From IMG/VR virus record IMGVR_UViG_3300044701_000569, positions 186,001-250,000 of that record: a stretch of DNA of 64,000 nucleotides. One strand, written 5' to 3'. Made by a program: the position numbers and the translations under genes. The notes beneath the pieces were generated by a model that ran no database searches, had not been told where the DNA came from, and saw nothing but the letters and a program-made list of their open reading frames with translations. This document shows, one piece after another, positions 1 through 64,000 of the stretch (positions are counted from its first letter, which is position 1; every line of letters begins with the position of its first letter).

Positions 1-660
1 CAAGGTTATGCTGATAAGATTTTAATTAGATACAATTCTAACGGATTATTACTAGACGAAGAAACATTAGAGTTATGGAAAAATTTTAAGAAAGTAAAAT
101 TTGCTGTGAGTATTGATGATATTACTGACAGAAACTATTACATTAGATATCCGTCTGATTGGGATAGATTAGAAAAGAATATGCATATTCTTGATAATAC
201 GCCTAGCAACGTACAAGTAAGTATTGCTACAGCTATTCAAATCCTAAACATAAAAACTCTACCTGAATTAGCAAAGTGGAAAATTACACAGAATTTTAAA
301 AAGATAAATTTTGAAAATGTTTATGAAGGTATACAAGCCGGCGGCGGAATAGTAAACATGCACTTATTGTATATACCTACTTTTTTAAGTATACGATGCT
401 TGCCTAAAGAGGACAAGCAAGAAGTAAGAAAAATATTTGAAGATTTTAGATTATGGCTTCTAGAAAACTATACACAAGATTCAGACTTTTGGAATGTAAA
501 TCCGTATGGGTGGAAGCGTTGGCAGGCTGTTTTAGATTTTATGGACGGTGAAGATCATACACACGAACTACCGGCATTTAAAGAATACATACATAAACTA
601 GATTCTATTAGAAACACAGATTTTAAAACTATTTTTCCGTTATTGAGTCACTTAGTATGA
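1..660 (+). CDS. Radical SAM protein, C-terminal part (5'-truncated by window edge)
   Basis: Frame is open from base 1 (QGYADKILIRYNSNG...KFAVSIDD...YIRYPSDW). It resembles the YATNG/VSIDG/YIRG segments of the rSAM at 2519-3784. Confidence 0.75.
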   Translation, partial: QGYADKILIRYNSNGLLLDEETLELWKNFKKVKFAVSIDDITDRNYYIRYPSDWDRLEKNMHILDNTPSNVQVSIATAIQILNIKTLPELAKWKITQNFKKINFENVYEGIQAGGGIVNMHLLYIPTFLSIRCLPKEDKQEVRKIFEDFRLWLLENYTQDSDFWNVNPYGWKRWQAVLDFMDGEDHTHELPAFKEYIHKLDSIRNTDFKTIFPLLSHLV

Positions 661-1655
661 AACAACTAGCAAGAGTTATTACTACACAAGATCCTACTCT
701 TTTAGATGTGAGATTTTGGCCTACCGATATTTGTAACTTTAGTTGTAACTATTGTTTTCCTGGCAGTGTTCTTAACAAGTATCGTTATCCTAAAAATGTC
801 AACACTGTAATAAAGAATTTTAGAATACTGTTTGATGCATATATGAAACTGCATAACAAGAAAAAGTTTAAGATAAACATAGTAGGGGGAGGTGAACCTA
901 CATTATGGCCGCATCTCTCAGAGTTCTGTCAAGGCATTAAAGAAACACATCCAGTTGAAATACAATTGACTTCTAACGGCAGTAGAACTCTTAGATGGTG
1001 GGAAGAAAATAGTTTATATGTTGATAAAGTAGTATTAAGTTGTCATTACAAAGATGTTGACATTAATAATTTTATTCAAGTAGCTGATTATATTTTTGGA
1101 AGAGGTACAGACATAGGTGCTCTAATGCTTATGGATGCTACGGCTTGGGATACATGTGTTGAATTAATTGAACAAATGAGAAGCAGTAAACATCCTTGGA
1201 TTATACAAGCAAAAGAAGTTGTAGATGCTCCAGGATATGATATAAGAAACTATACAGCAGAACAGCTCAGTTATTTTAAACAACCTTTTAAACGTGTTCC
1301 GGATACTAATTGGATTATTAATAACATACATAGATTTAGAGTACACGAAAGTGTATCGCTTTATGATGATAATTCTGTAGAGCTAGCACTACCTAACTAT
1401 TACATAGTTAATAAATTAAATCAATGGAAGGGTTGGAATTGTAATGTGGCTCTTGAAAATCTAGTTATTACTTATGACGGTACAGTTACAGGTAGTTGTC
1501 AAGAACCTGTGTTTTCTAATTCTAATTTAAATATGTTTGCAGAAGATTTTGAAGAAAAATTTAGCGAAGAATCGCTAAGTTTAAAAACATTAATTTGTCC
1601 AAGAATGAATTGTAGCTGCCAACCAGATACGCACATTACAAAATGGAAGTCTTAG
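657..1655 (+). CDS. Radical SAM protein with C-terminal SPASM/twitch-like Cys cluster
   Basis: CNFSCNYC (CxxxCxxC), GGGEPT, TSNG, and C-terminal CPRMNCSC. Confidence 0.9.
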   Translation: MKQLARVITTQDPTLLDVRFWPTDICNFSCNYCFPGSVLNKYRYPKNVNTVIKNFRILFDAYMKLHNKKKFKINIVGGGEPTLWPHLSEFCQGIKETHPVEIQLTSNGSRTLRWWEENSLYVDKVVLSCHYKDVDINNFIQVADYIFGRGTDIGALMLMDATAWDTCVELIEQMRSSKHPWIIQAKEVVDAPGYDIRNYTAEQLSYFKQPFKRVPDTNWIINNIHRFRVHESVSLYDDNSVELALPNYYIVNKLNQWKGWNCNVALENLVITYDGTVTGSCQEPVFSNSNLNMFAEDFEEKFSEESLSLKTLICPRMNCSCQPDTHITKWKS

Positions 1656-2526
1656 TCAGCGGAATGTCTGCTGCACAAGTACACCAATTTCTATCACAAA
1701 TTATTTCTGATGCTGGAATACGAAAATCTCCTTTATAGATATTTCCTAAACTACCGCCAACCCTGCAAGTAGCTCGGTGTACTTCACCATCCCAGTTAAT
1801 CATTAGACTTTCAATACCTGCACTGCATTTCCAATCTTTAAATTTATTCATATGCAGTTTTATTATATCATTAGCATGATATAGATCTTTGTTGTCAACT
1901 ATGCAATTTTCTTTTGCTGTTGCGTTGTTTTCTAATAGATATTTTAAGTCATTAGGTTGATATCTCATGTCGTCGAACCAATCGTGATCACCTTCGGTCC
2001 ACCGTATTCTTCTTAGTACAAATCCTATGTTGTGACCTGTAAACAGATCAACTGAATACCGCACTCTATCCATGTGTTGATGATGAGCCATAATATTAAC
2101 TTGAAACGGTATTTCACACAACTGAGAAAACAACAGTATAGTCATAGCACACCGTTCCCAATGTTCATTATCGTAGTGTAAACTAAACACATAATGACTT
2201 ACAGGTTGTTTAGCGTACCATTCAGGTGTTCTAGTAGCGTTAGTAGTTACATTGATCCAACTAGCATGTTCTTTAGCATACGCTAACAATTCTTCAATAT
2301 CCGGATGAACACACGGTTCACCACCAGTAAAGCTGATTCTAATTGGCTTATTAATTTCCGTTAATTTGTCTACAGTATTCTTTAAAATAGCTATATCTGT
2401 GTGCGGGCTTATGTTGTCATGAATTTCAGCAGGACAATATCCGCAATCAAAGTTACAACGTTTACCAAGATTCCACTCAATCTTTACAGACTCTTGATGA
2501 GGCCAACGACTAGTTATCTTATACAT
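1636..2526 (-). CDS. Radical SAM protein with SPASM/twitch-like domain (paralog of 657-1655)
   Basis: CNFDCGYC, FTGGEP, TTNA, and C-terminal CDRNWCTC. Confidence 0.9.
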   Translation of the reverse strand: MYKITSRWPHQESVKIEWNLGKRCNFDCGYCPAEIHDNISPHTDIAILKNTVDKLTEINKPIRISFTGGEPCVHPDIEELLAYAKEHASWINVTTNATRTPEWYAKQPVSHYVFSLHYDNEHWERCAMTILLFSQLCEIPFQVNIMAHHQHMDRVRYSVDLFTGHNIGFVLRRIRWTEGDHDWFDDMRYQPNDLKYLLENNATAKENCIVDNKDLYHANDIIKLHMNKFKDWKCSAGIESLMINWDGEVHRATCRVGGSLGNIYKGDFRIPASEIICDRNWCTCAADIPLTKTSIL

Positions 2527-3784
2527 AATTTATAAACTCTGGGTTGGTTGTAAGAAAGTTTTGATTTCTAGTTTTATCTAGTTGCCGATTAAATTCAACA
2601 CAGTCAGGCCAAAATCTACTTAAATCGTTAGCCTTAAGGAAATTAATATTATCTTGTATTTGTTGTAGTGTTACAGTTTTAAGAAGAGCATGTTTTTGCA
2701 CTAACGGATAGTCTAGTATTTTTGTTTTCATAACTTCTAACTTTTCTATTACTTGTTCTTTTAATACACTTGGCAATGTCTGAGCAGATAGTGCTCTAGG
2801 ATAGTTTACACGATGTGAATAAAACACAATACCCATTTCATTTATAAAGTAGTCTATAACTTTATCTATCTGCATTATGTTATTAGCCTGTACAGTAAAT
2901 GCTCCTACTACTCGGCTTACGTTAGGAAATGACTTAAACACTTTAACATTTTCTTCTATTTCGGAAAACTTACCATTACCTCTTATGTATTCATAAACAT
3001 CATGTATACCATCAATACTTACATTTACAGCTATTGATTTAAACTTCGGCCAATAATCATGTATAGTTCTTCCTCCCTTAATTCCTAAGGTCGTACCATT
3101 AGTAGCATATTTTAATTCAATATTAGAACCATAAGGTGCAAGCATATCTAATATTTTATAATGATAAGGATCCATTAGAGGTTCGCCGCCAGCAAATTCT
3201 ACCCTACGAAAGTACGGTAATAACTTTTCAAAACTATTCCACCAGTTATCGCTATTGTCAAAGGGTCCTATATACTGACCAGGTACATCAACTAATTTTT
3301 CAATAGTAGGTATAAGATAATTGTTTTCTTTTTTATAAAATTCTGTAACTTGGTCCCAATCTTTCCAACTAGTACTATCTAGAGGATTGCACATACGGCA
3401 TTTTAAATTGCAAAGATTGTTTAATTTAATTTCCATTGTAGGAAATTCAAAAGGCATTGAAAAATCTTCTAACAGATTTTCTAATGCATTGGGATAAAGA
3501 TTAATTCTAGCTTCTGGAATAACTCCATTAATGTGTCTTTGTCTTAAACTTTCAACGCCCTGATCTTCTAAATCAAAACAGGGTTTACATACTTCTGGTC
3601 TTTCATTATTTAGAACCTGTTGGCGAACTTTGCGCATTTCACTGTTGTTCCACGCTTCTTCTAAACTTTCTTTTTGAATCCACCCTATAGGTTGACTACG
3701 ACAACAGACTTTTATTGCTCCGTCTTCTCTAGTAGCAAGTCCTGTAAAAGGATGCATACAGAAGGTACATGATTTATTTTCCAA
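2519..3784 (-). CDS. Twitch-domain radical SAM protein
   Basis: N-terminal CMHPF..CC..W....M...R.......CKPC auxiliary-cluster domain, then CNLKCRMC, AGGEP, TNG. Probable TTG start at 3784, overlapping the upstream stop (the ORF track starts at 3850). Confidence 0.88.
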   Translation of the reverse strand: MENKSCTFCMHPFTGLATREDGAIKVCCRSQPIGWIQKESLEEAWNNSEMRKVRQQVLNNERPEVCKPCFDLEDQGVESLRQRHINGVIPEARINLYPNALENLLEDFSMPFEFPTMEIKLNNLCNLKCRMCNPLDSTSWKDWDQVTEFYKKENNYLIPTIEKLVDVPGQYIGPFDNSDNWWNSFEKLLPYFRRVEFAGGEPLMDPYHYKILDMLAPYGSNIELKYATNGTTLGIKGGRTIHDYWPKFKSIAVNVSIDGIHDVYEYIRGNGKFSEIEENVKVFKSFPNVSRVVGAFTVQANNIMQIDKVIDYFINEMGIVFYSHRVNYPRALSAQTLPSVLKEQVIEKLEVMKTKILDYPLVQKHALLKTVTLQQIQDNINFLKANDLSRFWPDCVEFNRQLDKTRNQNFLTTNPEFINYV

Positions 3785-4499
3785 GAGCCCACTCCCTTTC
3801 TTTACACCAGAAACATTTTCCGCAAACAGGAACATACTGTCCTGAAACATAAGTTTTATAATCTAAGTCACCAAAAGTTTCAGGATAGTTTATTTTATCG
3901 CCTTCACAGCTTCTAGTCAAGTTTAATAAGTCTGTTATGTTATTTTTAAAATACTGATTTATTATCCAATTTTTTCTTGTATGAATAAAGGGATGACATA
4001 CAGTAACTCCCATGTGTTGTATAATAGGATCTATATGACCCTCATCTCTGTCGTCTAGAGATCCGTCAATTTCAATATCGGGGTTAAGATTAACAGCAGC
4101 AAACCAAGCATCTAGTTGTTCTCTATGAGCAATATATTCGTTATGAGCTCTAAGAATTATTTGATTACCAGATTTTAATTTTCCGTATTCGTCAACAATA
4201 TTAGGACCAGTAGATCCCCACTCTAGTTCTGGAGGTATAAAACCTTCGTGCCTAAAAAAACGATTTTTAAATCTATTTTGAAGCCAATTATACACATCTA
4301 AACTGTTTTGTCTTTGCCAGGGTCTTGTTTTCCAACAACGAATCTGTGTAATGATATGAATATCTGCACTAGTGTTCATACATATTAAATAAGCTAATAA
4401 GGCACTATCTGCCCCACCGCTTAAACTTATTCCTATCCGTGACCAATTAGGATCAATAGGCAAGATTACGTCGTCATATTTAACAGAAGGAATATTCAT
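3774..4499 (-). CDS. QueC-like PP-loop ATP pyrophosphatase (adenine nucleotide alpha-hydrolase)
   Basis: SLSGGADS PP-loop, TRSCE, and CGKCFWC Zn motif. Start set at the ATG 5 nt downstream of TAAATA. Confidence 0.7.
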   Translation of the reverse strand: MNIPSVKYDDVILPIDPNWSRIGISLSGGADSALLAYLICMNTSADIHIITQIRCWKTRPWQRQNSLDVYNWLQNRFKNRFFRHEGFIPPELEWGSTGPNIVDEYGKLKSGNQIILRAHNEYIAHREQLDAWFAAVNLNPDIEIDGSLDDRDEGHIDPIIQHMGVTVCHPFIHTRKNWIINQYFKNNITDLLNLTRSCEGDKINYPETFGDLDYKTYVSGQYVPVCGKCFWCKEREWALGK

Positions 4500-4542
4500 G
4501 CAAGTATTTATCGACATAAACTGCGCAGATAATAAATATATG
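4500..4542. promoter_or_regulatory. Divergent pair of T4-late-like TAAATA promoters
   Basis: TATTTA 4505-4510 (minus) and TAAATA 4533-4538 (plus), each 4-5 nt from an ATG. Confidence 0.65.
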
Positions 4543-5217
4543 ATGCTAACTAAAACAGGTTATACAGTTCCAAAAGAATTAATGGATCGTACATCAATAG
4601 ATCCAAAATCAATTGATGAAAAATTTACCATTAACACTCCTACGGGTAATTTCTTTTATGATCCGTGGGAAATTAAACCAGAATTTAAAAATACGATATG
4701 GAATGAAATATTAGAAACACTACCATATCCTAAAGGTGAAGCTAGACTTTTAGTTTTAGATTCTGGAAAAAACTATTTTGGCCACGCAGACATTGATGAT
4801 AGGTGGCACTTAAATATCTGCGGAACTTATAGTTTTCTTGTAGATTTAGATACAAATATGCTGCACAAAACTGACAATGATATGACATGGTATTTAATGG
4901 ATGCTGGCAGATTACATTCTGCTGCTAATTTTGGAGATAAACCGCGAGTACAGTTAGTAGTTAGAAAACTTTTAAATCGTTCAACAAAGGATTTAGTATC
5001 AATTCAGATAACTCCTACAAAGAAAAGTTTTGACACTAGATACAGATTTGATCAAACACTAAGCCCGTGGCTCAATAGAGCATCTAAAAATGGAGATATT
5101 GATAATTTTCAAATTACTTCTAATGGTGTACAGCTTGATCTTGCTGTAGATAGGATTAATGAATTGTTAGAAGTTTGCGGAACTGAATTTTTAACTACCA
5201 TCTTGGGTACTTGTTAA
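4543..5217 (+). CDS. Asp/Asn beta-hydroxylase-like Fe(II)/2OG oxygenase
   Basis: ARL...HADID (HxD), RLHSAAN (distal His), RVQLV. Start is ATG 4540 or 4543. Confidence 0.7.
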   Translation: MLTKTGYTVPKELMDRTSIDPKSIDEKFTINTPTGNFFYDPWEIKPEFKNTIWNEILETLPYPKGEARLLVLDSGKNYFGHADIDDRWHLNICGTYSFLVDLDTNMLHKTDNDMTWYLMDAGRLHSAANFGDKPRVQLVVRKLLNRSTKDLVSIQITPTKKSFDTRYRFDQTLSPWLNRASKNGDIDNFQITSNGVQLDLAVDRINELLEVCGTEFLTTILGTC

Positions 5218-5746
5218 GCTCAGCATAAAACTTATCAGGAAATAACTCCCATACTGTTTGTTGAGTTCCTCGATAGAATATCTCTTTTATTTTTTTCATT
5301 TGTCCTGATTTTTCCATAGCAGGACCAAATATTCTATGCACTAGGCGTTGTGTGCCTGCAGAATTTTCGTTAGAAGTTATAAACAACTTACTACCTTTAG
5401 GAGCCCAGTCTATACAGGTAGGAATTAAAAACTGACTAGTAACATGCTGATGTGTAATTATTTGGTTAACTGTCCTAAGAGAGGTTACTGGAATTTCATC
5501 ACTGAATGCACAAGTCCTAGCAGCTATACGATAGCAGTTTTCTCCCATTTCGTCAAAAGAGTGTGCTGCAACACTGCCTACAGGTTTGTTATTATAGTAG
5601 AGTATCCATACCTGCCATTCTCTTTCTTTTTTAAAACAATCAACTAGTAGTTTTTGAGAAGCATTATTTTCAAAACCTTTGGCAGCAGCTTTTGTATAAA
5701 ATTCATCTAGATCTAAGTCTTTAGTCCAAGGAACTATTTTATACAT
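5195..5746 (-). CDS. Hypothetical protein, possible GNAT-fold acyltransferase
   Basis: 183 aa ORF. The WILYY..KPVG...RIAARTC pattern is GNAT-like but weak. Confidence 0.35.
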   Translation of the reverse strand: MYKIVPWTKDLDLDEFYTKAAAKGFENNASQKLLVDCFKKEREWQVWILYYNNKPVGSVAAHSFDEMGENCYRIAARTCAFSDEIPVTSLRTVNQIITHQHVTSQFLIPTCIDWAPKGSKLFITSNENSAGTQRLVHRIFGPAMEKSGQMKKIKEIFYRGTQQTVWELFPDKFYAELNKYPRW

Positions 5747-6429
5747 TCGTTTACTCTACTAACAAAGTTGTCCGGGTAATTTGTTCTAAAACTCATCCAG
5801 CAAAGTTTTTCTAGCTGATTTAACGGCGCCGGAGCAGTCCAATTCATTCCTAAAGACTCTACTGTTTGTTTTAGATTGGCCTTTCTGTCTTCACTTAGAT
5901 GACTTTGATGTTTCTCTATACTTATAAATCCTTCATTGTGATGATAGGTAAAGAAATAATTAATACTTTTAAGTTTACCATCTACTATAAAGTAACTGCT
6001 AGGATGCATTGAATACTTGTATAAGTTTAGAGACTTATGGGCTTGAATAATTTCTAACATTTGTTCTTCCCAGTTTGGCAATACCTTAGAGTAATTTTCT
6101 GTAAGGCAACCTGCTTGCTCCCAAAAATCAGATCCGTCAATGTTTAAATAAATCTTTTTTTGAACATAGTCTATATCTAGTATTTGAGGAATATGCATTG
6201 GAAATGAATTGTTCATCACTGTTAAAAATTTAACTTCTCTTTCCCATTTTTCCTCCATAAGTTCAGGATCAATTACCTGATTTTGACCTTTATGGTAATC
6301 TGTGTCGTTATGATACCATTGTACAAATGTTTTCTTATCTTTACTGATAAGACTAGTATAAATTAAGTTGTTTCTACAAAGTCCTTTACCAGGAACATTG
6401 TTGTAGTAGTATTCAAATTCTGTGTTCAT
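5734..6429 (-). CDS. Protein-kinase-like fold protein (atypical)
   Basis: WEREVKFL, IPQILDID, LYKYSMHPSSYFIVDGKLKSINY. Similar to 9748-10311; no canonical HxD. Confidence 0.5.
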   Translation of the reverse strand: MNTEFEYYYNNVPGKGLCRNNLIYTSLISKDKKTFVQWYHNDTDYHKGQNQVIDPELMEEKWEREVKFLTVMNNSFPMHIPQILDIDYVQKKIYLNIDGSDFWEQAGCLTENYSKVLPNWEEQMLEIIQAHKSLNLYKYSMHPSSYFIVDGKLKSINYFFTYHHNEGFISIEKHQSHLSEDRKANLKQTVESLGMNWTAPAPLNQLEKLCWMSFRTNYPDNFVSRVNECIK

Positions 6430-6437
6430 AATAGTAA

Positions 6438-7739
6438 TTATGCTACTAGATTATTAGAACGATTTAGATTGAAAGGCATTTCAAACCACACACTATTTGT
6501 AGAATCAAGTAGTCTTTGAATTTTTTCTCTAGTTGAAATAATTTCTTCTTTTGAATATATTACATGTGTAAATGGATACACAGTTAAAATTGTGCTTGTA
6601 CCTAATAGTGTATTTTCTTCAAAATGAGTTTCAAGTTTGCTAAAATCTTTTATAATATCACATTCGATAAATTCAACAGTAACAGACTGTTTAAATTCTT
6701 TCCAATTAGCAAGAATTTTTTCTCTAACAAGATCTCTAGTATCAACCGAATTTTTTATATCAATGTCAAACGTAGGTTCAATTGGTAAGTTACAAGTTTT
6801 AGCATAATCCTGCATGAACGAATCGTAGTCGTTGCCGTCCCATTCTGTGTATAGTTTTTTCTTAAAGTTTAAATTATGTAAGTTCTTATCATACAACACA
6901 ATATTTTTAGCTCCAGAATTTACTGCACACAGCTCTCCAAGAAAACCTGTAGCAGGACAAATTACTTTTTTTGCTGGCACTGACGGAGCAAATTCATATT
7001 GCCATCCGTTAAGGACATTAAATTTTAAAACCTGTTGTATTATTTTAATAAACAGTTCTTGAGAGTCGTCTAACCCTTCTACTAGTTCTATTTTTTTAAG
7101 TGCTTCTGCAAATGCTTCAGTACTCTTTTTTGGATACAGAAAACCTCTACTAGGTAGTACAACATCTTTTAAGTAATCATTAGCTGTTTTAGGATAGCGC
7201 CATTCTTGATCCCAATTACGTACCTCAAAATTATTTTTAAGACATTCTTCGATAACTCGTGTTCCAAATTTTAAATCTCTGTTTACAGTCTTTCCGCCTA
7301 ATGTTATGTACAGCGGAGCATGACCATCGTGCATGTCTTCGTAACTGCGAATTAAATTGAATCCTTGATCCTTGCCACCATTAAATTCTAATTTTTTAAA
7401 TGCAGCAGTTCTCAATATAAAAAATTGTTCGTGAAAGTACGGGGTAGTATCATAATCATATTGAAGTAAGTTTGCAATTAAACCTACAGTCTCTGGTATA
7501 GAATGCATCTTGTTATAGATGTGATCTCTTTCTACTATCACAGTACCTGCAGACGCTACTACAAGAAACTCTGCTGAAGTTAAATAATCGTTTATTTCAT
7601 TATAGGATGATAATGTGTGGACAGGATATTCGCCTATGTTGAGAATATCGATAAATGCTTGCGTAATCTGAAGCATCTTTTCATCCAACCAATCATCACT
7701 AGAAAAGCTCGGTACTATAAGAAAATTGACCTTGTGCAT
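6438..7739 (-). CDS. Hypothetical protein (433 aa), possibly a two-domain transferase
   Basis: Long ORF in operon. The C-terminal PATGFLG...VLYD...IECDI resembles a Rossmann/methyltransferase pattern, weakly. Confidence 0.5.
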   Translation of the reverse strand: MHKVNFLIVPSFSSDDWLDEKMLQITQAFIDILNIGEYPVHTLSSYNEINDYLTSAEFLVVASAGTVIVERDHIYNKMHSIPETVGLIANLLQYDYDTTPYFHEQFFILRTAAFKKLEFNGGKDQGFNLIRSYEDMHDGHAPLYITLGGKTVNRDLKFGTRVIEECLKNNFEVRNWDQEWRYPKTANDYLKDVVLPSRGFLYPKKSTEAFAEALKKIELVEGLDDSQELFIKIIQQVLKFNVLNGWQYEFAPSVPAKKVICPATGFLGELCAVNSGAKNIVLYDKNLHNLNFKKKLYTEWDGNDYDSFMQDYAKTCNLPIEPTFDIDIKNSVDTRDLVREKILANWKEFKQSVTVEFIECDIIKDFSKLETHFEENTLLGTSTILTVYPFTHVIYSKEEIISTREKIQRLLDSTNSVWFEMPFNLNRSNNLVA

Positions 7740-8355
7740 TTTGTTCCTTTATTGCTAACTCAAATAAATTTTTCCATTTAGGCGTAGAATCATAATGATG
7801 TACTATAAGATGATATCGATCTTCGTTACTGTCATTTTTAATAGAATGGGTATAGCTAATGTTCATAGCATAAGCATCACCCGGTTTAAATTCTAACGAT
7901 TCTCCATCCTCCCAATACCATTTACAATTTTGAGGGTTTGTTATTGCTATGTTTATAGCACCTAGTACTGGATATTCTGTGTCTTTATGTGGTTCTATAT
8001 AACCACCTGGTTCTAGTAACATAAATCTAACCCTAGCATAACTAGAGCTAGGATAAACGTTCTTAAGCCATTCAACAGTTACTGGACATTTCTCAGCTAT
8101 GTCTGTATACTGCATATATGGTGCGGCATCTCTAGCTGTATTAAACTCTTTGTATTGATCCCATGCGTATGGTTCTTCGCTGCTCTTACCTATAATAGGT
8201 AATGAATACCATCCTTTTGTTTTATATGTTGATCTATATTCAACAAACTTAGATCTTAAAGCACTAGCTTCTTGTGCAATAAGTTCGTGAGGAAAATCTA
8301 AATTTAATTTTAGATATTTGGCATTACTTAAAAAATATTCTCTACCTTCAAACAT
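7699..8355 (-). CDS. Asp/Asn beta-hydroxylase family Fe(II)/2OG oxygenase
   Basis: RVRFMLLEPGGYIEPHKD, THSIKNDSNEDRYHLIV. Confidence 0.85.
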   Translation of the reverse strand: MFEGREYFLSNAKYLKLNLDFPHELIAQEASALRSKFVEYRSTYKTKGWYSLPIIGKSSEEPYAWDQYKEFNTARDAAPYMQYTDIAEKCPVTVEWLKNVYPSSSYARVRFMLLEPGGYIEPHKDTEYPVLGAINIAITNPQNCKWYWEDGESLEFKPGDAYAMNISYTHSIKNDSNEDRYHLIVHHYDSTPKWKNLFELAIKEQNAQGQFSYSTELF

Positions 8356-8394
8356 GAAATATTTACCTTTAAAATTGTAGGCATAAATATTTTC
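8356..8394. promoter_or_regulatory. Divergent pair of TAAATA late promoters, quasi-palindromic
   Basis: TATTTA 8360-8365 and TAAATA 8384-8389, 4 and 5 nt from their ATGs. Confidence 0.65.
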
Positions 8395-9210
8395 ATGATT
8401 AGAGGAATTAATAACAAACCGTACGTAAGTCTAGATCCTTATATTGACATAGAAGGATTTAAACAACTTCATCCTGAAATTTGCAAAGGCTTTGCACAAG
8501 CTAGAGACTATGCTAAAGAAGGAACTTGGATGCAGCCAGGATTTGACCCCAAAGACTGTAGCTATATTGTAGATTGGAAACCTATTTACAAAGCATTTGA
8601 AGAATATCAAAAATTGCCTGATACCGATCCTATTAAAATACATGGCAATGAAATATTTCCTAATGATTTTAAAGATTATAAACAGCGTAATTTGTTTACA
8701 CGTTACTTAAAAAGCACGTTAGGTGCTAATGACCCTTATATCTATTATTTTCTTTGGAATGAAGGCGACTGGAATGAGCGTAATGCTGAACGTCAACGTA
8801 CTGAAGAGAGTAAATTCTTTCCAGGTGTAGTTAAGTGGGTTGAAGGGTTACAGGAACAAGGTATAATTGATCGTATAGGTCGCGTTATATTTTTTCACTG
8901 TGATCATAACGGTAAAGCATTTGAACATAGAGATTTAGATGCTAAAAATGGTATACATACTAATAATCAGTATACACCTCATAACAATGAATTCATCCAT
9001 ATACGCTATAGAACTAAAAGAGGGTTCTATATATGGGATCCAGACAGTCAGAATAAACACTATCTAAATTGCCATGCATCTTTTTGGAATGATCAAGATT
9101 GGCATGGCGGCGAAGAGTCTAAAGAAGTTGAATACGGACTGCGTATTGATTGTAAATTTAGTTTAGATTTAAAGAAGAAGTTAGGTATTGATCACCTAAC
9201 TCACTATTAA
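8395..9210 (+). CDS. Putative Fe(II)/2OG oxygenase (double-stranded beta-helix)
   Basis: GRVIFF...EHRD (HxD), DWHGG, GLRID. Confidence 0.6.
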   Translation: MIRGINNKPYVSLDPYIDIEGFKQLHPEICKGFAQARDYAKEGTWMQPGFDPKDCSYIVDWKPIYKAFEEYQKLPDTDPIKIHGNEIFPNDFKDYKQRNLFTRYLKSTLGANDPYIYYFLWNEGDWNERNAERQRTEESKFFPGVVKWVEGLQEQGIIDRIGRVIFFHCDHNGKAFEHRDLDAKNGIHTNNQYTPHNNEFIHIRYRTKRGFYIWDPDSQNKHYLNCHASFWNDQDWHGGEESKEVEYGLRIDCKFSLDLKKKLGIDHLTHY

Positions 9211-9755
9211 CCCCAAATATTAAAAAGATACTTTGGAGTAAGTCCTGCGTTGGCCCCAGCATGCCAACTTTTCCTGTCAGGCCATTCATAGACATTACCT
9301 TGTGCTTCGTTGTAAAGACAGGTATTTTCTACTATTACAATGTGTCCGGGTCTTGGAATATCAATATGACAATGAAATCTTCTAATTGTACCTTTAGCAT
9401 TAAGAGTATTTTCATCATCAGTGATGTCCCAGTGCCAGGGAGCTACATCTCCCGGTAGTACTTTACTGATCCAGCAGTTTATATAACTGTCCATGCCAAT
9501 AAAGTCCATAAACTTTTCTACTACTTCTTGGGGAAATTGTCTTCCTGGGAAATGCATTTCCCAGCTAGCATTGCCGCCTTCTGCCTTCATTTTATATCCA
9601 GCATTCCTTAGCGGTCTAGCTACTTCTTCTACACCCTCTACTGCATAACCTACATCGTGTCTAGGTCCTAAGTAACCAGGCATACTATTATCAACTGCCT
9701 CTATTACTTCGTTCCAATTGATAATGTGATTGCAATTACCTATAAATTTAAGCAT
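9207..9755 (-). CDS. Putative Fe(II)/2OG oxygenase (AspH-like)
   Basis: PGDVAPWHWD, RFHCHI, WHAGANAG. Confidence 0.65.
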   Translation of the reverse strand: MLKFIGNCNHIINWNEVIEAVDNSMPGYLGPRHDVGYAVEGVEEVARPLRNAGYKMKAEGGNASWEMHFPGRQFPQEVVEKFMDFIGMDSYINCWISKVLPGDVAPWHWDITDDENTLNAKGTIRRFHCHIDIPRPGHIVIVENTCLYNEAQGNVYEWPDRKSWHAGANAGLTPKYLFNIWG

Positions 9756-10311
9756 TCAGCGAAATAGGCCAATCGCCAGCATTGCTGTCTATAGAACGTC
9801 TGTAACTTGTTACTATGTCTAGGTATCCGTCAGTAAATTTGAACCTATCCCAGTTTCTAATTACATCATTAACTGTAGTGAGAGGAATCTTTTCGTCGCC
9901 TTTGCAACAGCCATAGAGATCGTGGATCTTTAATTTGTTATCCTTAACATACACTGTATGCGGATAAAAATTTAGTTTATAAAGATTATTACTTTCTAGA
10001 TCCTGTAGTAAGGATTTTAATTGCTGTACCCAATCGCTAGGCATCTCTCTACCAAAAAACAGTAAATGGCTCAAACTACTGTCATACCATTTGAAAGTTA
10101 TTTTTCTGTTGCCTTCGTCAACTGATTCTATTTCAGGAGCGTAATCTTTGCCTGCAATTAAATCTAATCCGTATAATTCTCTGCGGAACCAAAATTCCTC
10201 AAAGAATGTCATAGAATATGAAGTACTGTTATACTCGGCTTTATAAACATCGTTAGGAGTGCCGGGATATCCGTCACTACTGTATTTGTAAAAATCTTTA
10301 AATGTTTCCAT
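9748..10311 (-). CDS. Protein-kinase-like fold protein (atypical)
   Basis: FRRELYGL, APEIESVD, LKIHDLY. Paralog of 5734-6429. Confidence 0.5.
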   Translation of the reverse strand: METFKDFYKYSSDGYPGTPNDVYKAEYNSTSYSMTFFEEFWFRRELYGLDLIAGKDYAPEIESVDEGNRKITFKWYDSSLSHLLFFGREMPSDWVQQLKSLLQDLESNNLYKLNFYPHTVYVKDNKLKIHDLYGCCKGDEKIPLTTVNDVIRNWDRFKFTDGYLDIVTSYRRSIDSNAGDWPISLNA

Positions 10312-10348
10312 GTTTATATTTAACCCTATTCTAACTCACCCGCCTTAA

Positions 10349-12073
10349 TTAAGGCTCAACAGCCATTTGTCTCCAACCACCGCCTAGATAAACTACCATC
10401 TGCTGTTTAGCTGGAGCACCAATGCCTAATGGATCCCATCCGCTTACAGAGTCACCGTCAGCAATAGCTACCATACCGTTGACTGGTGTTGCTGGTGCAG
10501 CACTTAACACTGCTAGTTTGGCAAATCCGTTGATGTCAAGAGTTGCTTCTGCTTCATAACCTAGTGTGTGATTAATTGAAGTATAACCTCGAGAATCAAT
10601 ATTAACGCCTTTAGGATTTAAAGGATTACCGTCAGTAAATGTTAATAAAGAAATACTTCCAGGTACTTCTCCTTCGTCAACTACGGCATTAGGATCAACA
10701 CTGCGTAGAATGATGCTGGATAGCGTGTAACTTGCAGTGCCTTCACCGGTAAGTGATATGCCGTCGTAACCTAGTGCAGCATCAATCTTAATTGTATCAC
10801 CAACTTGAATTGCTGTAGGAGCACTAAGTGTTCCACGTGATGATCTAAATGTTTCGCCTGGGCCAAAGAACCCTTGAGTAATACCGTTAGTGATATTAAC
10901 AAAATCACCGTCTGGGCATAGTCTTATAATTTGAGTAGTTCTTGTTGGATCTGTATTTTGTATTCTAATTGGAATAGATGATTCGATAATACTGTTACTA
11001 AAAGACATCGTTGATGTTCTTAAGATCGAGTTTACACCATCAACTAGTACTGTAGAATCATCACCAAAGAATGATCCTTTAAATGCAGAAGCTTCAACTT
11101 CGCCGTCAAACACTGCACTACCATTAACATCTAGAGCAGCTCTAGCAAAAAACTCTAAAGGTTGATTAATAGCAGTAAATCCTCTAGAGTCTATTATTAG
11201 ACCTTTATATGCACTAGTATTGCTATCTGCAAATGTTAATAGCTGTATGCTACCTGGAATTTCTCCTGCAGCAACTGACACATTATAATCTACACTGTGT
11301 CTAATAGCACTTGAAAGTGTATATACAGGATCGCCCTCACCATCAACTGATACGCCGTCGTAGCCTAGAGCAACATCAATTTTAATTGCATCACCAACTG
11401 TAAGATTAGTTGGTGCAGCTAGTGTCCCTCGAGACGCTCTAAAACTTTCACCTGGTCCTAAAAATCCTTGGCTTATACCCGTTGTAATAGCAGAGAATCC
11501 ACCGTCAGGCGCTGTTCGTATAAAGTTTAGAGTTACTGCTGGGTTATCGTGTTTGAATACTAATGCTGCAGAAGTACTGTTAACAGTAAATCCGGAAATG
11601 TCTAATATACCTGTAGAAAGAGTTTTTGTAGTAGAATTTACTAAAACTGTACTATCTGTAGCTTCTACATCTCCAATGTGCGTGCCGTCTGTATCACCTG
11701 TAACGTTACCAATTACATTACCATTAAGCGTACCATAAAAGTTTGATGTTACTGAGTCAACAACAATTTGATCAGTTGCATTAGTAATATCAATGTGATA
11801 ATCACCACCAGGTGTAAAAGCACCTTCATCTGCTGCTACAAACGCTGTACCGTTAAATTTTAGTATTTGTCCTGTTAGCGCAGGAAGTGTAAGATCTACG
11901 TCTAACAGATCATTAAGAGATTGAGCTATGCCAGAGTTTACTACAATACCGCCAACAGTGCTACCGTCACCTACCCACAAACGTTTAGTATCTGTAGTAT
12001 AGACAAGCTCGCCTTCTGTGGGCGTAATTAGTAATCTTTGTGCATTAGTTCCGCGTCTGAGACGTAAGGCCAT
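10349..12073 (-). CDS. Tail fibre / virion appendage protein with Mtd-N / hyaluronidase-N-like anchor
   Basis: N-terminal LRLRRGT...EGELVYTTDTKRLWVGDG; G/T/S-rich beta composition; TAAATA and GGGAG upstream. Confidence 0.75.
   Translation of the reverse strand: MALRLRRGTNAQRLLITPTEGELVYTTDTKRLWVGDGSTVGGIVVNSGIAQSLNDLLDVDLTLPALTGQILKFNGTAFVAADEGAFTPGGDYHIDITNATDQIVVDSVTSNFYGTLNGNVIGNVTGDTDGTHIGDVEATDSTVLVNSTTKTLSTGILDISGFTVNSTSAALVFKHDNPAVTLNFIRTAPDGGFSAITTGISQGFLGPGESFRASRGTLAAPTNLTVGDAIKIDVALGYDGVSVDGEGDPVYTLSSAIRHSVDYNVSVAAGEIPGSIQLLTFADSNTSAYKGLIIDSRGFTAINQPLEFFARAALDVNGSAVFDGEVEASAFKGSFFGDDSTVLVDGVNSILRTSTMSFSNSIIESSIPIRIQNTDPTRTTQIIRLCPDGDFVNITNGITQGFFGPGETFRSSRGTLSAPTAIQVGDTIKIDAALGYDGISLTGEGTASYTLSSIILRSVDPNAVVDEGEVPGSISLLTFTDGNPLNPKGVNIDSRGYTSINHTLGYEAEATLDINGFAKLAVLSAAPATPVNGMVAIADGDSVSGWDPLGIGAPAKQQMVVYLGGGWRQMAVEP
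10526..11657 (-). repeat. Tandem ~200-aa internal duplication in the tail fibre gene
   Basis: DSTVLV...GI(S/T)QGF.GPGE.FR.SRGTL.APT...GD.IKID.ALGYDG...YTLSS...G(E)xPGSI.LLTF.D...IDSRG...LD(V/I)NG occurs twice, about 597 nt apart. Confidence 0.9.
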
Positions 12074-12104
12074 CTTTGTAACTCCCGGTATAGTATGTTA
12101 CAAG

Positions 12105-12110
12105 TATTTA
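12105..12110 (-). promoter_or_regulatory. TAAATA late promoter for the tail fibre gene
   Basis: CATAAATAC about 30 nt upstream of the ATG at 12073. Confidence 0.6.
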
Positions 12111-12124
12111 TGCCTTTTTAGGAT

Positions 12125-12436
12125 TTACCTACGACGTTTCATGAAGCGTTTTGTACGATCCTGTACGTCTTTTTTAACTTTTGCTGTATTAAGATTAAAG
12201 TCTACGCTTTCAATTAGCTCGTCGTGTTCTTTAAAGAACTCGTCTAAAATCTCTTCTACAGATTCTATAGTAATTCCACGTTTTCTACGTAGATCAATAT
12301 TCCACTGACGCCCGTCTTTAAAGTGTACATTTACACCTTGCAAATACTCTATTGGTATTGCTTTTATTTCAACATCTTCAAATATTTCGGGCCAATGATC
12401 TATTATTTCTTGCGGTAGCTTATTATTTTTAGGCAC
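12125..12436 (-). CDS. Hypothetical phage protein
   Basis: 103 aa ORF tightly coupled to its neighbour. Confidence 0.7.
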   Translation of the reverse strand: MPKNNKLPQEIIDHWPEIFEDVEIKAIPIEYLQGVNVHFKDGRQWNIDLRRKRGITIESVEEILDEFFKEHDELIESVDFNLNTAKVKKDVQDRTKRFMKRRR

Positions 12437-13025
12437 TTGCTTCAGTTGATTTCTTCTTGGTAGGGCTCAGCTTTTCAGCTTCTTCTCTAAGACGCTTTGC
12501 TTCCTTGTATAGTCTATCTGCATCACTACGATACTTAGTTGCAAGAGCTTCGTCCGTTAGAGGTTCTTCGTTTACTGCAAGTGCTTCAAACGTTTCTGTA
12601 GCAGCTGATACAGCTTTTGGTGCTTCATTAGCATTAGCTGGCTTAACTGCTAGATCAGCAACTGATACACCTCTTTGTTTAGCTACAATCTCGTTAAGTT
12701 CCTTAAGAGAAATAGTAGTCTGCATATTTGGAGTCATTTCAACCATACTGGTGTTGATCTTGATCATCTTACCTGTAGCATGGAATGCAGCCAACATAAT
12801 ACGCCCGTCCGGAAGTCTAGTTCTAGCCATAGCATCAGCTAGCTCATTAGACTGTTGTCCAGCATCGGATTCAACCAGCTTCATAAGAGCATCGTGTTCA
12901 TCTGCCATAAGATTTTCTGTAGTAACTACAATACAATTATCCGGATCATTTGGTACTACACGGTATGCAACTATTACTTTACGTTTTGTTGTAGTAATAC
13001 GACCTACATGTTTGATATTAGCCAT
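12429..13025 (-). CDS. Hypothetical phage protein
   Basis: 198 aa ORF with AAGGA upstream. Confidence 0.75.
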   Translation of the reverse strand: MANIKHVGRITTTKRKVIVAYRVVPNDPDNCIVVTTENLMADEHDALMKLVESDAGQQSNELADAMARTRLPDGRIMLAAFHATGKMIKINTSMVEMTPNMQTTISLKELNEIVAKQRGVSVADLAVKPANANEAPKAVSAATETFEALAVNEEPLTDEALATKYRSDADRLYKEAKRLREEAEKLSPTKKKSTEASA

Positions 13026-13038
13026 TTTATTTTTCCTT

Positions 13039-13272
13039 TTAGTTAGCTTGTGGTGCAGCTACTGCCTTTAGGAAAGTGTCTAGCTTGGTATAAACAGTTC
13101 CTACAGCAGTCATCTCATTGGGCTTAAAAGCACCTCTAGAGCTTGCTACATCAATAATGCTTCTTAGTGCTTGAAGATCCTGTACAGTTAGATCAGGTCC
13201 TTGTTCCTGCTTTGTTTGGGTAGCAGTGGTCTCAGTCTTCTGTGCAGTTTCGTTCTTTTGTTCGTCGCTCAT
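13039..13272 (-). CDS. Hypothetical phage protein
   Basis: 77 aa ORF with AGGAG SD. Confidence 0.75.
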   Translation of the reverse strand: MSDEQKNETAQKTETTATQTKQEQGPDLTVQDLQALRSIIDVASSRGAFKPNEMTAVGTVYTKLDTFLKAVAAPQAN

Positions 13273-13308
13273 ATGAATCTCCTATAATATTATATATGCG
13301 CAGTTTAT

Positions 13309-13602
13309 TTATTTGTACTTCAAATGTGGACAAGCCAACATGAAATAGGACAGCTCTTTTGGTTCTTCAAATCCTATCCTTAGCGAATAATTTAATTTGT
13401 TATCGTAATCAATGATAGTACTTCGTCCAATATAATACTTGCTCTTTAGATTATATTCTATCCATTTTTCAAGAGCATCTTTCATGTTGTACGGAAGTAC
13501 AAGATCCGCATATTCAAAATGGATAGGAGGAACAGTAGTCCTCCTAATCCCAAACACCTCTAATGGATTAACTGTAAGTGCTTTACGCATTAGCCTCTTC
13601 AT
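13309..13602 (-). CDS. Hypothetical phage protein
   Basis: 97 aa ORF overlapping the upstream stop. Confidence 0.65.
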   Translation of the reverse strand: MKRLMRKALTVNPLEVFGIRRTTVPPIHFEYADLVLPYNMKDALEKWIEYNLKSKYYIGRSTIIDYDNKLNYSLRIGFEEPKELSYFMLACPHLKYK

Positions 13603-14854
13603 AATGTGCAGTTACACCAAATGGAGCCTGCAGATTCTTATCGTGATGTCCGTGTACGATAAAGATAGTATCGCAGTAGTTATCTTCACCCCAACTGTCA
13701 AATGGGTAACCATCTGTAAACATGATAAACTTTTTTGGTTGGATATTGTTATTGCGCATGTATGCCCAATTGGCCATAAAGTCAGTACCACCGCCACCTT
13801 TGATTTCATAGTCTAGTAGACTGTCACCACCATCAGCACTAAAGTCCTGTTCGTTATAGACCTTAGTGTCAAAGCACCACAGTTTAATATTGTAGTCTTT
13901 GTACTCGTCCATAATGCCTTTAATCTCGCCTAAGAAATCTTTTGCTTGATCATCACCAATTGATCCTGACATATCTAAGCTAATGCAGATATCAATCGTT
14001 TCGTCAAAGTTCATACCGGGCAGGATAGCACCAGTATGCCATCCTTTGCGACTTGGACGAGCAAAAGTGTAGTCATTACGGATAGTGCTTTGGATTTGCT
14101 GACGTAGCATCTGCCGCCAATTCATCTTTGGCTCAGTAAGCTCTTTGATCATCCGACGGATTTCACCGGGTACGTTGCCAGCGCCAGCACTCTGTGCCGC
14201 ACTGATCATACCTTCCTTAATCTCGTCACGAATCTTACGAAGCTCTTCCTTGCTGTACTTTGGACGCTTACCCTTGCCTTCTTTTGGATCACTGTCGCCG
14301 TCCTCGTCGTCACCTTCCCAGTCAATATGCTCGTCAAGAAGCTCACCTAGCTTTTCGAGCTCTTCCTTAGTCTTCTTAAACAAGTCGTCATATACTTCTT
14401 CAGAAGTCCAATCTTGGTACTTGAAGTCTTGATAGCAGTCTACTATCTTTGGCTTGTCACCAATTCGATCTCTTACAAGAAGATTGTTGACAATGTAGTC
14501 AGATGCAATGTTATGTAAGATTGGGTTACGATCTTCTCTACGACTAAGGTGATCAAAAACGCAGTGAAGAATTTCGTGTGCAATAACAAACTCAATTTCT
14601 TTATTGTTCATAGCGTTAAAGAATTGAGTGTTAAAGAATAGATTCCTGCCGTCTACAGCGGCAGTAGGCAACCATTCGTCGGCTGCTTGAATACGCAAAC
14701 GAGTTGCCATATTACCAAAAAACGGGTGACGCAACAGTAGTCCAATACGAGCAGTGATAATTCTATCAACTACTTCTTTGCGCATATACTCTAGCTTTTC
14801 TGGAGTAATGTTTGGATCTGGTTGCCAGTTCTTCTTTTTGCTAGCTACGGTCAT
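13583..14854 (-). CDS. Metallopeptidase-like (HExxH) plus VWA domain protein (DUF2201-like)
   Basis: TAAVDG, AHEILH, acidic linker, LDMSGS MIDAS, GGGTDF, FTDG. Confidence 0.85.
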   Translation of the reverse strand: MTVASKKKNWQPDPNITPEKLEYMRKEVVDRIITARIGLLLRHPFFGNMATRLRIQAADEWLPTAAVDGRNLFFNTQFFNAMNNKEIEFVIAHEILHCVFDHLSRREDRNPILHNIASDYIVNNLLVRDRIGDKPKIVDCYQDFKYQDWTSEEVYDDLFKKTKEELEKLGELLDEHIDWEGDDEDGDSDPKEGKGKRPKYSKEELRKIRDEIKEGMISAAQSAGAGNVPGEIRRMIKELTEPKMNWRQMLRQQIQSTIRNDYTFARPSRKGWHTGAILPGMNFDETIDICISLDMSGSIGDDQAKDFLGEIKGIMDEYKDYNIKLWCFDTKVYNEQDFSADGGDSLLDYEIKGGGGTDFMANWAYMRNNNIQPKKFIMFTDGYPFDSWGEDNYCDTIFIVHGHHDKNLQAPFGVTAHYEEANA

Positions 14855-14884
14855 AGCATGTTCCTTATTCAGTGCCTATACTGT

Positions 14885-14912
14885 ATAATAACATATTTAC
14901 AGGATATGTCAA
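14885..14912 (-). promoter_or_regulatory. Sigma70-like promoter with TAAATA in the spacer
   Basis: TTGACA-16-(TGt)TATTAT. Confidence 0.65.
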
Positions 14913-14922
14913 CCTAGAATAG

Positions 14923-14950
14923 AAAAAGTGGGCCTTTTGGACCCACTTTT
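14923..14950 (-). terminator. Intrinsic terminator after the MoxR gene
   Basis: AAAAGTGGG-TCCAAAAGG-CCCACTTTTT hairpin with T-tract. Confidence 0.75.
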
Positions 14951-14956
14951 GACTCT

Positions 14957-16045
14957 TTACGCAGACTGTGCTGCCTTAATATACTTACCAAATCGATCAT
15001 GGAACTCATCAAAGCAAGGTACAGCATCCGGATCAATTGGAAGATTGTATTGGGTAAGAGCAACCTTAATGCCCATTACAACCAATTCAGTTTCAAAATT
15101 GTCCATTGCAAAACGCAGGAAGTTATGAACCTTTTCGTCAAACTTCTTGTCGCCCTTGTCACTTGCTTCTTTAAGTTCGTAGCAGAGCGAAATAGTCAAG
15201 GAATACATGGCACTGATTTCTTTAGCCTTCAGCTCTTTTACCTTACCATCCAAAATGTCAGTTGGATTAGGCATATTGCCAGCAACCTTGCGGTGAGCCA
15301 TAAACTTAACAGCAAGACCTTCACCGACGGAGCCACTAACTAGATCAGTGATAGTGCTGTGTTCCAAATCGTCTTCCAACAGCTCGCTAACAAAACTCCA
15401 AGAACGAGGAGTAGCAAATGAACGGCTTGCTGACTTTGGATCAAAGTCGTAAAGGTCCTGCTTTGCAAATTGCAAGTAACCTACTACGTCCTTGTGAATC
15501 TTGTTTTCAACTGCCCACTGGAACCAGTCTTCAAAACTGACAGCCATTTCCAAGTGAACAAAACGGTTAGCCAGTGGAGCAGGCATACGATAAGTAACAC
15601 CCTTGTCTGCTTCACGGTTACCAGCGGCAACAATGAATACGTTGTCTGGCAGGCGATAAGTACCAACCTTGCGGTTGAGGATCAGCTGATAGGCAGCTGC
15701 CTGTACAGCAGGAGCCGCTGAGTTCATTTCGTCCAAAAATAGAACGATAGCTTCGTGTTTGGATGCTAGTTCCTCATCTGGAAGTTCCATAGGAGGCGCC
15801 CAAACCATTTTGTTAGCATTGCTATCAAAATACGGAATGCCCTTAATGTCAGTGGGTTCCCAAAGGCTCAAACGTACATCAATGACATGAGCATCAATGC
15901 TGTCTGCAATCTGGTGAACGATATCTGACTTACCAATACCTGGAGGACCCCACAGGAAGATTGGACGCTTCTTAGCGATAGCGTGTTTGATACTTGCCTT
16001 AGCCTTGTTTGGGCTAACTGTACGAATTACGTCTGAATGTGCCAT
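14957..16045 (-). CDS. MoxR-like AAA+ ATPase
   Basis: GPPGIGKS Walker A, LFLDE Walker B, AAGN, PLANRF. Confidence 0.9.
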   Translation of the reverse strand: MAHSDVIRTVSPNKAKASIKHAIAKKRPIFLWGPPGIGKSDIVHQIADSIDAHVIDVRLSLWEPTDIKGIPYFDSNANKMVWAPPMELPDEELASKHEAIVLFLDEMNSAAPAVQAAAYQLILNRKVGTYRLPDNVFIVAAGNREADKGVTYRMPAPLANRFVHLEMAVSFEDWFQWAVENKIHKDVVGYLQFAKQDLYDFDPKSASRSFATPRSWSFVSELLEDDLEHSTITDLVSGSVGEGLAVKFMAHRKVAGNMPNPTDILDGKVKELKAKEISAMYSLTISLCYELKEASDKGDKKFDEKVHNFLRFAMDNFETELVVMGIKVALTQYNLPIDPDAVPCFDEFHDRFGKYIKAAQSA

Positions 16046-16081
16046 GTAGTATTCCCTCTTTTAAACAGTGTCTACATATAT

Positions 16082-16109
16082 ATAATAGCACCTTTAAGCA
16101 TATTGTCAA
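16082..16109 (-). promoter_or_regulatory. Sigma70-like promoter
   Basis: TTGACA-16-(TGc)TATTAT upstream of the MoxR gene. Confidence 0.65.
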
Positions 16110-16112
16110 GAG

Positions 16113-16502
16113 TTAATCTAGATCTTTTTGGGCTTTTTTCATAGCTTTTATGAGTCCAAGTTTACGGACATCGCCCGAGAACAGAGTGAGTTCTACGGCC
16201 TTGCGCTCGTTAGTAACCACTATGCTATGATCAAAAAGATAATATGGACAGTCAATGTAATTGTCTAAAAATACAATAACTTGAACAGTGAGTACCATGT
16301 CTTTTGGAAATGGAATATCATAAGTAGCTAATCCAATTTCCATAACAGTTTCATACCCTGCTTCAGTTAGACGTAGTCCGCCTGAATCTTTTTCTCGTGT
16401 GTTCTTCCACCAAATTGGAAGATACTGCTTGACAGTTGATTCGTCTGTACTCTTGTCAAGCTGCTTCAAAAATATTTTGGTATATGTTTCTTTCCAATTC
16501 AT
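16113..16502 (-). CDS. Hypothetical phage protein
   Basis: 129 aa ORF, ATGA-coupled. Confidence 0.7.
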   Translation of the reverse strand: MNWKETYTKIFLKQLDKSTDESTVKQYLPIWWKNTREKDSGGLRLTEAGYETVMEIGLATYDIPFPKDMVLTVQVIVFLDNYIDCPYYLFDHSIVVTNERKAVELTLFSGDVRKLGLIKAMKKAQKDLD

Positions 16503-16819
16503 TCTTCGTCAATGCCGTTAGACACTATTGTGTTCTCAGACACTACATCTCCTGACACTAATTTATGTACGGCAAAGTCCTCGCATTTGAACATAGTGTT
16601 CAATTTTTTTGCAAGGTTAAAGGCATGGCCTGGATTTGAGAAGGAGACCTTTTTATATTTAGGTCCTGGATAATTGGTAAGAGAATTTGAACTCTTTAAA
16701 TTGAACGGCTGGCCCTTATAAAAGACTGCCCAAATAGCATCAGCCTCTAGTACCTGTTCAGTCTTATAGGTTTTGTTATTTGTATGTTCTAATATTATAG
16801 TTGGCTTTGGCCGACTCAT
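16499..16819 (-). CDS. Hypothetical phage protein
   Basis: 106 aa ORF (MSRPKP...YPGPKYKKVSFSNPGHA); TAAATA and AAGGA upstream. Confidence 0.75.
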   Translation of the reverse strand: MSRPKPTIILEHTNNKTYKTEQVLEADAIWAVFYKGQPFNLKSSNSLTNYPGPKYKKVSFSNPGHAFNLAKKLNTMFKCEDFAVHKLVSGDVVSENTIVSNGIDEE

Positions 16820-16883
16820 ATGCGTATCCTTGTTATTTAAGTACGCATATATTTATCTTTCTTTGGGGGTTATCTACGCAGTT

Positions 16884-17126
16884 TTACCAGCTAGAATTAG
16901 AGCCAATTTGCACTTGAATTACGTCATCTGTACCGCTTTTAGCGTTAGAAATCAGCTTTTCTAAGTCGCCTTCTAAACGACTCATAACAATACCTATAGT
17001 AAAGGCTAAATTCTTAGCCTGTTCAATAGTAAGTTTAACTTCTTTCGAACGACTATTTTCAGCAGCCTTAACTTGCTGAATAAATTGCTGTAGTGGTATT
17101 GTGTTTAACGGTTCAATGGTTTGCAT
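16884..17126 (-). CDS. Hypothetical phage protein
   Basis: 80 aa ORF in operon. Confidence 0.7.
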   Translation of the reverse strand: MQTIEPLNTIPLQQFIQQVKAAENSRSKEVKLTIEQAKNLAFTIGIVMSRLEGDLEKLISNAKSGTDDVIQVQIGSNSSW

Positions 17127-17583
17127 TTGCTAGTTCCTGTCGCATTTCTAATTCAGTTTTAAAAGGTCCACGAGTTTCGTATCGTTCAACTGTAATTAGT
17201 TTTGGACAAAAACTTTTAACCCAACCTTTTTCAAATTTAATAATATAATAACCAGCACAGTAAAGACTTTTTGATTTTAAAGACTTAGTGAACAGTGGTA
17301 GTTTCCGTTTAATGTCATACATTGAGTTAAATGGTTCAACACTGGCTTTATATCCATGAACTTCATAATCTTTGTCTGAAATAACCTCTTTCTCGACCTC
17401 TGCCCAGATTATGTCTACACCAAATCTTTTCTTAAGTTGTTTCTTGTTATCAAAGAAACATGTTTCTGCACTACTAGAAAACATGTAACGATCATCGTTC
17501 CAAGATAGCGTTCCTATCTTTTCGCCATCATTTTCAACGATCCAAAATTTGTCTTTTAAAACTGATTTTGCTTTTACTGTCAT
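17113..17583 (-). CDS. Hypothetical phage protein
   Basis: 156 aa ORF, ATGA-coupled to RNase H. Confidence 0.7.
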   Translation of the reverse strand: MTVKAKSVLKDKFWIVENDGEKIGTLSWNDDRYMFSSSAETCFFDNKKQLKKRFGVDIIWAEVEKEVISDKDYEVHGYKASVEPFNSMYDIKRKLPLFTKSLKSKSLYCAGYYIIKFEKGWVKSFCPKLITVERYETRGPFKTELEMRQELANANH

Positions 17584-18566
17584 TCTGGGTACCTTGCATT
17601 AAGTGATTCTGAATAAAGTGAAGATTGATCAGCAATTTTTTGCATGTTCCATTTACCGCAAAATTTGATCAGCTTCATGCCTACTTGTGTAACAGACTTT
17701 GGAAAACAAGCCTGCTTAATTGTGTTGTTAATAATTTCTTTAATATTATCTGGCTGTGCAGTTAGATCACATAGTGTTACATTTCTGTTGTAGTCGTCAA
17801 GGACTCTGTGTTCAACACCTTCGTGATCTACCCAGCGTTGAAGCATGAGATTGTTCCAAGCAAACCCCTTTGTTTTTTTATCTTGGAATGCTTCAGTAAG
17901 ACCTACTTTGTTCTTAGTGCCTTTAATGCGCACACCGGGATAGGCTGAAAAGACGTTGTCACTAGTGTCTCCACGCATGCATTTCTCAAACAATAACCAT
18001 TGTGGATCAGGTGCAGGTTTAGTTTCTTTTGTTTTCTTATCTACGACAGGTCTACCCTTCTCGTCAAAATAACCTTCATGGGTAATAGTAGTATTACTAA
18101 CACCGTTATATTGCTTGACATTAGGCGCAATTAATTGTGCAAAGTCACCATCTGTAGAAATAATAATGTGATTGTCATTAGGATGATTTGCAACCCAGCC
18201 TGCAATAAGATCATCAGCTTCTAGTACAGGATTCTGCAATACTGTACAGTTTGTTTTAGTATGAACAAAATCTTTAAACTCATCAAAGATTTCCCAAAAT
18301 ACACGATCTTCTTCTGCTTCTCTAGGACTTAGAGCAGAACGAGCATCACTGCGATTGCGCTTATATGGCTCGTAATAATCCTTTCGCCAACTGCGCCCTT
18401 CTAAGAAGAACACTACATGACTACCATTAAAATCAGTCCACGCCTTCTTAATGCTGTTTAGCGTAATATGCAGCGCCATACCTACTTTTGTATCAAGGTC
18501 GCCACGGATTACGTGTCTAGCACGAAAGAAAGTGTTAGCAGTGTCTACTAGAATGTAATTGCTCAT
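17580..18566 (-). CDS. rnh: T4 RNase H-like 5'-3' exonuclease / flap endonuclease
   Basis: ILVD..N, SWRK.YYEPYK.NR, EADDLIA, STDGDF.QL, GDTSDNV..PG. Confidence 0.9.
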   Translation of the reverse strand: MSNYILVDTANTFFRARHVIRGDLDTKVGMALHITLNSIKKAWTDFNGSHVVFFLEGRSWRKDYYEPYKRNRSDARSALSPREAEEDRVFWEIFDEFKDFVHTKTNCTVLQNPVLEADDLIAGWVANHPNDNHIIISTDGDFAQLIAPNVKQYNGVSNTTITHEGYFDEKGRPVVDKKTKETKPAPDPQWLLFEKCMRGDTSDNVFSAYPGVRIKGTKNKVGLTEAFQDKKTKGFAWNNLMLQRWVDHEGVEHRVLDDYNRNVTLCDLTAQPDNIKEIINNTIKQACFPKSVTQVGMKLIKFCGKWNMQKIADQSSLYSESLNARYPE

Positions 18567-19021
18567 GATACTTGTGATTTGCCTTTACTAATTGGTATAA
18601 CATTAATATACCCGGCATTTCGTGATTTGTCAAGTCCTTCTTCATCTAACATTTGGTAGATTATGTCTCTAAACCATCGATCTACTACTTCTTCTTGCGG
18701 ATCATTGTCAACACCATAGCCGTTTTGGATTAATTCTTTGATAAAGATATCATTCCAGTCTAGCTCAAAGAATCCATTTCTAATATTGTCTTTGTTAATT
18801 TTTACATCTAATACACTGACCCAAGGTTCGCCCTTGCGTGTTGCATAGGCCTTTGGATCTCTCTTTTTAAGTATTTCGAGTTCAGCTTCTTCGATAGCCT
18901 TACGCTTTGCTTCTGCATCTTCTGCTACACGGATTTTTTCTTCTTCAATACGTCTAGCTTCAGCGGCAAGAGCTTGTTCTTTAGCTTCAATACCTGTAAC
19001 TTTCTTAAGCCATTGTTTCAT
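18563..19021 (-). CDS. Hypothetical phage protein
   Basis: 152 aa ORF; coiled N-terminus, FFELDWN. Confidence 0.7.
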   Translation of the reverse strand: MKQWLKKVTGIEAKEQALAAEARRIEEEKIRVAEDAEAKRKAIEEAELEILKKRDPKAYATRKGEPWVSVLDVKINKDNIRNGFFELDWNDIFIKELIQNGYGVDNDPQEEVVDRWFRDIIYQMLDEEGLDKSRNAGYINVIPISKGKSQVS

Positions 19022-19081
19022 AACATCTCCCGTATTCTCTTAAATTCTTCGTCTGATTTGATAGTTGATGGAAGCGCAGGC

Positions 19082-19954
19082 TTAGGTGCCCCACGCATTT
19101 CCGAATATGTCGACATGGAGACGGGGCGTATATCTCCATCCCCGCTCCATTGCGAGGTTTGCGACTCGCTTGGTGTTTTGCTGGTAAAGCCCATCTTTTC
19201 CACCAACTGGCATAACATAGACTGGACATTCGATACCAGCACTGCGATATTCTCTAACAGCCTTTTCAACTTCGTCCACGTCCACTTCATCAGCAACAAC
19301 AAACTTGAAGTAAATGTCACTGTTAGGTACGGTACTATAAGACAGAGCAATATCAGGTTTGATAGCATCATTCCAAGACTCCCCCGAAACAGAAAGCTTC
19401 GGTGAGCAGGACCAAGTAATTCTGAGTTTGCTCTGTTGACAGAGATAGTCTCTAAAATCAGGTCTGAGAGCTTGTGTAGTATTTGTTTCAAAAGTAACAT
19501 TTTTTAAATCTTTCATTCTAGGATGTTCAAACAATTCTTGATAAAACTTTTGCCATCCTAGCAAAGGTTCTCCGCCTGTGATAATAAAATGAATGTCCTG
19601 CCCATTGTCCATCGTCCACTTGCCCGTAGGAGTAAGACTCAACAAGTGATCTACAACTTCGTCTACAGTCTTATCCTGCATAAACTTTTTAAATTCAGGA
19701 TAGATGCTAGCATAGGTATCACAGCCTGTGCCTATGATAGGTAAGTCTTTAAACTCTACAATAGATTCAAGACGTCCACTGTCTAGTAGTTCTTTTACTT
19801 CCGGATTATACTTATCGTTAACAGTTCCTCTAGGTAAACCAAAGTTCATACAACGAAAGTTACAACCAAAAGTACGTAGGAACACACTAGGTACTCCTAC
19901 GTAACGACCTTCACCTTGAATAGAATAAAATGCTTCGCTATATCTTAATTTCAC
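19082..19954 (-). CDS. queE: 7-carboxy-7-deazaguanine synthase (radical SAM)
   Basis: EAFYSIQGEG...SVFLRTFGCNFRC...CDT, TGGEP, ETN, SPKL, RLH; next to folE. Confidence 0.85.
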   Translation of the reverse strand: MKLRYSEAFYSIQGEGRYVGVPSVFLRTFGCNFRCMNFGLPRGTVNDKYNPEVKELLDSGRLESIVEFKDLPIIGTGCDTYASIYPEFKKFMQDKTVDEVVDHLLSLTPTGKWTMDNGQDIHFIITGGEPLLGWQKFYQELFEHPRMKDLKNVTFETNTTQALRPDFRDYLCQQSKLRITWSCSPKLSVSGESWNDAIKPDIALSYSTVPNSDIYFKFVVADEVDVDEVEKAVREYRSAGIECPVYVMPVGGKDGLYQQNTKRVANLAMERGWRYTPRLHVDIFGNAWGT

Positions 19955-20325
19955 TTCAAGTTCTCCAATGTAGCGATCCTAGCAATCTTTTCGCCAAAAT
20001 CTTCATCCTTACCTATAATATACAGCGTAGATTCACTTCTGTCAATCTTACGATCCATCCTACGAAATTCAACAATAGTACCACCAATAGCAGGATAGAC
20101 CCTAAAATTTAATTTAGGGTCTTGTTCCGGAGTGTCTCTCTCAAGACTAATTGGTCCATCGCTTGTACGTTGTACACGATTTGTTCTGGAAGCATTTTCC
20201 CAATCTTCCCTAACCCAACGTAGTATCATACGTTTAAACCAATTTATCTTTCTAGGCTTGTTGTAACCTTCGTCAAGTTGTGATGGCATTTTTGCTTCTT
20301 CAACTGCGTACATTGATGTTCCCAT
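19951..20325 (-). CDS. Hypothetical phage protein
   Basis: 124 aa ORF between folE and queE. Confidence 0.65.
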   Translation of the reverse strand: MGTSMYAVEEAKMPSQLDEGYNKPRKINWFKRMILRWVREDWENASRTNRVQRTSDGPISLERDTPEQDPKLNFRVYPAIGGTIVEFRRMDRKIDRSESTLYIIGKDEDFGEKIARIATLENLK

Positions 20326-20327
20326 AA

Positions 20328-21026
20328 TTATCGTGGTGCAAATTCTTGCTGTAGTTTAATGTTGTCAAAAAACTCTTTCTTAGTACCTGGGTCATCTTTA
20401 AATGCACCTTTGAGTACTGTAGTCTGAGTTAATGAACTATGTGCCATAATGCCACGATTCTCACAGCATCCGTGTGTGGCTTGAATATATACAGCTACAT
20501 TTTCTGAGTCGGTAACTCGCATGATTTCGCGGGCAATATCATTGCAGAGCTCTTCTTGAAGCGTCCCGCGCCTGGCACACCACTGTGCGATACGAGTGTA
20601 TTTGGAAAGCCCAATGAGTTTGTTGGCGGCAATAATCCCGATATATGCCACGCCACTAACGGGCTGATGATGATGACTACACATACTACGAAGCTCACTA
20701 CGGACAACCAGCATACCTTCGTAGCGGTCCTCCGAATCGTTGGGAAATGCTGTTGCGTCTGGTGCTGGGTCATATCTTCCTGCCATAATTTCATTCACGT
20801 ACATCTTAGCAAGACGCCTTGCGGTGCCTCGACTGTTAGGATCTGTATGTCTGTCAATAACTAGTGCGTCTAGCACACCTTCAAACTTTTCAGTAATTTC
20901 ATCAATTAACTGATCTCGTTCACTAGGAGCAAGCCATTGGCTAATGTTGTCACCAGCCCAAAAGCGACCGCCTTCATTCTTAATTCTATTTCTAATTACC
21001 TGTGATAGGTTCTTTTCTTGAGTCAT
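20328..21026 (-). CDS. folE: GTP cyclohydrolase I
   Basis: SMCSHH, IGLSKYTR, RGTLQEEL, HGCCENRG. Confidence 0.95.
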   Translation of the reverse strand: MTQEKNLSQVIRNRIKNEGGRFWAGDNISQWLAPSERDQLIDEITEKFEGVLDALVIDRHTDPNSRGTARRLAKMYVNEIMAGRYDPAPDATAFPNDSEDRYEGMLVVRSELRSMCSHHHQPVSGVAYIGIIAANKLIGLSKYTRIAQWCARRGTLQEELCNDIAREIMRVTDSENVAVYIQATHGCCENRGIMAHSSLTQTTVLKGAFKDDPGTKKEFFDNIKLQQEFAPR

Positions 21027-21079
21027 TATTTCTTTCTCCGATGTTGAGGCAGAGGATTGCCGTATATACTATATGTTAT

Positions 21080-21108
21080 AGTATACACTTTATTTAGGTT
21101 TTTGTCAA
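21080..21108 (-). promoter_or_regulatory. Sigma70-like promoter with TAAATA in the spacer, upstream of folE
   Basis: TTGACA-17-TATACT. Confidence 0.75.
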
Positions 21109-21110
21109 GA

Positions 21111-21314
21111 TTAAACACTAAAATATTTTTTTAGCATTTCTAACTTGTCGCTGTACTCTGCCATAATTGCCAATTCCTTTTCAATAGCATCCATTATATC
21201 AGTATGCTCTGGAATAGCAATTGGATTGTTAAGCATTACTTCAACATTCATCTTGTGCTTTAGAATATGCGACTCAAAATGAACTTTGGATGTTTCTAAA
21301 ATTTCTTTACGCAT
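21111..21314 (-). CDS. Hypothetical phage protein
   Basis: 67 aa ORF with GGAG SD. Confidence 0.7.
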   Translation of the reverse strand: MRKEILETSKVHFESHILKHKMNVEVMLNNPIAIPEHTDIMDAIEKELAIMAEYSDKLEMLKKYFSV

Positions 21315-21660
21315 GAGGCTCTCCTTTTCTATAGTTGCCTTTTTCTGGGATAACGTGTCTTACGCCTCCCCTTGGATCTTCCATGTCACCCTTGCGACGT
21401 GGTATTAAGTGTATATGAGGATACATAACAGTTTGTCCTGCAGCCTCCCCTACATTTTGACCAATGTTGAACGCATCGCAGTATCCGCGATCAACCCAAT
21501 CATAGCCCCACTTGTAAGCAGCTTCCCAGCATTTTACCATGTGTTGCCAATCTTCAACTTTTGGTACAAAAAGTACATGTCCTTCTGTAACAGGAAATCC
21601 GTCCTTATAGACGGTAAAATCTCTAGTATCTAATAAAACATTAGTCCAAGGTCCTGGCAT
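21307..21660 (-). CDS. HIT family nucleotide hydrolase
   Basis: FPVTEGHVLFVP, AGQTVMYPHIHLIPR (first His of the triad is Tyr). Confidence 0.85.
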   Translation of the reverse strand: MPGPWTNVLLDTRDFTVYKDGFPVTEGHVLFVPKVEDWQHMVKCWEAAYKWGYDWVDRGYCDAFNIGQNVGEAAGQTVMYPHIHLIPRRKGDMEDPRGGVRHVIPEKGNYRKGEPHA

Positions 21661-21669
21661 ATCTTACTC

Positions 21670-22266
21670 TCATATAAAATTAAAATTTATAACGGTCCTA
21701 ACATCACTACTAGGGGGCGTACTAGCATGATAATGTCTTCCGTCAAATATTAAACATCTTCCTTTTTTAGGAGATATTTTAGTTAAAACTTTCTGTTCGT
21801 TAGGATTTAAATGTTGATTTATATCACTGTCGTCGTTCATTTTATCAAAAATAACAGTATCGCCGTCGCTGTCGTTTACATAATAGATACACACAAGATG
21901 CATTCCTGGGCGATCAACATGAGGTCTATCAACTTTCTGATTGTTAATTGGAGAAGACATAAACCCTCTTATAAGAGTGATGTCGTTTAATTTTATATTT
22001 GCAGCATCAACAGCATTATACAACACAGAAGTTACTAGGTGATTAGTAGTACCATAATTTTTTTCTTTGTCAAAAATCATACTACCCCAGCCAAATCTCT
22101 TTTTTAATGGAACACCAACTTTTAAAAACTCATTAATCTGCAAATCAGAAAAAGTTATATCAGACTGAAACCACCAGGGTTGTTTGTTGTGCATATACTC
22201 TTCAATTTGATTTTGAAAAGTTGTAGATATAGCATTATCAACGACAACGAAGTCATCTAGTATCAT
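21670..22266 (-). CDS. Fe(II)/2OG oxygenase
   Basis: PHVD, IYYVNDSDGDT, PKKGR..IFDG..YHAS, RTVINFN. Confidence 0.85.
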   Translation of the reverse strand: MILDDFVVVDNAISTTFQNQIEEYMHNKQPWWFQSDITFSDLQINEFLKVGVPLKKRFGWGSMIFDKEKNYGTTNHLVTSVLYNAVDAANIKLNDITLIRGFMSSPINNQKVDRPHVDRPGMHLVCIYYVNDSDGDTVIFDKMNDDSDINQHLNPNEQKVLTKISPKKGRCLIFDGRHYHASTPPSSDVRTVINFNFI

Positions 22267-22513
22267 TTTTCTTTTTCTCGTAGTCGTATATTAACATAGA
22301 CAAGTCGTCTAATTTATCATTAGTTTCAAAAACATGAGTGGCTACACTGCCAACAATATCCATATGATACTTGCTAGGATAATGACGCAGGCAGTAATAT
22401 GCTTGTTTACGAATTGCTTTAGGAACACGAGGCGTCTTCTTAGGATCAAGAAGATCGTGTAAAAATTTTCCAGTGTTTATTACAGAACGATATCTTTCGT
22501 CAGGCAGCGTCAT
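22253..22513 (-). CDS. Hypothetical protein (MTLPDER...LRHYP type)
   Basis: ORF ATGA-coupled to the PRTase, with GGAG SD. Confidence 0.65.
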   Translation of the reverse strand: MTLPDERYRSVINTGKFLHDLLDPKKTPRVPKAIRKQAYYCLRHYPSKYHMDIVGSVATHVFETNDKLDDLSMLIYDYEKKKNDTR

Positions 22514-23052
22514 TTTTTCTCCCAAGGATATACTAGCCAAACATCATTTTCAATTTTATTAACCTCATGCGAGTAGTATGAGATATTGTCAAAGTTACTG
22601 GACAGATTGTTTGTTAAAACTGCGAATCGTACATTACCGCCAAATACATTACTCCAACCAGCATCTTCGTTGGGTAAACAACTACTGCGCCAATCCTTTT
22701 CAATCCATTCCAGTGTTGCACCTGTATCGTTAATGTCGTCAACAATTAGTATGTTTGATCTACGTGCAGGATCCCACCTGCTTTTGTAAAGTTCTTGTTC
22801 TTCAAGGGCAACGCATCCAAACGCATCTTCTGCCATCCAGCAGTTACTTTCACACTCTCCACCGTCACGCAGACTAACCTTTAGCGATTCGCAACGTACA
22901 TCAATCATATGAGAAATAATAGTAGCAGGAATGTTTCCGCCACGAGTTAAGCCAACAATGTAATCAGGACGCCAAAGGTCTTTGTACATCTGCAGAACAA
23001 TGTCAGTACACATCTGTTCTACATCTTGCCAAGAGTAGAAATGTTTATTCAT
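22510..23052 (-). CDS. Phosphoribosyltransferase (xanthine/guanine PRT-like)
   Basis: IVGLTRGG, ILIVDDINDTGAT PRPP motif, WLVYPWE. Confidence 0.9.
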   Translation of the reverse strand: MNKHFYSWQDVEQMCTDIVLQMYKDLWRPDYIVGLTRGGNIPATIISHMIDVRCESLKVSLRDGGECESNCWMAEDAFGCVALEEQELYKSRWDPARRSNILIVDDINDTGATLEWIEKDWRSSCLPNEDAGWSNVFGGNVRFAVLTNNLSSNFDNISYYSHEVNKIENDVWLVYPWEKK

Positions 23053-23324
23053 TGTAGTGTCCTTTTACGAGGCATGCCCGCACGTTCAAGTTCTTCTAAC
23101 TCATCTTCATCAAAGAAGTGTTCTGCAATTTGTGCTAGAACTTCTGGAGGAAGATCGTCAACATCTACTGGCCTAGCACCTAGAGATTCAATTTCGTCAG
23201 AAGTTTTGCCTTCAAACATGTTAGTTAATTCTTTAATGAAAGCATCAAGTTCTTCCTGTGTGCCTTCAAAGTTGTCAAAGCACCCTGGTGCAAATTCAAC
23301 TCGCATTTTCTTTTCTTCTGTCAT
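23049..23324 (-). CDS. Hypothetical acidic protein
   Basis: 91 aa ORF, coupled. Confidence 0.7.
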   Translation of the reverse strand: MTEEKKMRVEFAPGCFDNFEGTQEELDAFIKELTNMFEGKTSDEIESLGARPVDVDDLPPEVLAQIAEHFFDEDELEELERAGMPRKRTLQ

Positions 23325-23773
23325 TTTGAGTCCTTAATGGCGTCAAAGGTTTTATATTTTTCTAAAGCACGTTCGTAAGCATCTTTAAGTTCTTTGAGCT
23401 TAGGATACTTCTCTTCCATGCGAATGTCACGCTTTAATAATAACAGAGCATCACGCATTTCGTCAAGCTCTTTTAAGATATCTCTACCATTAACTTCTAA
23501 TGGTGTAGTAATTTTTGTTACAGACGGTCCTATACTAACTGTAGTATCTTGAGTTACGGAGTTTAAAGAGTAAACTGGACTTGATACCCATGAAACTCCA
23601 TTAAGACCGGGTGTAGTTACCAGTCCACTACCGCCACCTCCGCCGCCCACTGCTGAAATGTTAACACCACTAACAGAAGGAACAGGTCCATAGCCCTGTA
23701 AGAAACCACCAACTGTAGCGCCAGCGGTTAACTCAGTTATTAGCGGAGTATTTTTCTCTAAGGTATCGCTCAT
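23321..23773 (-). CDS. Hypothetical protein, G/S/T-rich N-terminus
   Basis: 150 aa ORF; C-terminal EEKYPKLKEL helix. Confidence 0.65.
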   Translation of the reverse strand: MSDTLEKNTPLITELTAGATVGGFLQGYGPVPSVSGVNISAVGGGGGGSGLVTTPGLNGVSWVSSPVYSLNSVTQDTTVSIGPSVTKITTPLEVNGRDILKELDEMRDALLLLKRDIRMEEKYPKLKELKDAYERALEKYKTFDAIKDSK

Positions 23774-24173
23774 GCTGTATCCATTCTCCGTTTACATCAA
23801 AACCCCAGTCTTTTTGCTTAGGACCAGGCATAAACAAGGTCCAACAATCAACCCCAGGTTCTAATTCTACTCTATGATAACTGTTTGCCCTGCAGGTTCT
23901 AAAATGTCCTGCACCTCTCCAAAAACGACCTTCTGGAGTAGTTTCCCAATAGCCACCTTTAAGGATCAGCGTAGCATAAGGCCAAGGATGATCATGAAGA
24001 TCGTCAGGATCACCTTTTAGAAACTTGTGTAGAAAGACGTTAAACGGAAATCGTTCTCTTTCTTTTAAGAAAAGATAATAGCGTTCAAGGTATGGCTCAG
24101 AACTTAGTCTGTCCATAATGATACGCTTGCGGTCAGTTTTGTCTAGCAGTTTAAAAAAGAGACGTTTGATCAT
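23733..24173 (-). CDS. Cupin-like protein
   Basis: LHKF...DDLHDHPW...GGYWE...HRVEL...WTLF. Confidence 0.7.
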   Translation of the reverse strand: MIKRLFFKLLDKTDRKRIIMDRLSSEPYLERYYLFLKERERFPFNVFLHKFLKGDPDDLHDHPWPYATLILKGGYWETTPEGRFWRGAGHFRTCRANSYHRVELEPGVDCWTLFMPGPKQKDWGFDVNGEWIQHERYLREKYSANN

Positions 24174-24525
24174 CTTTCATTTTACCTTTCCAGTCTTGTT
24201 CGACCATTTTGTAAACAGTTTTAAAATTTTCAAATGCTTTAGCTAGTCCGGGATATTCTTCACACATCTTTTCTACAGTATCAAAGTCTGGAAAGCAGTC
24301 CTTCCATTCAGTTCTATCAAATACAAATGTACTGCTGCTAAGACCGTCTAGATTAATTGCTGTATCAGTTGATAAAATATAATCTGTGCCGGATAGCGTA
24401 ATAGTTTCTATACCACCTGCCATAGTTGACACTGTAAAAACATCTTGAGCTGCATAGTTGCTATCAACAGTAATAGTTACGTCGCCTGTGGATGTAAAAA
24501 CAAATTCATCGTCTTTATTTTCCAT
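24151..24525 (-). CDS. Hypothetical protein
   Basis: 124 aa ORF; T/S-rich N-terminus, EEYPGLAKAF. Confidence 0.65.
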   Translation of the reverse strand: MENKDDEFVFTSTGDVTITVDSNYAAQDVFTVSTMAGGIETITLSGTDYILSTDTAINLDGLSSSTFVFDRTEWKDCFPDFDTVEKMCEEYPGLAKAFENFKTVYKMVEQDWKGKMKDDQTSLF

Positions 24526-25618
24526 TCTTTATCGCCTCATAGAGATCCTTACCATTAAAGAATTCTTTCTTTAACTTAGCGACCTGCTTATCTAGACTAA
24601 CTAGAAAGTCTTCGTAGTGTTCCATATATTCTACTATTTGAGCTACTATCTTAGCTCTATTGTCTTTATAAGACAGGAAGTCAGTAGTCCAGTCAGACGG
24701 ATATTTAAACTCTGGTAGAGACATCTCGCTGTAACTAAGCCTATCAGGAACCATAGGAATAGCATCTACTAGTGCGCCTTCATACCAACTGATGCCTAAT
24801 GTTTCCTGCAAGTTAGCACTGAACACTAACTTAGCTTGTCCTAGTAAGTTATGATATTCGTTCTTTGTTAAACTGCGTTCTTGACAGATTACAAATTCGT
24901 ACTGTGGAAGTTGTTCTGCTAGATCTCTAAAAATATCAACCTGCTTTTCTGGAGCAATACGATGCGGGAAAAGAATTAAATCTTTCTTCTCCATACCTTT
25001 ATATTGACTTAGACTGTTTGCAAGATACTCCATGGGCCAACCAACACGTACAATCTTCCCATCGTTGTATCGATCTTCCCATTCCTCATGATACCAGGGA
25101 TTTTCTAATGGGATGCCATCATGTAGCAGTTCATCAAACAACATCTTTACATGAAACTCTGTTGCAAAAAAGTTTTGATCATAACAGTGAAACATGCTCT
25201 TCTCAGCATTCCTGACCCAGCTTGCTGGGCCTATAAGTCTTCCTAGGAAGTCTGCCTCATCATAAGAACCAGCATGCCATAAACCACCAATTCGAATGTC
25301 GATGCCCAAGAGCTCAGCCATGTACCGAAGCTGTATAACCGTGGGGTTCCAAGCATCTGTGTAAAGAAAATAGTCGCCATTTTTAATTTCTCCTTTGCAG
25401 AACATTTCACCAATCTGTTCGAGCTGTTTGCTCTTATACACATTGGTACCGCCAAAATTGAGAAAAGCCCCAGGCGTAGTAGCCTGAGGCGTTTCACCAC
25501 CACTAATTACAACAACTTTTTCATTCGTAGCATGGCGAAGCTGTTGTGGAAGATAGTCCTTCCACTGTTTAGTGTAGCGTGTATCTACTGCTTCAATATC
25601 TACGATGTATATAGTCAT
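24515..25618 (-). CDS. GT-B fold glycosyltransferase (GT4-like)
   Basis: FPHRIAPEKQ, ETLGISWYEG (E-x7-E donor-binding motif), PDRLSYSE. Confidence 0.8.
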   Translation of the reverse strand: MTIYIVDIEAVDTRYTKQWKDYLPQQLRHATNEKVVVISGGETPQATTPGAFLNFGGTNVYKSKQLEQIGEMFCKGEIKNGDYFLYTDAWNPTVIQLRYMAELLGIDIRIGGLWHAGSYDEADFLGRLIGPASWVRNAEKSMFHCYDQNFFATEFHVKMLFDELLHDGIPLENPWYHEEWEDRYNDGKIVRVGWPMEYLANSLSQYKGMEKKDLILFPHRIAPEKQVDIFRDLAEQLPQYEFVICQERSLTKNEYHNLLGQAKLVFSANLQETLGISWYEGALVDAIPMVPDRLSYSEMSLPEFKYPSDWTTDFLSYKDNRAKIVAQIVEYMEHYEDFLVSLDKQVAKLKKEFFNGKDLYEAIKNGK

Positions 25619-25821
25619 TGGTGTGTATTTTTCTCAAAACGTCGTGTGTTCTTAAATTTCGAACGTTGCCATCCGCGATAGCGTTCGTATGCCTGCCAAT
25701 TAGGATCTTCCTTATTATAAAGAGCCCGTTCGTTGAATACCTTACCTTCAAAGCGGCAATAATCGCGATAACTATCGAGATCATTAAATACCTTGTTGAT
25801 AACGGGATTAGTGATAGACAT
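25615..25821 (-). CDS. Hypothetical protein
   Basis: 68 aa ORF with AAGGA upstream. Confidence 0.65.
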   Translation of the reverse strand: MSITNPVINKVFNDLDSYRDYCRFEGKVFNERALYNKEDPNWQAYERYRGWQRSKFKNTRRFEKNTHQ

Positions 25822-25835
25822 TGTTGTTTTTTCCT

Positions 25836-26228
25836 TTAAATCAAGTTGTAAGGATAATAGATAAGTGAGCCATTTTCTCCATCTTCGGAGACTTCAATTT
25901 CTACAAATCGGCCCGGAAACTTTGTAGAAATTTCCTTATACAAGTCATCCGAAATCATTTCGCAAGACTTGTGATTAAGTTCTAGTGTACCTTGGTTATA
26001 TAGATTTTCAAGCCAACGCTTGAATTGAATGAATTCAATATCTCGGTCATCATGGAAAACTTCGATACGAACCTTAAAGTGAAAGATATGTCGATGTGGA
26101 GTAGCTAGAAAACTCACATCATATTCATCACCTGTTGCTAGCTTAGGATCTACGCTTGCGGCAGGATAGCAGTGGATACCTTCTTTACGGAAAGTAACCC
26201 AAACACTCTTTGAAATAGGTTGACTCAT
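25836..26228 (-). CDS. QueD/PTPS-like T-fold enzyme
   Basis: EGIHCYP, HRHIFHFKV, DRDIEFIQFK, SCEM, EDGENG; lies in the folE/queE/TGT neighbourhood. Confidence 0.7.
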   Translation of the reverse strand: MSQPISKSVWVTFRKEGIHCYPAASVDPKLATGDEYDVSFLATPHRHIFHFKVRIEVFHDDRDIEFIQFKRWLENLYNQGTLELNHKSCEMISDDLYKEISTKFPGRFVEIEVSEDGENGSLIYYPYNLI

Positions 26229-26256
26229 TTGTTGCCTTTGTTTTTGTTATATTTTA

Positions 26257-26285
26257 AGTATATGTTCACTTAACTACCTTGTCAA
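26257..26285 (-). promoter_or_regulatory. Sigma70-like promoter
   Basis: TTGACA-17-TATACT. Confidence 0.7.
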
Positions 26286-26784
26286 GTGTATATTTGGACC
26301 AATCAGTAAATTTTGTTCTATCCATTAGTTCATGAAGACTATGACTCCAAACACCTGGGTTAGTTGCCTTAAAGTCCTTGTCATCGATCTTGAGCATAGT
26401 GTTATAATTCCAAAGACGGATATAAGGAATTGGAACACGTATTTGTGGAATAAAATTATCTTGTTCGTTTAACCCACCATCGTTAAATTCTTCAACACAA
26501 TGAATTGGAATATCTAAACTACAAAAATAATCCTTTTTAAGAAAATACATAATCATATCTTCCCATACTTTCCATTCTTCGTAGGTGCTGCCAGGATTAA
26601 AACTGTGATTAGCACCAAAGAAGATATGCTGTATGTGATGCTTGAGTTTAGATTCTATAACATGAACAGAATGAACACCTACTACAAACAGTGTGTCCAT
26701 TCCATATGCAGGAGTGTGTTCTACTTCTTCACCGTAGAAGAATACAGCGTCATCTTCTACTCCGTCGATATAATCTCTTTTCAT
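26266..26784 (-). CDS. Hypothetical protein between the TGT-like and QueD-like genes
   Basis: 172 aa ORF (EVEHTPAYG..TLFV, IFFGANHSF, KIDD.DF.ATNPGVW). Confidence 0.7.
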   Translation of the reverse strand: MKRDYIDGVEDDAVFFYGEEVEHTPAYGMDTLFVVGVHSVHVIESKLKHHIQHIFFGANHSFNPGSTYEEWKVWEDMIMYFLKKDYFCSLDIPIHCVEEFNDGGLNEQDNFIPQIRVPIPYIRLWNYNTMLKIDDKDFKATNPGVWSHSLHELMDRTKFTDWSKYTLDKVVK

Positions 26785-26987
26785 AATGCTAATGCTCTTA
26801 ATTTAGTTTCGTAAAGGTTGATTTCGTCTTTGATCCAAAGTTTTTTAGTTTTAAGCATGTTAACTGTTGAGTCGGGAGCAAACTTATTATATAACAAGTT
26901 TATCTCGTCGTCAAGCTCTCTATGCTTTTTATAAAGTTCTTGTAGATGTGCCACAAGTTTATCGTGGTCTGTTTCAAAGTTGTTCAT
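26781..26987 (-). CDS. DUF465/YdcH-like small coiled-coil protein
   Basis: HRELDDEI...LKTKKLWIKDEI. Confidence 0.7.
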   Translation of the reverse strand: MNNFETDHDKLVAHLQELYKKHRELDDEINLLYNKFAPDSTVNMLKTKKLWIKDEINLYETKLRALAL

Positions 26988-28533
26988 CCTCCAACTCCTC
27001 CAGTTTATGTTCTTGTTCTTCCGTAAACTCACCCGCTTCTAGTTCTTGCTCTGTCGTTTGCTCTACTTCAAACAGCGCATCGAAGTATGTACTAGAGTTC
27101 ACAGTTTTCTTTCCAATTGCACCGCGAGTACCGGGAATAGCAATCCAAAATTTTGAATACTTTTCAATTACTTCTAATGATTCTTCTCGAGTTGTCTTTG
27201 AAAATATTTCTTCTACAACATCTCTAAAGAACAGTCTATCAAACTTTTCTTGTACCAACATGTTTGGAACAACACCTGCATCATACTGTCTATTTGCTTC
27301 TTGCACAGCATTGATGTGACTCCATACATTATGACCCATCTGAATAGCATAACTAAAACTATCCCAACTGGTGCGCCCTTCCTTGCCAATCTTATTCAAA
27401 TCGCCTGGTTTATAAATGCATACATCAGATACTTTCATTTCTGATGTAATTGGACTGTCTTCAAAGTTCTTGAAGATACCGTCTTGCAATACTGCTTGTT
27501 TAAAAGTTCTAGTATCGGTTGCATACTTTTTATGGTCAATGCTTGGAACCATTCGATAGGTCCACTTGCCTCTATCAGGTGTTTCATTTTGAATGTAAAT
27601 CTGTCCATTAGCAGTTGCTAAGAACGGGCTAGCACAGTCAAACGTCAGCATCATAGTAGGATTATAATACTTGCGAATAGCACGTTGTAAGTCTGTAAGC
27701 AAACATGCCCACTCTAATTTACTAGTGCCCAAGAAATGCATTACATCATGTACACCGCTTTGTAACAAGCCGTCATAGTGCAGAGCAACAATACGTTTGA
27801 GTACTAAGTGTACATCACACATGTTCTGTCCACCCATACTCCACCCATTAAAGTGATTGTCAGGATAGATGTTAGGGTCGCAGTAATCTTTCATCTGCTG
27901 ATACCAATCTTCTGCATCAGTGTGATTTTCACCTTGCAGAACATTTAAGAACTTACATGCTCCTGTACGATGCTTTAACCAATAGTCATTATTAATGCGT
28001 GTTGCTTTAACGGCTTCTTGATAAGTGCTGATACCAGTAGCCTTTGCGCCTTCAGGTGAACGAGCAACCCAGGCTGGGATATCAAGTACCATGCCATAGT
28101 CCATATAAGCGTCCATCCAACGCAATACACCATCTCGTTTCTTTTGAGCCTTAGGGCAATTAGGATCTTTCCAATCACCTTCCCAAACACCCTTACCAAT
28201 CTGGAAGCCGCCTGAGTCACCCAGCAACCAAGTGTTCTGTCTATCTCTATTACGAACCATGTCTTCTTTAGGCACAATCTTAGTTGTATCTAAATCAGCA
28301 TGTCCTGCAGAGTAAAGCGTCCACTTGTATGTGAACGCTCCTTCTTGCGCATTAAGATAGTTTAGACTTTCAACTCCGTGTTGGAAGTTAGCAGGAATAC
28401 GAGCTGCCTCAATGTAAGGACCTTTAACAGGATCTGGATGACGCTGCTTGCCTACATAAGTTGCATAGAAGCCGCTTAGTGCTGGTAAGAAGTGTGCGTA
28501 ATCGTTTTGTGTCGCTGTTAAGTCTTTATTCAT
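26974..28533 (-). CDS. tRNA-guanine transglycosylase-like protein (DpdA-type base-exchange enzyme candidate)
   Basis: LGDSGGFQ, MVLDIP, VLQG, MHFLG, TFDCASP, GHN. The CxCxxC Zn motif is absent. Confidence 0.8.
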   Translation of the reverse strand: MNKDLTATQNDYAHFLPALSGFYATYVGKQRHPDPVKGPYIEAARIPANFQHGVESLNYLNAQEGAFTYKWTLYSAGHADLDTTKIVPKEDMVRNRDRQNTWLLGDSGGFQIGKGVWEGDWKDPNCPKAQKKRDGVLRWMDAYMDYGMVLDIPAWVARSPEGAKATGISTYQEAVKATRINNDYWLKHRTGACKFLNVLQGENHTDAEDWYQQMKDYCDPNIYPDNHFNGWSMGGQNMCDVHLVLKRIVALHYDGLLQSGVHDVMHFLGTSKLEWACLLTDLQRAIRKYYNPTMMLTFDCASPFLATANGQIYIQNETPDRGKWTYRMVPSIDHKKYATDTRTFKQAVLQDGIFKNFEDSPITSEMKVSDVCIYKPGDLNKIGKEGRTSWDSFSYAIQMGHNVWSHINAVQEANRQYDAGVVPNMLVQEKFDRLFFRDVVEEIFSKTTREESLEVIEKYSKFWIAIPGTRGAIGKKTVNSSTYFDALFEVEQTTEQELEAGEFTEEQEHKLEELEDEQL

Positions 28534-29276
28534 TATTTGCTCTGTGCTGGAAGGATGTAATCGTACTTGGCCAATCCGCTATCTACGGAAATCATCATAG
28601 CACCTTGGTCTGAAATGCTTACAGTTGACTCACCGTCTAAATTTAAAATAGCCTGCATTTGACTTACTGGCCAACTCCATGCATGCTTCAAACTACCCGA
28701 TACGTTGTTTTGGAATACAAACTTACCAGCATGTGTGCTAGCATCACCAAAGTAGAATACTAGATCAGTTACTCCGCCTGTTACTTCAGTCTTAACTGTA
28801 AAGATTGGCTCTTCAGAGTGTGCTGTACTCATTAGCTTCATACGCTGAATAGCTGCCATTGATGGCTTAAATTGAACATCCCAGCTAGCACCTTTGAACT
28901 TAACAGTCTTGAGCTTTTCTTCAATAATTGCCTTGTTCATAAAACGATAGTCGTTTTCAAAGTCGCCTGTTGCATTTTCAAAGTGAATATGCGTAGGAAT
29001 AGTTTCACCGTTCCTATCCGCACTAACAACTTCAATCTTTGCATTATCCTTGTACTCCGGATTCTTTAAGTGAAGTGCTAGCTTGTCTAGGTTAGGCATA
29101 CCAAACGTACCTGTAAATTCAGTTACTGCCTTGTGTGTTGACGATGTAAGAATAACGGAACGATCTTCTGCCATTGCGTCAATAGTAGTTGCGCCATTTT
29201 CGCTAGTAACCTTAACTAGGGATAAGAAGCCTAGTGAATGTGTATGAGCTACGATGTCTTGTAAAATGTCTTTCAT
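28533..29276 (-). CDS. DNA polymerase sliding clamp (gp45/PCNA-like)
   Basis: 247 aa alpha/beta ORF ending YDYILPA, near polB; a clamp loader is also in the window. Confidence 0.6.
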   Translation of the reverse strand: MKDILQDIVAHTHSLGFLSLVKVTSENGATTIDAMAEDRSVILTSSTHKAVTEFTGTFGMPNLDKLALHLKNPEYKDNAKIEVVSADRNGETIPTHIHFENATGDFENDYRFMNKAIIEEKLKTVKFKGASWDVQFKPSMAAIQRMKLMSTAHSEEPIFTVKTEVTGGVTDLVFYFGDASTHAGKFVFQNNVSGSLKHAWSWPVSQMQAILNLDGESTVSISDQGAMMISVDSGLAKYDYILPAQSK

Positions 29277-30025
29277 GGGTTTTCTCCTGTAATATATTGT
29301 AGTTTAACGTCTATGCCTTTATTTGTCAAGAAGTTTTCTACGGTGTATTTAGGTTTGAAGCCTAAACTGGTTAAAAATTTTATATCTGCCTGAGTGTGTG
29401 TTCTTTCGTGGGGTGTATATTCTTTAATTTTAAGATTTGGTGCGATGCTAGGGATATAGATACTAGTGCCAGTTCCAACATCTACAACACCTTTTAAGTC
29501 AGTATTTTCAATAAGGTATAGGAAAGCAGAACAAACATCTTCCAAATGAATAAAATCTCTATAATGCTTAGTTGCATATTCTAATCCTCCATTTAGTAGT
29601 TTGTCAAAAAACATGTCTTTACGGGGTGTGTCGCTGTATACAGTGTGTAGTCTAATTCCTAATGAATTAGAATGTTTGGCACCTATATATTCAACTAATA
29701 ATTTTGTTGCGGCATACGGGTTACGTTCGGGTTCATACGCAGAACTAGAACTAGCATAGATAATTCTAGTATTCTTAAATACTTCAAAGATTCGTCTACT
29801 ACCTTCTACGTTGTTATACCAATATGCACTAGGATTCTTAAGGCTTTGACGAACGCCGCTCTTTCCTGCTAGATGTATTACTAGATCAACTTCGTAGTCT
29901 AAACTACAGGTATTGATATCTTTGCCGTCTGCTAGATCAATGCCATATACTACATGATCTTTTTCCAAGACTTCTTTTAGTCTTGAGCCAACAAATCCTT
30001 TATGGCCTGTTAACAATATACGCAT
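29273..30025 (-). CDS. NAD-dependent epimerase/dehydratase
   Basis: TGHKGFVG, HLAG, ASSS, YAATK (YxxxK), RDFIHLED. Confidence 0.92.
   Translation of the reverse strand: MRILLTGHKGFVGSRLKEVLEKDHVVYGIDLADGKDINTCSLDYEVDLVIHLAGKSGVRQSLKNPSAYWYNNVEGSRRIFEVFKNTRIIYASSSSAYEPERNPYAATKLLVEYIGAKHSNSLGIRLHTVYSDTPRKDMFFDKLLNGGLEYATKHYRDFIHLEDVCSAFLYLIENTDLKGVVDVGTGTSIYIPSIAPNLKIKEYTPHERTHTQADIKFLTSLGFKPKYTVENFLTNKGIDVKLQYITGENP
29301..29329 (-). promoter_or_regulatory. Sigma70-like promoter for the clamp-TGT unit, inside the epimerase 3' end
   Basis: TTGACA-17-TAAACT, followed by AGGAG. Confidence 0.65.
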
Positions 30026-30026
30026 A

Positions 30027-30776
30027 TTATTTTCTTATTTTATTATTATAGTTTATTGCTTCTTGCATAACACTTAACTCAACACCTTCTAGTTCTGCGG
30101 TGTGCAGTAAAGCAGCAGTGTCTTTAGGAAAACAATGTCCTCCCCAACCTCTTGCAGAAGTAACATCAGTGTGACTAGCACCAATCCTTAGATCTTGACC
30201 CACACCAGCAGCAACATTTTTATAATTAACTCCGAATGCTTGGCATAGGTCATAAACTTGATTAAAGAAACTTACCTTGGTGGCTAGAAATGCATTTCTA
30301 AAATATTTTACAAGTATTAACTCTTCAGGCTGCATATGAACTGAAATTACCTTAGGAAATACTTTTCTAAAGGTAGCTTCCCAAAATGTAATATCATCTC
30401 CTGCATAGTACATATACTGTGTATTTCTAAAATCTCTTTCAGCAGTTTCTGCTCTAAGAAATTCTGGACTATATGTTAAGCTACGTTCTGAAAATGTTTC
30501 TTTAAGATAAAGCCAACCTTCTAAACTAATAGTACTGCGTATTAGAATTGGTATATCTTTAGGTGTATCTGTAATAACTTCATATACATTGTTTATGTTG
30601 CAAGCACCTGAAGGATGCTGAGGTGTATTAACACATATAATAACGGCATCAGTGGGATTGTCTTTAATTTTATCAGTACTAATTTTAGGATCTACTATAT
30701 TGATAGTAAAATGTTGCTTCATTAATTCAACATGAGACTTACCAACAAATCCGTATCCTGCTATTGTGATGTTCAT
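30027..30776 (-). CDS. UDP-glucose/GDP-mannose dehydrogenase family (lacks C-terminal domain)
   Basis: GYGFVG, ICVNTP, RST, SPEFLR, KYFRNAFLATKVSFFN, GGHCFPKD. Confidence 0.9.
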   Translation of the reverse strand: MNITIAGYGFVGKSHVELMKQHFTINIVDPKISTDKIKDNPTDAVIICVNTPQHPSGACNINNVYEVITDTPKDIPILIRSTISLEGWLYLKETFSERSLTYSPEFLRAETAERDFRNTQYMYYAGDDITFWEATFRKVFPKVISVHMQPEELILVKYFRNAFLATKVSFFNQVYDLCQAFGVNYKNVAAGVGQDLRIGASHTDVTSARGWGGHCFPKDTAALLHTAELEGVELSVMQEAINYNNKIRK

Positions 30777-31480
30777 AGTGCTATACCTTTTGATTGTAAT
30801 TCTCGAAGAGTTTTAAAAGTTTCTCTCCAGGATTTTACATAGAATGTATTTGTAACAACTTTTGCAATAGGGTAATCATTACCATTTATATCACATCTAT
30901 CACCGAAAAAATAAATGTTACTAATATCTTCAAAGTCTTTTAAAATTTGAGATTTATCTAAACCTTTTGGAAAAATATCAATTCCTGTTTCTCCGCCTAC
31001 TTTTGCTTCAAGTTTTAGAAACAATGAATTAAAATCTTTTGCTATTTTAATTCTTTCATCGGAACTATTATCCCATTTAACATATTCTGCTCTTTGCAGT
31101 TTATTGGCACCTCTACCAACAATGCTAAAATTACACATACCGGGACGATGTTCAAAATGAGTTCCTGTTCTAACTTTAAAATCGCTAGTCTTTAAATATT
31201 CTATCAAAAACGTTTCTGCTGCGTCTGGTAAATGCCATTCATTTGTATGAGTGTTAATACCTGACTCCCAGATATCATTCCCTGAACAGTTATATACTTT
31301 TCTAACAGTTTCACATATTTTTAAACCTAATTGCTCAACCGTTTTAGGATAATCACTACCAGTTACTAGATAGACTTCATTAGCAAAACAAAAGTCTAAA
31401 AAGTAAGACTGAAACATTCCGTCAATGCTGCTTCTACTTTCAGTCAAAGTTCCGTCTACGTCAAAAATAAATTGATTCAT
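30773..31480 (-). CDS. HAD-IIB phosphomannomutase-like
   Basis: FDVDGTLT, VTGSD, EHRPGMCNFSIVGR, GGETGIDIFP, FFGD...GNDY. Confidence 0.85.
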   Translation of the reverse strand: MNQFIFDVDGTLTESRSSIDGMFQSYFLDFCFANEVYLVTGSDYPKTVEQLGLKICETVRKVYNCSGNDIWESGINTHTNEWHLPDAAETFLIEYLKTSDFKVRTGTHFEHRPGMCNFSIVGRGANKLQRAEYVKWDNSSDERIKIAKDFNSLFLKLEAKVGGETGIDIFPKGLDKSQILKDFEDISNIYFFGDRCDINGNDYPIAKVVTNTFYVKSWRETFKTLRELQSKGIAL

Positions 31481-31902
31481 TGTGAATTTTTCATTTCCCT
31501 ATCTACTACTCTTTTTCTTAAATCACTAGAGCTGAATCGATGTTCTCGTTTATTGAAATAAAGTTGTATTCCTCTTTTCTTACAGATATCCTTACCTGTA
31601 AAATCTTTATCTCTATATTCTTCACCTAAAATCCTAACGTCAATATGATACATTGATAATATATCTTCAAGATCACCTTCTGATGAATAAGGAATTATTT
31701 CATCTACATAACCAACTGCTTTAAGTTGAGTATATCTTTCAACTACAGTTTGAATTGGTGAATTTTTAGTTGGCCTATCTAAGCTAGGATCAAACTGTAA
31801 TCCACATATCAAATAATCACACTGCTCCTTAGCTTCTCTAAGCATTTGAACATGACCTGCATGTAATAGGTCAAAAGTTGAACAAGTAAATCCTACTTTC
31901 AT
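31477..31902 (-). CDS. Glycerol-3-phosphate cytidylyltransferase-like (TagD)
   Basis: TFDLLHAGH, ERYTQL, RFSSSDLR. Confidence 0.88.
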   Translation of the reverse strand: MKVGFTCSTFDLLHAGHVQMLREAKEQCDYLICGLQFDPSLDRPTKNSPIQTVVERYTQLKAVGYVDEIIPYSSEGDLEDILSMYHIDVRILGEEYRDKDFTGKDICKKRGIQLYFNKREHRFSSSDLRKRVVDREMKNSQ

Positions 31903-32009
31903 AGTTTCATTTTATCTGCTAAATTTCTCAGCGCCGCGATAATTTCCTCAATTACATTAAGGTCACGATCTTGGTCTGTGTCTATTTCTATTTCTATTTT
32001 AATTTTCAT
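31899..32009 (-). CDS. Small hypothetical protein (36 aa, not in ORF track)
   Basis: MKIKIEIEIDTDQDRDLNVIEEIIAALRNLADKMKL; GGAG upstream; fills the gap with an ATGA overlap. Confidence 0.6.
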   Translation of the reverse strand: MKIKIEIEIDTDQDRDLNVIEEIIAALRNLADKMKL

Positions 32010-32010
32010 T

Positions 32011-34701
32011 TTATTCTCCGAAGTCAAATAAACTTGAGAAAGTATTGTGCTGCTTTGTATCTTCTAAACTATAGTTTAGAACTCCAATCAAGTTATCCAA
32101 CTTATTGTCAATAATTGTTTCTTCCATAGCACTATCATCAAATGGAAGTTCTTTGAACCAATCAGGCAATCTTAGTTCATCAACTGGGTATGCAACTGAA
32201 GTATATCCTAACGGATTGTCCTTTACTTTACATACAATTACCTTCATACCGTCAACAATTTCCATTGAGTATCTATCACCGTTCATACGTTTTAGTGTAT
32301 TCCAGTTGATACTTGCACGGACATGTCCAGGCATGTTAGCTTTGCCTTTCTTTTGCTCTTCTCTCTGATAGTGACCAATTTTGTTTGCTCTCTTTGGTGA
32401 ACCTTTTTCCCATCCTGGACGTTCTTTGAACACCTGTCTAAAAGCAGTAATACGTTCAATAACTTCCTTTTCTTCCTTACCGGTCAATACCATTAGAAGT
32501 ACTTCACTTAGAAACTCCTGCATAAACACAGGAGTATCTGATCGACGAAGATCTAAACCCATAGCTTTTACTTTGCCTGGTTTGCCATCCACATCTTTTC
32601 TAGTACCTTCTTGATCGTATACTAATGCTGCATAGCGTTTCTTAGTAATATACAATCCGCTTTCTGCTACAATTTCTCTGCCTGCTGCAATAACATCTGC
32701 ACGACTCTTAGGACAGTGAAACGCCTTGCCCATAAATTCTGGGAACGTCTTATTAGCTTCTTCACTTACTTGATCGTAAAGCATTGTGATATTTTCTTTA
32801 CTCCAAGGTATACGTCCTGCATCAATGTCTTCTTTGAGTGTTGTATAAGCACTAAAGTATACAGAGTCAGTATCACCATAGATAACAGCGTTACCTACGT
32901 GATCATATGTGCCTGTAATGATTTCATTTACCTTAGAAGCCATGTGCTTGGCAATTTGACGTCCTGTGAGCGTAGTTGATTGTCCAATGCGTTTATCAAA
33001 GAACCTGCAACCAGGGTTAAGAATAGCACCATACAAACTGTTAAGGTTAATCTTTTTAACAAGCTGACGCTTATCCCAGAACGCAATTTCTGTATCATTA
33101 CCGGCCTCCTGAGCCTTCTTTTTCATAGCCTGGAGTTCTTTACGTTCAGCGTACCAACGCTTTAGTAGTCCAGGGATAACACCTTCATATTCTGTTGTAA
33201 AAATAGTTCCGTTGGCACTGAGCATCCAAGGCATGTGACTGTCAAAGATTAGCTTGAATATTTCAGCACCACTTAGTACGTCACTTCTGCCATCTTCCCA
33301 GTCAACTGTAATTGCAACATCTTTACGTTGGGTAATTACTGCTTCGTATTCTTCAGAACCAAACCTACCTTCCCAGCTATTAGCAAAGCTCATCTTTTTA
33401 AGATTTGTGTCTTCGTGGATACGTGCATCAGTAAGTGTAGAACGTAACTGCCCAACGATTGTCTCTGGTGCCATGTTTAGCGCACGAATTACGGATGGAT
33501 ACAGACTGTTCAAGTCCATTGACGCAATCCATTTATGTAATCCTACTTTTGGATAAGCAACATACGCACCTGCGGCTTGAGTATTCTCGTCATCCTGTTT
33601 GGGACGATTAGGAACCTGTAGTCCTCTGTTGTGAGCTTCATTGATAATAGCCTGTTCTGTAACAGCTACAGCACCCATTGTAGTTTGTAGTAGTACAGTA
33701 TTTGCATGAGCAAGTTCGTTTGATAAATCAATGAACCTTAGCTTCTTATCAAGTTTGTCCAGTAGTGCAACGTCCTGTCTGTTGTATTCAATGAACGTTC
33801 TAAAATCGTTGTTGTACAACTGATCCAGTGTGCCTTCATAAACAGTCTTGTTTTCACCAATCTCCATTTCGCCAATGGCATCTAGTCGATAGCTGTGACG
33901 TTCTTCATAAGTATACTTTCGATACAGTTCAAGACTGTCTAAGTGTACACGACCTACAAAGTCAAATGTTTCAGCAGTCTTGCCATACTTTTCGTATTCA
34001 CGTTTCTTAGGTAATTGACCCCACAAGCAGAATCTGCGTGTATCATCCTTGCTTAACATCCTAGCAACACGATTTACAGTATAAGGAACGTCATAGCCTT
34101 CTGAGTTCCAACCGCTTACAATGTCTGCATCCTCAATCAAGTCAAGAAATGTTTTAAGCATTTCTCGCTCGCCGTTGCCATCCTTGTCATTCTCAAAGAG
34201 AATAATGTTGTCACCCCATTCCGTACACATTTCTCTAGCTTGATCCATAGTCAGTCCTTTGGGTGGAACTGCTAGAGTAATCAATGCATTGAGCCACTGT
34301 AGGCATACAGTGATAGCTGTAATGGGCATGAATGGGTCTGAAGGATCAGCGAATCCTCGTTCCGGATCAAAGTCCGTCTCAATATCCCAGAATGCAATGT
34401 TTAGCTTTGGTGCATCCTGATTGAGATAGTTCTCACTGAGACATTGGAATATAGGGTTGATATCGCTTTCATACAACTTCTTACTGTTGTTGATAGCTAG
34501 TTCTTTGCGGAAGTCTTTAGTGTTTTTACAAACAATACGACTTAGCTGAGTACCATACACACTCTTATATTTGCCCTTGGGGTCTTCATAGTAAAAGGTG
34601 TATTTTACTGGGTGTTCTGTAAAGCGTCTTTTACCGTCTTTACGTTCAACGATTCTGATGATATCAGAATCTCTGTCAAAAATTGCATCTACGTAACTCA
34701 A
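32011..34701 (-). CDS. Family B DNA polymerase (T4 gp43-like)
   Basis: Exo motifs DIET, GWNSEGYD, YNRQD; pol motifs DLNSLYPS, KINLNSLYG, YGDTDS, KKRY. TTG start with GGAGG. Confidence 0.97.
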   Translation of the reverse strand: MSYVDAIFDRDSDIIRIVERKDGKRRFTEHPVKYTFYYEDPKGKYKSVYGTQLSRIVCKNTKDFRKELAINNSKKLYESDINPIFQCLSENYLNQDAPKLNIAFWDIETDFDPERGFADPSDPFMPITAITVCLQWLNALITLAVPPKGLTMDQAREMCTEWGDNIILFENDKDGNGEREMLKTFLDLIEDADIVSGWNSEGYDVPYTVNRVARMLSKDDTRRFCLWGQLPKKREYEKYGKTAETFDFVGRVHLDSLELYRKYTYEERHSYRLDAIGEMEIGENKTVYEGTLDQLYNNDFRTFIEYNRQDVALLDKLDKKLRFIDLSNELAHANTVLLQTTMGAVAVTEQAIINEAHNRGLQVPNRPKQDDENTQAAGAYVAYPKVGLHKWIASMDLNSLYPSVIRALNMAPETIVGQLRSTLTDARIHEDTNLKKMSFANSWEGRFGSEEYEAVITQRKDVAITVDWEDGRSDVLSGAEIFKLIFDSHMPWMLSANGTIFTTEYEGVIPGLLKRWYAERKELQAMKKKAQEAGNDTEIAFWDKRQLVKKINLNSLYGAILNPGCRFFDKRIGQSTTLTGRQIAKHMASKVNEIITGTYDHVGNAVIYGDTDSVYFSAYTTLKEDIDAGRIPWSKENITMLYDQVSEEANKTFPEFMGKAFHCPKSRADVIAAGREIVAESGLYITKKRYAALVYDQEGTRKDVDGKPGKVKAMGLDLRRSDTPVFMQEFLSEVLLMVLTGKEEKEVIERITAFRQVFKERPGWEKGSPKRANKIGHYQREEQKKGKANMPGHVRASINWNTLKRMNGDRYSMEIVDGMKVIVCKVKDNPLGYTSVAYPVDELRLPDWFKELPFDDSAMEETIIDNKLDNLIGVLNYSLEDTKQHNTFSSLFDFGE

Positions 34702-34711
34702 ATCTGCCTCC

Positions 34712-34729
34712 CGTTGCTTGTGGCCAACG
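34712..34729 (-). promoter_or_regulatory. 5-bp-stem / 8-nt-loop hairpin directly 5' of the polymerase SD (candidate translational operator)
   Basis: CGTTG-GCCACAAG-CAACG followed by GGAGG. Confidence 0.45.
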
Positions 34730-34799
34730 CTGCCGTACTACATGCTCGTAAAGTGAGCGACTCTGAAATATTTAGTACCGCTGTTACACGGCACTAAAA

Positions 34800-35060
34800 T
34801 TATTTGTCATAGCCAAGTGTTGAAACTAGTGTTTCTAGATCTTCAAACGAATCGGCATACTTGTCCCAGTCACGCTTTTGGGCAATCTTAATTGCCTTAG
34901 TAATTAGTGCTGGTTTAATGTCTAATTCTTCTGCAACTGCCTTAACAGTTTCCTTAAGACCTTCCTGCAAGTCTTCAATTTCTTGAAGTACAGTAATGCC
35001 TTCTCTAACTAGACGCTCTAGCTTTGCCTTTTCTTCTGCACCATAGGTACGATCGCTCAT
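34800..35060 (-). CDS. dsDNA-binding protein (T4 DsbA / GapR-like)
   Basis: 86 aa helical ORF with pattern L..LV.E...L.EI.DL...LKE.VK...EE.DI.P..I.KAIK. Confidence 0.55.
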   Translation of the reverse strand: MSDRTYGAEEKAKLERLVREGITVLQEIEDLQEGLKETVKAVAEELDIKPALITKAIKIAQKRDWDKYADSFEDLETLVSTLGYDK

Positions 35061-35085
35061 CGGTAATCCTCCGTTAATAGTAATA

Positions 35086-35114
35086 ATTATATAGTGATTT
35101 AGTATTTAGAGCAA
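35086..35114 (-). promoter_or_regulatory. Sigma70-like promoter with TAAATA in the spacer
   Basis: TTGCTC-17-TATAAT. Confidence 0.6.
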
Positions 35115-35122
35115 GAGATATT

Positions 35123-35734
35123 TTAAAGAGACTTAAGAGTTCTCTCAGCAAATGTCCAGCCAAATATCTCTTTGGCTTTCCAATCATTCTGTTTGAAACC
35201 TTCAAGATTGGACCATTCACTTTCTTTTGCTATAATATGTTTACTTATGCTTTCCCAGTCTGTGCTGAGAATTTTTTCTTGAATAGATTCTTTCATTTCA
35301 ACTATTTCGTTAAAATGATAACTGTCCCATTCGATATGCACTATTTCCCAAATGCTTCCGCGGTCATCAATATAGTCAAGTGCAAAGTCAAAGCCCCACT
35401 TCTTTTTTGATTTTAACAACATCTGAGCTTTTGGATTTTGAGTCATAAGATCTGTAATTTCATTTCTTGCATCATCTGCAAAGTCACAGCGATGTAATAG
35501 CATACAATGATCTAGAATAAATTTAGGATGCTGAATATTCATCCATGTGTCTTGCCAACACAAGTGATACAAACATTCAGTAAGGGGAAAATTCATTGCA
35601 GCATATAATTTTTTTTCTGCTGCACATAGTTCAAAACCGTCTTTGTCGTACCAACGAAAATCTTCAGGTATTAGATTTGCAGTTTTGGTACAGGTTATAT
35701 CTTTTGTAAAATTATTGACAACAAGATCAAACAT
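35123..35734 (-). CDS. Hypothetical protein
   Basis: 203 aa ORF. Confidence 0.7.
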   Translation of the reverse strand: MFDLVVNNFTKDITCTKTANLIPEDFRWYDKDGFELCAAEKKLYAAMNFPLTECLYHLCWQDTWMNIQHPKFILDHCMLLHRCDFADDARNEITDLMTQNPKAQMLLKSKKKWGFDFALDYIDDRGSIWEIVHIEWDSYHFNEIVEMKESIQEKILSTDWESISKHIIAKESEWSNLEGFKQNDWKAKEIFGWTFAERTLKSL

Positions 35735-36536
35735 CGTCTTTATTCAACGCTGCCCACAGTCTGTCTTTGATAGATTCAGTAGCATAATCTTTCTTATGCT
35801 TTTCTTTGCCTATTTTTGCATCATACTTCTTGTCTTTATGAGTGCCACCTGCGCCACTGGTACGCTTTGCTAACATAGTGCGCCAGTTAGGATCTCTCTG
35901 CTTAGGTGCTTGCACTTTCATGTTATCTGCCTCTTCTATGCCTTCATCTTTAACGTATAGTTTTGGATCAGCCTTTTTCATTAGTTCTATGAACTCTCTT
36001 TTAAGCTCTCTTTCACTGGTAAAGATTTTTTCTAGAGCATACTTAAAAGGTTCTAATTTTGACTGTAGCTTAGGATGCAGTACGCTAGATGAGCTACTCT
36101 GCTTTGCCGTAGCAGGTCGTTTAACGTTGCCGCCTGTAAAGAAATCTCCAACGCCTTTTTCTAAAGCACCAGGGTCGTAATCTTTTACACCCTGTTGCAT
36201 TTGGTCTAGAGGACCTTCACCTACTAGTCTGTCTTTAAATGGATGCTTGGTTCTGCCTGGTTCTGCCTTGGGTTTTGGTTCATTACCTCTAACCTTATCA
36301 GCAGCTTTTTGCTGGCTTTCATTAATAGCAACACCTGCTAGTTTAGCAAAGTCTGCTATGCTGTCAATCTCTAATGGCAACGAACCTTTGGAAACATTTA
36401 CTGTTTCGTTTAGGTAATCTTTAGTTGGGGGGACATTCGCAGGACCTCTAGCTGCTTCCTGCAACTTTTTCAAATCTTCTCTAGGATCACTAGGATCTAT
36501 TTCAAATAGTTTACGTTGCAGTGCATGGAAGTCCAT
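35727..36536 (-). CDS. Lys-rich modular protein, probable head-internal protein
   Basis: Basic modules separated by LNE/INE/VGE/IEE-type sites. Confidence 0.6.
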   Translation of the reverse strand: MDFHALQRKLFEIDPSDPREDLKKLQEAARGPANVPPTKDYLNETVNVSKGSLPLEIDSIADFAKLAGVAINESQQKAADKVRGNEPKPKAEPGRTKHPFKDRLVGEGPLDQMQQGVKDYDPGALEKGVGDFFTGGNVKRPATAKQSSSSSVLHPKLQSKLEPFKYALEKIFTSERELKREFIELMKKADPKLYVKDEGIEEADNMKVQAPKQRDPNWRTMLAKRTSGAGGTHKDKKYDAKIGKEKHKKDYATESIKDRLWAALNKDDV

Positions 36537-36538
36537 GA

Positions 36539-37201
36539 TTAATCCTTCTTAACGTGCTCAGGCTTACCTTTGTGCTTGGTAGCAGCATAATCTTTAGCAT
36601 CTGCCTTGCTCATACCTTTAGCAGCTTTAGCAACATCAGGACTTGCAGCTGGTTCACCTTTCTTAGCAGCATATACCATACCCATGAACTTTTGTTGAGC
36701 CTTACTCTTTGCTTTTTCTGTTACTTGAGCGTGTAGTCTTGCTTTGAAAGGATCTTCCTTTAGGCGGCCATCCTTTTCTGCACTCTTGAGCATAGCAACA
36801 CGATCTTTGTAACCTTTGATACCTGGCTTAATATCTTTAGCAGCCTTCTTCTCGCCTGCTGTTGGATCTTTAACATGCTTCATTGTAGTTTTAGACTGAT
36901 GGCTAGCAGCTTCGCCTACCTGTATTTCCATTTCAGGACCTGCTCCGCCACCGTCAGCACCAAACTTCATTTCGTAGTCTAGATTGTGATATACTGAGCC
37001 AATGTAATCTGCTGACTTGGTGATCTTGCTTTGTACCCAACCTTCAAGACCCTGTTCTTCAGAAACATTCTTAAGCATTTCGTGCAGTTTGATAGCGTAC
37101 TTGGCAATTTTATAAAGCTCTGCACGAGCCATTTGTACTTCATGGTCTCTTTCAGCAGCGCCAGCTAGATCAGCTAAACCTTCTTTAATTTTATCTGTCA
37201 T
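36539..37201 (-). CDS. Lys-rich modular protein with C-terminal DUF3008-like module
   Basis: KAKSKAQQKFMG...A..MSK.DAKDYA.TKHKG.PE; TAAATA at 37232-37237. Confidence 0.65.
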   Translation of the reverse strand: MTDKIKEGLADLAGAAERDHEVQMARAELYKIAKYAIKLHEMLKNVSEEQGLEGWVQSKITKSADYIGSVYHNLDYEMKFGADGGGAGPEMEIQVGEAASHQSKTTMKHVKDPTAGEKKAAKDIKPGIKGYKDRVAMLKSAEKDGRLKEDPFKARLHAQVTEKAKSKAQQKFMGMVYAAKKGEPAASPDVAKAAKGMSKADAKDYAATKHKGKPEHVKKD

Positions 37202-37234
37202 ATTTTTAACTCCAATGAGGCATTGATGTAGTAT

Positions 37235-37408
37235 TTATCGTTTAACTAACTTGCCACCAAATAAACTAACACCCTTCATATCTAGAGCATTATCTGTAGG
37301 TTTTTGTTTTTTAGGTTTCTTTTTACTGTGAGGGTTAGCTACTGCGGCTACACTTCCTGCGCTAGTAGCACCTGCACTAGCAGTTTCTATTAATTCTCTT
37401 AGTCTCAT
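37235..37408 (-). CDS. Small basic protein (57 aa, not in ORF track)
   Basis: MRLRELIE-TASAGATSAGSVAAVANPHSKKKPKK...; ATGA-coupled to the upstream gene. Confidence 0.7.
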   Translation of the reverse strand: MRLRELIETASAGATSAGSVAAVANPHSKKKPKKQKPTDNALDMKGVSLFGGKLVKR

Positions 37409-38493
37409 TTGCTACGCCCTGATTTCATATTAGCGCACCAATGAGCCATGCGAGCTTTCTCACCCGAGCTGTTCTTTGCTACACTGCGAAGTTTTGTAAC
37501 ACTTTGTTTACAGTTAACACCACTACGTTTGGCTAGTCCTTTGCGTCCCGGATTCTTACCATCAGCAAAGTTTTCGTGCATGCCAAAGTTTCCACTCATA
37601 GGCATCTGTTTAATACCAACATCACTTGCAAAACGATCTATAACCATTGCAATTTGAAAGTCTAACAGTGTTAGACCTTTAACATCAGATGTGCTGGTCT
37701 TTACAGTAACTTCTGCAACATCCTGTGTTACTTCACAGAAGTGATCCATTTTTTCGCTGAGCATGTTAATAATCTTAACAAATGCTACAGCAGCTCTATG
37801 ATCGTCTGCTACATATTTTGCTTGTAGCGTTCTATGGTCTAACATTTCCCAGTCTGGAAGATATTTGCTTTTTAAATTATCTAGTGCATCATTAGAAGGT
37901 TTGAATTCCTCAACATCGTTAGCTCTAAATTCACCTTCAGTCATACCGTCACTGCCTCCATCTCCGCTATAGCCCGGATAATAACCATATAAGCCGTAAG
38001 GTCCTGGACCATAAGCTGCACTGCGTAGTTTACGTGTGCTCTTACGTTTCTTCTTACGACTTTCAACATTGTATGTAGGATCTGTCTTTTGACCTTTTTT
38101 AGCACTGTGTCCAGCAGGGTCAATATCAGTAGTTGTTAAACCAAGTTTTAATAAATCTTTTATAAACTCGTGTTCTATATCTTCACTGCCAAATGATATA
38201 ATAGCACTAGGAGGCCCCTTGCCAAAATCATGTTTGCCTAGACCTTTTAGATTGCTAATGTGTTGTCCTAGCTTGTACCAATCATACACGTCGCTTACAT
38301 CTATTTTTACAGTGCCTTTGGGCATAGTAGGTTTAGTTTCTGGACCCATAGGAGGATCATTAGGATGCTGATCTTCATTTTCATTACGACCAGCACAGTG
38401 AGCACGTTGACTAAACCCTTTTGGATTAGAGCAGTTTATAGAACGCTTATATTTGTCGCTCCATTTTTCAGGAAGTACATCTTTTGATTTCAT
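37405..38493 (-). CDS. Modular protein containing a pterin-4a-carbinolamine dehydratase-like domain
   Basis: LPDWE...AVAFV..I..LSEKMDHFCEV...V.VKTSTSDVKGLTLLDF.IA..ID embedded between short basic Cys/His modules. Confidence 0.7.
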   Translation of the reverse strand: MKSKDVLPEKWSDKYKRSINCSNPKGFSQRAHCAGRNENEDQHPNDPPMGPETKPTMPKGTVKIDVSDVYDWYKLGQHISNLKGLGKHDFGKGPPSAIISFGSEDIEHEFIKDLLKLGLTTTDIDPAGHSAKKGQKTDPTYNVESRKKKRKSTRKLRSAAYGPGPYGLYGYYPGYSGDGGSDGMTEGEFRANDVEEFKPSNDALDNLKSKYLPDWEMLDHRTLQAKYVADDHRAAVAFVKIINMLSEKMDHFCEVTQDVAEVTVKTSTSDVKGLTLLDFQIAMVIDRFASDVGIKQMPMSGNFGMHENFADGKNPGRKGLAKRSGVNCKQSVTKLRSVAKNSSGEKARMAHWCANMKSGRSK

Positions 38494-38783
38494 TTTTTAC
38501 TCCCTTTAACAGGTTTTTCTCCTGTCATATATGGAAGGCTAAACCAAAGCTGAAACCATTCAGGTGTTCCTGGCTGTATATTTTTTTCTCTTTGAATTCT
38601 ACCTTTTTCATTACCAGTAACAGATATATTGCTGCCTTGGTATTCGTGTAGTCTTGCTGCATGTCCTAGACCTGCTAGATACTGCATTGATTTAATTTCG
38701 TGTATAGGATCGTTAGGCGGAAGTACACAGTCTTCTGGACTAGCCTGATTTAAATGTTCTGTAGTGATTCTATACTGTTTCAT
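38490..38783 (-). CDS. Hypothetical protein
   Basis: 97 aa ORF (IQPGTPEWFQLWF). Confidence 0.7.
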   Translation of the reverse strand: MKQYRITTEHLNQASPEDCVLPPNDPIHEIKSMQYLAGLGHAARLHEYQGSNISVTGNEKGRIQREKNIQPGTPEWFQLWFSLPYMTGEKPVKGSKK

Positions 38784-39871
38784 TTTGAAGCAGGCTCTCC
38801 AGTTTTAAAAACTTCCCACTTCTTGCCCGTAGCTTGAGACTTCTTTTGAGCCATAGATTTTAATCTATAGTATTCTCTTTCTTCTTCAGGACTGTCAGCA
38901 TATGCACCGTAAGGTCCTGGAAATACTTTCCACTTTTTACCATTAATATAAACAGCAAAGTTATTTCCGGGCTCTGTATTGCCTTCGTCCCAATCTTCAG
39001 GATCTCTTACTCGTTCTGTAGTTTTTCTCATACTCGGTGATACAGCAATAATAGAATCAGGATCAACTCTTGGTTCAACTGTTAAAAATTTCCAACCTGG
39101 ATCAACTACAATTTCAATATCGCCGCCGCTATTAGGAAATGGTTTGTTGTTTGCACTCTTAATTTTAACAGCATCATCGTCAAAATCGACAGCAGTTATT
39201 ATAGATGGAAACTCTTGTCCTTGTGAATTTTTATAAATTACTCGTTGCCCAACACGGAAGTCATTGCCAGGTGTTCCTTCCGCTACACCTTCCGCAGGTT
39301 CTAATTCTTTTACACCCATACCAGTACGCACAGCACTGTAAACATTCTTAGCATTGTTTTGTAAACCTCGCGGTAGGCCTTGTGCAAATGCTTCAAAGTT
39401 ACCTTTCATTGCAGCTTCGCGCATCTTACTAGCACTCATTCCTTCTGCACCTTCTGCATCAGGATCACGCTCACCTGCACTGATTACTTTGATTGATTTA
39501 AAGGTATAGTCTTTGCCGTTGTATTTGTTAAGCATTTCAGAGAAACTATCAAGTCTATCTGAACCTGCTACATATATTAGATTGTCGTAGCCCATTGACT
39601 CAATTTTTTGTAGAGCTTGAATAATTGTTTTTACATTTGCATCGCCCACAGTTACATTAGGAAATGCTGCTTGTGCAAACTCTAGTTTGATATTAAAAGG
39701 AAGCGGGTCGGTTTTGGGCTTTTGAGTTTGTGTTACAAACAAAAAAGGGTCTGCCTTTTGACTTGCAATAACATTAACTAGCTTTTCATGTCCGATGGTA
39801 GGAGGGTTCATTCTACCAAAGGCTATTGCTGCTGTTTTGCCTTCCGCTTCAAAAATCTGTCTTAATCGCAT
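38780..39871 (-). CDS. HIGH-type nucleotidyl/cytidyltransferase-like domain plus appended modules
   Basis: FGRMNPPTIGHEKL, VAGSDR, SAGERDPDAEGAEGMSASKMR; then an SH3-like module and a further module. Confidence 0.75.
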   Translation of the reverse strand: MRLRQIFEAEGKTAAIAFGRMNPPTIGHEKLVNVIASQKADPFLFVTQTQKPKTDPLPFNIKLEFAQAAFPNVTVGDANVKTIIQALQKIESMGYDNLIYVAGSDRLDSFSEMLNKYNGKDYTFKSIKVISAGERDPDAEGAEGMSASKMREAAMKGNFEAFAQGLPRGLQNNAKNVYSAVRTGMGVKELEPAEGVAEGTPGNDFRVGQRVIYKNSQGQEFPSIITAVDFDDDAVKIKSANNKPFPNSGGDIEIVVDPGWKFLTVEPRVDPDSIIAVSPSMRKTTERVRDPEDWDEGNTEPGNNFAVYINGKKWKVFPGPYGAYADSPEEEREYYRLKSMAQKKSQATGKKWEVFKTGEPASK

Positions 39872-40203
39872 TAGTAAACCCCCTTCTGAATGTTGTTTAA
39901 CTCTTCAGAATATAATTTCTGTATCAACCCTTTTTTGTCTTCGTTGGTTAATAGATCATCGGGGTGTTTGTTGATTTTAAATTTCTTGCAGTAACTATGT
40001 GCGGCTTTATTAATCATTGATCCAAAAATAGATTCAGGACTAACAGATTCTTTTTTGTCATGAGATGCCTTCATGCTTATAATGGCAGGAAACATTTCCT
40101 TTCTATAAAACACAGGATCGTTTCTCATATACACAGACAAGTCATCAACTACGTCAAATGGTAACTTGTCATTTTCTATTTTAGAAAATTCTTCAATGCG
40201 CAT
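39871..40203 (-). CDS. Hypothetical protein
   Basis: 110 aa ORF with AAGGA SD. Confidence 0.7.
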   Translation of the reverse strand: MRIEEFSKIENDKLPFDVVDDLSVYMRNDPVFYRKEMFPAIISMKASHDKKESVSPESIFGSMINKAAHSYCKKFKINKHPDDLLTNEDKKGLIQKLYSEELNNIQKGVY

Positions 40204-40212
40204 GTTTAATCC

Positions 40213-40773
40213 TTACCACTTACGGCAGGACCAGTAGCGTGCCTTATGGCGTGGTCCTGGATTGTCGCAGTTGTGACGAGCACGGAAGCTGCGTCTACGA
40301 GCTGGATTTGACTTTTTAATCTTCATGTTAGGGTCACCAAAGTTTACCTTAACTACATTGCCGCCCGGCTTACGAACATATACTTTAAATTTCTTAACAT
40401 CGCCTCTCATAGGCTTGCCTAATGGAACCGAGCGACCTTGATATTCAGCTTCGTCCAAAGCGTCATCTTCATTGAACCACATTACGCCGTATTCTAAAAA
40501 GAAATTATCGCCGTCGTACGTTTCTTCGTCTACAGGTTCACCTTCTACAGACATCTCTATATCAAAATCATCATAGCCTTCGTCTTGAAGATAACTAGTT
40601 AGATGTTCTGCAAACTTATCAGCTTCTTCTTCTGAAAGCTGACGTGGAAGGGGTATATCTACAACTGTAGCACCCCTGTCTGATTCATACACTAGATTGT
40701 TTGGGAAAATTGATTCATCTAACTTCTGCGCTAGATCTGTCTTTTCCATTATTACTCTAATAAAATGTTCCAT
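40213..40773 (-). CDS. Acidic N-terminal / basic C-terminal modular protein
   Basis: C-terminal KKFKVYV...VKVNFGD...RRSFRARHNC...ARYWSC after ALDE. Confidence 0.7.
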   Translation of the reverse strand: MEHFIRVIMEKTDLAQKLDESIFPNNLVYESDRGATVVDIPLPRQLSEEEADKFAEHLTSYLQDEGYDDFDIEMSVEGEPVDEETYDGDNFFLEYGVMWFNEDDALDEAEYQGRSVPLGKPMRGDVKKFKVYVRKPGGNVVKVNFGDPNMKIKKSNPARRRSFRARHNCDNPGPRHKARYWSCRKW

Positions 40774-40783
40774 AGCTGTAGCC

Positions 40784-41128
40784 TTAGTGATTTAATCTTA
40801 TGCTGTTGACAGTCCCGTCAGTGAACAGTAGCTTTGCTCTAAGCCATACATAGTTTCCTGTAAAGTTAGCAATTCTACTGCCAGTTTCGTCGTTAGCAGA
40901 ATATGAATGCACTTCAAACCAATCATCTTCTATTGGATCCAGTACTAGAGTAGCTTGGATTATAATATCACCAGAAAGTCCGGTATATGTATATTGGACT
41001 GTGTGCAATCCATCACTGCGTCCGTAATAACCGTCACCCTTAAAAGGGAGACCTACAACAGTAGCTAAATCGCTGTTAGCTGGTGTATGTGTATATTCTG
41101 ATAGTATAATTTCACTGTTAGTCGTCAT
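40784..41128 (-). CDS. Small beta-rich protein, probably structural
   Basis: KGDGYYG..DGLHT...NFTGNYVWLRA; ATG 5 nt after TAAATA. Confidence 0.6.
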   Translation of the reverse strand: MTTNSEIILSEYTHTPANSDLATVVGLPFKGDGYYGRSDGLHTVQYTYTGLSGDIIIQATLVLDPIEDDWFEVHSYSANDETGSRIANFTGNYVWLRAKLLFTDGTVNSIRLNH

Positions 41129-41819
41129 ACTTATATTTATCAATATCGCCCTTGTAGACTATTTTGTCTACTTTGCGTATTGCATGACCTATAAGCATCT
41201 CAACTAGCGACATAACACGGTCGTCACGTACATAAATGTAACTTCCGTTCGCAAATCCATTACCAATATCTTTAAGTGTTTTAGGACCTACTTTTACTTT
41301 GTCAGTGTTAGATTTTAACCAATTGTAAGCATTAGCATCAAGCCTCTTGTAGGATAAGTGTACTTGATATTGATAAGAACTGGGATAATTTACAATTATT
41401 AAGTTTTCTTTGCGCGAAAGAAGATCAACTGCTTCCGGGCTTGGTTCCCAAAACTCCTTAACACTTACACGCATTTTATTAGAAATTTTCATTAAAAGAC
41501 TTCTATTGCTACTGTATATGTTAAGTGTATTAGATTCGCATCTTACTTTATAGTCACTGGCTTTTTTTAAGATATTGTAAATATCCTTAGCATCAAAAAA
41601 TGCGTCCTCAGTTATTTCTACTGTAGATCTATATGTGGTCTTAGTTAAGGGTTCACCTGCTTTATGCTGTGCTGTTAGAGTATCTAATCTAACTTTAGCA
41701 TGAGCTAACTTTTTATCAGAATTTGAATCTGATCTAAAAATTGTAGCCAGCGGATTGGAAAGTACCAGTTTGTACAGGTACTTTCCGTGATGCAGTTTTT
41801 TAGTTTCAAACAGTCTCAT
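41118..41819 (-). CDS. Hypothetical protein
   Basis: About 233 aa ORF downstream of clpA; start 41819 or 41831. Confidence 0.65.
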   Translation of the reverse strand: MRLFETKKLHHGKYLYKLVLSNPLATIFRSDSNSDKKLAHAKVRLDTLTAQHKAGEPLTKTTYRSTVEITEDAFFDAKDIYNILKKASDYKVRCESNTLNIYSSNRSLLMKISNKMRVSVKEFWEPSPEAVDLLSRKENLIIVNYPSSYQYQVHLSYKRLDANAYNWLKSNTDKVKVGPKTLKDIGNGFANGSYIYVRDDRVMSLVEMLIGHAIRKVDKIVYKGDIDKYKYDD

Positions 41820-44052
41820 TAGCTGCTTCATTTACTACACAGTCCAATTTGATTTCGTTTTCACGATAGTCAACAGTTACACTGCCCCCATTCTTTAAAT
41901 CACCAAACAGTATCTGTCTTGACAAGGGACGCTTAATCTCTTTGTCAATAACACGCTGTAGAGGTCTTGCACCCATCTTAGGGTCAAATCCCTTATCTAC
42001 TAGATAGTCTAATGCTTCGTCAGTAATTGAGATAGCAATGTTCTTTTCCTTGACCATTTGCTTGAGTTCTAACAGGAACTTGCCTACAATCTTCATCATA
42101 GTTTCCTTGCTCAACTTAGCAAACGTAATTACACCGTCTAGTCTGTTGCGGAATTCAGGTGCAAAGAATTTCTTAAGCTCACTGTCATTGTAGTTGCCTT
42201 CAATTGAATCATTAAATCCAATCTTGTTCTTTTCAGCTTCCTTAGCGCCTAGGTTAGTGGTAAGGATTAGGATACAGTTTCTACCATCAGCTTCCTTGCC
42301 ATTTGAACCTGTTACTTTACCGTTATCCATCAACTGTAGTAGGATTTGGCTAACATCAGGGTGTGCCTTTTCAATTTCATCCAGCAGTAATACACAGTTT
42401 GGATTTTCCTGTAGCTTGGTAATCAGCAAGCCTGCATTTTCTTCAAAACCAACATAACCAGGAGGTGAACCAATCAACTTGCTAACAGCATGCTTCTCTT
42501 GATATTCACTCATATCAAATCTTACTAGCTTGACACCGAGATGTTTAGATAGCTGTTTGGCTGTTTCGGTCTTACCTGTACCTGTTGGACCCATAAACAC
42601 AAATGCACCTACGGGCTTGTCATCTGCTTTTAGACCAGCTTGGCTAACAAGTATCTTGTCAACAATGCTTTCAATAGCATCATCCTGTCCATATACACCC
42701 TGCTTGAGGTTGTTTTCTAGGTTCACAAGATTTTCTGTTTCTCTTTCTGCTACTTGTTCAGCAGGAAGATTAACAATCTTAGCCAGTTCGTATTGAATTT
42801 CAGCAGCGCCTACAACCTTATTGTCCTTTTGATTCTTGAGCTTGAATCTTGAACAAGCAACGTCAATGAGGTCAATAGCCTTGTCCGGCAGCTTCTTATC
42901 ACTCTGATACTTCACACTGAGTTTGACTGCTGCTTCAATTGCAGCGTCAGTAATTTCTGTCTTGTGATAGTCTTCATAATACTTCTTAATACCTTGTAGG
43001 ATATCTTTAGTAGTTTCTGGAGAAGGCTCATCTACAGTTACTCTCTGGAATCTGCGCATCAGCGCACGATCCTTTTCAAAGTACTTGCGGTATTCTTCCC
43101 AAGTAGTACTTGCTACTACCTTCAAGTCGCCTTTGGTAAGAGCTGGCTTGAGCATGTTAGCGAGATCATTAGCACCACCGCTGCCACCAGCACCAGCACC
43201 ACTCATCATGTGTGCTTCGTCGATGAACATGATAGTCTTACCCTGCTTAGTTAGAGCCTGTAGCACTAACTTGAAGCGTTCTTCAAAGTCGCCTCGATAC
43301 TTAGATCCTGCCAGCATTGAACCAATGTCTAGTACATAAACACTGTAGTCCTGCAGAAACTCCGGTACGTCCTTGTTTACAATCTTATATGCAAGTCCTT
43401 CTGCAATGGCAGTTTTACCTACACCGGGATCACCGACCATTAGCACATTGTTCTTTGAACGACGTCCTAGTGCTAGTGCAATAGAATCTAATTCTTCACT
43501 ACGACCAATAATAGGATCAATCTTGTTACGCTTTACTTCGTCATTTAGATTAGTAGTAAACGCTCTCAATGCCCTTCGAGCTTCGCTGCTGATAGAATTA
43601 TCCTCTTCAACTTCCTCTTCAACTTCGTTATTAAGAAATTCAGCAAACTTGTCTTTTACAATGTTAGCCTCATTAAGATAATATACAGCTATGCTACGTT
43701 TTTCAGTTAGCATGCTAAGAAGTACGTCGGATAAATTAATATGATTTCGACCATTAAACAATGTTTGCGTAAATGCTCTATTAAGCACACGCTCAACTGC
43801 TTGTGTTTTCTTAGGCTTAAACTTTTCTAGCTCTGTCTTTAAGTCATCACAATTAGTCTTTAAATGATGCTCTAAATTTGTTTTGATAAAGTTAACGTCA
43901 CTGCCATACATGGACAATACATTGACAAAATTTTCCTCACAGAGCATAGCATAGAGAAGATGCTCTAGAGTAACATATTCATGCTTTAACTTCTGAGCAT
44001 CTTTAACTGCTTTATCAAATACTAATGTTAACTCTTCTGATGGTTCGACCAT
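41806..44052 (-). CDS. clpA: ATP-dependent Clp protease ATPase subunit, ClpA-like
   Basis: N-domain HEYVTLEHLL; two AAA modules (GDPGVGKT, GPTGTGKT); GSPPGYVG; IGF loop; no ClpB middle coil. Confidence 0.92.
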   Translation of the reverse strand: MVEPSEELTLVFDKAVKDAQKLKHEYVTLEHLLYAMLCEENFVNVLSMYGSDVNFIKTNLEHHLKTNCDDLKTELEKFKPKKTQAVERVLNRAFTQTLFNGRNHINLSDVLLSMLTEKRSIAVYYLNEANIVKDKFAEFLNNEVEEEVEEDNSISSEARRALRAFTTNLNDEVKRNKIDPIIGRSEELDSIALALGRRSKNNVLMVGDPGVGKTAIAEGLAYKIVNKDVPEFLQDYSVYVLDIGSMLAGSKYRGDFEERFKLVLQALTKQGKTIMFIDEAHMMSGAGAGGSGGANDLANMLKPALTKGDLKVVASTTWEEYRKYFEKDRALMRRFQRVTVDEPSPETTKDILQGIKKYYEDYHKTEITDAAIEAAVKLSVKYQSDKKLPDKAIDLIDVACSRFKLKNQKDNKVVGAAEIQYELAKIVNLPAEQVAERETENLVNLENNLKQGVYGQDDAIESIVDKILVSQAGLKADDKPVGAFVFMGPTGTGKTETAKQLSKHLGVKLVRFDMSEYQEKHAVSKLIGSPPGYVGFEENAGLLITKLQENPNCVLLLDEIEKAHPDVSQILLQLMDNGKVTGSNGKEADGRNCILILTTNLGAKEAEKNKIGFNDSIEGNYNDSELKKFFAPEFRNRLDGVITFAKLSKETMMKIVGKFLLELKQMVKEKNIAISITDEALDYLVDKGFDPKMGARPLQRVIDKEIKRPLSRQILFGDLKNGGSVTVDYRENEIKLDCVVNEAANETV

Positions 44053-44053
44053 A

Positions 44054-44881
44054 TTAATCGTTTTCCTTTTTTATACTTTTATTTAAGTCCTGCAACTTTT
44101 GATACACTTCTGGATCTGACATATCAGGCATTATCGGATCAATTTTTACAAATACTTTACCTTTTTTTCTAGTATGCAAATCTGGAATACCATAATCTGC
44201 TATACTAAAAGTTGTGCCTGGTTTGGTGCCTTTAGGTATTGTTAGTTGAACTGTTCTTTCATCTAACGTTGTCACTAGTATAACACAACCTAACAAAATG
44301 TCAAACAAAAATACTTGTTGAGATGTGTACAAATCATTGCCATCTCTCCGCCATCCATCTATATCAAAAACTTGTATTTTAATAAAAAGATCACCGCGTT
44401 GAAATCTAGGATCTCCGTCATCACCTAGTCCAGTATAGCGCACTGTGTCACCGTTTCTTGCACCTGGTGGAATATCAACTTCTACAGTTTCTTGTTTTCC
44501 AGAACGAAGTCTATAAGATACTATTAGTTGTTTTCCAAGTATAACATCTTTTAAATCAATTCTAGCGAGAACTGTGAGGTCTCTGTTTTTAGGAGCGCCT
44601 CGACCCATACCAAATTGTGAAAATATATCTCCAAAAGGACTGCCATTCCCAAAAGGATTTTGATTAGCCCAGCCAGGATTTTGCCATTGTGTTTGCGGAT
44701 TATCGTAGTTAGCTTTTTTATCAGGATCGCCTAGTGTGTCATATGCTTCATTTATTTTAGCAAATGTATTGTGATCCCCGCCGCGGTCGGGATGATGCTG
44801 CATCGCTAGTTTGCGATATGCTCTTTTTATTTCTTCTGGCGAAGCTGTTCGTGAGACGCCCAGCGTACTGTAGTGATCCAT
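44054..44881 (-). CDS. DnaJ-class chaperone without zinc finger (CbpA-like)
   Basis: J-domain with HPD, G/F-rich linker, C-terminal DnaJ domain. Confidence 0.92.
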   Translation of the reverse strand: MDHYSTLGVSRTASPEEIKRAYRKLAMQHHPDRGGDHNTFAKINEAYDTLGDPDKKANYDNPQTQWQNPGWANQNPFGNGSPFGDIFSQFGMGRGAPKNRDLTVLARIDLKDVILGKQLIVSYRLRSGKQETVEVDIPPGARNGDTVRYTGLGDDGDPRFQRGDLFIKIQVFDIDGWRRDGNDLYTSQQVFLFDILLGCVILVTTLDERTVQLTIPKGTKPGTTFSIADYGIPDLHTRKKGKVFVKIDPIMPDMSDPEVYQKLQDLNKSIKKEND

Positions 44882-44928
44882 GCTAATACTTAGCTGACCT
44901 GTACGCTGGGCGTGGTGTTAGTGAAAGA

Positions 44929-45405
44929 TTAGTTTCTACCTTCTACTTTTTCTTTAGTACGACCGTATGCAGCAATACCAAGTACAGCACCCATAGCAAT
45001 GTGATATAGGCCTGCGCCCTGAAGCGTTAGCGGTTGCCATTGGCTTGTTACTTGCCCGCCTTGTACTGCCTGTAATAGGCTCCAAAGGATTGGGAATATA
45101 ACAAAGTCAAATGTACAAGTTCCCATGTACAACCAACCCATAGCTGGACGCCATTTCTTGTTGATCCAATCTTCGTTTGTGTTCTTAACTAGGACGTCCG
45201 CGTCCCCTACATTATTACTCATATCTGCCCTCGCTGCTGGCGGGGTATTTCTAAATCCACTGACAGAGTCACTGTCCCCCCTACGTGTTGTAATTACAGT
45301 TTCTTCATACTTAGGTGCTGAAGCTGCTGCTGAAAAACTTGATGATGTTGAACTAGAACCAAAACTGTTAGCAGGTTCTAGATCTTCTGGCTTTAATCTA
45401 GGCAT
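44929..45405 (-). CDS. Putative holin (3TM / GTA-holin-like)
   Basis: KWRPAMGW followed by TM segments, LGIAAYGRTKEK; TAAATA and AAGGAGG upstream. Confidence 0.65.
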   Translation of the reverse strand: MPRLKPEDLEPANSFGSSSTSSSFSAAASAPKYEETVITTRRGDSDSVSGFRNTPPAARADMSNNVGDADVLVKNTNEDWINKKWRPAMGWLYMGTCTFDFVIFPILWSLLQAVQGGQVTSQWQPLTLQGAGLYHIAMGAVLGIAAYGRTKEKVEGRN

Positions 45406-45436
45406 GTTCCCTCCTTAATTACCCTTGCGCAAGTAT

Positions 45437-46141
45437 TTAGCGCAATTTGGCTAATTTAAATGCTCTGAAAATGCAGAACCACATCCATCCTATATCAAAT
45501 TCAAACCAACGACGGCTAAGTTTAGGGTTTGCAGGATCTAAATGATGATTATTATGAAGTTCTTCACCGCCTATTATAATGCCCCAAGGACTTACGTTAC
45601 GACTATGATCCTTAGTGTTACCATTGCGATAACCCCACCAGTGTCCTATACCATTAATAAAGCCTGCTGCCCAGAATGGAATCCATATCATCTGTACACC
45701 CCATACTAGAAAACCCCATAGCCCAAATAATAACAGATCTATAATTAGCATTAAAAAAATGCCTAGTCGATGATGCGGAGTATATAATTTTCTTTCAATC
45801 CAATCTTTTGGAGTACCAACACCATATCTAAGTACAAACTGCGGATCTTTGGTAGCTTCGTGATAAAGACTCCAACCGCCAAATAATAATTTCCAAATGC
45901 CAAATACATGAGGACTATGCGGATCACCGTTTATATCAGTGCTTTGATGATGTTTACGATGTACAGCCACCCATGCTTTAGTAGTCATACCTGTTGTAAG
46001 CCATAGCCAAAAGCGCATGAAATGCTCAACAATTGGATGAAATATAATTAATTTATGTGCTTGGCTACGGTGCAGATAAAGGGTAACACATATAATAGTA
46101 ATATGTGTCATAATAAGGGTCGCGAGTAATAAAGTTATCAT
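45437..46141 (-). CDS. Acyl-lipid (delta-9-type) fatty acid desaturase
   Basis: His boxes HRSQAH, HRKHH, HNNHH; TM segments. Confidence 0.92.
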   Translation of the reverse strand: MITLLLATLIMTHITIICVTLYLHRSQAHKLIIFHPIVEHFMRFWLWLTTGMTTKAWVAVHRKHHQSTDINGDPHSPHVFGIWKLLFGGWSLYHEATKDPQFVLRYGVGTPKDWIERKLYTPHHRLGIFLMLIIDLLLFGLWGFLVWGVQMIWIPFWAAGFINGIGHWWGYRNGNTKDHSRNVSPWGIIIGGEELHNNHHLDPANPKLSRRWFEFDIGWMWFCIFRAFKLAKLR

Positions 46142-46151
46142 CTAGTATTTA

Positions 46152-46254
46152 GTGCTCACTTCTTAAAACTTAGGGTAGCGAATCCGGTTTTAAAGGCAGC
46201 AGCCGCCTAACGCCTTAGGCTCAGATAACTGAGTAACGGTCCCAAGGTGTGTTC
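46152..46254 (-). ncRNA. Candidate structured non-coding RNA (unidentified)
   Basis: GC-rich intergenic stretch of about 100 nt with several nested inverted repeats; strand uncertain. Confidence 0.4.
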
Positions 46255-46485
46255 TTAAATCATTTTAGTGAGTGCGTAAACTCCAGCTACTAGCAGAGCT
46301 TTAACTTCAATGTCATCTGCTTCGTCATCTAGTCTATCTGTGCGAACTAGGTCTTCTAACAGTTCTTTAAACTCGTCAGCACTTAGTTCATCGTTCTCAT
46401 ACTGAGCTGCTAGATCTAGTGCTATCTGAGCTCTTTCAGCAGCCCAGGGTCTATCGCAGTTTGCTAGTTCTCTCAACGCTTTCAT
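46255..46485 (-). CDS. Hypothetical protein
   Basis: 76 aa ORF. Confidence 0.65.
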   Translation of the reverse strand: MKALRELANCDRPWAAERAQIALDLAAQYENDELSADEFKELLEDLVRTDRLDDEADDIEVKALLVAGVYALTKMI

Positions 46486-46488
46486 GAT

Positions 46489-46539
46489 TTATCTCTTGTG
46501 ATTGCCGCCGCAAATTGGGCATTCTTCTACTGTGTTCAT
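46489..46539 (-). CDS. 16-aa micro-ORF MNTVEECPICGGNHKR
   Basis: AAGGA SD; ATGA overlap with the upstream ORF; fills the gap. Confidence 0.4.
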   Translation of the reverse strand: MNTVEECPICGGNHKR

Positions 46540-46658
46540 AATGTATCCTTTTTAAACATTGTCATAAATCTTGCTTGTATATTTTTAGCGAATTGTGGTT
46601 GAGGAAAATTCCAACCTACAAATGCCCCTATTGCTAACCAAAATAATGTTTCTAACAT
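46536..46658 (-). CDS. Small membrane protein (40 aa, not in ORF track)
   Basis: MLETLFWLAIGAFVGWNFPQPQFAK...; AGGAG upstream. Confidence 0.65.
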   Translation of the reverse strand: MLETLFWLAIGAFVGWNFPQPQFAKNIQARFMTMFKKDTL

Positions 46659-46679
46659 AATACCCTCTCCTTTGTAATA

Positions 46680-47243
46680 TTACATGAATAAGAATAGGCC
46701 CTGAGCACTTAACAGTAACCCAACACCTGCTACAGCAAAGCTGGCCCAGAACATTGGCATACTAACTGCAAGAATACTTGCAGAAAGAACTACAATAGCT
46801 AACTGATATGCTGTACTTGCGTAGCCAATCCACGGACTAGATTTTTTAGCAATCTCACGTTCTGCTTCCATCTTACGTGCATTGATAGAGATTTCTTTCT
46901 TGTCAGATTCCATACGCTCTGCTTCTGCACGGAATTCTTTCTTCAATGCAGGGTCGTTGGTTGTCTTACTAGCAATTTCAAAACTGACTAGACGATTATT
47001 CTTTGCTTGATATTGTGCCCATGCATTGTTAGCACCCAGTGTATTGTTAAGAACTGTAGAACTTAACTTACCACCATACCATGCATTTACTGCAAGGAAT
47101 AGTGCAAACACAGATATAACCATACCTGCTTTGTCTTTGATTTTTGCTTCGCGCTCAGAACGAGATCCGGGAGCCGGCTTTGGAGCATCCGGATCTTTAG
47201 GTTCTTTATTGATTAATTTTAAAATAGAGTCTTGTATAGCCAT
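46680..47243 (-). CDS. Membrane protein, DUF4337-like
   Basis: TM segment, WAQYQAK, coiled coil, then QLAIVVLSASIL and two TM segments. Confidence 0.65.
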   Translation of the reverse strand: MAIQDSILKLINKEPKDPDAPKPAPGSRSEREAKIKDKAGMVISVFALFLAVNAWYGGKLSSTVLNNTLGANNAWAQYQAKNNRLVSFEIASKTTNDPALKKEFRAEAERMESDKKEISINARKMEAEREIAKKSSPWIGYASTAYQLAIVVLSASILAVSMPMFWASFAVAGVGLLLSAQGLFLFM

Positions 47244-47252
47244 CTTCCCTCC

Positions 47253-47645
47253 TTAGAATCTTGATAGAACTGCGGCAGCTGCCTTTTCTGCTTGTGCTGA
47301 CATTATCTTTTTCTTGGCTTCGCAATATGCAGGAGAACCCTCTTTCTCTACACTGCGCTTATAAAAATCGTCTACAGTTTCACGCATAGGCTTTATTAGT
47401 GTTCTTACGTCAGTCTGTCTTAAACCTTTGCTTTCACTGTACATATCAAACCATTCTAGGTTGTCTGATATTTTCTTAACCTGTGCTGCATGTGGCTGTT
47501 TGCAATCCAGCTGTGCTACACTCTGTCTTACGTCTATAATACGTGCAGATTGATTAGAATCACTAAAGCTGGGGATCTTGCTGGTTAAGCTAGCACACCC
47601 TGAAAGTGTTACAGCTAGTGCAACTGTTGCAAGTAGTTTTATCAT
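47253..47645 (-). CDS. Lipoprotein
   Basis: MIKLLATVALAVTLSG-C lipobox; start corrected to 47645. Confidence 0.75.
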   Translation of the reverse strand: MIKLLATVALAVTLSGCASLTSKIPSFSDSNQSARIIDVRQSVAQLDCKQPHAAQVKKISDNLEWFDMYSESKGLRQTDVRTLIKPMRETVDDFYKRSVEKEGSPAYCEAKKKIMSAQAEKAAAAVLSRF

Positions 47646-47646
47646 A

Positions 47647-48042
47647 TTAGTTTTCCTTACAGGAACATTTTGTTTCGTAGTCGTGTATAGCTGCTTTAAT
47701 TGCATCTTCTGCAAGAATTGAGCAGTGTATTTTAACTGGCGGTAGAGCTAGTTCTTCTGCAATTTCTGAATTTTTAATTTCTTTAGCTTGTTGGAGTGTT
47801 CTTCCTTTGACCCACTCTGTGACAAGGCTCGAGCTCGCGATAGCCGATCCGCAGCCATACGTTTTAAATTTTGCATCTGTAATAATACCTGTATCATTAT
47901 CAACCTTTATTTGTAATTTCATTACATCGCCGCAAGCAGGTGCGCCAACCATACCAGTACCAATGGAAGCATCACTAGTAGAAAAACTACCCACGTTTCT
48001 GGGGTTTTCATAATGATCAAGAACTTTATCAGAATATGCCAT
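47647..48042 (-). CDS. iscU: Fe-S cluster scaffold protein IscU
   Basis: MAYSDKVLDHYENPRNVGS, APACGDVM, TYGCGSAIASSS, LPPVKIHCS. Confidence 0.97.
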   Translation of the reverse strand: MAYSDKVLDHYENPRNVGSFSTSDASIGTGMVGAPACGDVMKLQIKVDNDTGIITDAKFKTYGCGSAIASSSLVTEWVKGRTLQQAKEIKNSEIAEELALPPVKIHCSILAEDAIKAAIHDYETKCSCKEN

Positions 48043-48045
48043 AAT

Positions 48046-48453
48046 TTATTTTTTATCTATCTTAACAGCTTCGTTTAGTTTTGAATCAGCTTCTTTATAA
48101 TATCTTTCATACGCTGCAATAATTGCCTGTTGCTGTTGAACATAGGCTCTAATGTCTGAAAGATTTAATCCTAGATCTGCATAGCCTTTGTCAGTTAGAC
48201 CAAATACAGCAATAGGTCTTCCTGACTTAGACAACTCGTCAAAAACTTCTTTATAGTTATCTTTAGTAATAACTACCCATTCGATGTTTCTCATACGAAC
48301 TCGATCAGCTTTGGGTAATTCTAATTTAGGTTTCTCAACTGGAGTAGTTGAGATTTGAATCTCTCTTGGCTTGGGAGTTAGTAAAGCGCAACCACTAACG
48401 CTTAACGAGATTATCAAAAAGCCAAGGACACTCGCTATTGAACGAACGGCCAT
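48046..48453 (-). CDS. Outer-membrane spanin (o-spanin) lipoprotein
   Basis: VSG-C lipobox; Pro-rich; overlaps the 3' end of the i-spanin. Confidence 0.7.
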   Translation of the reverse strand: MAVRSIASVLGFLIISLSVSGCALLTPKPREIQISTTPVEKPKLELPKADRVRMRNIEWVVITKDNYKEVFDELSKSGRPIAVFGLTDKGYADLGLNLSDIRAYVQQQQAIIAAYERYYKEADSKLNEAVKIDKK

Positions 48454-48856
48454 CTTTTGCCTCCTTCTCTGTCTTAGTTAGTTCTGCACCTGACAACAGC
48501 TCAAAGCATCTACCTGCTTTAGCACTGGCCGCATTGACTACACGTTGTATAGCTTCTGGTTTTGCGGCAGCAGTTTGTCCTAGGTCATGACGCTCTAGTT
48601 TCTCAGCAAGAACTTGATTCTGTGCTCTAATTCTACTAAACTCTTCATTAGTCTGCTTAATTTCAGTTGTTACACGAGCAAAGTCTTTTTTCATAGTATC
48701 GATCGTTTGCTCGTTTAATTTAACAGCAGTGTCTAACTTTGCATTGTTCTCAGTCAGGATTCGTATTCTGTCCTGACTGTCTTTATAATACCAGTAGCCA
48801 GCACCACCTAAGACGAGCATGACTACTAGCATTATACCTGCAAGTTTAAATCCCAT
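48395..48856 (-). CDS. Inner-membrane spanin (i-spanin)
   Basis: N-terminal TM plus long coiled coil, directly after the endolysin. Confidence 0.7.
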   Translation of the reverse strand: MGFKLAGIMLVVMLVLGGAGYWYYKDSQDRIRILTENNAKLDTAVKLNEQTIDTMKKDFARVTTEIKQTNEEFSRIRAQNQVLAEKLERHDLGQTAAAKPEAIQRVVNAASAKAGRCFELLSGAELTKTEKEAKDGRSFNSECPWLFDNLVKR

Positions 48857-48861
48857 GGAGT

Positions 48862-49740
48862 TTATCCCAATAAAGCCTGTAAGGTTTTTGGTCCAGCTAC
48901 TCCATCCGCCGACAACCCATTTTGTGCTTGCCAGTTTTGTAGAGCTCGCTTGGTTCCCGGACCAAAATCTCCATCCGCGTTTAAACCAAGAGCTTCCTGT
49001 AGCTGCTGTACTAAAGGGCCTCTTGAACCTTCCTTTAGTACTTGATTGAAATTTACCTCACCACTGTCATCGTGATCTTCGTTATGTGAAGAAGATCCGC
49101 CACCGCTGCCTAAAACTTCTATTGCATGATTAAAATGCTTCTTACGATCTTCTAGACCAATAGTTCCGCCATTGATTTTCTTAGTCATGCCTACAATATC
49201 GCCAGCATCACAGAACTTGTTAATGTTGTTAGTATCCCAGAACCAAGCAGCACTGTCAAGAGCACCCTTCTTAGTTCCGATATAATCTACAGCTTCGCCA
49301 AGATCCATTTCCATTGCCTTGGCAAAACCTGAATAGTTACTCTTACCAGTCAACTGAATCAATCCACGACCACGATAGCGGAAACCATCACCAGAAGCTT
49401 CATCACCGTTGCCCATTCTGCTCGAATAGACTACGTTAGCAATTTTCTCTGGCTGGCGAGCATATGCGTTAGCATCTCTACCTGCATTCTTAAAATACTT
49501 AGGGAAAATCTTATTCAAACCATCAGCTGAATAGTTTAGATTTTCTGAAAGTACCTTAAAGCCTGCTGATTCGTGTGCGCACTGTGCGACGAATCCGGCT
49601 ACACGTTCTACAGTATTAATTTGCCAAAGCGGTAGTACTTCACACATAGCTTCGTACCATGCATCAGCTTCTTTATTTCCATGCAGTAGTTCTCTTACTT
49701 GATCTACTGTAAACTTAAACTTAAAATGTTCTGCACCCAT
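48862..49740 (-). CDS. Endolysin: GH19 lysozyme/chitinase domain plus C-terminal peptidoglycan-binding domain
   Basis: AQCAHES, ENLNYS, RGRGLIQLTG, INGGTIGLEDR; ADGDFGPGT...ADGVAGPKT. Confidence 0.93.
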   Translation of the reverse strand: MGAEHFKFKFTVDQVRELLHGNKEADAWYEAMCEVLPLWQINTVERVAGFVAQCAHESAGFKVLSENLNYSADGLNKIFPKYFKNAGRDANAYARQPEKIANVVYSSRMGNGDEASGDGFRYRGRGLIQLTGKSNYSGFAKAMEMDLGEAVDYIGTKKGALDSAAWFWDTNNINKFCDAGDIVGMTKKINGGTIGLEDRKKHFNHAIEVLGSGGGSSSHNEDHDDSGEVNFNQVLKEGSRGPLVQQLQEALGLNADGDFGPGTKRALQNWQAQNGLSADGVAGPKTLQALLG

Positions 49741-49755
49741 TGCAATTACCTTCCT

Positions 49756-50472
49756 TTAAAAAATGCGCTTTAGAACAACGACTTTGTCTTTGTTTTCCAG
49801 CGTCAGCTTGTCACCGTATTTGGTAATGTTATAATCTCCAATGTACTTAGTCAAAAATATAATTTCTGCAAAGTCATTAGCATTAAAACCTTCATTAATA
49901 TTAGTTATTGTTTCTTCAGCATCACCAAAGTCTACAAATCTAAATCTTACAGGATCTGCCCATGGTTTCTTGATAGTGAGTATATCGTCTATCATTTCTA
50001 CTGATTCAACATAACTTCTATTAAAGAAATTCTTATAATTTTCTAAATTTGATTCTGTAACAGTTAACCCATATTGATCTGGCTCAACTGGGATCATTTC
50101 AGAAAGATTCTTTTCATCAACTGCTAGACTGCGCCAATTCTTATAGTATCTAAATTTTAGATTATCCATGTCGCACAAGTTTTTAATACCGTTAGCAATT
50201 TCTAAAATTTGACTAGGTGCATCCTTATGTCGTTCAATTTCAACAAACACTTTGTATGTACCGTCACTTGTTTCTCCGCTAGTAGCATCTGCATCAAGAA
50301 CAAAGCTGTAACCTTTTTCTAAAAAAGTTTCTAAATCATCGGCAGCTTCTTTAGTTTTAACACTAAAGCTCATAGTGATAATATCTTGATCAGACCCCAT
50401 TTTACTTTTATAACTGTCTATCTCCATAATGTGATAGACTAAATCACGCAGATCGCTTTGTCTTAGTGTCAT
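49756..50472 (-). CDS. Hypothetical phage protein
   Basis: 238 aa ORF (EIDSYKSKMG.D.D). Confidence 0.7.
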   Translation of the reverse strand: MTLRQSDLRDLVYHIMEIDSYKSKMGSDQDIITMSFSVKTKEAADDLETFLEKGYSFVLDADATSGETSDGTYKVFVEIERHKDAPSQILEIANGIKNLCDMDNLKFRYYKNWRSLAVDEKNLSEMIPVEPDQYGLTVTESNLENYKNFFNRSYVESVEMIDDILTIKKPWADPVRFRFVDFGDAEETITNINEGFNANDFAEIIFLTKYIGDYNITKYGDKLTLENKDKVVVLKRIF

Positions 50473-51023
50473 TGTACAGCCCCTTCTTCAGGTGCTGCTG
50501 CAACAGCTTCAGGTGCTACTGCACCAGTTGTTAACTCATCAGCGTTTTGAGATGTTGAAGGAATTTTAGTATCCTTAGCTGGTTCAACGGCTGCTTCTTT
50601 ATATCCTGAGTAAATATCAGCTATAAGAGATTTAGGCATCTGTATTTCTACTAACCAGATAGGATGTAGGTCTAATTTACCTTTTTTAGTACCTGGACGT
50701 ATGTCATCAGGTTCGCGTATTTTTCTAGGTTCAATTAGATTAGAACGAATGTATTTGACTTTACAATCATAATCTAGCAAACGTTTGCCGCCCATAGGAT
50801 CAGGCATCTTATCTTTTGGCCACATAAACGTACAAGTAACCCAGTGTCTTTCGATCGTTGGGCCACTAGCAAGCTCGCCTTCTGCCCAGTTAGCATACAC
50901 ATAGATATCTAGCTCATCAAGAACTCTTTCGAAGTCTTTAAGTACTTCAAACGCTGTGTTAGAATCGTATATATTTTCAATGTTGTTTATAATATCAAGA
51001 ACGTCTTGCATAGCTGTTTCCAT
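50469..51023 (-). CDS. Hypothetical phage protein
   Basis: 184 aa ORF (DFERVLDELDIYV..NW..GEL..GP, MPDP.GG.RL); TAAATA at 51037-51042. Confidence 0.7.
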   Translation of the reverse strand: METAMQDVLDIINNIENIYDSNTAFEVLKDFERVLDELDIYVYANWAEGELASGPTIERHWVTCTFMWPKDKMPDPMGGKRLLDYDCKVKYIRSNLIEPRKIREPDDIRPGTKKGKLDLHPIWLVEIQMPKSLIADIYSGYKEAAVEPAKDTKIPSTSQNADELTTGAVAPEAVAAAPEEGAVQ

Positions 51024-51169
51024 AGTTTCCTATACTTATTTATCGTATCTAAAAAGTTAACAAGCGTTTTTATCATTTTTAATGTTTACTAAATAACTGT
51101 GTAAGGGATGTATTTTCCCTTGCTGGAAAGACAGTCCTTACACAAAACTACCCTTAAGGAGGACATTTA

Positions 51170-51895
51170 ATGGGTGCAAGACGTGCTTCTAAGAAGCAAA
51201 ACAGCGCAACTTTCAACTACAGCAATGTAGTAAATATCAATACTTTCCAAAAGCAGAAAACAGTCCACATTATTCCAAGGAATAGAAATCAAGAAGCCTA
51301 CGTGCTAACATTACTGGATCCAAAGAAAGACATAGTCTTCGGTATTGGTCCAGCAGGAACAGGTAAGACACTCTTAGCTGTGCAGGTAGCAGTAAAATAT
51401 TTTAAAGAAGAAAAGATAGATAAGATTATCGTCACAAGACCAGCCGTGTCTGTAGACGAAGATCTAGGATTTCTGCCAGGTACACTAGAACAAAAAATGG
51501 CTCCGTGGACAAGACCAATTTTTGATGTGTTAAGAGAGTATTTTAACTCACGTGAAATAGAAGGGATGATAGAAGAAGGTATTATTGAAATCGCACCACT
51601 AGCTTATATGCGCGGCCGAACATTTAAGAACGCATTTATTCTTGCTGATGAAATGCAAAACGCAACACCCAATCAAATGAAAATGTTGCTAACAAGAATA
51701 GGTGAAGGCTCTAAAATGGCTGTCACAGGAGACCTTAATCAAGCAGACAGATTAAAAGACAACGGTCTTATTGATTTTATCAAACAGCTTGAGAATAAGA
51801 ACGCAACAAGGCTGGACATAGTCCAATTTACACAAGGGGATATTGAAAGACACGAAGCAGTAAAAGAAGTACTCAGCGTCTACGGCGACGAATAA
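51170..51895 (+). CDS. phoH: PhoH family ATPase
   Basis: GPAGTGKT, TRPAV, LGFLPG, AYMRGRTF, DEMQN, TGDLNQAD. Confidence 0.95.
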   Translation: MGARRASKKQNSATFNYSNVVNINTFQKQKTVHIIPRNRNQEAYVLTLLDPKKDIVFGIGPAGTGKTLLAVQVAVKYFKEEKIDKIIVTRPAVSVDEDLGFLPGTLEQKMAPWTRPIFDVLREYFNSREIEGMIEEGIIEIAPLAYMRGRTFKNAFILADEMQNATPNQMKMLLTRIGEGSKMAVTGDLNQADRLKDNGLIDFIKQLENKNATRLDIVQFTQGDIERHEAVKEVLSVYGDE

Positions 51896-51897
51896 AG

Positions 51898-51922
51898 GAA
51901 AAGGACCTTAATGGTCCTTTTC
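51898..51922. terminator. Bidirectional hairpin terminator between convergent phoH and dCMP deaminase
   Basis: GAAAAGGACC-TTAAT-GGTCCTTTTC, a perfect 10-bp stem. Confidence 0.7.
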
Positions 51923-52357
51923 TACTTTTACAACTTCGATTCCGGATTTTTCGAGGAACTCCGTACCTTCAGAGCTGCGATAAGCAGTGCTATAAAACAC
52001 ACGCTTAATGCCGCTTTGATAAATGAGCTTGGCACAATCCAAACAAGGACTGTGAGTGACGAATAGGTCAGCACCAAATCCAGATTCCGTTCCTCTAGCC
52101 AACTTAGCAATCGCGTTAGTTTCTGCATGCAAAACCTCCGGTTTAGTTTTTAAAATGATATCTTCGCCTACTTCAGCTTCTCTCACAATCTCATCTTCAC
52201 AGTTGTTATCCCAACCAGCAGGCATACCGTTGTAACCAATTGAAATAATTCTGTCATCTTTTACAATGATAGCGCCTACATGAAGTCTACGTGCATGACT
52301 AAGCTCTGCAAATGTTTCAGCAGTTTTCATATATGCTTGAATAAATTTATTCTTCAC
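51908..52357 (-). CDS. dCMP deaminase
   Basis: VGAIIV, GYNG, HAETNA, SPCLDC. Confidence 0.93.
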   Translation of the reverse strand: MKNKFIQAYMKTAETFAELSHARRLHVGAIIVKDDRIISIGYNGMPAGWDNNCEDEIVREAEVGEDIILKTKPEVLHAETNAIAKLARGTESGFGADLFVTHSPCLDCAKLIYQSGIKRVFYSTAYRSSEGTEFLEKSGIEVVKVEKDH

Positions 52358-52796
52358 TTACAATCTCCCATGTGCCATCTCCTAATAATCTAACAGCATG
52401 TTCGTATACGTAATCAATAGGAACACCGGTACACCAATCATTAGGACCTAAAATAGCTAATCTATAAAATTCTTTTCTTTTGTCCCATATTAGATAATAT
52501 GTTTTATATGGAACTGTAACAAATTGGTATTCTGACTCTAATACTTTATCTGTTACAGACAATCTATCAATAATTTTCTGTGCTTGTTTTTGTATTAGTT
52601 CTGCTTGTTTTAATACTAACTGATATTGCTCATTTAATTCTTCTAATTTTTCATTAGCGTGATAGCGAGCAATATTTTTAGCCTTATCCTTTATAGTAGC
52701 AATAGGCAAAGGTTCAAACTTTGGTGCTCCTACATTTGTAGGATAAGGCATTATATTAGGATGATCTGCTACTTGATCAGGTTTTTTATTCTTCAT
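52347..52796 (-). CDS. Hypothetical protein (DUF2452-like)
   Basis: MPYPTNVGAPKF, coiled coil, GPNDW, DGTW. Confidence 0.55.
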   Translation of the reverse strand: MKNKKPDQVADHPNIMPYPTNVGAPKFEPLPIATIKDKAKNIARYHANEKLEELNEQYQLVLKQAELIQKQAQKIIDRLSVTDKVLESEYQFVTVPYKTYYLIWDKRKEFYRLAILGPNDWCTGVPIDYVYEHAVRLLGDGTWEIVSEE

Positions 52797-52995
52797 ACCG
52801 ATTGTTTAAGATCATCATTATGTATTCATTTTTAGTATAGATAAATCTATTCTTAAAAATCTTATCTTTTTTCATATACTGATATTCATATGCGTGATAC
52901 ATGTTTAACCAAATTAGTTTTTTGCTCCATGTACTGCGCACAGGGAGCCATGCATATTTTTCGTACCAACGCTCATCAAGTATATTATAGGTCAT
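52786..52995 (-). CDS. Hypothetical protein
   Basis: 69 aa ORF (AWLPVR). Confidence 0.6.
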
Positions 52996-53858
52996 ACAGC
53001 CATAGGTGCAGTAATACTGTCCATAGGAAAATAGTTAATTAGTTTATACTGTTCGGGTTTTGTCTTTACTAATTCTTCAAGATCTTTAAACTTAGGCATT
53101 TCTAAAGTAGGCCCAGACGCAGGTTCTCTTGTTATTTGCAACTTAACCTGCTCAAAATGATTTTGATAGATATGACAGTCTCCGCCAGTCCATACAAAAT
53201 CGCCTACCTTTAGATTTAATAACTGCGCCATCATATGAGTTAGTAGACTATAAGATGCAATGTTAAACGGAACACCTAAGAACATATCAGCACTACGCTG
53301 ATACAGTTGACAGCTTAGTTCGCCGTCTTGAATATGAAACTGAAATAATGTATGACACGGAGGCAACGCCATAACATTAACCTTATCAGCGTTCCATGCA
53401 CTTACAATGTGCCTGCGACTGTTAGGATTGTAATACATGTTTTCGAGAACTTCAGCTATCTGGTCAACATATCCAATTTGTGCATCCCAACTACGCCATT
53501 GGTGTCCATATACTGGTCCTAGATCTTTTTCTATATCAGTATTAGTGTAACCTAAATCTTTAGCCTGCTTGTCAGCATTAGCAGTCCAAATAGTTGTTTT
53601 TCCTACAAGTTCTTCACGGTTCTTTCCATAGTGTATTTCAGCTAGACGTCTCTCATCTGAACTTCCTTCAAGCATCCATAGCAGTTCCGAAACTACACTT
53701 TTCCAAGCCAGCTTCTTTGTTGTAACCGCAGGAAAGCTCTCACGCAGGTCAAACCGCATTTGATAACCAAATACTCCCCGTGTACCTACACCAGTTCGGT
53801 CATCTCTATCTTTGCCATTTTCTAAAATAAATTTTAGTGCATCAATGTACTGTTTCAT
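52992..53858 (-). CDS. thyA: Thymidylate synthase
   Basis: [37 protein letters not shown]. Confidence 0.97.
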
Positions 53859-54343
53859 TTTCTCTTCTTTAATATCTGAAAGGTAACATCTTCATGAACT
53901 TCTTCCCAGTCAACTTTGAATAAGGTATCAATTTTTCTATTTGGTAAGAAAGTGTCGCAGTTATAAACACCTGGTATTTTACTAAGATAAAACTCGTCAA
54001 TAACACCCAAGCATTGTTCAACAACTTTTGCTCCACCAATAATCCAAACAAATTGACCAGGATATTTTTCCTTTAGTTTTAATAATTCGTTTACTAGATT
54101 TCCTAAGATGTATTCATCTGCTCCAGGATACGAATCTTTATTATTAGTAACTAAGACATTAGTCCTTAGAGGTAATGGGCGTGGCATGTGAGGATCAATC
54201 CATGTAGTAGATCCCATAACGACTACATGGCCTTTAGTATTTTCTTTAAACCATTTTAAATCTTTTGAATTGTGAGGCCAAGGAAGTGTTCCTGAATTAC
54301 TGATACCACCTGCATCGTCACAGGCCATAATAGCTCTAATCAT
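53855..54343 (-). CDS. folA: Dihydrofolate reductase
   Basis: LPWP..DL..FK, VVMG, RPLP.R, IIGGA, CDTF. Confidence 0.93.
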
Positions 54344-54690
54344 TAGTCTCCCTTTCCTGGCTTCGTAGAAAAGTGTTCTACAAATTTATTAGGAACTCCG
54401 TTCCATTCTTCTGCATCCTTAGGAACATCAAACTCTCTTCGTTTGGTTATGTTTGGCCACAGTTTACTATACTTTTTATTGATTTCCATCCAACGATCTA
54501 CATCTTCAACAGCAGCTTCAGGGTGGATAGCATCTATAGGACATTCTGGTTGACATACACCGCAATCAATGCACTCATCTGGATTAATCACTAGGAAGTT
54601 TTCACCTTCATAGAAACAGTCAACAGGGCAGACTGTTACACAGTCCATATGCTTGCATTTAATACAGTTTTCAGTTACTAGATATGTCAT
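54343..54690 (-). CDS. fdxA: 7Fe/8Fe ferredoxin (FdxA type)
   Basis: [17 protein letters not shown] and [12 protein letters not shown]. Confidence 0.93.
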
Positions 54691-55601
54691 AGTCTTGCTA
54701 ACCTAATCAGTGTTGCTGACAAATTAATCTCTGGATCAACTACAAGCGTATGATCCACTAATCCCTGTTTGATAACAAGTATTGCGCTATGCTGTCTTTC
54801 TTCATCACCGAACAGCTCAATGTTGTCATAGAGCCAACGATAGATTTCTTCCATTTCTTCTGGGCGAACACTGCCACACAGTAGTTTACGTGCTTCAAGG
54901 ATTTTGCCTGCTTTAAACAGCTCAACCATGTTGATTTTCCAATCTGCTGTACCACTGTCACCTTCGTGCGGTTTGATCAGTACACCATCCTGACTGTTCA
55001 TTTGCACCATATTAATGCATTTGCGAAGATCTGGATACGATGCTTTAACATAAGTGTCAAGGGTATCTATATCCATTTCAACTGATTCAGTTATGAGAAT
55101 TTCTGCAACCCTAGCAGTAAATTCTGTTTGATCTACTTTAGCAATATGAAAGCCCTGACAGCGACTGTGAATAGCAGGAATGATTCTATTTGGGTAGTTA
55201 CAGGTTAGTACAAATCTTGCTGTAGTGTGATACTCTTCCATAACGCCACGCAGGATAGCCTGAGCATTGGGAGTAAGATAGTCTGCTTCGTCTAATAGCA
55301 CAACCTTAAACGGACCAAAAGGAATCATCTGAACAAAGTTAGTGATCTTGTCACGAATAGTGTCTGCATTGTTTTCGCGGCTTGCGTTAATCTCCATAAT
55401 GTCTAGATCGTTAATGTCTAGCTCATTAAAAAGAATACGTGCCAGCGTAGTCTTACCAATACCAGCATTTCCACTAAACAGTAAGTGCGGGATCGTTTGA
55501 TCTTTGATCCACTGCATTACTTGTTTCTTTTGTGCATCATCTCTAAAGACATAACCATCTACAGTCTTAGGGCGATACTTTTCTACCCATAATTCTTTCA
55601 T
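54687..55601 (-). CDS. Clamp loader AAA+ subunit (gp44/RFC-like)
   Basis: [29 protein letters not shown]. Confidence 0.93.
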
Positions 55602-55642
55602 GATTTTAACCTCAAATATAAGTTTCTAATAGCCTTAGCTAG

Positions 55643-55671
55643 ATTATAATATCTAGCTTTGTATTTGTCAT
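55643..55671 (-). promoter_or_regulatory. Sigma70-like promoter with a palindrome over the -10 box
   Basis: ATGACA-17-TATAAT; AGCTAGAT-TATAAT-ATCTAGCT at 55637-55658. Confidence 0.6.
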
Positions 55672-55682
55672 TGATTATTTCT

Positions 55683-55874
55683 TTAGCTAGCGGATTCATC
55701 ATTTTCCTTAGCAGGTGGTTGCTTCTTACGCTTACCATAAAAGCTAGTACTAGAAAGCACAGCCTCTTCCGATCTTTTTCCGTATGGAATTTTTTGAATT
55801 ACTCCACCTTTATTAAGAAACTCTTGTATTGCTTCTTCTGAAACATTGTCTAATGTTTTTTTTATGTGTATCAT
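55683..55874 (-). CDS. Hypothetical protein
   Basis: 63 aa ORF (IQEFLNKGGVIQKIP.G). Confidence 0.65.
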   Translation of the reverse strand: MIHIKKTLDNVSEEAIQEFLNKGGVIQKIPYGKRSEEAVLSSTSFYGKRKKQPPAKENDESAS

Positions 55875-56239
55875 AATATCTCTTCTTTGTAGTCTTTAGA
55901 AATAGAGTCTAGCAACTCGAAGTTTTCTTCTGCCCGCTTAATGGCTTCTAGTGCTTTCAGCAATGCTGGATTCTTTTGTGCAGCCTCAAGCCTACGCATA
56001 TACATAGTACGCTGTGCTCTAGCCCATTCTAATAAATTTTTAACATCTGGCGTAAGATCAATAGCAGGGTATGACGGCACTATCTGCTTCCAAGATACTC
56101 CGTCACTAACTTCTATACAGTTCATATTAGGGTTCCAACGCATCATACCAGCACCTATTGCACTTGTACTGATGAACGGTGGCGTCGACCCACCGCCTGA
56201 TACTTGTATATATTCACTACCAGTTATGTTAGTAATCAT
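55871..56239 (-). CDS. Hypothetical protein
   Basis: 122 aa ORF, coupled. Confidence 0.65.
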   Translation of the reverse strand: MITNITGSEYIQVSGGGSTPPFISTSAIGAGMMRWNPNMNCIEVSDGVSWKQIVPSYPAIDLTPDVKNLLEWARAQRTMYMRRLEAAQKNPALLKALEAIKRAEENFELLDSISKDYKEEIL

Positions 56240-56772
56240 CTTGTTATCCCTAGCTTTTCGTAAGCAATTTGTACTGCCTTAGCTTGATAGTAAGCATCAG
56301 CAAGTGCGTTGTGAAGATCGCTCTGCATACTCTTTCTAGGATCTTCAGATAAACAACCAAATAGTGTGCGGCTGTCCTTGACTTGCCAAAACTGCCAAGG
56401 GATTGGGCGTTTAACATTGCGATAAAGGTCTTCAAGGATAGTGATATCAAATCCGTATCCGTGACCCCAAATAACGTCAACACCAACTAGCCATTTGTTT
56501 AGTTCTGTTAGAATATCACCTACTGGTAATCTATTCTCTGTATCAAACGCTTCTTCCTGAATAGCAGGGTCTTGTTTACCCCACCATTCAACTGTAGCAT
56601 CTGACACTGTCCTACCAAGGCGATCTTGTTCGTCTATATCAAACTTTACATAAAATTCACTGTAGGGTTCTGACTTACTGTTAGGATTAAACTTAACTGC
56701 TCCTAGTGTTAGAATTGTACACTGAGGGCAAGTATCAAGTGTTTCCAAATCAATCATTGCGTGTGTGGCCAT
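56236..56772 (-). CDS. DEDDh 3'-5' exo(ribo)nuclease
   Basis: MIDLETL, WGHG..FD, DSRT, HNALADA; start corrected to 56772. Confidence 0.88.
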   Translation of the reverse strand: MATHAMIDLETLDTCPQCTILTLGAVKFNPNSKSEPYSEFYVKFDIDEQDRLGRTVSDATVEWWGKQDPAIQEEAFDTENRLPVGDILTELNKWLVGVDVIWGHGYGFDITILEDLYRNVKRPIPWQFWQVKDSRTLFGCLSEDPRKSMQSDLHNALADAYYQAKAVQIAYEKLGITR

Positions 56773-56773
56773 T

Positions 56774-56938
56774 TTATTGTTTCCTATTTTCCTGTCCAAT
56801 GCCTGCTAGTATTAAAAAGACATACAGAATGGGCCAGCCCCAACCTGTAAGATAATCGGTAATATGTAGAATCATTAACGCAATACCGGTTGCGCCACTG
56901 GTACCTATTCCACTGCTTTGTGGTGTGGGTATTCGCAT
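56774..56938 (-). CDS. Small membrane protein (54 aa, not in ORF track)
   Basis: MRIPTPQ...GIALMILHITDYLTGWGWPILYVFLILAG; AAGGAG SD; has its own promoter. Confidence 0.65.
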   Translation of the reverse strand: MRIPTPQSSGIGTSGATGIALMILHITDYLTGWGWPILYVFLILAGIGQENRKQ

Positions 56939-56964
56939 AAAAGAAAACTCCTTAGTATAATCAC

Positions 56965-56993
56965 AGTATAGCAGATTATATCTAAGGAGTCAA
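56965..56993 (-). promoter_or_regulatory. Sigma70-like promoter overlapping a long inverted repeat
   Basis: TTGACT-17-TATACT. Confidence 0.7.
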
Positions 56994-57001
56994 GTGTTTT
57001 A

Positions 57002-57397
57002 TTAAACTGGATGACCGACTATATCTTGTTCTTTAGTTACAAATGAATCCAATGCCGGTGGAACCCAACCTTCTGGCTTAAGAACCTTACCGTCTTCGCG
57101 CTTGCGCACCTTACCAGTAGTAGGATCAATTTTAGCAAAGTTAGTTCTCATAACTTCGTTCCAAGCACCTTCTCCGTCAGCTCCCATGCTGTGGATAGCA
57201 CCAATAGTAACAACAAGTATATCAACTAGTGCATCTAGTTGTTCAACTTTGTTGTTGGCTTTAACTGCATCTTGAAATTCCCAGAACTCCTCAACAATTA
57301 ACTTTTGGTACATACTGTATTGGGGTGTGTTAAAAAAGTCTGTGCTTTGATCACAGGCCTGCATAAATCGTTCTTGATCTTTAAATGGATTTGTCAA
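57002..57397 (-). CDS. MazG-like / PRA-PH family NTP pyrophosphohydrolase
   Basis: LIVEEFWE, EQLDALVD, NFAK, REDGKVLKP; TTG start. Confidence 0.85.
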   Translation of the reverse strand: MTNPFKDQERFMQACDQSTDFFNTPQYSMYQKLIVEEFWEFQDAVKANNKVEQLDALVDILVVTIGAIHSMGADGEGAWNEVMRTNFAKIDPTTGKVRKREDGKVLKPEGWVPPALDSFVTKEQDIVGHPV

Positions 57398-57406
57398 TTT
57401 TGCCTC

Positions 57407-57808
57407 TTATCGCATAAAATCTTCTGGTCTAATGTCAGTACCTTGACCATTTGAATATTCATTACCTATTTGTACGCCTTCTGGCTTTTCCTTACTGTAC
57501 ATTAATACACAATCAGGGTCAACCATGCGAAGTTCTACATTGCCTTCACCTTCGTCAACATTAAAACTTCTAGTCCATCGACCGTGTTCTATAAGAATCC
57601 AGTCACCTATTTCATAGTCGTCTTTGTTTTCAGGACCTTTATTATGTACCTTAGCCCATCGAGGATATATTCCTCGAGTAGTGCCGTCGTCACTTTTAAT
57701 GATAAGACCACTAGCAGTCTTTTGTTCACCAAAATGCATTTCTGAAACAAGAACTCTATTATGTAAAGCTCTTACTCGGCCTTTTGCAACAGATGTTGAA
57801 ATTGACAT
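57407..57808 (-). CDS. GroES-like co-chaperonin
   Basis: RALHNRVLV, KTASGLII, GP......IGDWIL. Confidence 0.75.
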   Translation of the reverse strand: MSISTSVAKGRVRALHNRVLVSEMHFGEQKTASGLIIKSDDGTTRGIYPRWAKVHNKGPENKDDYEIGDWILIEHGRWTRSFNVDEGEGNVELRMVDPDCVLMYSKEKPEGVQIGNEYSNGQGTDIRPEDFMR

Positions 57809-58152
57809 TACTGACCTTTTCTTACAAAGTTTCCATTTTCATCTTCGATCCATTCGTCGTCTTCTAACATTTCTGCTTCGTTCGGCGCTAGATCTTCTTT
57901 AGCAATCTTAGATTCTTTAAAAACTCCCGAACCTTCTTTTGCTGTCTTAGGGTGTTGATTATAAAATTCTTTAATTATCTCTTCACGCTTTTTAATAATC
58001 TTTCCACCTGGGCCTAGTTCGTCGCCTCGAGCATTGACCCTAGCGTTGCCTACGGCGGGTGTTAATTCATTCTTTTTACGTAACAGTTCCATGTCAACAG
58101 GGAGACCTCTCATTGAGTGATACTGTTTACGCCCTACTTGCATTTTAGACAT
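57808..58152 (-). CDS. Hypothetical phage protein
   Basis: 114 aa (AVGNARVNARGDELGPGGKI); AGGAG SD. Confidence 0.7.
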   Translation of the reverse strand: MSKMQVGRKQYHSMRGLPVDMELLRKKNELTPAVGNARVNARGDELGPGGKIIKKREEIIKEFYNQHPKTAKEGSGVFKESKIAKEDLAPNEAEMLEDDEWIEDENGNFVRKGQ

Positions 58153-58183
58153 ATTGTTCTCCTAATATATACGTACTTATCTC

Positions 58184-58525
58184 TTAATAGCATTCTCTAA
58201 TTAAGGTTTGATATCTATTACCCCAACCGTCATATTCTGTAATCCAACGTTCTACACATTGTACTGGATACGAATAATCATACCTTGGCTGAGGCTGATA
58301 GTAAACTGGCGGTGGAGGAGTATAGTAATAACTGCGATTTTGATTTGCAATTATCCCTCCAATAACTAGGCCGCCCACTAGCGGTGCTACCCAATTATGG
58401 CTGTTATGATAATGATGATGATGGCGGTGTTGTTGATGCCTATTATGATGTCGTCCGTCTGCTAGTGCTACGCTAGGCACTATTAAACTTAAGGCTAAAA
58501 TACCTGCTGCTATTCTTTTTAACAT
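58184..58525 (-). CDS. Exported His-rich / Pro-Tyr-rich small protein
   Basis: Signal peptide ending ALA-D; HHNRHQQHRHHHHYH; GGLVIGGII; PPPPVYY; two Cys. Confidence 0.7.
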   Translation of the reverse strand: MLKRIAAGILALSLIVPSVALADGRHHNRHQQHRHHHHYHNSHNWVAPLVGGLVIGGIIANQNRSYYYTPPPPVYYQPQPRYDYSYPVQCVERWITEYDGWGNRYQTLIRECY

Positions 58526-58539
58526 ACACTTCTCCTTGT

Positions 58540-59061
58540 TTAGCGTAAAAATTCACGCCAGTCTAGATTATAGTTAATACTATTTACCCTGTGTACTCCT
58601 ATGAGGTATAGCACATAACTTGCTACGCTTGAACCTCTACCCACACCCCAAACTATTTTGTTTTCGCGCATAAAATCTACAAGATAAATCATATAGCGCA
58701 GTAGATCAAGTAGTCCACGTTTTTCAAATTCTTCTAATTCTTCTAGAGCTCGAATCAGTTCTTTATCTGTTTTACATTTACTGCTAACGTAGTTATAAAC
58801 GTCTACGTTCTTATATCCATCCGGCATAAACCATTCTGAACGTAAAGCCTCGTCAAATTGTGCCTTGTCAACGTCTAGTGGAATATATTTGGTAAGTTCA
58901 GGAAGTCCCTGCTCTTTCATAGCAGAGTTAAACTTATCAATTTCGTCACTGGGCTCGCAGAGAACCACGTGACATTTATCAATATGTCCGCTATAGATCA
59001 TATCAATTAAGTCGCGATTAGAGAATCTGGGTATACCTAAATTATCAGTTTTCATTAACAT
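58540..59061 (-). CDS. Stand-alone fragment of DNA polymerase III alpha (DnaE)
   Basis: R..EEL..F......LL.....LVD.MR......GVGRGSSVASYVLYLIGV..V....Y.L...EFL; stops just before the catalytic PDxD. Confidence 0.8.
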   Translation of the reverse strand: MLMKTDNLGIPRFSNRDLIDMIYSGHIDKCHVVLCEPSDEIDKFNSAMKEQGLPELTKYIPLDVDKAQFDEALRSEWFMPDGYKNVDVYNYVSSKCKTDKELIRALEELEEFEKRGLLDLLRYMIYLVDFMRENKIVWGVGRGSSVASYVLYLIGVHRVNSINYNLDWREFLR

Positions 59062-59067
59062 GCTAAC

Positions 59068-59096
59068 AGTTTAACTTACATTTATTAAACTGTCAA
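59068..59096 (-). promoter_or_regulatory. Sigma70-like promoter giving a near-leaderless dnaE-fragment mRNA
   Basis: TTGACA-17-TAAACT-6nt-ATG. Confidence 0.65.
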
Positions 59097-59313
59097 GATC
59101 TTTTCCGTTTGAGTCCATTTGTTCTCTCTGCTTTTGAGCAGCGATGGATCTTCTAGTGTTTAGTTCGTCTTTATATATGTCCAAAATATTTGCTATTTGG
59201 ACTTGCAGTTGAGGATTGTTTGTTTTGAAATACTTCCGCTGGAGCTCTTGAGCTTTATCTTCTAACTGCGAATCAGTAAACTCACTGAGATTGTTAACCA
59301 ACGGATGTATCAT
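59071..59313 (-). CDS. Hypothetical protein
   Basis: 80 aa from MIHPLV; helical. Confidence 0.65.
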   Translation of the reverse strand: MIHPLVNNLSEFTDSQLEDKAQELQRKYFKTNNPQLQVQIANILDIYKDELNTRRSIAAQKQREQMDSNGKDLDSLINVS

Positions 59314-59314
59314 A

Positions 59315-59899
59315 TTAGCTAAAGAGACCCTTGTATTCGGCGTATACTGTTTCGCCGCCGTCATAGGACCAAAACTCAAAAATAGTAGGATTAATAGATC
59401 CTATAGTAACAGTGCCTGGCCAAGAACTATTTTTCTTTATAGTGCCGCCGCCCTCTGAAGTAAATTCAACAGTCTTACTGTCTCCAGCAGTTGCTAGTTT
59501 TATTTCTACAGTAATTTTAGCTAAACGATTTTCATCTTCAGTGGATGGCCAATTAGATAATTGGAAAGTAGCACTGGGCGTTTCTGCAGGGAGAGATAAT
59601 CCAATAGTTTGGTATCTTCCTTCTGTAAAACTAATTTCACTACCGCTTGCAAAATTACCCTTTGCAATAAAAGATTCTGTACAGGTTTCAAACTGTGCAT
59701 CAATAATGTGTGATCCTTGGAAATTACTGCTAGAATCTAATCTAGCAGCATTATTCTGAAGGTCTGTAATTTCAGTAGCTGCATACTGAAAGTTCTGCTT
59801 TATGATACCAAAATTGTCACGAAAACCCTGTGTATCGTTATCAACACCTGCTACCGGATATGTTGCGTCAATTGTATCGCTTGTAATATTGCTGGCCAT
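59315..59899 (-). CDS. Virion structural protein
   Basis: MASNI...YPVAGVDNDTQGFRDNF...EITDLQ N-terminus; beta-rich; TAAATA upstream. Confidence 0.6.
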   Translation of the reverse strand: MASNITSDTIDATYPVAGVDNDTQGFRDNFGIIKQNFQYAATEITDLQNNAARLDSSSNFQGSHIIDAQFETCTESFIAKGNFASGSEISFTEGRYQTIGLSLPAETPSATFQLSNWPSTEDENRLAKITVEIKLATAGDSKTVEFTSEGGGTIKKNSSWPGTVTIGSINPTIFEFWSYDGGETVYAEYKGLFS

Positions 59900-59929
59900 T
59901 TTTAATCCTCTTTTATATATTTATTTTTC

Positions 59930-62900
59930 TTATACGTTGAACTGATAATTTGCGAACAGTATGTACTGTTCCTGGCTATTGCCCTCAGTTCTTTGTACTA
60001 TGTATCTATCTATTTCAAAATCTAAATCTTTGAAATCAAACCCATTATTTTTAATGTTTAGAAGTATTTCGTCTCCTAGACCCGGTTTACAGTACACTAT
60101 TGGAATAGCACTAACATAGTCTAGTTCTTGGAAGCCTGCTTGCGGAGTTCGCATCCAAAGCGGCAAGTAATTTCTTTCATTTTTTCCAATTTCTTTAATA
60201 TTTCTACGCATATTATCTATGCTAGATATATATCTTTTTCTATCGTTACCGTCCGATACTTTAACTGCATCACTGTCTGCTTTTACTGTATTAGCGTATA
60301 CTGGTCTTCTACGCATTGGTTCGCTGTCGCCTACCTGTAAAATAACCTGTACTTCGTTTGTGTTAACCAGTTCAACAAAGAAATCATTGTTATCAACATC
60401 AAGTACAACATCACCGTCTCTAGTATTAATTATAATTCTGTCATCAGTAGGAAACAAGAAACTGATAGTGTTTCTAGCATATATTGGCAATTGGTTGTAA
60501 CCCAAGTTTGTTGATGTCGAGTCATCAACAGCAGGATACAGCAAACTATCAACAGTTAAACGATTTGTTGTGTTAATAGTAAAATCTTTTTGAGTTTTTC
60601 CTTTTTTAGGTTTAGCTCTATCTATAACCTCAACATATATAACTTCGTACACAGTGTCTAATGTGCCTGGTTCTCTAGCAATAGCTTTTTTAATTTCACC
60701 AAGAGCATATCTCTTTTTCTTATGATTTTTAGCCGATGCAGCTACAAAATGTTGAACCTGTTTAGCCTCAATACCTGCGTATACTAACATTTTCATTTTC
60801 TTCTGTATGCCAAATGCTGGATCGTCTGGTCTGTATATATTTTCTGTTGTAAATATCTCTGGTGTTGAAATAAAGTTTCTATAAACATCTCTATGATTTT
60901 GTTTCATATACGGAGTAGCATATATGTCAGTATATAACGTATTATCTAAATCTTCTACATCGAGCACAAATTCTCTACGAACTGCTACTAGATTAAATCT
61001 GTCTCTAGCCTCGACAGTAAATCTATATTGTCTGTCAAACGAAGTTATTCCAGGAAATGAACCGTCCCAAGTTGTAGATTTAGAATCAAATGTAGTCAAA
61101 CCAGGATTACCATTTTCGGGAAACTGACGTGCAGTTCCTACAATTTCTCCATAATAATTTAATCTCATTCCAAAAGGAAGTCTTCCATCTACTAAGAAAT
61201 ACAACATCTTAGTGTCAGGAACAGTAGTTGTTGCTTGTACTTTAAGAGTGCTGGTAAAGTTTGCATTTATTTTTCCTAGATAAGATTCTGTAATCCAAGA
61301 AATTTTAGAATCAATTTCCCCTATAACATTTAATTCAAATGTTTTTGCTTTACTTGGTATAACAGTTTCATCTGTACTAGTAAGAACAATACTTTTAGAG
61401 AAAAAGTCATTTTTAAATAAAGCGATACCAATATTTCTACCAGCATTTAACTGCCTAGATAGACTGGTAGTAAAACTTATTCTATGTTCGTTGTCACGCA
61501 GTAATCTTACCTGTATTTGTGTACTACTGCTATCAAGTGCAAAGAAATCTCTTACGGTAGAAATAATTCTTGTTATAGACGTACTAAGAAGTTTTATTCT
61601 CCATTTGTTTTCGTTTATTACTTCAATATATGCTGTACCACCAAATTCTGCTTCCAGGGCTTGTTTGGTAGCATCTAACACATCCTCTGACGTTAGATCG
61701 CTAATGGTCTCAGCTACTTCTGTCCATTTTGAACTTTCAAAAATAATTTGAGGATTTCCATCTTCGTCTGTTATAATATTGCCGTCAATATTTGTTTGAG
61801 GCTGTATATTATGTGCTACTGTACAACGATAAATTTTTCCATCGCCTCCTGATTCTGCAGTATAAATTGCAAGATCATTAGCAAAATAATTTTCATAAAG
61901 ATCAATAGTTCTTGGAACAGCTCTAGGTCTTATGGGATCGTTTGCAGGAGTAGTCTGTGTAATTTCATATTCAATATAAGGTAAAATATCCTGCACTGCA
62001 TAAACTTCAGTGTCACTGAATCTAAATTCTCTTCCCTGGTATTTGTTAAGTTCTTGTTCTCCCAACCTGTTCACATAGATGTGATCCTGTCCTATAATAG
62101 CAGTTCGACTCATTATTAAAGATATATTTGGACCAATTGTGTCGTCTACATATATTAAATCAAACTCGGGGTCTCTATTATCAATATTAGTTACAGTGTA
62201 TTCTCTACTATTTAGAAGAATTTTTCTACCACGAAGTTCTTGTAGATCAAGTACATCATCTGTACTACCAGTAAGATCTAACTTATAAACTTTGAAGACG
62301 TTCTTACCCAACATGGTGTCTTCATAAAAGTTAGCAAAGATTGTAGCACTTTCTAATGCTCCTTCAAATCTAGTTGCTCTTACTGTAAATCTATAATTTT
62401 GAGTTATAGCAGGTTGATAAGGAATGCGTCCTGTTATTTCACCAGAGACACTGTCTAAACTTAAACCAGGAGGAAGTTCAGATACTGTACCGTCATCGTT
62501 AACGTCTTCTAGTGTATATACAACTGCACCAGTTAGTGTATCGTTATCAATTATATCTAGATATAGAGTTACATAATTGTTTGCTCTCTTATAGCCTAGA
62601 TCTCTTGGAGTTATCCATACTGGAGTTCTAACATGAGTAGTATCAGCGGTGAATACACCAGTACTCGATCTCATCACGGTGTTGTCTGCTCTTAGAAAAT
62701 CATCTCCAACAACATATATTTTAAATTCTCTTCGTTTGAAAGTGTCACCGTCTGTAACAGTAACCGCAAACGGAAAATATCTATTAAGTTTTCTTAAGCT
62801 CTGTGTTGCTTCGAAAAAGTCAAATGTTTGTGTATCATAATAAAAACTTCCGTAGCCATTACCTGACAGAACAGCATAGTCAAACGGAAAGTCTCCATAA

Positions 62901-63454
62901 GGCATTGTATCATACTGTCCGCCTTGGAATCTTTTATCTAAACTTAATATAGGATCTACAGTTCCTACTAATCTACCATCTCTAGTTAGAGAAATGCCTG
63001 GAGGTAAATTTCCATCTCCGTCTGCAATAAAGTATTCTAGTTCGTCACCAGCAGGTAAATCGTTATCTGTAGCTAATAATTGAAAATCAATAATTTCGTT
63101 ATCTAATATAAAATAAGTGTTGGTTCCGCCTACAGGTAGAAGTCCAGAAGCAGTTAGCCACTGCGGTTCGTCTGCTCCTGTAATAATAAATTTGAGGGTT
63201 CTGTCATCATAGTGACCTTCCCAATGTGCTCTAATAACGACGGTATATACAGTATCAATAGCAACTTCAAATGGAGTGCCTACTATGTTTATGTCTTGAA
63301 TTCTTGTACCGGTAGGAAGACTTCCGCTAATTATTTCAAGTTCAATGTTTGAATACCCGTTAGCTACAGGCAATGCGATGTTGATAGGATTTCTTTCTGT
63401 TAAGATACCTATCTGATAGCCATTTGGAATATTCCACAGTGATAAATCTGCCAT
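59930..63454 (-). CDS. Large virion/baseplate structural protein with repeated Ig-like (He_PIG-type) domains
   Basis: Repeated G.LP.G..L...G.I.G.P / F.V.A.D motifs; 1174 aa; TAAATA at 63473-63478. Confidence 0.7.
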   Translation of the reverse strand: MADLSLWNIPNGYQIGILTERNPINIALPVANGYSNIELEIISGSLPTGTRIQDINIVGTPFEVAIDTVYTVVIRAHWEGHYDDRTLKFIITGADEPQWLTASGLLPVGGTNTYFILDNEIIDFQLLATDNDLPAGDELEYFIADGDGNLPPGISLTRDGRLVGTVDPILSLDKRFQGGQYDTMPYGDFPFDYAVLSGNGYGSFYYDTQTFDFFEATQSLRKLNRYFPFAVTVTDGDTFKRREFKIYVVGDDFLRADNTVMRSSTGVFTADTTHVRTPVWITPRDLGYKRANNYVTLYLDIIDNDTLTGAVVYTLEDVNDDGTVSELPPGLSLDSVSGEITGRIPYQPAITQNYRFTVRATRFEGALESATIFANFYEDTMLGKNVFKVYKLDLTGSTDDVLDLQELRGRKILLNSREYTVTNIDNRDPEFDLIYVDDTIGPNISLIMSRTAIIGQDHIYVNRLGEQELNKYQGREFRFSDTEVYAVQDILPYIEYEITQTTPANDPIRPRAVPRTIDLYENYFANDLAIYTAESGGDGKIYRCTVAHNIQPQTNIDGNIITDEDGNPQIIFESSKWTEVAETISDLTSEDVLDATKQALEAEFGGTAYIEVINENKWRIKLLSTSITRIISTVRDFFALDSSSTQIQVRLLRDNEHRISFTTSLSRQLNAGRNIGIALFKNDFFSKSIVLTSTDETVIPSKAKTFELNVIGEIDSKISWITESYLGKINANFTSTLKVQATTTVPDTKMLYFLVDGRLPFGMRLNYYGEIVGTARQFPENGNPGLTTFDSKSTTWDGSFPGITSFDRQYRFTVEARDRFNLVAVRREFVLDVEDLDNTLYTDIYATPYMKQNHRDVYRNFISTPEIFTTENIYRPDDPAFGIQKKMKMLVYAGIEAKQVQHFVAASAKNHKKKRYALGEIKKAIAREPGTLDTVYEVIYVEVIDRAKPKKGKTQKDFTINTTNRLTVDSLLYPAVDDSTSTNLGYNQLPIYARNTISFLFPTDDRIIINTRDGDVVLDVDNNDFFVELVNTNEVQVILQVGDSEPMRRRPVYANTVKADSDAVKVSDGNDRKRYISSIDNMRRNIKEIGKNERNYLPLWMRTPQAGFQELDYVSAIPIVYCKPGLGDEILLNIKNNGFDFKDLDFEIDRYIVQRTEGNSQEQYILFANYQFNV

Positions 63455-63490
63455 TTAAATCATCCTTTGCAGTATTTATCGGAAAAGAAC

Positions 63491-64000
63491 TTATAAAGAT
63501 CCAGCGTCAATATTGCGTAAAGAAGGAGCAGTGATAGTTCCAAAATCAAAGTTAGCGTCTGAAATTAACCAATCTATTACGTTGTTATAGGTACCATCAA
63601 TAGTACCAAGATCCCAATAGTTTGTAAAATACTGGGCTATTGTACGTATGTCAACGCCATGCACTAAACCAGTAAGATTTCCAACAAATGATCCCGATAT
63701 TTGTGCAGCATCTATGTCGCCTATGTTTGTTAAATCAAAACCCTGCCCGTCTAAAATACCGCCAAGCTGCGGACTAGTATCACCAGATAGTTCTGATAGG
63801 CCTGTATAATCAATTACTAAGTTATTTCCTACTACTCTAGTAGTAATATCTGTACCACCAAATACATTAAGCACAGCATCTTCAGTTAGTTCAATGGGGG
63901 AACCTAAATCAGTATTAACCGTTACAATCTTAACGCCGCCGTTTGCGTCAATTGTGATATTTTGATCTGTTGCTGTTAGTGTTACATCATTGCCAGCTAT
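63491..64000 (-). CDS. Virion structural / fibre protein, C-terminal part (5' end beyond window)
   Basis: Frame open to base 64000; DTSPQLGG.LD motif; G/T/D-rich. Confidence 0.65.
   Translation of the reverse strand: MAGNDVTLTATDQNITIDANGGVKIVTVNTDLGSPIELTEDAVLNVFGGTDITTRVVGNNLVIDYTGLSELSGDTSPQLGGILDGQGFDLTNIGDIDAAQISGSFVGNLTGLVHGVDIRTIAQYFTNYWDLGTIDGTYNNVIDWLISDANFDFGTITAPSLRNIDAGSL

What the first reader, a model, noticed from the sequence alone, without database searches (positions are those of the whole stretch)
35727..40773. Block of modular polyproteins punctuated by prohead-protease-like (I/L/V/M)-x-E sites
Seen: consecutive ORFs consist of unrelated short, often very basic modules whose borders fall at hydrophobic-x-Glu. 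Examples: QIFE|AE and GVAE|GT; VLPE|KW, GMTE|GE and GMHE|NF; KIKE|GL, QVGE|AA and QVTE|KA; YLNE|TV, AINE|SQ, LVGE|GP and GIEE|AD; ALDE|AE; ELIE|TA. Two begin with near-identical leaders (MRLRQIFE, MRLRELIE). Established: the T4 gp21 prohead protease cuts after (I/L)-x-E and removes short capsid-targeting leaders from internal proteins. Inference: these are head-packaged cargo polyproteins that are cut into separate effectors and possibly injected with the DNA, giving a plug-and-play delivery format.
Basis: partly seen in the sequence, partly recalled or inferred. Interest (0 to 1): 0.72.

Follow-up and report, generated by a model that had tools for sequence, protein, structure and literature searches.

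The report
Leader-tagged modular phage head cargo proteins
A giant T4-like phage carries a run of genes whose proteins start with T4-style "pack me into the head" leaders and are built from interchangeable modules joined at sites that match the head protease's cutting motif. This would explain how enzymes such as NMNAT end up inside related phage particles.

Summary
The window lies in a 357-kb T4-like phage record that encodes a gp21-family (S77) prohead protease.

- **Raw motif count:** [ILVM]-x-E is not enriched in the eight minus-strand ORFs at 35727-40773 (1.98 versus 1.61 per 100 aa).
- **Motif position:** seven of the eight ORFs carry it within the first 13 residues (genome background 21%, p = 9e-5).
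- **Module borders:** across 80 related viral loci, eight module families recur in about 150 unrelated contexts. Glu precedes the module in 98% of them. P3 is V/I/M/L in 78%, against 23% for other Glu in the same proteins (p = 4e-42).
- **Leaders:** the same modules also occur directly behind 8-9-residue leaders resembling the T4 IPI/IPII/IPIII and gp24 propeptides.
- **Capsid protein link:** the 57-aa ORF copies the phage's own major capsid protein junction (E|SATAGATSAG).
- **Structure:** AlphaFold places the junctions in disordered linkers.
- **Virions:** NMNAT homologs are reported in virions of four cyanomyoviruses.

Best reading: these are leader-targeted internal head proteins cut by the prohead protease into enzymes and small basic peptides. 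Cleavage, packaging in this phage and ejection remain untested. It is a new variant of the T4 capsid-targeting/internal-protein system.

The parts
40213..40773 (-). 186-aa ORF. Residues 1-108 (40450-40773) are acidic (net -26) and end at ALDE108. Residues 109-186 (40216-40449) form a basic Cys-containing module (net +18, pI 11.3; phrog_7595, DUF5754-like).
   Evidence: The C-terminal module follows Glu in 34/34 unique contexts, in proteins of 118-535 aa. Relatives start MKTFKELFE|N.
39871..40203 (-). 110-aa single-module ORF. It is conserved next to the NMNAT gene, and its family starts with a leader-like M[KRL]L.EL[FD] N-terminus.
   Evidence: 14/15 unique N-termini carry h-x-E within 13 residues.
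39848..39871 (-). Leader MRLRQIFE of the 363-aa ORF, a candidate capsid-targeting sequence ending in the cut site.
   Evidence: 46/46 unique homolog N-termini read M[KRL]L.[EQ]LFE at residue 8. Predicted short helix at residues 3-8.
39278..39847 (-). NMNAT/cytidylyltransferase-like nucleotidyltransferase domain (residues 9-198), ending in the linker ..GVKE189 LEPAEGVAE198.
   Evidence: phrog_3041 E = 3e-55. TIGH motif seen in the sequence. Fold matches PPAT/NadD. pLDDT is below 50 at residues 184-203. Homolog alignments (HSPs) end at 185-203.
38783..39277 (-). Two further modules of the 363-aa ORF: a beta-rich GNDFRVGQ module (199-288) and the RVRDPEDWDEG module (289-363). In this copy they are joined at KTTE288, which lacks a hydrophobic P3.
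   Evidence: The RVRDPEDW module follows Glu in 39/41 unique contexts. pLDDT is below 50 at residues 283-301.
38490..38783 (-). 97-aa ORF. Its 29-residue N-terminal extension ends at PIHE29, the point where most homologs (65-76 aa) begin. The family also conserves an [IL]-x-E|[FY][KQ]G site (LHE47 here).
37405..38493 (-). 362-aa ORF with six parts: leader 1-9 (VLPE9); Cys-basic module to about residue 40 (NENE); folded module about 41-144 (YNVE144); basic Gly/Tyr-rich stretch 145-186 (GMTE186); pterin-4a-carbinolamine dehydratase (PCD)-like domain 187-307 (GMHE307); basic helical NFADG module 308-362 (37408-37572).
   Evidence: Pfam PF01329 at 60.6 bits. Homolog alignment (HSP) breakpoints. 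The NFADG module follows Glu in 45/45 contexts, eight of them directly behind a leader. pLDDT is below 50 at residues 1-39, 145-201 and 295-310. In relatives the PCD module is fused to NMNAT.
37235..37408 (-). 57-aa ORF: leader MRLRELIE (37385-37408) followed by TASAGATSAG..., a copy of the major capsid protein's N-terminal junction, then a Lys-rich tail (net +8).
   Evidence: 38/39 contexts have h-x-E at the aligned position. The capsid protein (gp23) homologs read YL[AS]E|SATAGATSAG. S-SCSM1 ORF97 is a virion protein.
36539..37201 (-). 220-aa ORF: short leader (KIKE7), acidic helical module 8-97, basic stretch 98-162 (QVTE162), and a DUF3008 module 163-220 (36542-36715).
   Evidence: PF11450 at 31.6 bits. 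DUF3008 follows [IV]-x-E in all 6 contexts that contain the module. S-SCSM1 ORF93 (DUF3008) is a virion protein.
35727..36536 (-). 269-aa ORF: conserved N-terminal module 1-107 ending at LVGE107 (with internal conserved YLNE44 and AINE73), variable middle 108-202 (GIEE202), and a basic RDPNW..GAG.HKDKK module 203-269.
   Evidence: the motif is kept at 107 in 66/73 homologs, and 12 homolog alignments (HSPs) end exactly at 107 with different modules after it. P0078 shows a leader plus sub-module 75-107 plus DUF6267.
37232..37238 (-). ATAAATA, a T4-late-promoter-like element 31 nt upstream of the 220-aa ORF, in the only sizeable gap inside the block.
41134..41140 (-). ATAAATA element just upstream of the 114/119-aa virion-structural-like ORF that heads the tightly packed gene run.

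Best explanation
The block encodes internal head proteins of a giant T4-like phage.

Proposed mechanism:
1. Each protein begins with a short capsid-targeting leader of the type M-(K/R)-x-x-(E/Q/D)-(L/I/F)-(F/I/L)-(x)-E. The leader takes it into the scaffolding core of the prohead.
2. The phage's gp21-family serine protease then cuts after Glu in h-x-E sites (P3 V/I/M/L). It removes the leader and separates the modules at the linkers.
3. The products are a few folded enzymes or domains (an NMNAT-like nucleotidyltransferase, a PCD-like domain, and beta-rich and alpha/beta modules), several very basic 30-80-residue peptides (DUF3008, NFADG, DUF5754-like, PRNF/RDPNW-HKDKK) and acidic pieces.
4. 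Basic pieces would stay with the packaged DNA. Acidic pieces may leave the head, as T4 scaffold fragments do.
5. Because every module carries its own site, modules can be fused, split or reordered between phages without losing packaging or release.

Shown here: the leaders, the modular shuffling, the Glu junction rule, the protease gene, and the disordered linkers. Taken from the literature: the NMNAT protein family is repeatedly found in cyanomyovirus virions; for S-SCSM1 the GenBank record also marks its DUF3008-module and 57-aa-type neighbours as virion proteins. Inferred: targeting, cleavage, and the fate of the fragments, including ejection into the host.
For: - **Protease:** an S77 protease is present in this genome and in 5 of 5 related large records. 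The gp20/67-like/21/22/23 gene order is T4-like.
- **Leaders versus T4:** IPII and IPIII start MKTYQEFIAE|A, IPI starts MKTFKEF...TITE|A, and gp24 starts MAKINELLRE|S. Here and in relatives the leaders read MRLRQIFE|A, MRLRELIE|T, MKAHEFITE|N, MKTFKELFE|N and MKIRELLE|T.
- **Leader conservation:** the leader is fully kept in 46/46 NMNAT homologs that are only 30-60% identical in the domain.
- **Junction rule:** P1 is Glu in 155/158 unique contexts. P3 is hydrophobic in 78% of junction contexts against 23% elsewhere (p = 4e-42).
- **Modules behind leaders:** the same modules occur directly behind a leader or behind other modules.
- **Reordering:** module order is swapped between L014 and L023.
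- **Linker insertion:** when the RVRDPEDW module is not C-terminal, a linker ES[IVL]xE is inserted before six different following modules.
- **Capsid protein junction:** the capsid protein's own predicted maturation junction, E|SATAGATSAG, is repeated in the 57-aa family.
- **Structure:** junctions lie in segments with pLDDT below 50.
- **Virions:** NMNAT homologs were found by mass spectrometry in four cyanomyoviruses, and in S-SCSM1 neighbours of the DUF3008 and 57-aa types were found too. The cultured cyanophages S-SCSM1 and S-SM1 have MKSFLQFLKE|AAE and MKKFSAFLNE|AE on this protein.
- **Expression:** ATAAATA elements resembling T4 late promoters lie upstream of the block.
Against: - There is no direct evidence of cleavage or of packaging for this uncultured phage.
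- The published virion proteomes report neither processing nor a targeting leader.
- Overall motif density is at background, and about a quarter of junctions lack a hydrophobic P3 (for example SIEHE|N, YNVE|N, KTTE|R).
- The common downstream-gene leader MKAKEFIPAS has no Glu at the expected place.
- Some family members have no obvious leader (S-SCSM1 DUF3008, most p97 and p220 homologs).
- There is no sequence homology to the T4 internal proteins.
- The protease-substrate complex prediction gave no answer.
- The junction contexts are unique but not phylogenetically independent.
Confidence: 0.68

Rival explanations
1. These are scaffold or core-type assembly proteins rather than cargo. Like T4 gp22, gp67 and gp68, they would be built into the prohead core, cut into many pieces by the protease and mostly expelled before DNA packaging, so they would deliver nothing to the host.
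For: T4 core proteins also start with h-x-E near the N-terminus and are cut many times. Several fragments here are strongly acidic (p186 residues 1-108, net -26). The head-gene cluster of this genome shows the same N-terminal motif.
Against: The block contains intact enzyme folds (NMNAT with its TIGH motif, PCD) and many very basic peptides, unlike acidic scaffold fragments. Homologs are detected in mature virions. A separate gp22-like scaffold and an acidic core protein sit in the head cluster.
Confidence: 0.14
2. The h-x-E junctions are only conserved flexible linkers, or recombination seams whose shared coding sequence favours module exchange. The proteins would act uncut, in the virion or in the cytoplasm.
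For: Linkers are disordered. Short shared junction peptides such as EGVAEG and ESIxE recur. Cleavage is not shown.
Against: This does not explain four observations. Glu is nearly invariant while the neighbouring residues vary. N-terminal leaders end in the same motif at the exact module start. The motif matches the specificity of the protease family encoded by the phage. The capsid protein's maturation junction is copied.
Confidence: 0.13
3. The pattern is a chance feature of ordinary multidomain, early or metabolic proteins. The motif is simply common.
For: About 2 such motifs are expected per 100 aa, and the block density is not above the genome background.
Against: The positional tests are highly significant. 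Leaders are conserved. Homologs are found in virions.
Confidence: 0.03

Closest known systems
T4 internal proteins IPI, IPII, IPIII and Alt, with their capsid-targeting sequences cut by gp21
   Same: A short N-terminal leader of the same flavour (EF-I-x-E / EL-L-x-E) ending in hydrophobic-x-Glu. A gp21-family protease and a T4-like head gene set in the genome. Small basic products and an enzyme as cargo. The genes lie away from the head cluster and vary between relatives.
   Different: No sequence homology to the T4 internal proteins. Leaders are 8-9 residues. Proteins are multi-module chains with internal sites, and the modules are fused, split and reordered across phages. P3 is mostly V/I/M as well as L. 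The cargo includes NMNAT-like and PCD-like domains.
T4 prohead core proteins gp22, gp67 and gp68
   Same: Cut many times after Glu by the same protease family, with acidic segments.
   Different: Those are dedicated scaffold parts within the head cluster. The block here carries enzyme folds and basic peptides, and its homologs persist in mature virions.
Inner-body and ejection proteins of phiKZ, 201phi2-1 and SPN3US
   Same: Many head-internal proteins are processed after Glu by a related prohead protease. Paralogs share conserved N-termini. The proteins are thought to be ejected.
   Different: Their motif has a small P3 (A/S/G-x-E) and their propeptides are often longer than 100 residues. Here P3 is hydrophobic and leaders are 8-9 residues.
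Virion-associated NMNAT/cytidylyltransferase of cyanomyoviruses (S-SCSM1 ORF91, S-SZBM1_140, S-CREM2 ORF154, S-CBWM1)
   Same: Homologous enzyme domain and syntenic neighbours (DUF3008, 57-aa type). Detected in virions. S-SCSM1 and S-SM1 carry MKSFLQFLKE|AAE and MKKFSAFLNE|AE.
   Different: The papers treat the virion presence as unexplained and do not mention a targeting leader or processing. The window's version is fused to two extra modules.
Viral polyproteins and the 'polyvalent proteins' of phages and conjugative elements (from general knowledge, not from a paper read here)
   Same: Several functional units in one chain, released or delivered together.
   Different: Here the chains are small (57-363 aa), carry no peptidase of their own, and would rely on the capsid maturation protease acting in trans.

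Membership tests
T4-type capsid-targeted internal head proteins (IP/Alt class) | Short N-terminal targeting leader (about 10-19 aa) resembling MKTYQEFIAE / MKTFKEF | tested here: met
   MRLRQIFE and MRLRELIE in the window. Relatives read MKAHEFITE, MKTFKELFE and MKIRELLE. T4 sequences were read from NC_000866.
T4-type capsid-targeted internal head proteins (IP/Alt class) | Leader ends in (L/I)-x-Glu, the gp21 cleavage motif | tested here: met
   46/46 NMNAT-family and 38/39 p57-family contexts. The gp21 motif is taken from PMC9026906.
T4-type capsid-targeted internal head proteins (IP/Alt class) | gp21-family prohead protease and scaffold core encoded by the same phage | tested here: met
   PF03420 at 91-92 bits and phrog_207 at 3e-57. 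gp22-, gp23- and gp20-like neighbours. Present in 5/5 relatives.
T4-type capsid-targeted internal head proteins (IP/Alt class) | Sequence homology to IPI, IPII or IPIII | tested here: not met
   BLASTP best E = 0.12, with no credible alignment. So this is not a member of those protein families; only the targeting and processing logic is shared.
T4-type capsid-targeted internal head proteins (IP/Alt class) | Physically inside the head and cleaved after Glu | not testable with these tools
   Only indirect: homologs appear in virion proteomes. No N-terminal peptide data are held.
T4-type capsid-targeted internal head proteins (IP/Alt class) | Ejected into the host with the DNA | not testable with these tools
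   No data.
phiKZ/SPN3US-type inner-body and ejection proteins | Cleavage motif with a small P3 (A/S/G-x-E) and long propeptides | tested here: not met
   P3 is V/I/M/L in 75-78% of junctions, and leaders are 8-9 aa. Motif taken from PMC5694885.
Nucleotidyltransferase (NMNAT/cytidylyltransferase-like) superfamily | (H/T)-x-G-H motif and Rossmann-like fold | tested here: met
   GRMNPPTIGH at residues 19-28. phrog_3041 at 3e-55. Foldseek matches PPAT/NadD at E = 1e-4, TM about 0.6. Pfam PF01467 scores only 17.1 bits, below its cut-off of 21. The substrate is not determined.
Pterin-4a-carbinolamine dehydratase (PF01329) | Profile match above the curated cut-off | tested here: met
   60.6 bits against a cut-off of 26, residues 206-287 of the 362-aa ORF. 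The NCBIfam equivalogs score below their cut-offs.
DUF3008 (PF11450) | Profile match above the curated cut-off | tested here: met
   31.6 bits against a cut-off of 24, residues 164-217 of the 220-aa ORF.
Polyvalent proteins of phages and conjugative elements | Very large multidomain chain, often with its own peptidase | tested here: not met
   ORFs are 57-363 aa, and Pfam, PHROGs and NCBIfam find no peptidase domain.

The most novel reading that the evidence does not exclude
Large aquatic T4-like phages may maintain a natural cassette system for protein delivery. Any module flanked by a leader or an h-x-Glu linker would be loaded into the prohead, freed by the maturation protease and injected with the genome. 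Phages would then swap, fuse and reorder enzymes (NMNAT-like, PCD-like) and basic DNA-binding peptides as interchangeable cargo, acting on host NAD or pterin metabolism, or shielding the DNA, before any phage gene is expressed.
Probability: 0.35. Interest if true: 0.82.

Novelty: new variant of a known kind. Interest (0 to 1): 0.7.

Why it matters
Several papers report NMNAT/cytidylyltransferase-like proteins in cyanomyovirus particles and leave open how and why they get there. A conserved T4-style targeting leader plus protease-site junctions gives a concrete, testable mechanism.

It would extend the T4 capsid-targeting principle, so far known from a few enterobacterial phage proteins and used in engineering, to a widespread and diverse locus in aquatic giant and cyano-T4-like phages.

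It would also show that nature uses it combinatorially. Modules are exchanged at cleavage sites, which predicts the mature virion peptide content from sequence and offers ready-made leaders and linkers for packaging foreign proteins into such phages.

Tried and rejected
- **Raw motif density.** The count of [ILVM]-x-E is not above the genome background, so it cannot be used as evidence.
- **Complex prediction.** Modelling the S77 protease with residues 1-30 of the 57-aa ORF returned "no answer" (score 0.00). This is evidence neither for nor against.
- **Canonical T4 late promoter.** TATAAATA is absent from the window (0 found, about 8 expected). Only the shorter ATAAATA shows a promoter-like placement.
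- **Fold search of the 362-aa model.** Foldseek against the PDB gave nothing significant (best E about 1). The alignment used for that model misplaced the PCD segments, so that region of the model is poor.
- **Cultured phages.** tblastn of the RVRDPEDW module against 50,697 cultured-phage records found nothing. That module is so far known only from uncultured contigs.
- **Peptide-level data.** The S-SCSM1 supplement holds no peptide lists.
- **Literature.** Searches for a capsid-targeting sequence or a gp23 propeptide in cyanophages, and for DUF3008, found nothing specific.
- **Block limits.** The upstream 237-aa and 114/119-aa ORFs show no conserved leader and are not counted as part of the leader-tagged set.
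- **NCBIfam.** It added only sub-threshold PCD matches.

Full report
**Context.** The window is bases 186001-250000 of a 357,559-bp IMG/VR virus record rated complete. The genome has a T4-like head cluster. In order it holds a portal, an 82-aa gp67-like ORF, an acidic 322-aa protein, a 207-aa prohead protease, a 364-aa gp22-like scaffold and a 391-aa gp23 homolog. The protease matches PF03420 at 91-92 bits and phrog_207 at 3e-57. The gp23 homolog is 30% identical to T4 gp23. The finding covers eight tightly packed minus-strand ORFs of 186, 110, 363, 97, 362, 57, 220 and 269 aa. They lie between a ClpA-like ATPase and virion-structural-like ORFs on one side and the family-B DNA polymerase on the other.

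The bare frequency of [ILVM]-x-E says nothing: 1.98 per 100 aa in the block against 1.61 in the other 431 ORFs. Position does. Seven of the eight ORFs have the motif ending within residue 13, against 21% of all ORFs (p = 9e-5).

**Comparative evidence.** A scan of viral contigs with the 363-aa protein returned 80 loci with the same gene order. These give four independent lines.

1. *Leaders.* All 46 distinct NMNAT homologs start M[KRL]L.[EQ]LFE and reach the nucleotidyltransferase motif FGRMNPP a few residues later, although the domain itself is only 30-60% identical. The 57-aa family starts MKI[RKS][ED][IL][LFI]E in 38 of 39 contexts. The 110-aa and 186-aa families have similar N-termini, including MKTFKELFE.

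2. *Shuffling.* The window's proteins break into modules that occur elsewhere in other combinations.
   - The NMNAT domain is followed by at least ten different continuations.
   - The RVRDPEDWDEG module sits in proteins of 125-796 aa.
   - The PCD-like module of the 362-aa ORF is fused to NMNAT in other phages.
   - Two modules are in opposite order in L014 and L023.
   - In L055 and L038 a whole downstream gene, with its Met and leader, is fused in frame.
   - A search of 5.8 billion proteins with the 269-aa ORF shows the same picture. Its N-terminal module ends at LVGE107 (kept in 66 of 73 homologs), and 12 alignments stop exactly there with different sequences after it.

3. *The junction rule.* For eight module families I collected the unique sequences immediately upstream of the module.
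   - Glu is at P1 in 155 of 158 contexts, and V/I/M/L at P3 in 119.
   - Within the same proteins, junction Glu has a hydrophobic P3 in 114 of 146 contexts, against 452 of 2007 for all other Glu (odds ratio 12, p = 4e-42).
   - The Glu belongs to the junction rather than to either module. The same module start (NFADG, RVRDPEDW, TATAGATS) is found directly behind an 8-9-residue leader whose last residue is that Glu.
   - The RVRDPEDW module ends ...TGEPAT-stop when it is C-terminal (29 cases). It gains an ES[IVL]xE linker when one of six different modules follows (10 cases).

4. *Structure.* AlphaFold models place residues 184-203 and 283-301 of the 363-aa ORF, and residues 1-39, 145-201 and 295-310 of the 362-aa ORF, at pLDDT below 50. 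These are the junctions. The leader forms a short helix.

**Link to the T4 system.** I read the following from the T4 record. IPII and IPIII start MKTYQEFIAE|A. IPI starts MKTFKEF...TITE|A. gp24 starts MAKINELLRE|S. gp23 is cut at ...FLTE|AEIGG. That these leaders target proteins to the prohead core, and that gp21 cuts after L/I-x-E, is taken from PMC9026906.

The leaders found here are of the same type. The phage's own gp23 homolog reads ...RRYLAE|SATAGATSAG, nine residues downstream of the T4 site in the alignment, and this is conserved in four related records. The 57-aa family repeats the same decapeptide right after its leader. All five related large records checked carry the S77 protease. 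There is no sequence homology to the T4 internal proteins themselves.

**Virion evidence from relatives.**
- In cyanophage S-SCSM1 the syntenic genes are annotated as virion proteins from mass spectrometry. These are the NMNAT ORF91 (starting MKSFLQFLKE|AAE), the DUF3008 ORF93, ORFs 89, 90 and 92, and the 57-aa-type ORF97.
- NMNAT or cytidylyltransferase homologs are also reported in virions of S-SZBM1, S-CBWM1 and S-CREM2.
- S-SM1 has MKKFSAFLNE|AE on this protein, with leader-like neighbours.
- None of these papers mentions a targeting leader or processing, and literature searches found no such description.

**What the pieces are.**
- Residues 9-198 of the 363-aa ORF form a nucleotidyltransferase with a TIGH motif and a PPAT/NadD-like fold.
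- The 362-aa ORF contains a PCD-like domain.
- The 220-aa ORF ends in DUF3008.
- The C-terminus of the 186-aa ORF resembles small viral DUF5754-like proteins.
- If cut at the supported sites, the fragments alternate between acidic (down to net -26) and very basic (pI up to 11.3).

**Expression.** ATAAATA is depleted in the window (11 found, 27.6 expected). It is biased to the gene strand (9 of 11), and most copies lie 6-34 nt upstream of start codons. Two of them are at 41134, ahead of the gene run, and at 37232, ahead of the 220-aa ORF. This fits a T4-like late promoter but is only suggestive.

**Extent in the genome.** Other ORFs outside the window have similar leaders. They include a DUF6267 protein starting MRFQEFKTLLTE|AA, whose homologs neighbour the NMNAT gene in cyanophages and are virion proteins in S-SCSM1, and two ORFs matching 'virion structural protein' PHROGs.

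**Conclusion.** The most likely explanation (about 0.68) is a locus of leader-targeted internal head proteins that the prohead protease cuts into modules. This is the T4 targeting/internal-protein logic extended to multi-module chains whose parts are exchanged between phages at the cleavage sites. Cleavage, packaging in this phage and ejection are inferred, not shown. The main rivals are expelled scaffold-like proteins (0.14) and uncut proteins with conserved linkers (0.13).

Noticed in passing
window 4505-63479 (11 sites), e.g. 12105, 13306, 16850, 37232, 41134, 51037, 59918, 63473 on the minus strand: ATAAATA is strongly depleted (11 found, 27.6 expected). Nine of the 11 copies are on the gene strand, mostly 6-34 nt upstream of start codons. 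The full T4 late box TATAAATA is absent from the window (0 found, about 8 expected). This looks like a late-promoter element of this phage.
   Followed up: partly
window 37235-37408 and genome 109350-110525 (locus L091): After its leader, the 57-aa ORF repeats the N-terminal junction of the phage's own major capsid protein (E|SATAGATSAG). In S-SM1 the counterpart is even annotated 'major head protein'. It may bind where the capsid protein's N-arm binds, or compete for the protease.
   Followed up: partly
L055 5561-7237 and L038 7001-8527 (related viral contigs): These are in-frame fusions of the NMNAT gene with the next gene. They keep the second gene's Met and its leader (..VEE|NTMRAKEFEV.., ..TESTDMKAKEFIP..) in the middle of the protein, which records fusion by loss of a stop codon.
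   Followed up: partly
genome 347399-353692 (L086), 327252-328892 (L087), 59022-59516 (L089); outside the window: Further ORFs carry T4-like leaders: MRFQEFKTLLTE|AA on a DUF6267 protein, plus MKFRELLVIKE|AV, MKIKDVMVE|M and MRSFIEVLQE|S. Two match 'virion structural protein' PHROGs. This suggests a second internal-protein locus.
   Followed up: partly
window 41806-44052 (-): A 748-aa ClpA/ClpB-like double AAA+ ATPase (phrog_4871, E = 7e-255) lies directly upstream of the gene run. Its role in a phage is unclear, and a link to the packaged proteins was not examined.
   Followed up: no
window 40213-40773 (-), 37405-38493 (-): Three small basic modules share a two-Cys pattern (..NC..P...RAHC.., ..RHNC....ARYWSC.., ..VNC......MAHWC..). 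They may be one family of basic, possibly DNA-binding, mini-domains.
   Followed up: no
window 35123-35734 (-): The 203-aa ORF directly after the block, overlapping the 269-aa ORF by 8 bases, has no Pfam or PHROG match and no homolog in any of the 80 related loci.
   Followed up: no
related loci, gene downstream of NMNAT (e.g. L075 1754-2788): A very conserved basic N-terminal module, MKAKEFIPASKPRNFVAKNQKT.GAG.HKDKK..KQGDVKHK, heads most downstream genes. Its leader has Pro where Glu is expected, so it may stay attached. A diverged copy forms the C-terminus of the window's 269-aa ORF.
   Followed up: partly

What the first reader, a model, noticed from the sequence alone, without database searches (positions are those of the whole stretch)
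46152..46254. Unidentified structured RNA between lysis-region genes
Seen (minus strand): stem ACACCTTGGG/CCTAAGGCGT enclosing CTCAG-TTAT-CTGAG; hairpin GGC-GGCTGCT-GCC; stem AAAAC/GTTTT enclosing GG-ATTCGCTA-CC; and a 3' tail AAGTGAGCA that can pair with both loops (TCGCT:AGTGA and TGCT:AGCA). It is GC-rich, non-coding and about 100 nt long in a genome with minimal spacers. Inference: a pseudoknotted ncRNA (ribozyme, riboswitch-like or packaging-related).
Basis: partly seen in the sequence, partly recalled or inferred. Interest (0 to 1): 0.6.

Follow-up and report, generated by a model that had tools for sequence, protein, structure and literature searches.

The report
Phage RNA with anti-23S-rRNA loops
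The spacer holds one copy of a roughly 100-base pseudoknotted non-coding RNA that is conserved in hundreds of uncultured giant phages, matches no Rfam family, and shows two near-invariant hairpin loops that together are antisense to 18 highly conserved bases of bacterial 23S ribosomal RNA, which suggests a new way for a phage to act on ribosomes.

Summary
A single-sequence fold is no better than shuffles (z -0.18), but comparison settles it. The element recurs in at least 190 distinct versions in IMG/VR phage contigs. It occurs once in this 357.6-kb phage genome and 1-2 times in five other 200-525 kb phage genomes. Covariation is strong: 91.5% of cells paired against 65.8% when shuffled.

The architecture is three hairpins (P1, P2, P3) plus a 3' tail. 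The proposed pairing of the tail with the P3 loop is not supported.

No Rfam 15 family, tRNA or terminator matches. It is not a 5' leader riboswitch: the flanking genes are unrelated, and promoter-like motifs often lie between it and the next gene.

New finding: loop L1 (CCUUAGGACC, 89-100% conserved) and loop L3 (UUCGCUACC) are complementary to adjacent stretches of 23S rRNA. The target is about C1920-A1937, running from the 3' strand of helix 69 into helix 70, and was checked on a real 23S sequence.

My best guess (about 0.4) is a trans-acting phage RNA that pairs with host 23S rRNA. Expression and binding are untested.

The parts
46151..46254 (-). Whole RNA element: the covariance-model match, about 104 nt.
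   Evidence: 71.4 bits, E 1.5e-14, full model 1-96; the only copy in the 357,559-bp genome.
46255..46485 (-). Upstream 76-aa ORF. Its TAA stop (46255-46257) lies 4 nt before P1. The conserved A-rich 'AAGAAC' 5' flank overlaps the stop codon.
   Evidence: Homologues lie upstream of the element in L053 and L059, with extra genes in between.
46241..46250 (-). P1, 5' strand (ACACCTTGGG).
   Evidence: P1 covaries across the family (CUCG/CGAG, CACG/CGUG, UUUGG/CCGAA).
46237..46247 (-). L1 motif CCTTGGGACCG. The family consensus is CCUUAGGACCG; the window copy has A to G, which still allows a G-U with U1926. It is antisense to 23S rRNA at about 1920-1930. In this copy it is partly paired inside P1.
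46220..46233 (-). P1a inner hairpin CTCAG-TTAT-CTGAG. It is variable and dispensable; the shortest relatives such as L139 lack it.
46210..46219 (-). P1, 3' strand (CCTAAGGCGT). Its CCUAAGG is identical to 23S C1924-G1930, so it forms an internal 'pseudo-target' for L1.
46194..46208 (-). P2 hairpin AGGC/GCCT with the 7-nt loop GGCTGCT (L2, 46198-46204). Loop nt 2-4 (46201-46203) form the pseudoknot.
   Evidence: pairs GC:59/CG:34 and CG:55/GC:39.
46165..46191 (-). P3 hairpin: outer stem AAAAC/GTTTT and inner stem GG/CC, with loop L3 ATTCGCTAC (46175-46183). L3 is antisense to 23S at about 1929-1937.
   Evidence: P3 pairs changed on both sides in 38-50 of 94 distinct sequences.
46153..46164 (-). 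3' tail AAGAAGTGAGCA. AGC (46154-46156) pairs with L2. AAGUG is conserved and has no identified partner.
46145..46152 (-). CTAAATAC, a near match to the T4-late-promoter-like motif [AT]TAAATA. It lies directly after the RNA and 3 nt before the next start codon.
   Evidence: The motif is 23-fold enriched downstream of the element family-wide (43 of 156 against a 1.2% background). Its function as a promoter is inferred.
45437..46141 (-). Downstream gene: fatty-acid-desaturase-like, 234 aa.
   Evidence: PF00487, E 5.6e-14.

Best explanation
This is one copy of a previously undescribed family of phage-encoded, roughly 80-105-nt structured non-coding RNAs.

Shown:
- Three hairpins (P1, P2, P3) are held together by a pseudoknot between the P2 loop and the 3' tail.
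- The stems vary freely by compensatory change. Two hairpin loops and the tail are almost invariant.
- The RNA is read from the gene strand. It starts at or within a few bases of the upstream stop codon.
- It is usually single-copy per giant-phage genome.
- The two loops, L1 (CCUUAGGACC[G]) and L3 (UUCGCUACC), are the exact reverse complements of two abutting stretches of bacterial 23S rRNA. Together they cover about C1920-A1937, from the 3' strand of helix 69 through the linker into the 5' strand of helix 70.

Inferred:
- The pseudoknotted P2 scaffold holds P1 and P3 side by side so that the two loops bind this 18-nt rRNA stretch cooperatively in trans. The loop order matches the way the EBS2/EBS1 loops of a group II intron read a contiguous exon sequence.
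- The likely targets are nascent 23S rRNA or free 50S subunits, where this subunit-interface region is not locked into the 70S ribosome.
- The consequence would be either modulation of 50S maturation or subunit joining, or masking of this region from a host factor.
- Which of these applies, and whether the RNA is cut out of the upstream transcript as a discrete small RNA, is not known.
For: Family and structure:
- At least 190 distinct copies.
- The covariance model hits 99 of 99 loci.
- Covariation far exceeds both the shuffled and the slid controls.
- G-U cells number 56 against 18 A-C cells, which fixes the transcribed strand as the gene strand.
- The pseudoknot covaries across subfamilies.
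- Copy number is 1 in the own genome and 1, 2, 1(+2 weak), 1, 1 in five other 200-525 kb phage genomes.

rRNA link:
- The target string CGGTCCTAAGGTAGCGAA was found in genomes of the family of the Haliscomenobacter MAG. There it lies inside Rfam LSU_rRNA_bacteria matches of 2326-2397 bits.
- L1 matches 11 nt and L3 matches 9 nt at adjacent, 2-nt-overlapping positions. None of 1000 shuffles of either loop gives so long a complement in that part of 23S.
- In 104 copies not selected on L1, the ten core L1 bases are 89-100% conserved. The commonest change, A to G opposite U, is wobble-compatible.
- Over 194 copies the footprint of complements of 7 nt or more on 23S has sharp edges at 1920 and 1937. 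The L1-site complement is 11-15 nt in 174 of 194 copies. In many variants L1 is extended by CUA, exactly as 23S would require.
- No such target exists in the phage's own genome.

Context:
- The phage invests heavily in translation: 27 tRNAs, a tmRNA and ribosomal protein bS21.
- The element is not a leader. Neighbours are unrelated and a late-promoter-like motif follows it.
Against: - No expression data. The one metatranscriptome holding this phage has low-depth contigs on both flanking genes but none over the element. This is uninformative, but it is not support.
- In mature 70S ribosomes C1920-C1924 is paired within helix 69 (from my own knowledge of the 23S secondary structure), so pairing would need nascent or free 50S rRNA.
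- A 9-11-nt hairpin loop cannot pair along its whole length without strain or opening of the stem.
- In the window copy and in 'type B' relatives, L1 is partly sequestered in P1 by an internal CCUAAGG.
- About 20% of copies replace L3 with other loops (GGAGUCGUGCCC, UACGCCAG, AACGCCAUU). Their complementarity to 23S is only 6-8 nt and is not significant.
- Because the target does not vary among the genomes examined, there can be no covariation between the RNA and its target, so the evidence is conservation plus complementarity only.
- The conserved AAGUG of the tail and the L2 loop are unexplained by this model.
- The element is absent from the five nearest cultured jumbo phages, so no experimental system is at hand.
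Confidence: 0.4

Rival explanations
1. It is a cis-acting element of the upstream mRNA's 3' end. It could be a folded cap that stabilises or terminates the transcript, or a processing site. It could also tether a just-released ribosomal subunit through the rRNA-complementary loops, so that translation restarts on the closely following gene. That would be analogous to the calicivirus TURBS or to plant-virus 3' translation enhancers that pair with rRNA.
For: - The element begins 0-5 nt after a stop codon in most copies, and an A-rich AAGAAC flank overlaps the stop.
- Many downstream start codons lie only 8-14 nt after the tail with no obvious Shine-Dalgarno sequence.
- Some copies are followed by a U-run.
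- It is co-oriented with both neighbours.
Against: - There is only one copy per 350-kb genome, whereas a general terminator or stabiliser should recur.
- The window copy has no terminator-like site, and most copies lack a U-run.
- Where a promoter-like motif or a 30-220-nt gap separates it from the next gene, restart coupling is implausible.
- Known restart tethers pair with small-subunit rRNA, not large-subunit rRNA (from my own knowledge).
- The upstream genes fall into more than 20 unrelated clusters.
Confidence: 0.2
2. It is a new class of small self-cleaving (or otherwise catalytic) RNA. The invariant loops and tail would form the active site, and the match to 23S rRNA would be incidental or historical.
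For: - Its size, pseudoknot and roughly 35 near-invariant unpaired nucleotides amid freely covarying stems fit the pattern of small ribozymes.
- So do its phage habitat and its indifference to neighbouring genes. Twister, pistol and hatchet share this pattern (from my own knowledge).
- The conserved 5' edge abutting the upstream ORF would suit cleavage at the 5' end.
Against: - No Rfam ribozyme model matches at E up to 10 (window) or up to 1 (eight canonical copies).
- The fold is not the nested double pseudoknot of HDV-like ribozymes.
- L3 can be replaced by unrelated loops and P1a deleted, which is unusual for an active-site element.
- An 18-nt bipartite complement to one rRNA site, extended in variants exactly as 23S dictates, is very improbable by chance.
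Confidence: 0.15
3. It is a protein-binding RNA: a scaffold or decoy for a phage or host protein such as an RNA-modifying enzyme, a nuclease or a defence sensor. The loops would be protein recognition sites rather than base-pairing sites.
For: - It behaves like a single-copy gene.
- Its single-stranded motifs are invariant, and the conserved AAGUG and L2 have no RNA partner that I could identify.
Against: - No protein gene is consistently adjacent.
- A decoy for an rRNA-binding protein should mimic the rRNA sense strand, but the loops are antisense, and the strand is fixed by 56 G-U cells against 18 A-C cells.
- This model does not explain why the two loops match adjacent rRNA stretches.
Confidence: 0.15
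4. It is a riboswitch or other 5' leader that controls the downstream gene, here the desaturase-like gene.
For: - It lies directly upstream of an ORF, and the tail lies 12 nt from the ATG in the window.
- Several downstream genes in relatives are radical-SAM enzymes or SAH hydrolase.
Against: - About 40 unrelated downstream gene clusters, including a DNA polymerase, a lysozyme, a homing-endonuclease-like protein and small ORFs.
- A late-promoter-like motif lies between the RNA and the gene in 28% of copies, and TTGAC in 10%.
- The spacer to the next ORF ranges from 4 to more than 200 nt.
- There is no expression platform or terminator.
- No Rfam riboswitch matches.
Confidence: 0.05

Closest known systems
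Orphan structured RNA motifs of phages and metagenomes (Weinberg/Breaker-type candidates in Rfam; the >10,000 unnamed IMG/VR 'csRNAs' of PMC10690425)
   Same: It was found by comparative analysis. It shows covarying stems with conserved loops, a phage and metagenome habitat, and no known function.
   Different: No Rfam 15 model matches. I could not check whether it is among the unnamed csRNAs of PMC10690425, because no supplement is held. None of those is described as rRNA-complementary in that paper's text.
Group II intron exon-binding sites EBS2/EBS1
   Same: Two separate loops of one folded RNA read two adjacent stretches of a contiguous target. The 5' loop pairs with the 5' target stretch (from my own knowledge of group II introns). 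L1 and L3 have the same order relative to 23S.
   Different: It is about 100 nt, not 600 nt or more. It has no domain V/VI, no reverse transcriptase nearby, and loop complements of 9-15 nt rather than about 6 nt. This is an analogy in mode of action only, not membership.
Two-loop antisense small RNAs such as OxyS pairing with fhlA mRNA
   Same: A trans-acting bacterial RNA that binds its target through two hairpin loops (from my own knowledge).
   Different: The target here would be rRNA, not an mRNA. There is no Rho-independent terminator or Hfq-type 3' end. The RNA is phage-encoded.
Eukaryotic and archaeal snoRNAs that pair with pre-rRNA (U3, U8, guide snoRNAs)
   Same: Small structured RNAs whose conserved single-stranded parts are antisense to conserved rRNA segments.
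   Different: No C/D or H/ACA boxes are present. No such system is known in bacteria or phages. No partner protein has been identified.
Viral mRNA elements that pair with rRNA (calicivirus TURBS; plant-virus 3' translation enhancers)
   Same: A virus-encoded element close to a stop codon or in a 3' region, with conserved complementarity to host rRNA.
   Different: Those pair with small-subunit rRNA in eukaryotes. This one matches large-subunit rRNA, is a compact pseudoknotted domain, and is often separated from the next gene by a promoter-like motif.
Small self-cleaving ribozymes of phages (twister, pistol, hatchet, HDV-like)
   Same: Size, pseudoknot, near-invariant unpaired nucleotides, phage habitat and variable gene context.
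   Different: No model match and a different helix topology. Catalysis is untested.

Membership tests
Any Rfam 15 family | A covariance-model match at the family's gathering score | tested here: not met
   Whole window at the gathering threshold: 0 matches. Positions 45900-46500 at E up to 10: no match overlaps the element. Eight loci with canonical, type B and type C copies at E up to 1: 0 matches.
tRNA / tmRNA | Cloverleaf or tmRNA fold recognised by ARAGORN | tested here: not met
   No gene in the window. The genome's 27 tRNAs and its tmRNA lie elsewhere.
Small self-cleaving ribozymes (hammerhead, twister, twister-sister, pistol, hatchet, hairpin, HDV-like) | Match to the class's consensus core | tested here: not met
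   No Rfam ribozyme family among the matches at permissive E-values.
Small self-cleaving ribozymes (any, including a new class) | Site-specific self-cleavage | not testable with these tools
   This needs an in-vitro cleavage assay. The contig-based RNA data cannot show RNA ends.
Riboswitch / cis-regulatory 5' leader | Lies in the 5' UTR of functionally coherent genes | tested here: not met
   About 40 unrelated downstream clusters. A promoter-like motif lies between the element and the gene in 28% of copies.
Riboswitch / cis-regulatory 5' leader | Expression platform (terminator or sequestered ribosome-binding site) | tested here: not met
   No terminator-like site in 45800-46800. The spacing to the next start codon varies from 4 to more than 200 nt.
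Intrinsic terminator | GC-rich hairpin followed by a U-run; many copies per genome | tested here: not met
   None found by the scan. There is one copy per genome.
Repeated regulatory cassettes of T4-type phages (PeSL) or type III antitoxin repeat arrays | Multiple or tandem copies per genome | tested here: not met
   A single copy by blastn and by covariance model.
Trans-acting antisense RNA directed at rRNA (proposed here; no established family) | Conserved single-stranded complementarity to the target | tested here: met
   L1 matches 11-15 nt and L3 matches 9 nt of a verified 23S sequence, at abutting sites.
Trans-acting antisense RNA directed at rRNA (proposed here; no established family) | Expressed as an RNA and physically bound to the target | tested here: inconclusive
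   Expression: the metatranscriptome contigs cover the flanks but not the element, at a depth of 2-5. Binding is not testable with these tools.
Group II intron | Six-domain ribozyme with a catalytic domain V, usually with a reverse transcriptase ORF | tested here: not met
   The element is about 100 nt with three hairpins, and no group II Rfam match was found. Only the two-loop reading of a target is analogous.

The most novel reading that the evidence does not exclude
A giant phage makes a small pseudoknotted RNA that base-pairs through two loops with the helix 69/helix 70 region of the host's 23S rRNA. In this way it would control, protect or disable large ribosomal subunits. That would be the first natural rRNA-directed antisense RNA in the bacterial or phage world, functionally closer to a snoRNA or an anti-association factor than to any known phage RNA. 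A still bolder version, which I think much less likely, is that it guides cleavage, modification or repair at the junction of the two loop-binding sites, near G1929-U1931.
Probability: 0.3. Interest if true: 0.92.

Novelty: categorically new. Interest (0 to 1): 0.8.

Why it matters
Huge phages are known to carry tRNAs, tmRNAs and ribosomal proteins, and this genome has 27 tRNAs, a tmRNA and bS21. No phage RNA is known to address the ribosomal RNA itself.

This family is widespread, with strong covariation and a compact size suited to biochemistry and structure work. Its bipartite antisense match is to a highly conserved and functionally central part of the 50S subunit interface. Helix 69 takes part in subunit joining, decoding, termination and recycling.

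If the pairing is real, it opens a directly testable mechanism of ribosome takeover or protection. It would also provide a natural RNA scaffold for addressing rRNA. Because E. coli 23S, as I recall it, carries the same target sequence, the idea can be tested there without culturing the unknown host.

If the pairing is not real, the family is still a well-supported new orphan RNA class and a ribozyme candidate.

Tried and rejected
- Single-sequence folding of either strand gave insignificant z-scores (-0.18 and -0.62). It is not usable as evidence either way.
- Rfam at three levels and ARAGORN: nothing.
- blastn and tblastn against 50,697 deposited phage genomes: no relative of the spacer or the desaturase. 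The canonical element finds only a chance 22-nt match.
- The covariance model found nothing in the five nearest cultured jumbo phages by DNA polymerase: Atu_ph07, Phosso, Vibrio 2.275.O, XbC2 and 121Q.
- Bacterial genomes: a composite pattern scan of 185,579 species gave 6 hits. Five lack the stems and the 5' motif, so they are chance. The sixth (L215, binned as Haliscomenobacter) lies on a 183-kb contig where a T4-type DNA polymerase sits next to the element, so it is most likely a phage contig.
- I looked for a target of the loops in the phage's own genome: none beyond chance.
- I asked whether the alternative L3 loops also match 23S. They give 6-8 nt near helix 70, which is not significant, so I do not rely on it.
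When tiled, it returned unrealistically long duplexes. I abandoned it in favour of exact-complement counting.
- Metatranscriptome contigs had low depth and did not cover the element: uninformative.
- The RNA-repair-splint and RNase III-guide ideas: the phage encodes no RtcB, Rnl2-type ligase or RNase III by Pfam. These ideas therefore have no support, though host enzymes are not excluded.
- Mobile-element idea: within the closest subclade the element stays between homologues of the 76-aa gene and the desaturase while other genes come and go. Flanking gene turnover therefore explains the varied context at least there.
- Literature: five full-text searches, one paper read and one supplement look-up found no description of this RNA or of a phage RNA complementary to 23S rRNA.
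Full report
**1. What is in the window.** On the minus strand, a 113-nt spacer separates the TAA stop of a 76-aa ORF (46255-46485) from the ATG of a 234-aa fatty-acid-desaturase-like gene (45437-46141; PF00487). No ORF of 30 aa or more covers the spacer. Its GC is 0.49 in a region of about 0.40. The window is bases 186001-250000 of a 357,559-bp IMG/VR virus record. Its family-B DNA polymerase is most like those of the Atu_ph07 and 121Q group of T4-related jumbo phages, at about 43-46% identity.

**2. Chance or not.**
- Folding the single sequence says nothing: z = -0.18 on the minus strand and -0.62 on the plus strand.
- The comparative evidence is decisive. Loci fetched through the desaturase gene showed the same element at varying distances upstream, with different stems but the same loops.
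Together they gave 194 distinct copies.
- A covariance model built from 23 diverse copies found exactly one match in each of 99 sources.
- On that alignment, 91.5% of cells form standard pairs against 65.8% after shuffling (0 of 500 shuffles reach it).
- 344 cells carry changes on both sides against 105.
- The covariation score is 0.50 against 0.03-0.10 when the 3' partners are slid by 1-3 columns.
- G-U cells outnumber A-C cells 56 to 18, so the transcribed strand is the gene strand, which is the window's minus strand.

**3. Anatomy.**
- *5' flank.* An A-rich sequence ([U/A]AAGAAC) often contains the upstream stop codon.
- *P1.* A covarying stem (ACAC/GUGU, CUCG/CGAG, CACG/CGUG, UUUGG/CCGAA and others) encloses the motif L1, CCUUAGGACC(G). 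It may also hold a variable inner hairpin, P1a. The shortest copies are a plain hairpin with L1 as the loop.
- *P2.* A 4-5-bp stem carries the 7-nt loop GGCUGCU. Its pairs flip between GC and CG in about 40% of sequences.
- *P3.* An outer stem of 4-6 bp, an internal loop and a 2-4-bp inner stem carry the loop L3, AUUCGCUAC(C).
- *3' tail.* AAAGUGAGC(A).
- *The window copy* belongs to a diverged branch. Here L1 (with an A to G change) is largely paired within a longer P1, whose 3' strand contains CCUAAGG.

**4. Pseudoknot.** The tail pairs with the P2 loop.
- In the main type the register GCU:AGC is paired in 282 of 282 cells, with one double change (GGU:ACC in L130).
- Stronger support comes from subfamilies in which loop and tail are both replaced yet stay complementary: GCCGUU/AACGGC, GCCAUU/AAUGGC, GCUAC/GUAGC, GUCCC/GGGAC and GCCCC/GGGGC. 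L179 shows CCGUUGA/UCAACGG (read from the sequence printed).
Copies with the L3 variants GGAGUCGUGCCC, UACGCCAG or AACGCCAUU keep the same tail.

**5. Genomic behaviour.**
- There is one copy in this genome. Five other 200-525 kb phage genomes hold 1, 2, 1 (plus two weak matches), 1 and 1.
- The element starts 0-5 nt after a stop codon in most copies.
- Upstream genes fall into more than 20 unrelated clusters and downstream genes into about 40. The downstream genes include radical-SAM enzymes, SAH hydrolase, a lysozyme-like protein, a NUMOD3 protein, a DsbA-like regulator, the desaturase and a DNA polymerase.
- Within the closest subclade the element stays between homologues of the 76-aa gene and the desaturase while other genes are gained or lost around it.
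- Within 45 nt downstream, 28% of copies carry [AT]TAAATA, which matches the T4 late-promoter consensus as I know it, against a background of 1.2%. A further 10% carry TTGAC clustered 7-10 nt after the tail. The window has CTAAATAC directly after the tail.
- The element therefore sits at the end of the upstream transcription unit rather than in the leader of the next gene.
- No sigma-70-like promoter or intrinsic terminator is associated with the window copy.

**6. What it is not.**
- No Rfam 15 family matches, even at permissive thresholds and for canonical copies. It is not a tRNA or tmRNA.
- It is absent from deposited phage genomes by BLAST. The covariance model finds nothing in the five nearest cultured jumbo phages.
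- In 185,579 bacterial and archaeal species genomes, a composite pattern found only one true copy. That copy lies on a 183-kb contig binned with a Haliscomenobacter MAG and has a T4-type DNA polymerase next to it, so it is most likely a phage contig.
- Five full-text literature searches found no description. A catalogue of more than 10,000 unnamed IMG/VR structured-RNA candidates exists (PMC10690425), but its alignments could not be checked.

**7. The rRNA complementarity.** L1 and L3 looked to me like the reverse complement of the 23S rRNA sequence around the I-CeuI homing site. That was a recollection, so I tested it.
- The 18-mer CGGTCCTAAGGTAGCGAA was found in genomes of the family of the Haliscomenobacter MAG. 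It lies inside Rfam LSU_rRNA_bacteria matches of 2326-2397 bits.
- I assigned E. coli numbering from memory of helix 69 as 1906-1924, so it is approximate. On that numbering L1 is antisense to C1920-G1930 and L3 (UUCGCUACC) to G1929-A1937. These are two abutting sites with a 2-nt overlap.
- A 9-mer match somewhere in 23S is expected by chance for a 100-nt RNA. An 11-mer is not, at roughly 0.06 per RNA by my own arithmetic from the two lengths.
- None of 1000 shuffles of either loop gave so long a complement in that part of 23S.
- In 104 distinct copies that were not selected on L1, the ten core L1 bases are 89-100% conserved. The commonest substitution (A to G opposite U1923, 10 copies) preserves wobble pairing.
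- Over 194 copies the footprint of complements of 7 nt or more on 23S rises sharply at 1920 and falls sharply after 1937. The L1-site complement is 11-15 nt in 174 copies. Many variants extend L1 on its 5' side by CUA, exactly as 23S U1931-G1933 would require.
- The P1a hairpin of many copies also resembles the antisense of helix 69 itself, giving coverage of 1909-1919 in 10-15% of copies.
- The phage genome holds no such target.
- The loop order is 5' loop to 5' target stretch. This is the order used by the EBS2/EBS1 loops of group II introns, not that of a simple antisense copy.

**8. Most likely mechanism, and its weak points.** I propose that P2 and its pseudoknot form a rigid scaffold that presents L1 and L3 side by side for cooperative pairing with this stretch of host 23S rRNA.
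- *Shown:* conservation, structure, strand, copy number and complementarity.
- *Inferred:* that the RNA is released or acts in trans, that it binds rRNA, and what follows from binding.
- *Where it could bind:* in 70S ribosomes C1920-C1924 is paired within helix 69, so the plausible targets are nascent 23S or free 50S subunits, where this interface region is exposed.
- *Possible outcomes:* interference with 50S maturation or subunit joining, or masking of the region from a host nuclease or modifying enzyme. Nucleases are known to cut nearby; MazF-mt6, for example, cuts at U1940/C1941 (from my own knowledge).
- *Fit with the genome:* the phage's investment in translation, with 27 tRNAs, a tmRNA and bS21, suits a ribosome-directed RNA. 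It encodes no RtcB, Rnl2-type ligase or RNase III, so I do not favour repair-splint or RNase III-guide versions.
- *Against:* there is no expression evidence. Hairpin loops are strained when fully paired. L1 is partly sequestered in the window copy and in type B. L3 is replaced in about 20% of copies, without significant rRNA complementarity. Covariation with the target is impossible to observe because the target does not vary among the genomes examined.
- I put this model at about 0.4. The rivals are a cis-acting 3'-end or re-initiation element (0.2), a new self-cleaving ribozyme (0.15), a protein-binding RNA (0.15) and a riboswitch or leader (0.05).

**9. Verdict.** The interpretation as a pseudoknotted ncRNA is supported, while the riboswitch and packaging readings are not. 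The element is a member of a large RNA family specific to uncultured phages and, as far as I can tell, undescribed. Its most conserved loops point at the large-subunit rRNA. Transcript-end mapping and a simple binding assay would decide between the models.

Noticed in passing
Own genome outside the window: G000:C1 16545-16863, 282490-292363, 335163-335596, 332212-332364: The phage carries 27 tRNA genes (one with a 4-base anticodon call), a permuted tmRNA with the tag VAVNDNNFALAA, and a ribosomal protein bS21 gene. This is a large translation-related gene set.
   Followed up: partly
window 41806-48453 (minus strand): A run of host-like auxiliary genes surrounds the element: a ClpB-like AAA+ chaperone (748 aa), a DnaJ (275 aa), a 3-TM holin-like protein, the fatty-acid desaturase, DUF4337, a NifU/IscU Fe-S scaffold and an Rz-like spanin. 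The 'lysis region' label fits only the holin and the spanin.
   Followed up: partly
window 46145-46152, and downstream of the element in many loci (e.g. L216, L222, L255, L283): The motif (G)ATAAATAC lies only 3-10 nt before many start codons. If it is a T4-type late promoter, these late mRNAs would be leaderless or nearly so.
   Followed up: partly
L082, L119, L153, L172, L184, L189 (type B); L092, L105, L146, L156 (type C); L307, L325, L360, L365, L373: These are divergent subfamilies of the same RNA with a replaced pseudoknot and/or L3. In type B the P2 loop (GCCGUUAU) is itself antisense to 23S at about 1916-1922, and the tail (AACGGC) and the P1 3' strand (CUAAGGU) resemble the 23S sense strand. 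In the L307 group a GGCGU upstream of P2 can pair with the L3 variant ACGCC.
   Followed up: partly
L207/L203 in G002 (524,565-bp phage); L208, L209 in G003: One 525-kb phage genome has two strong copies of the RNA, 405 kb apart. Another genome has two additional weak matches (E 0.1-0.5) that may be degenerate or divergent copies.
   Followed up: no
L215 (NZ_JBBAKG010000001.1, 183-kb contig of a Haliscomenobacter sp. MAG): The region fetched from this contig looks like phage: a T4-type DNA polymerase lies next to the RNA. The contig is either a mis-binned phage genome or a weak hint at a Saprospiraceae (Bacteroidota) host. In this copy the upstream ORF appears to run about 20 nt into the element.
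   Followed up: partly
window 47253-47714 and 47647-48042; 48046-48453 and 48395-48856 (minus strand): Neighbouring ORFs overlap by 60-70 nt, including the one upstream of the NifU-like gene. Either the start codons are mis-assigned or the overlaps are real.
   Followed up: no
window 47775-48076: DNA and RNA runs show a sharp pile-up of partly matching contigs from other organisms over the NifU/IscU-like gene, with depth up to 227 in one lake metagenome. This fits a highly conserved host-like gene attracting cross-mapping.
   Followed up: no
window 13583-14854 and 2519-3850 (minus strand): An HNH endonuclease (phrog_1314) and a radical-SAM protein are encoded in the window. Radical-SAM genes also recur next to the RNA in relatives.
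   Followed up: no
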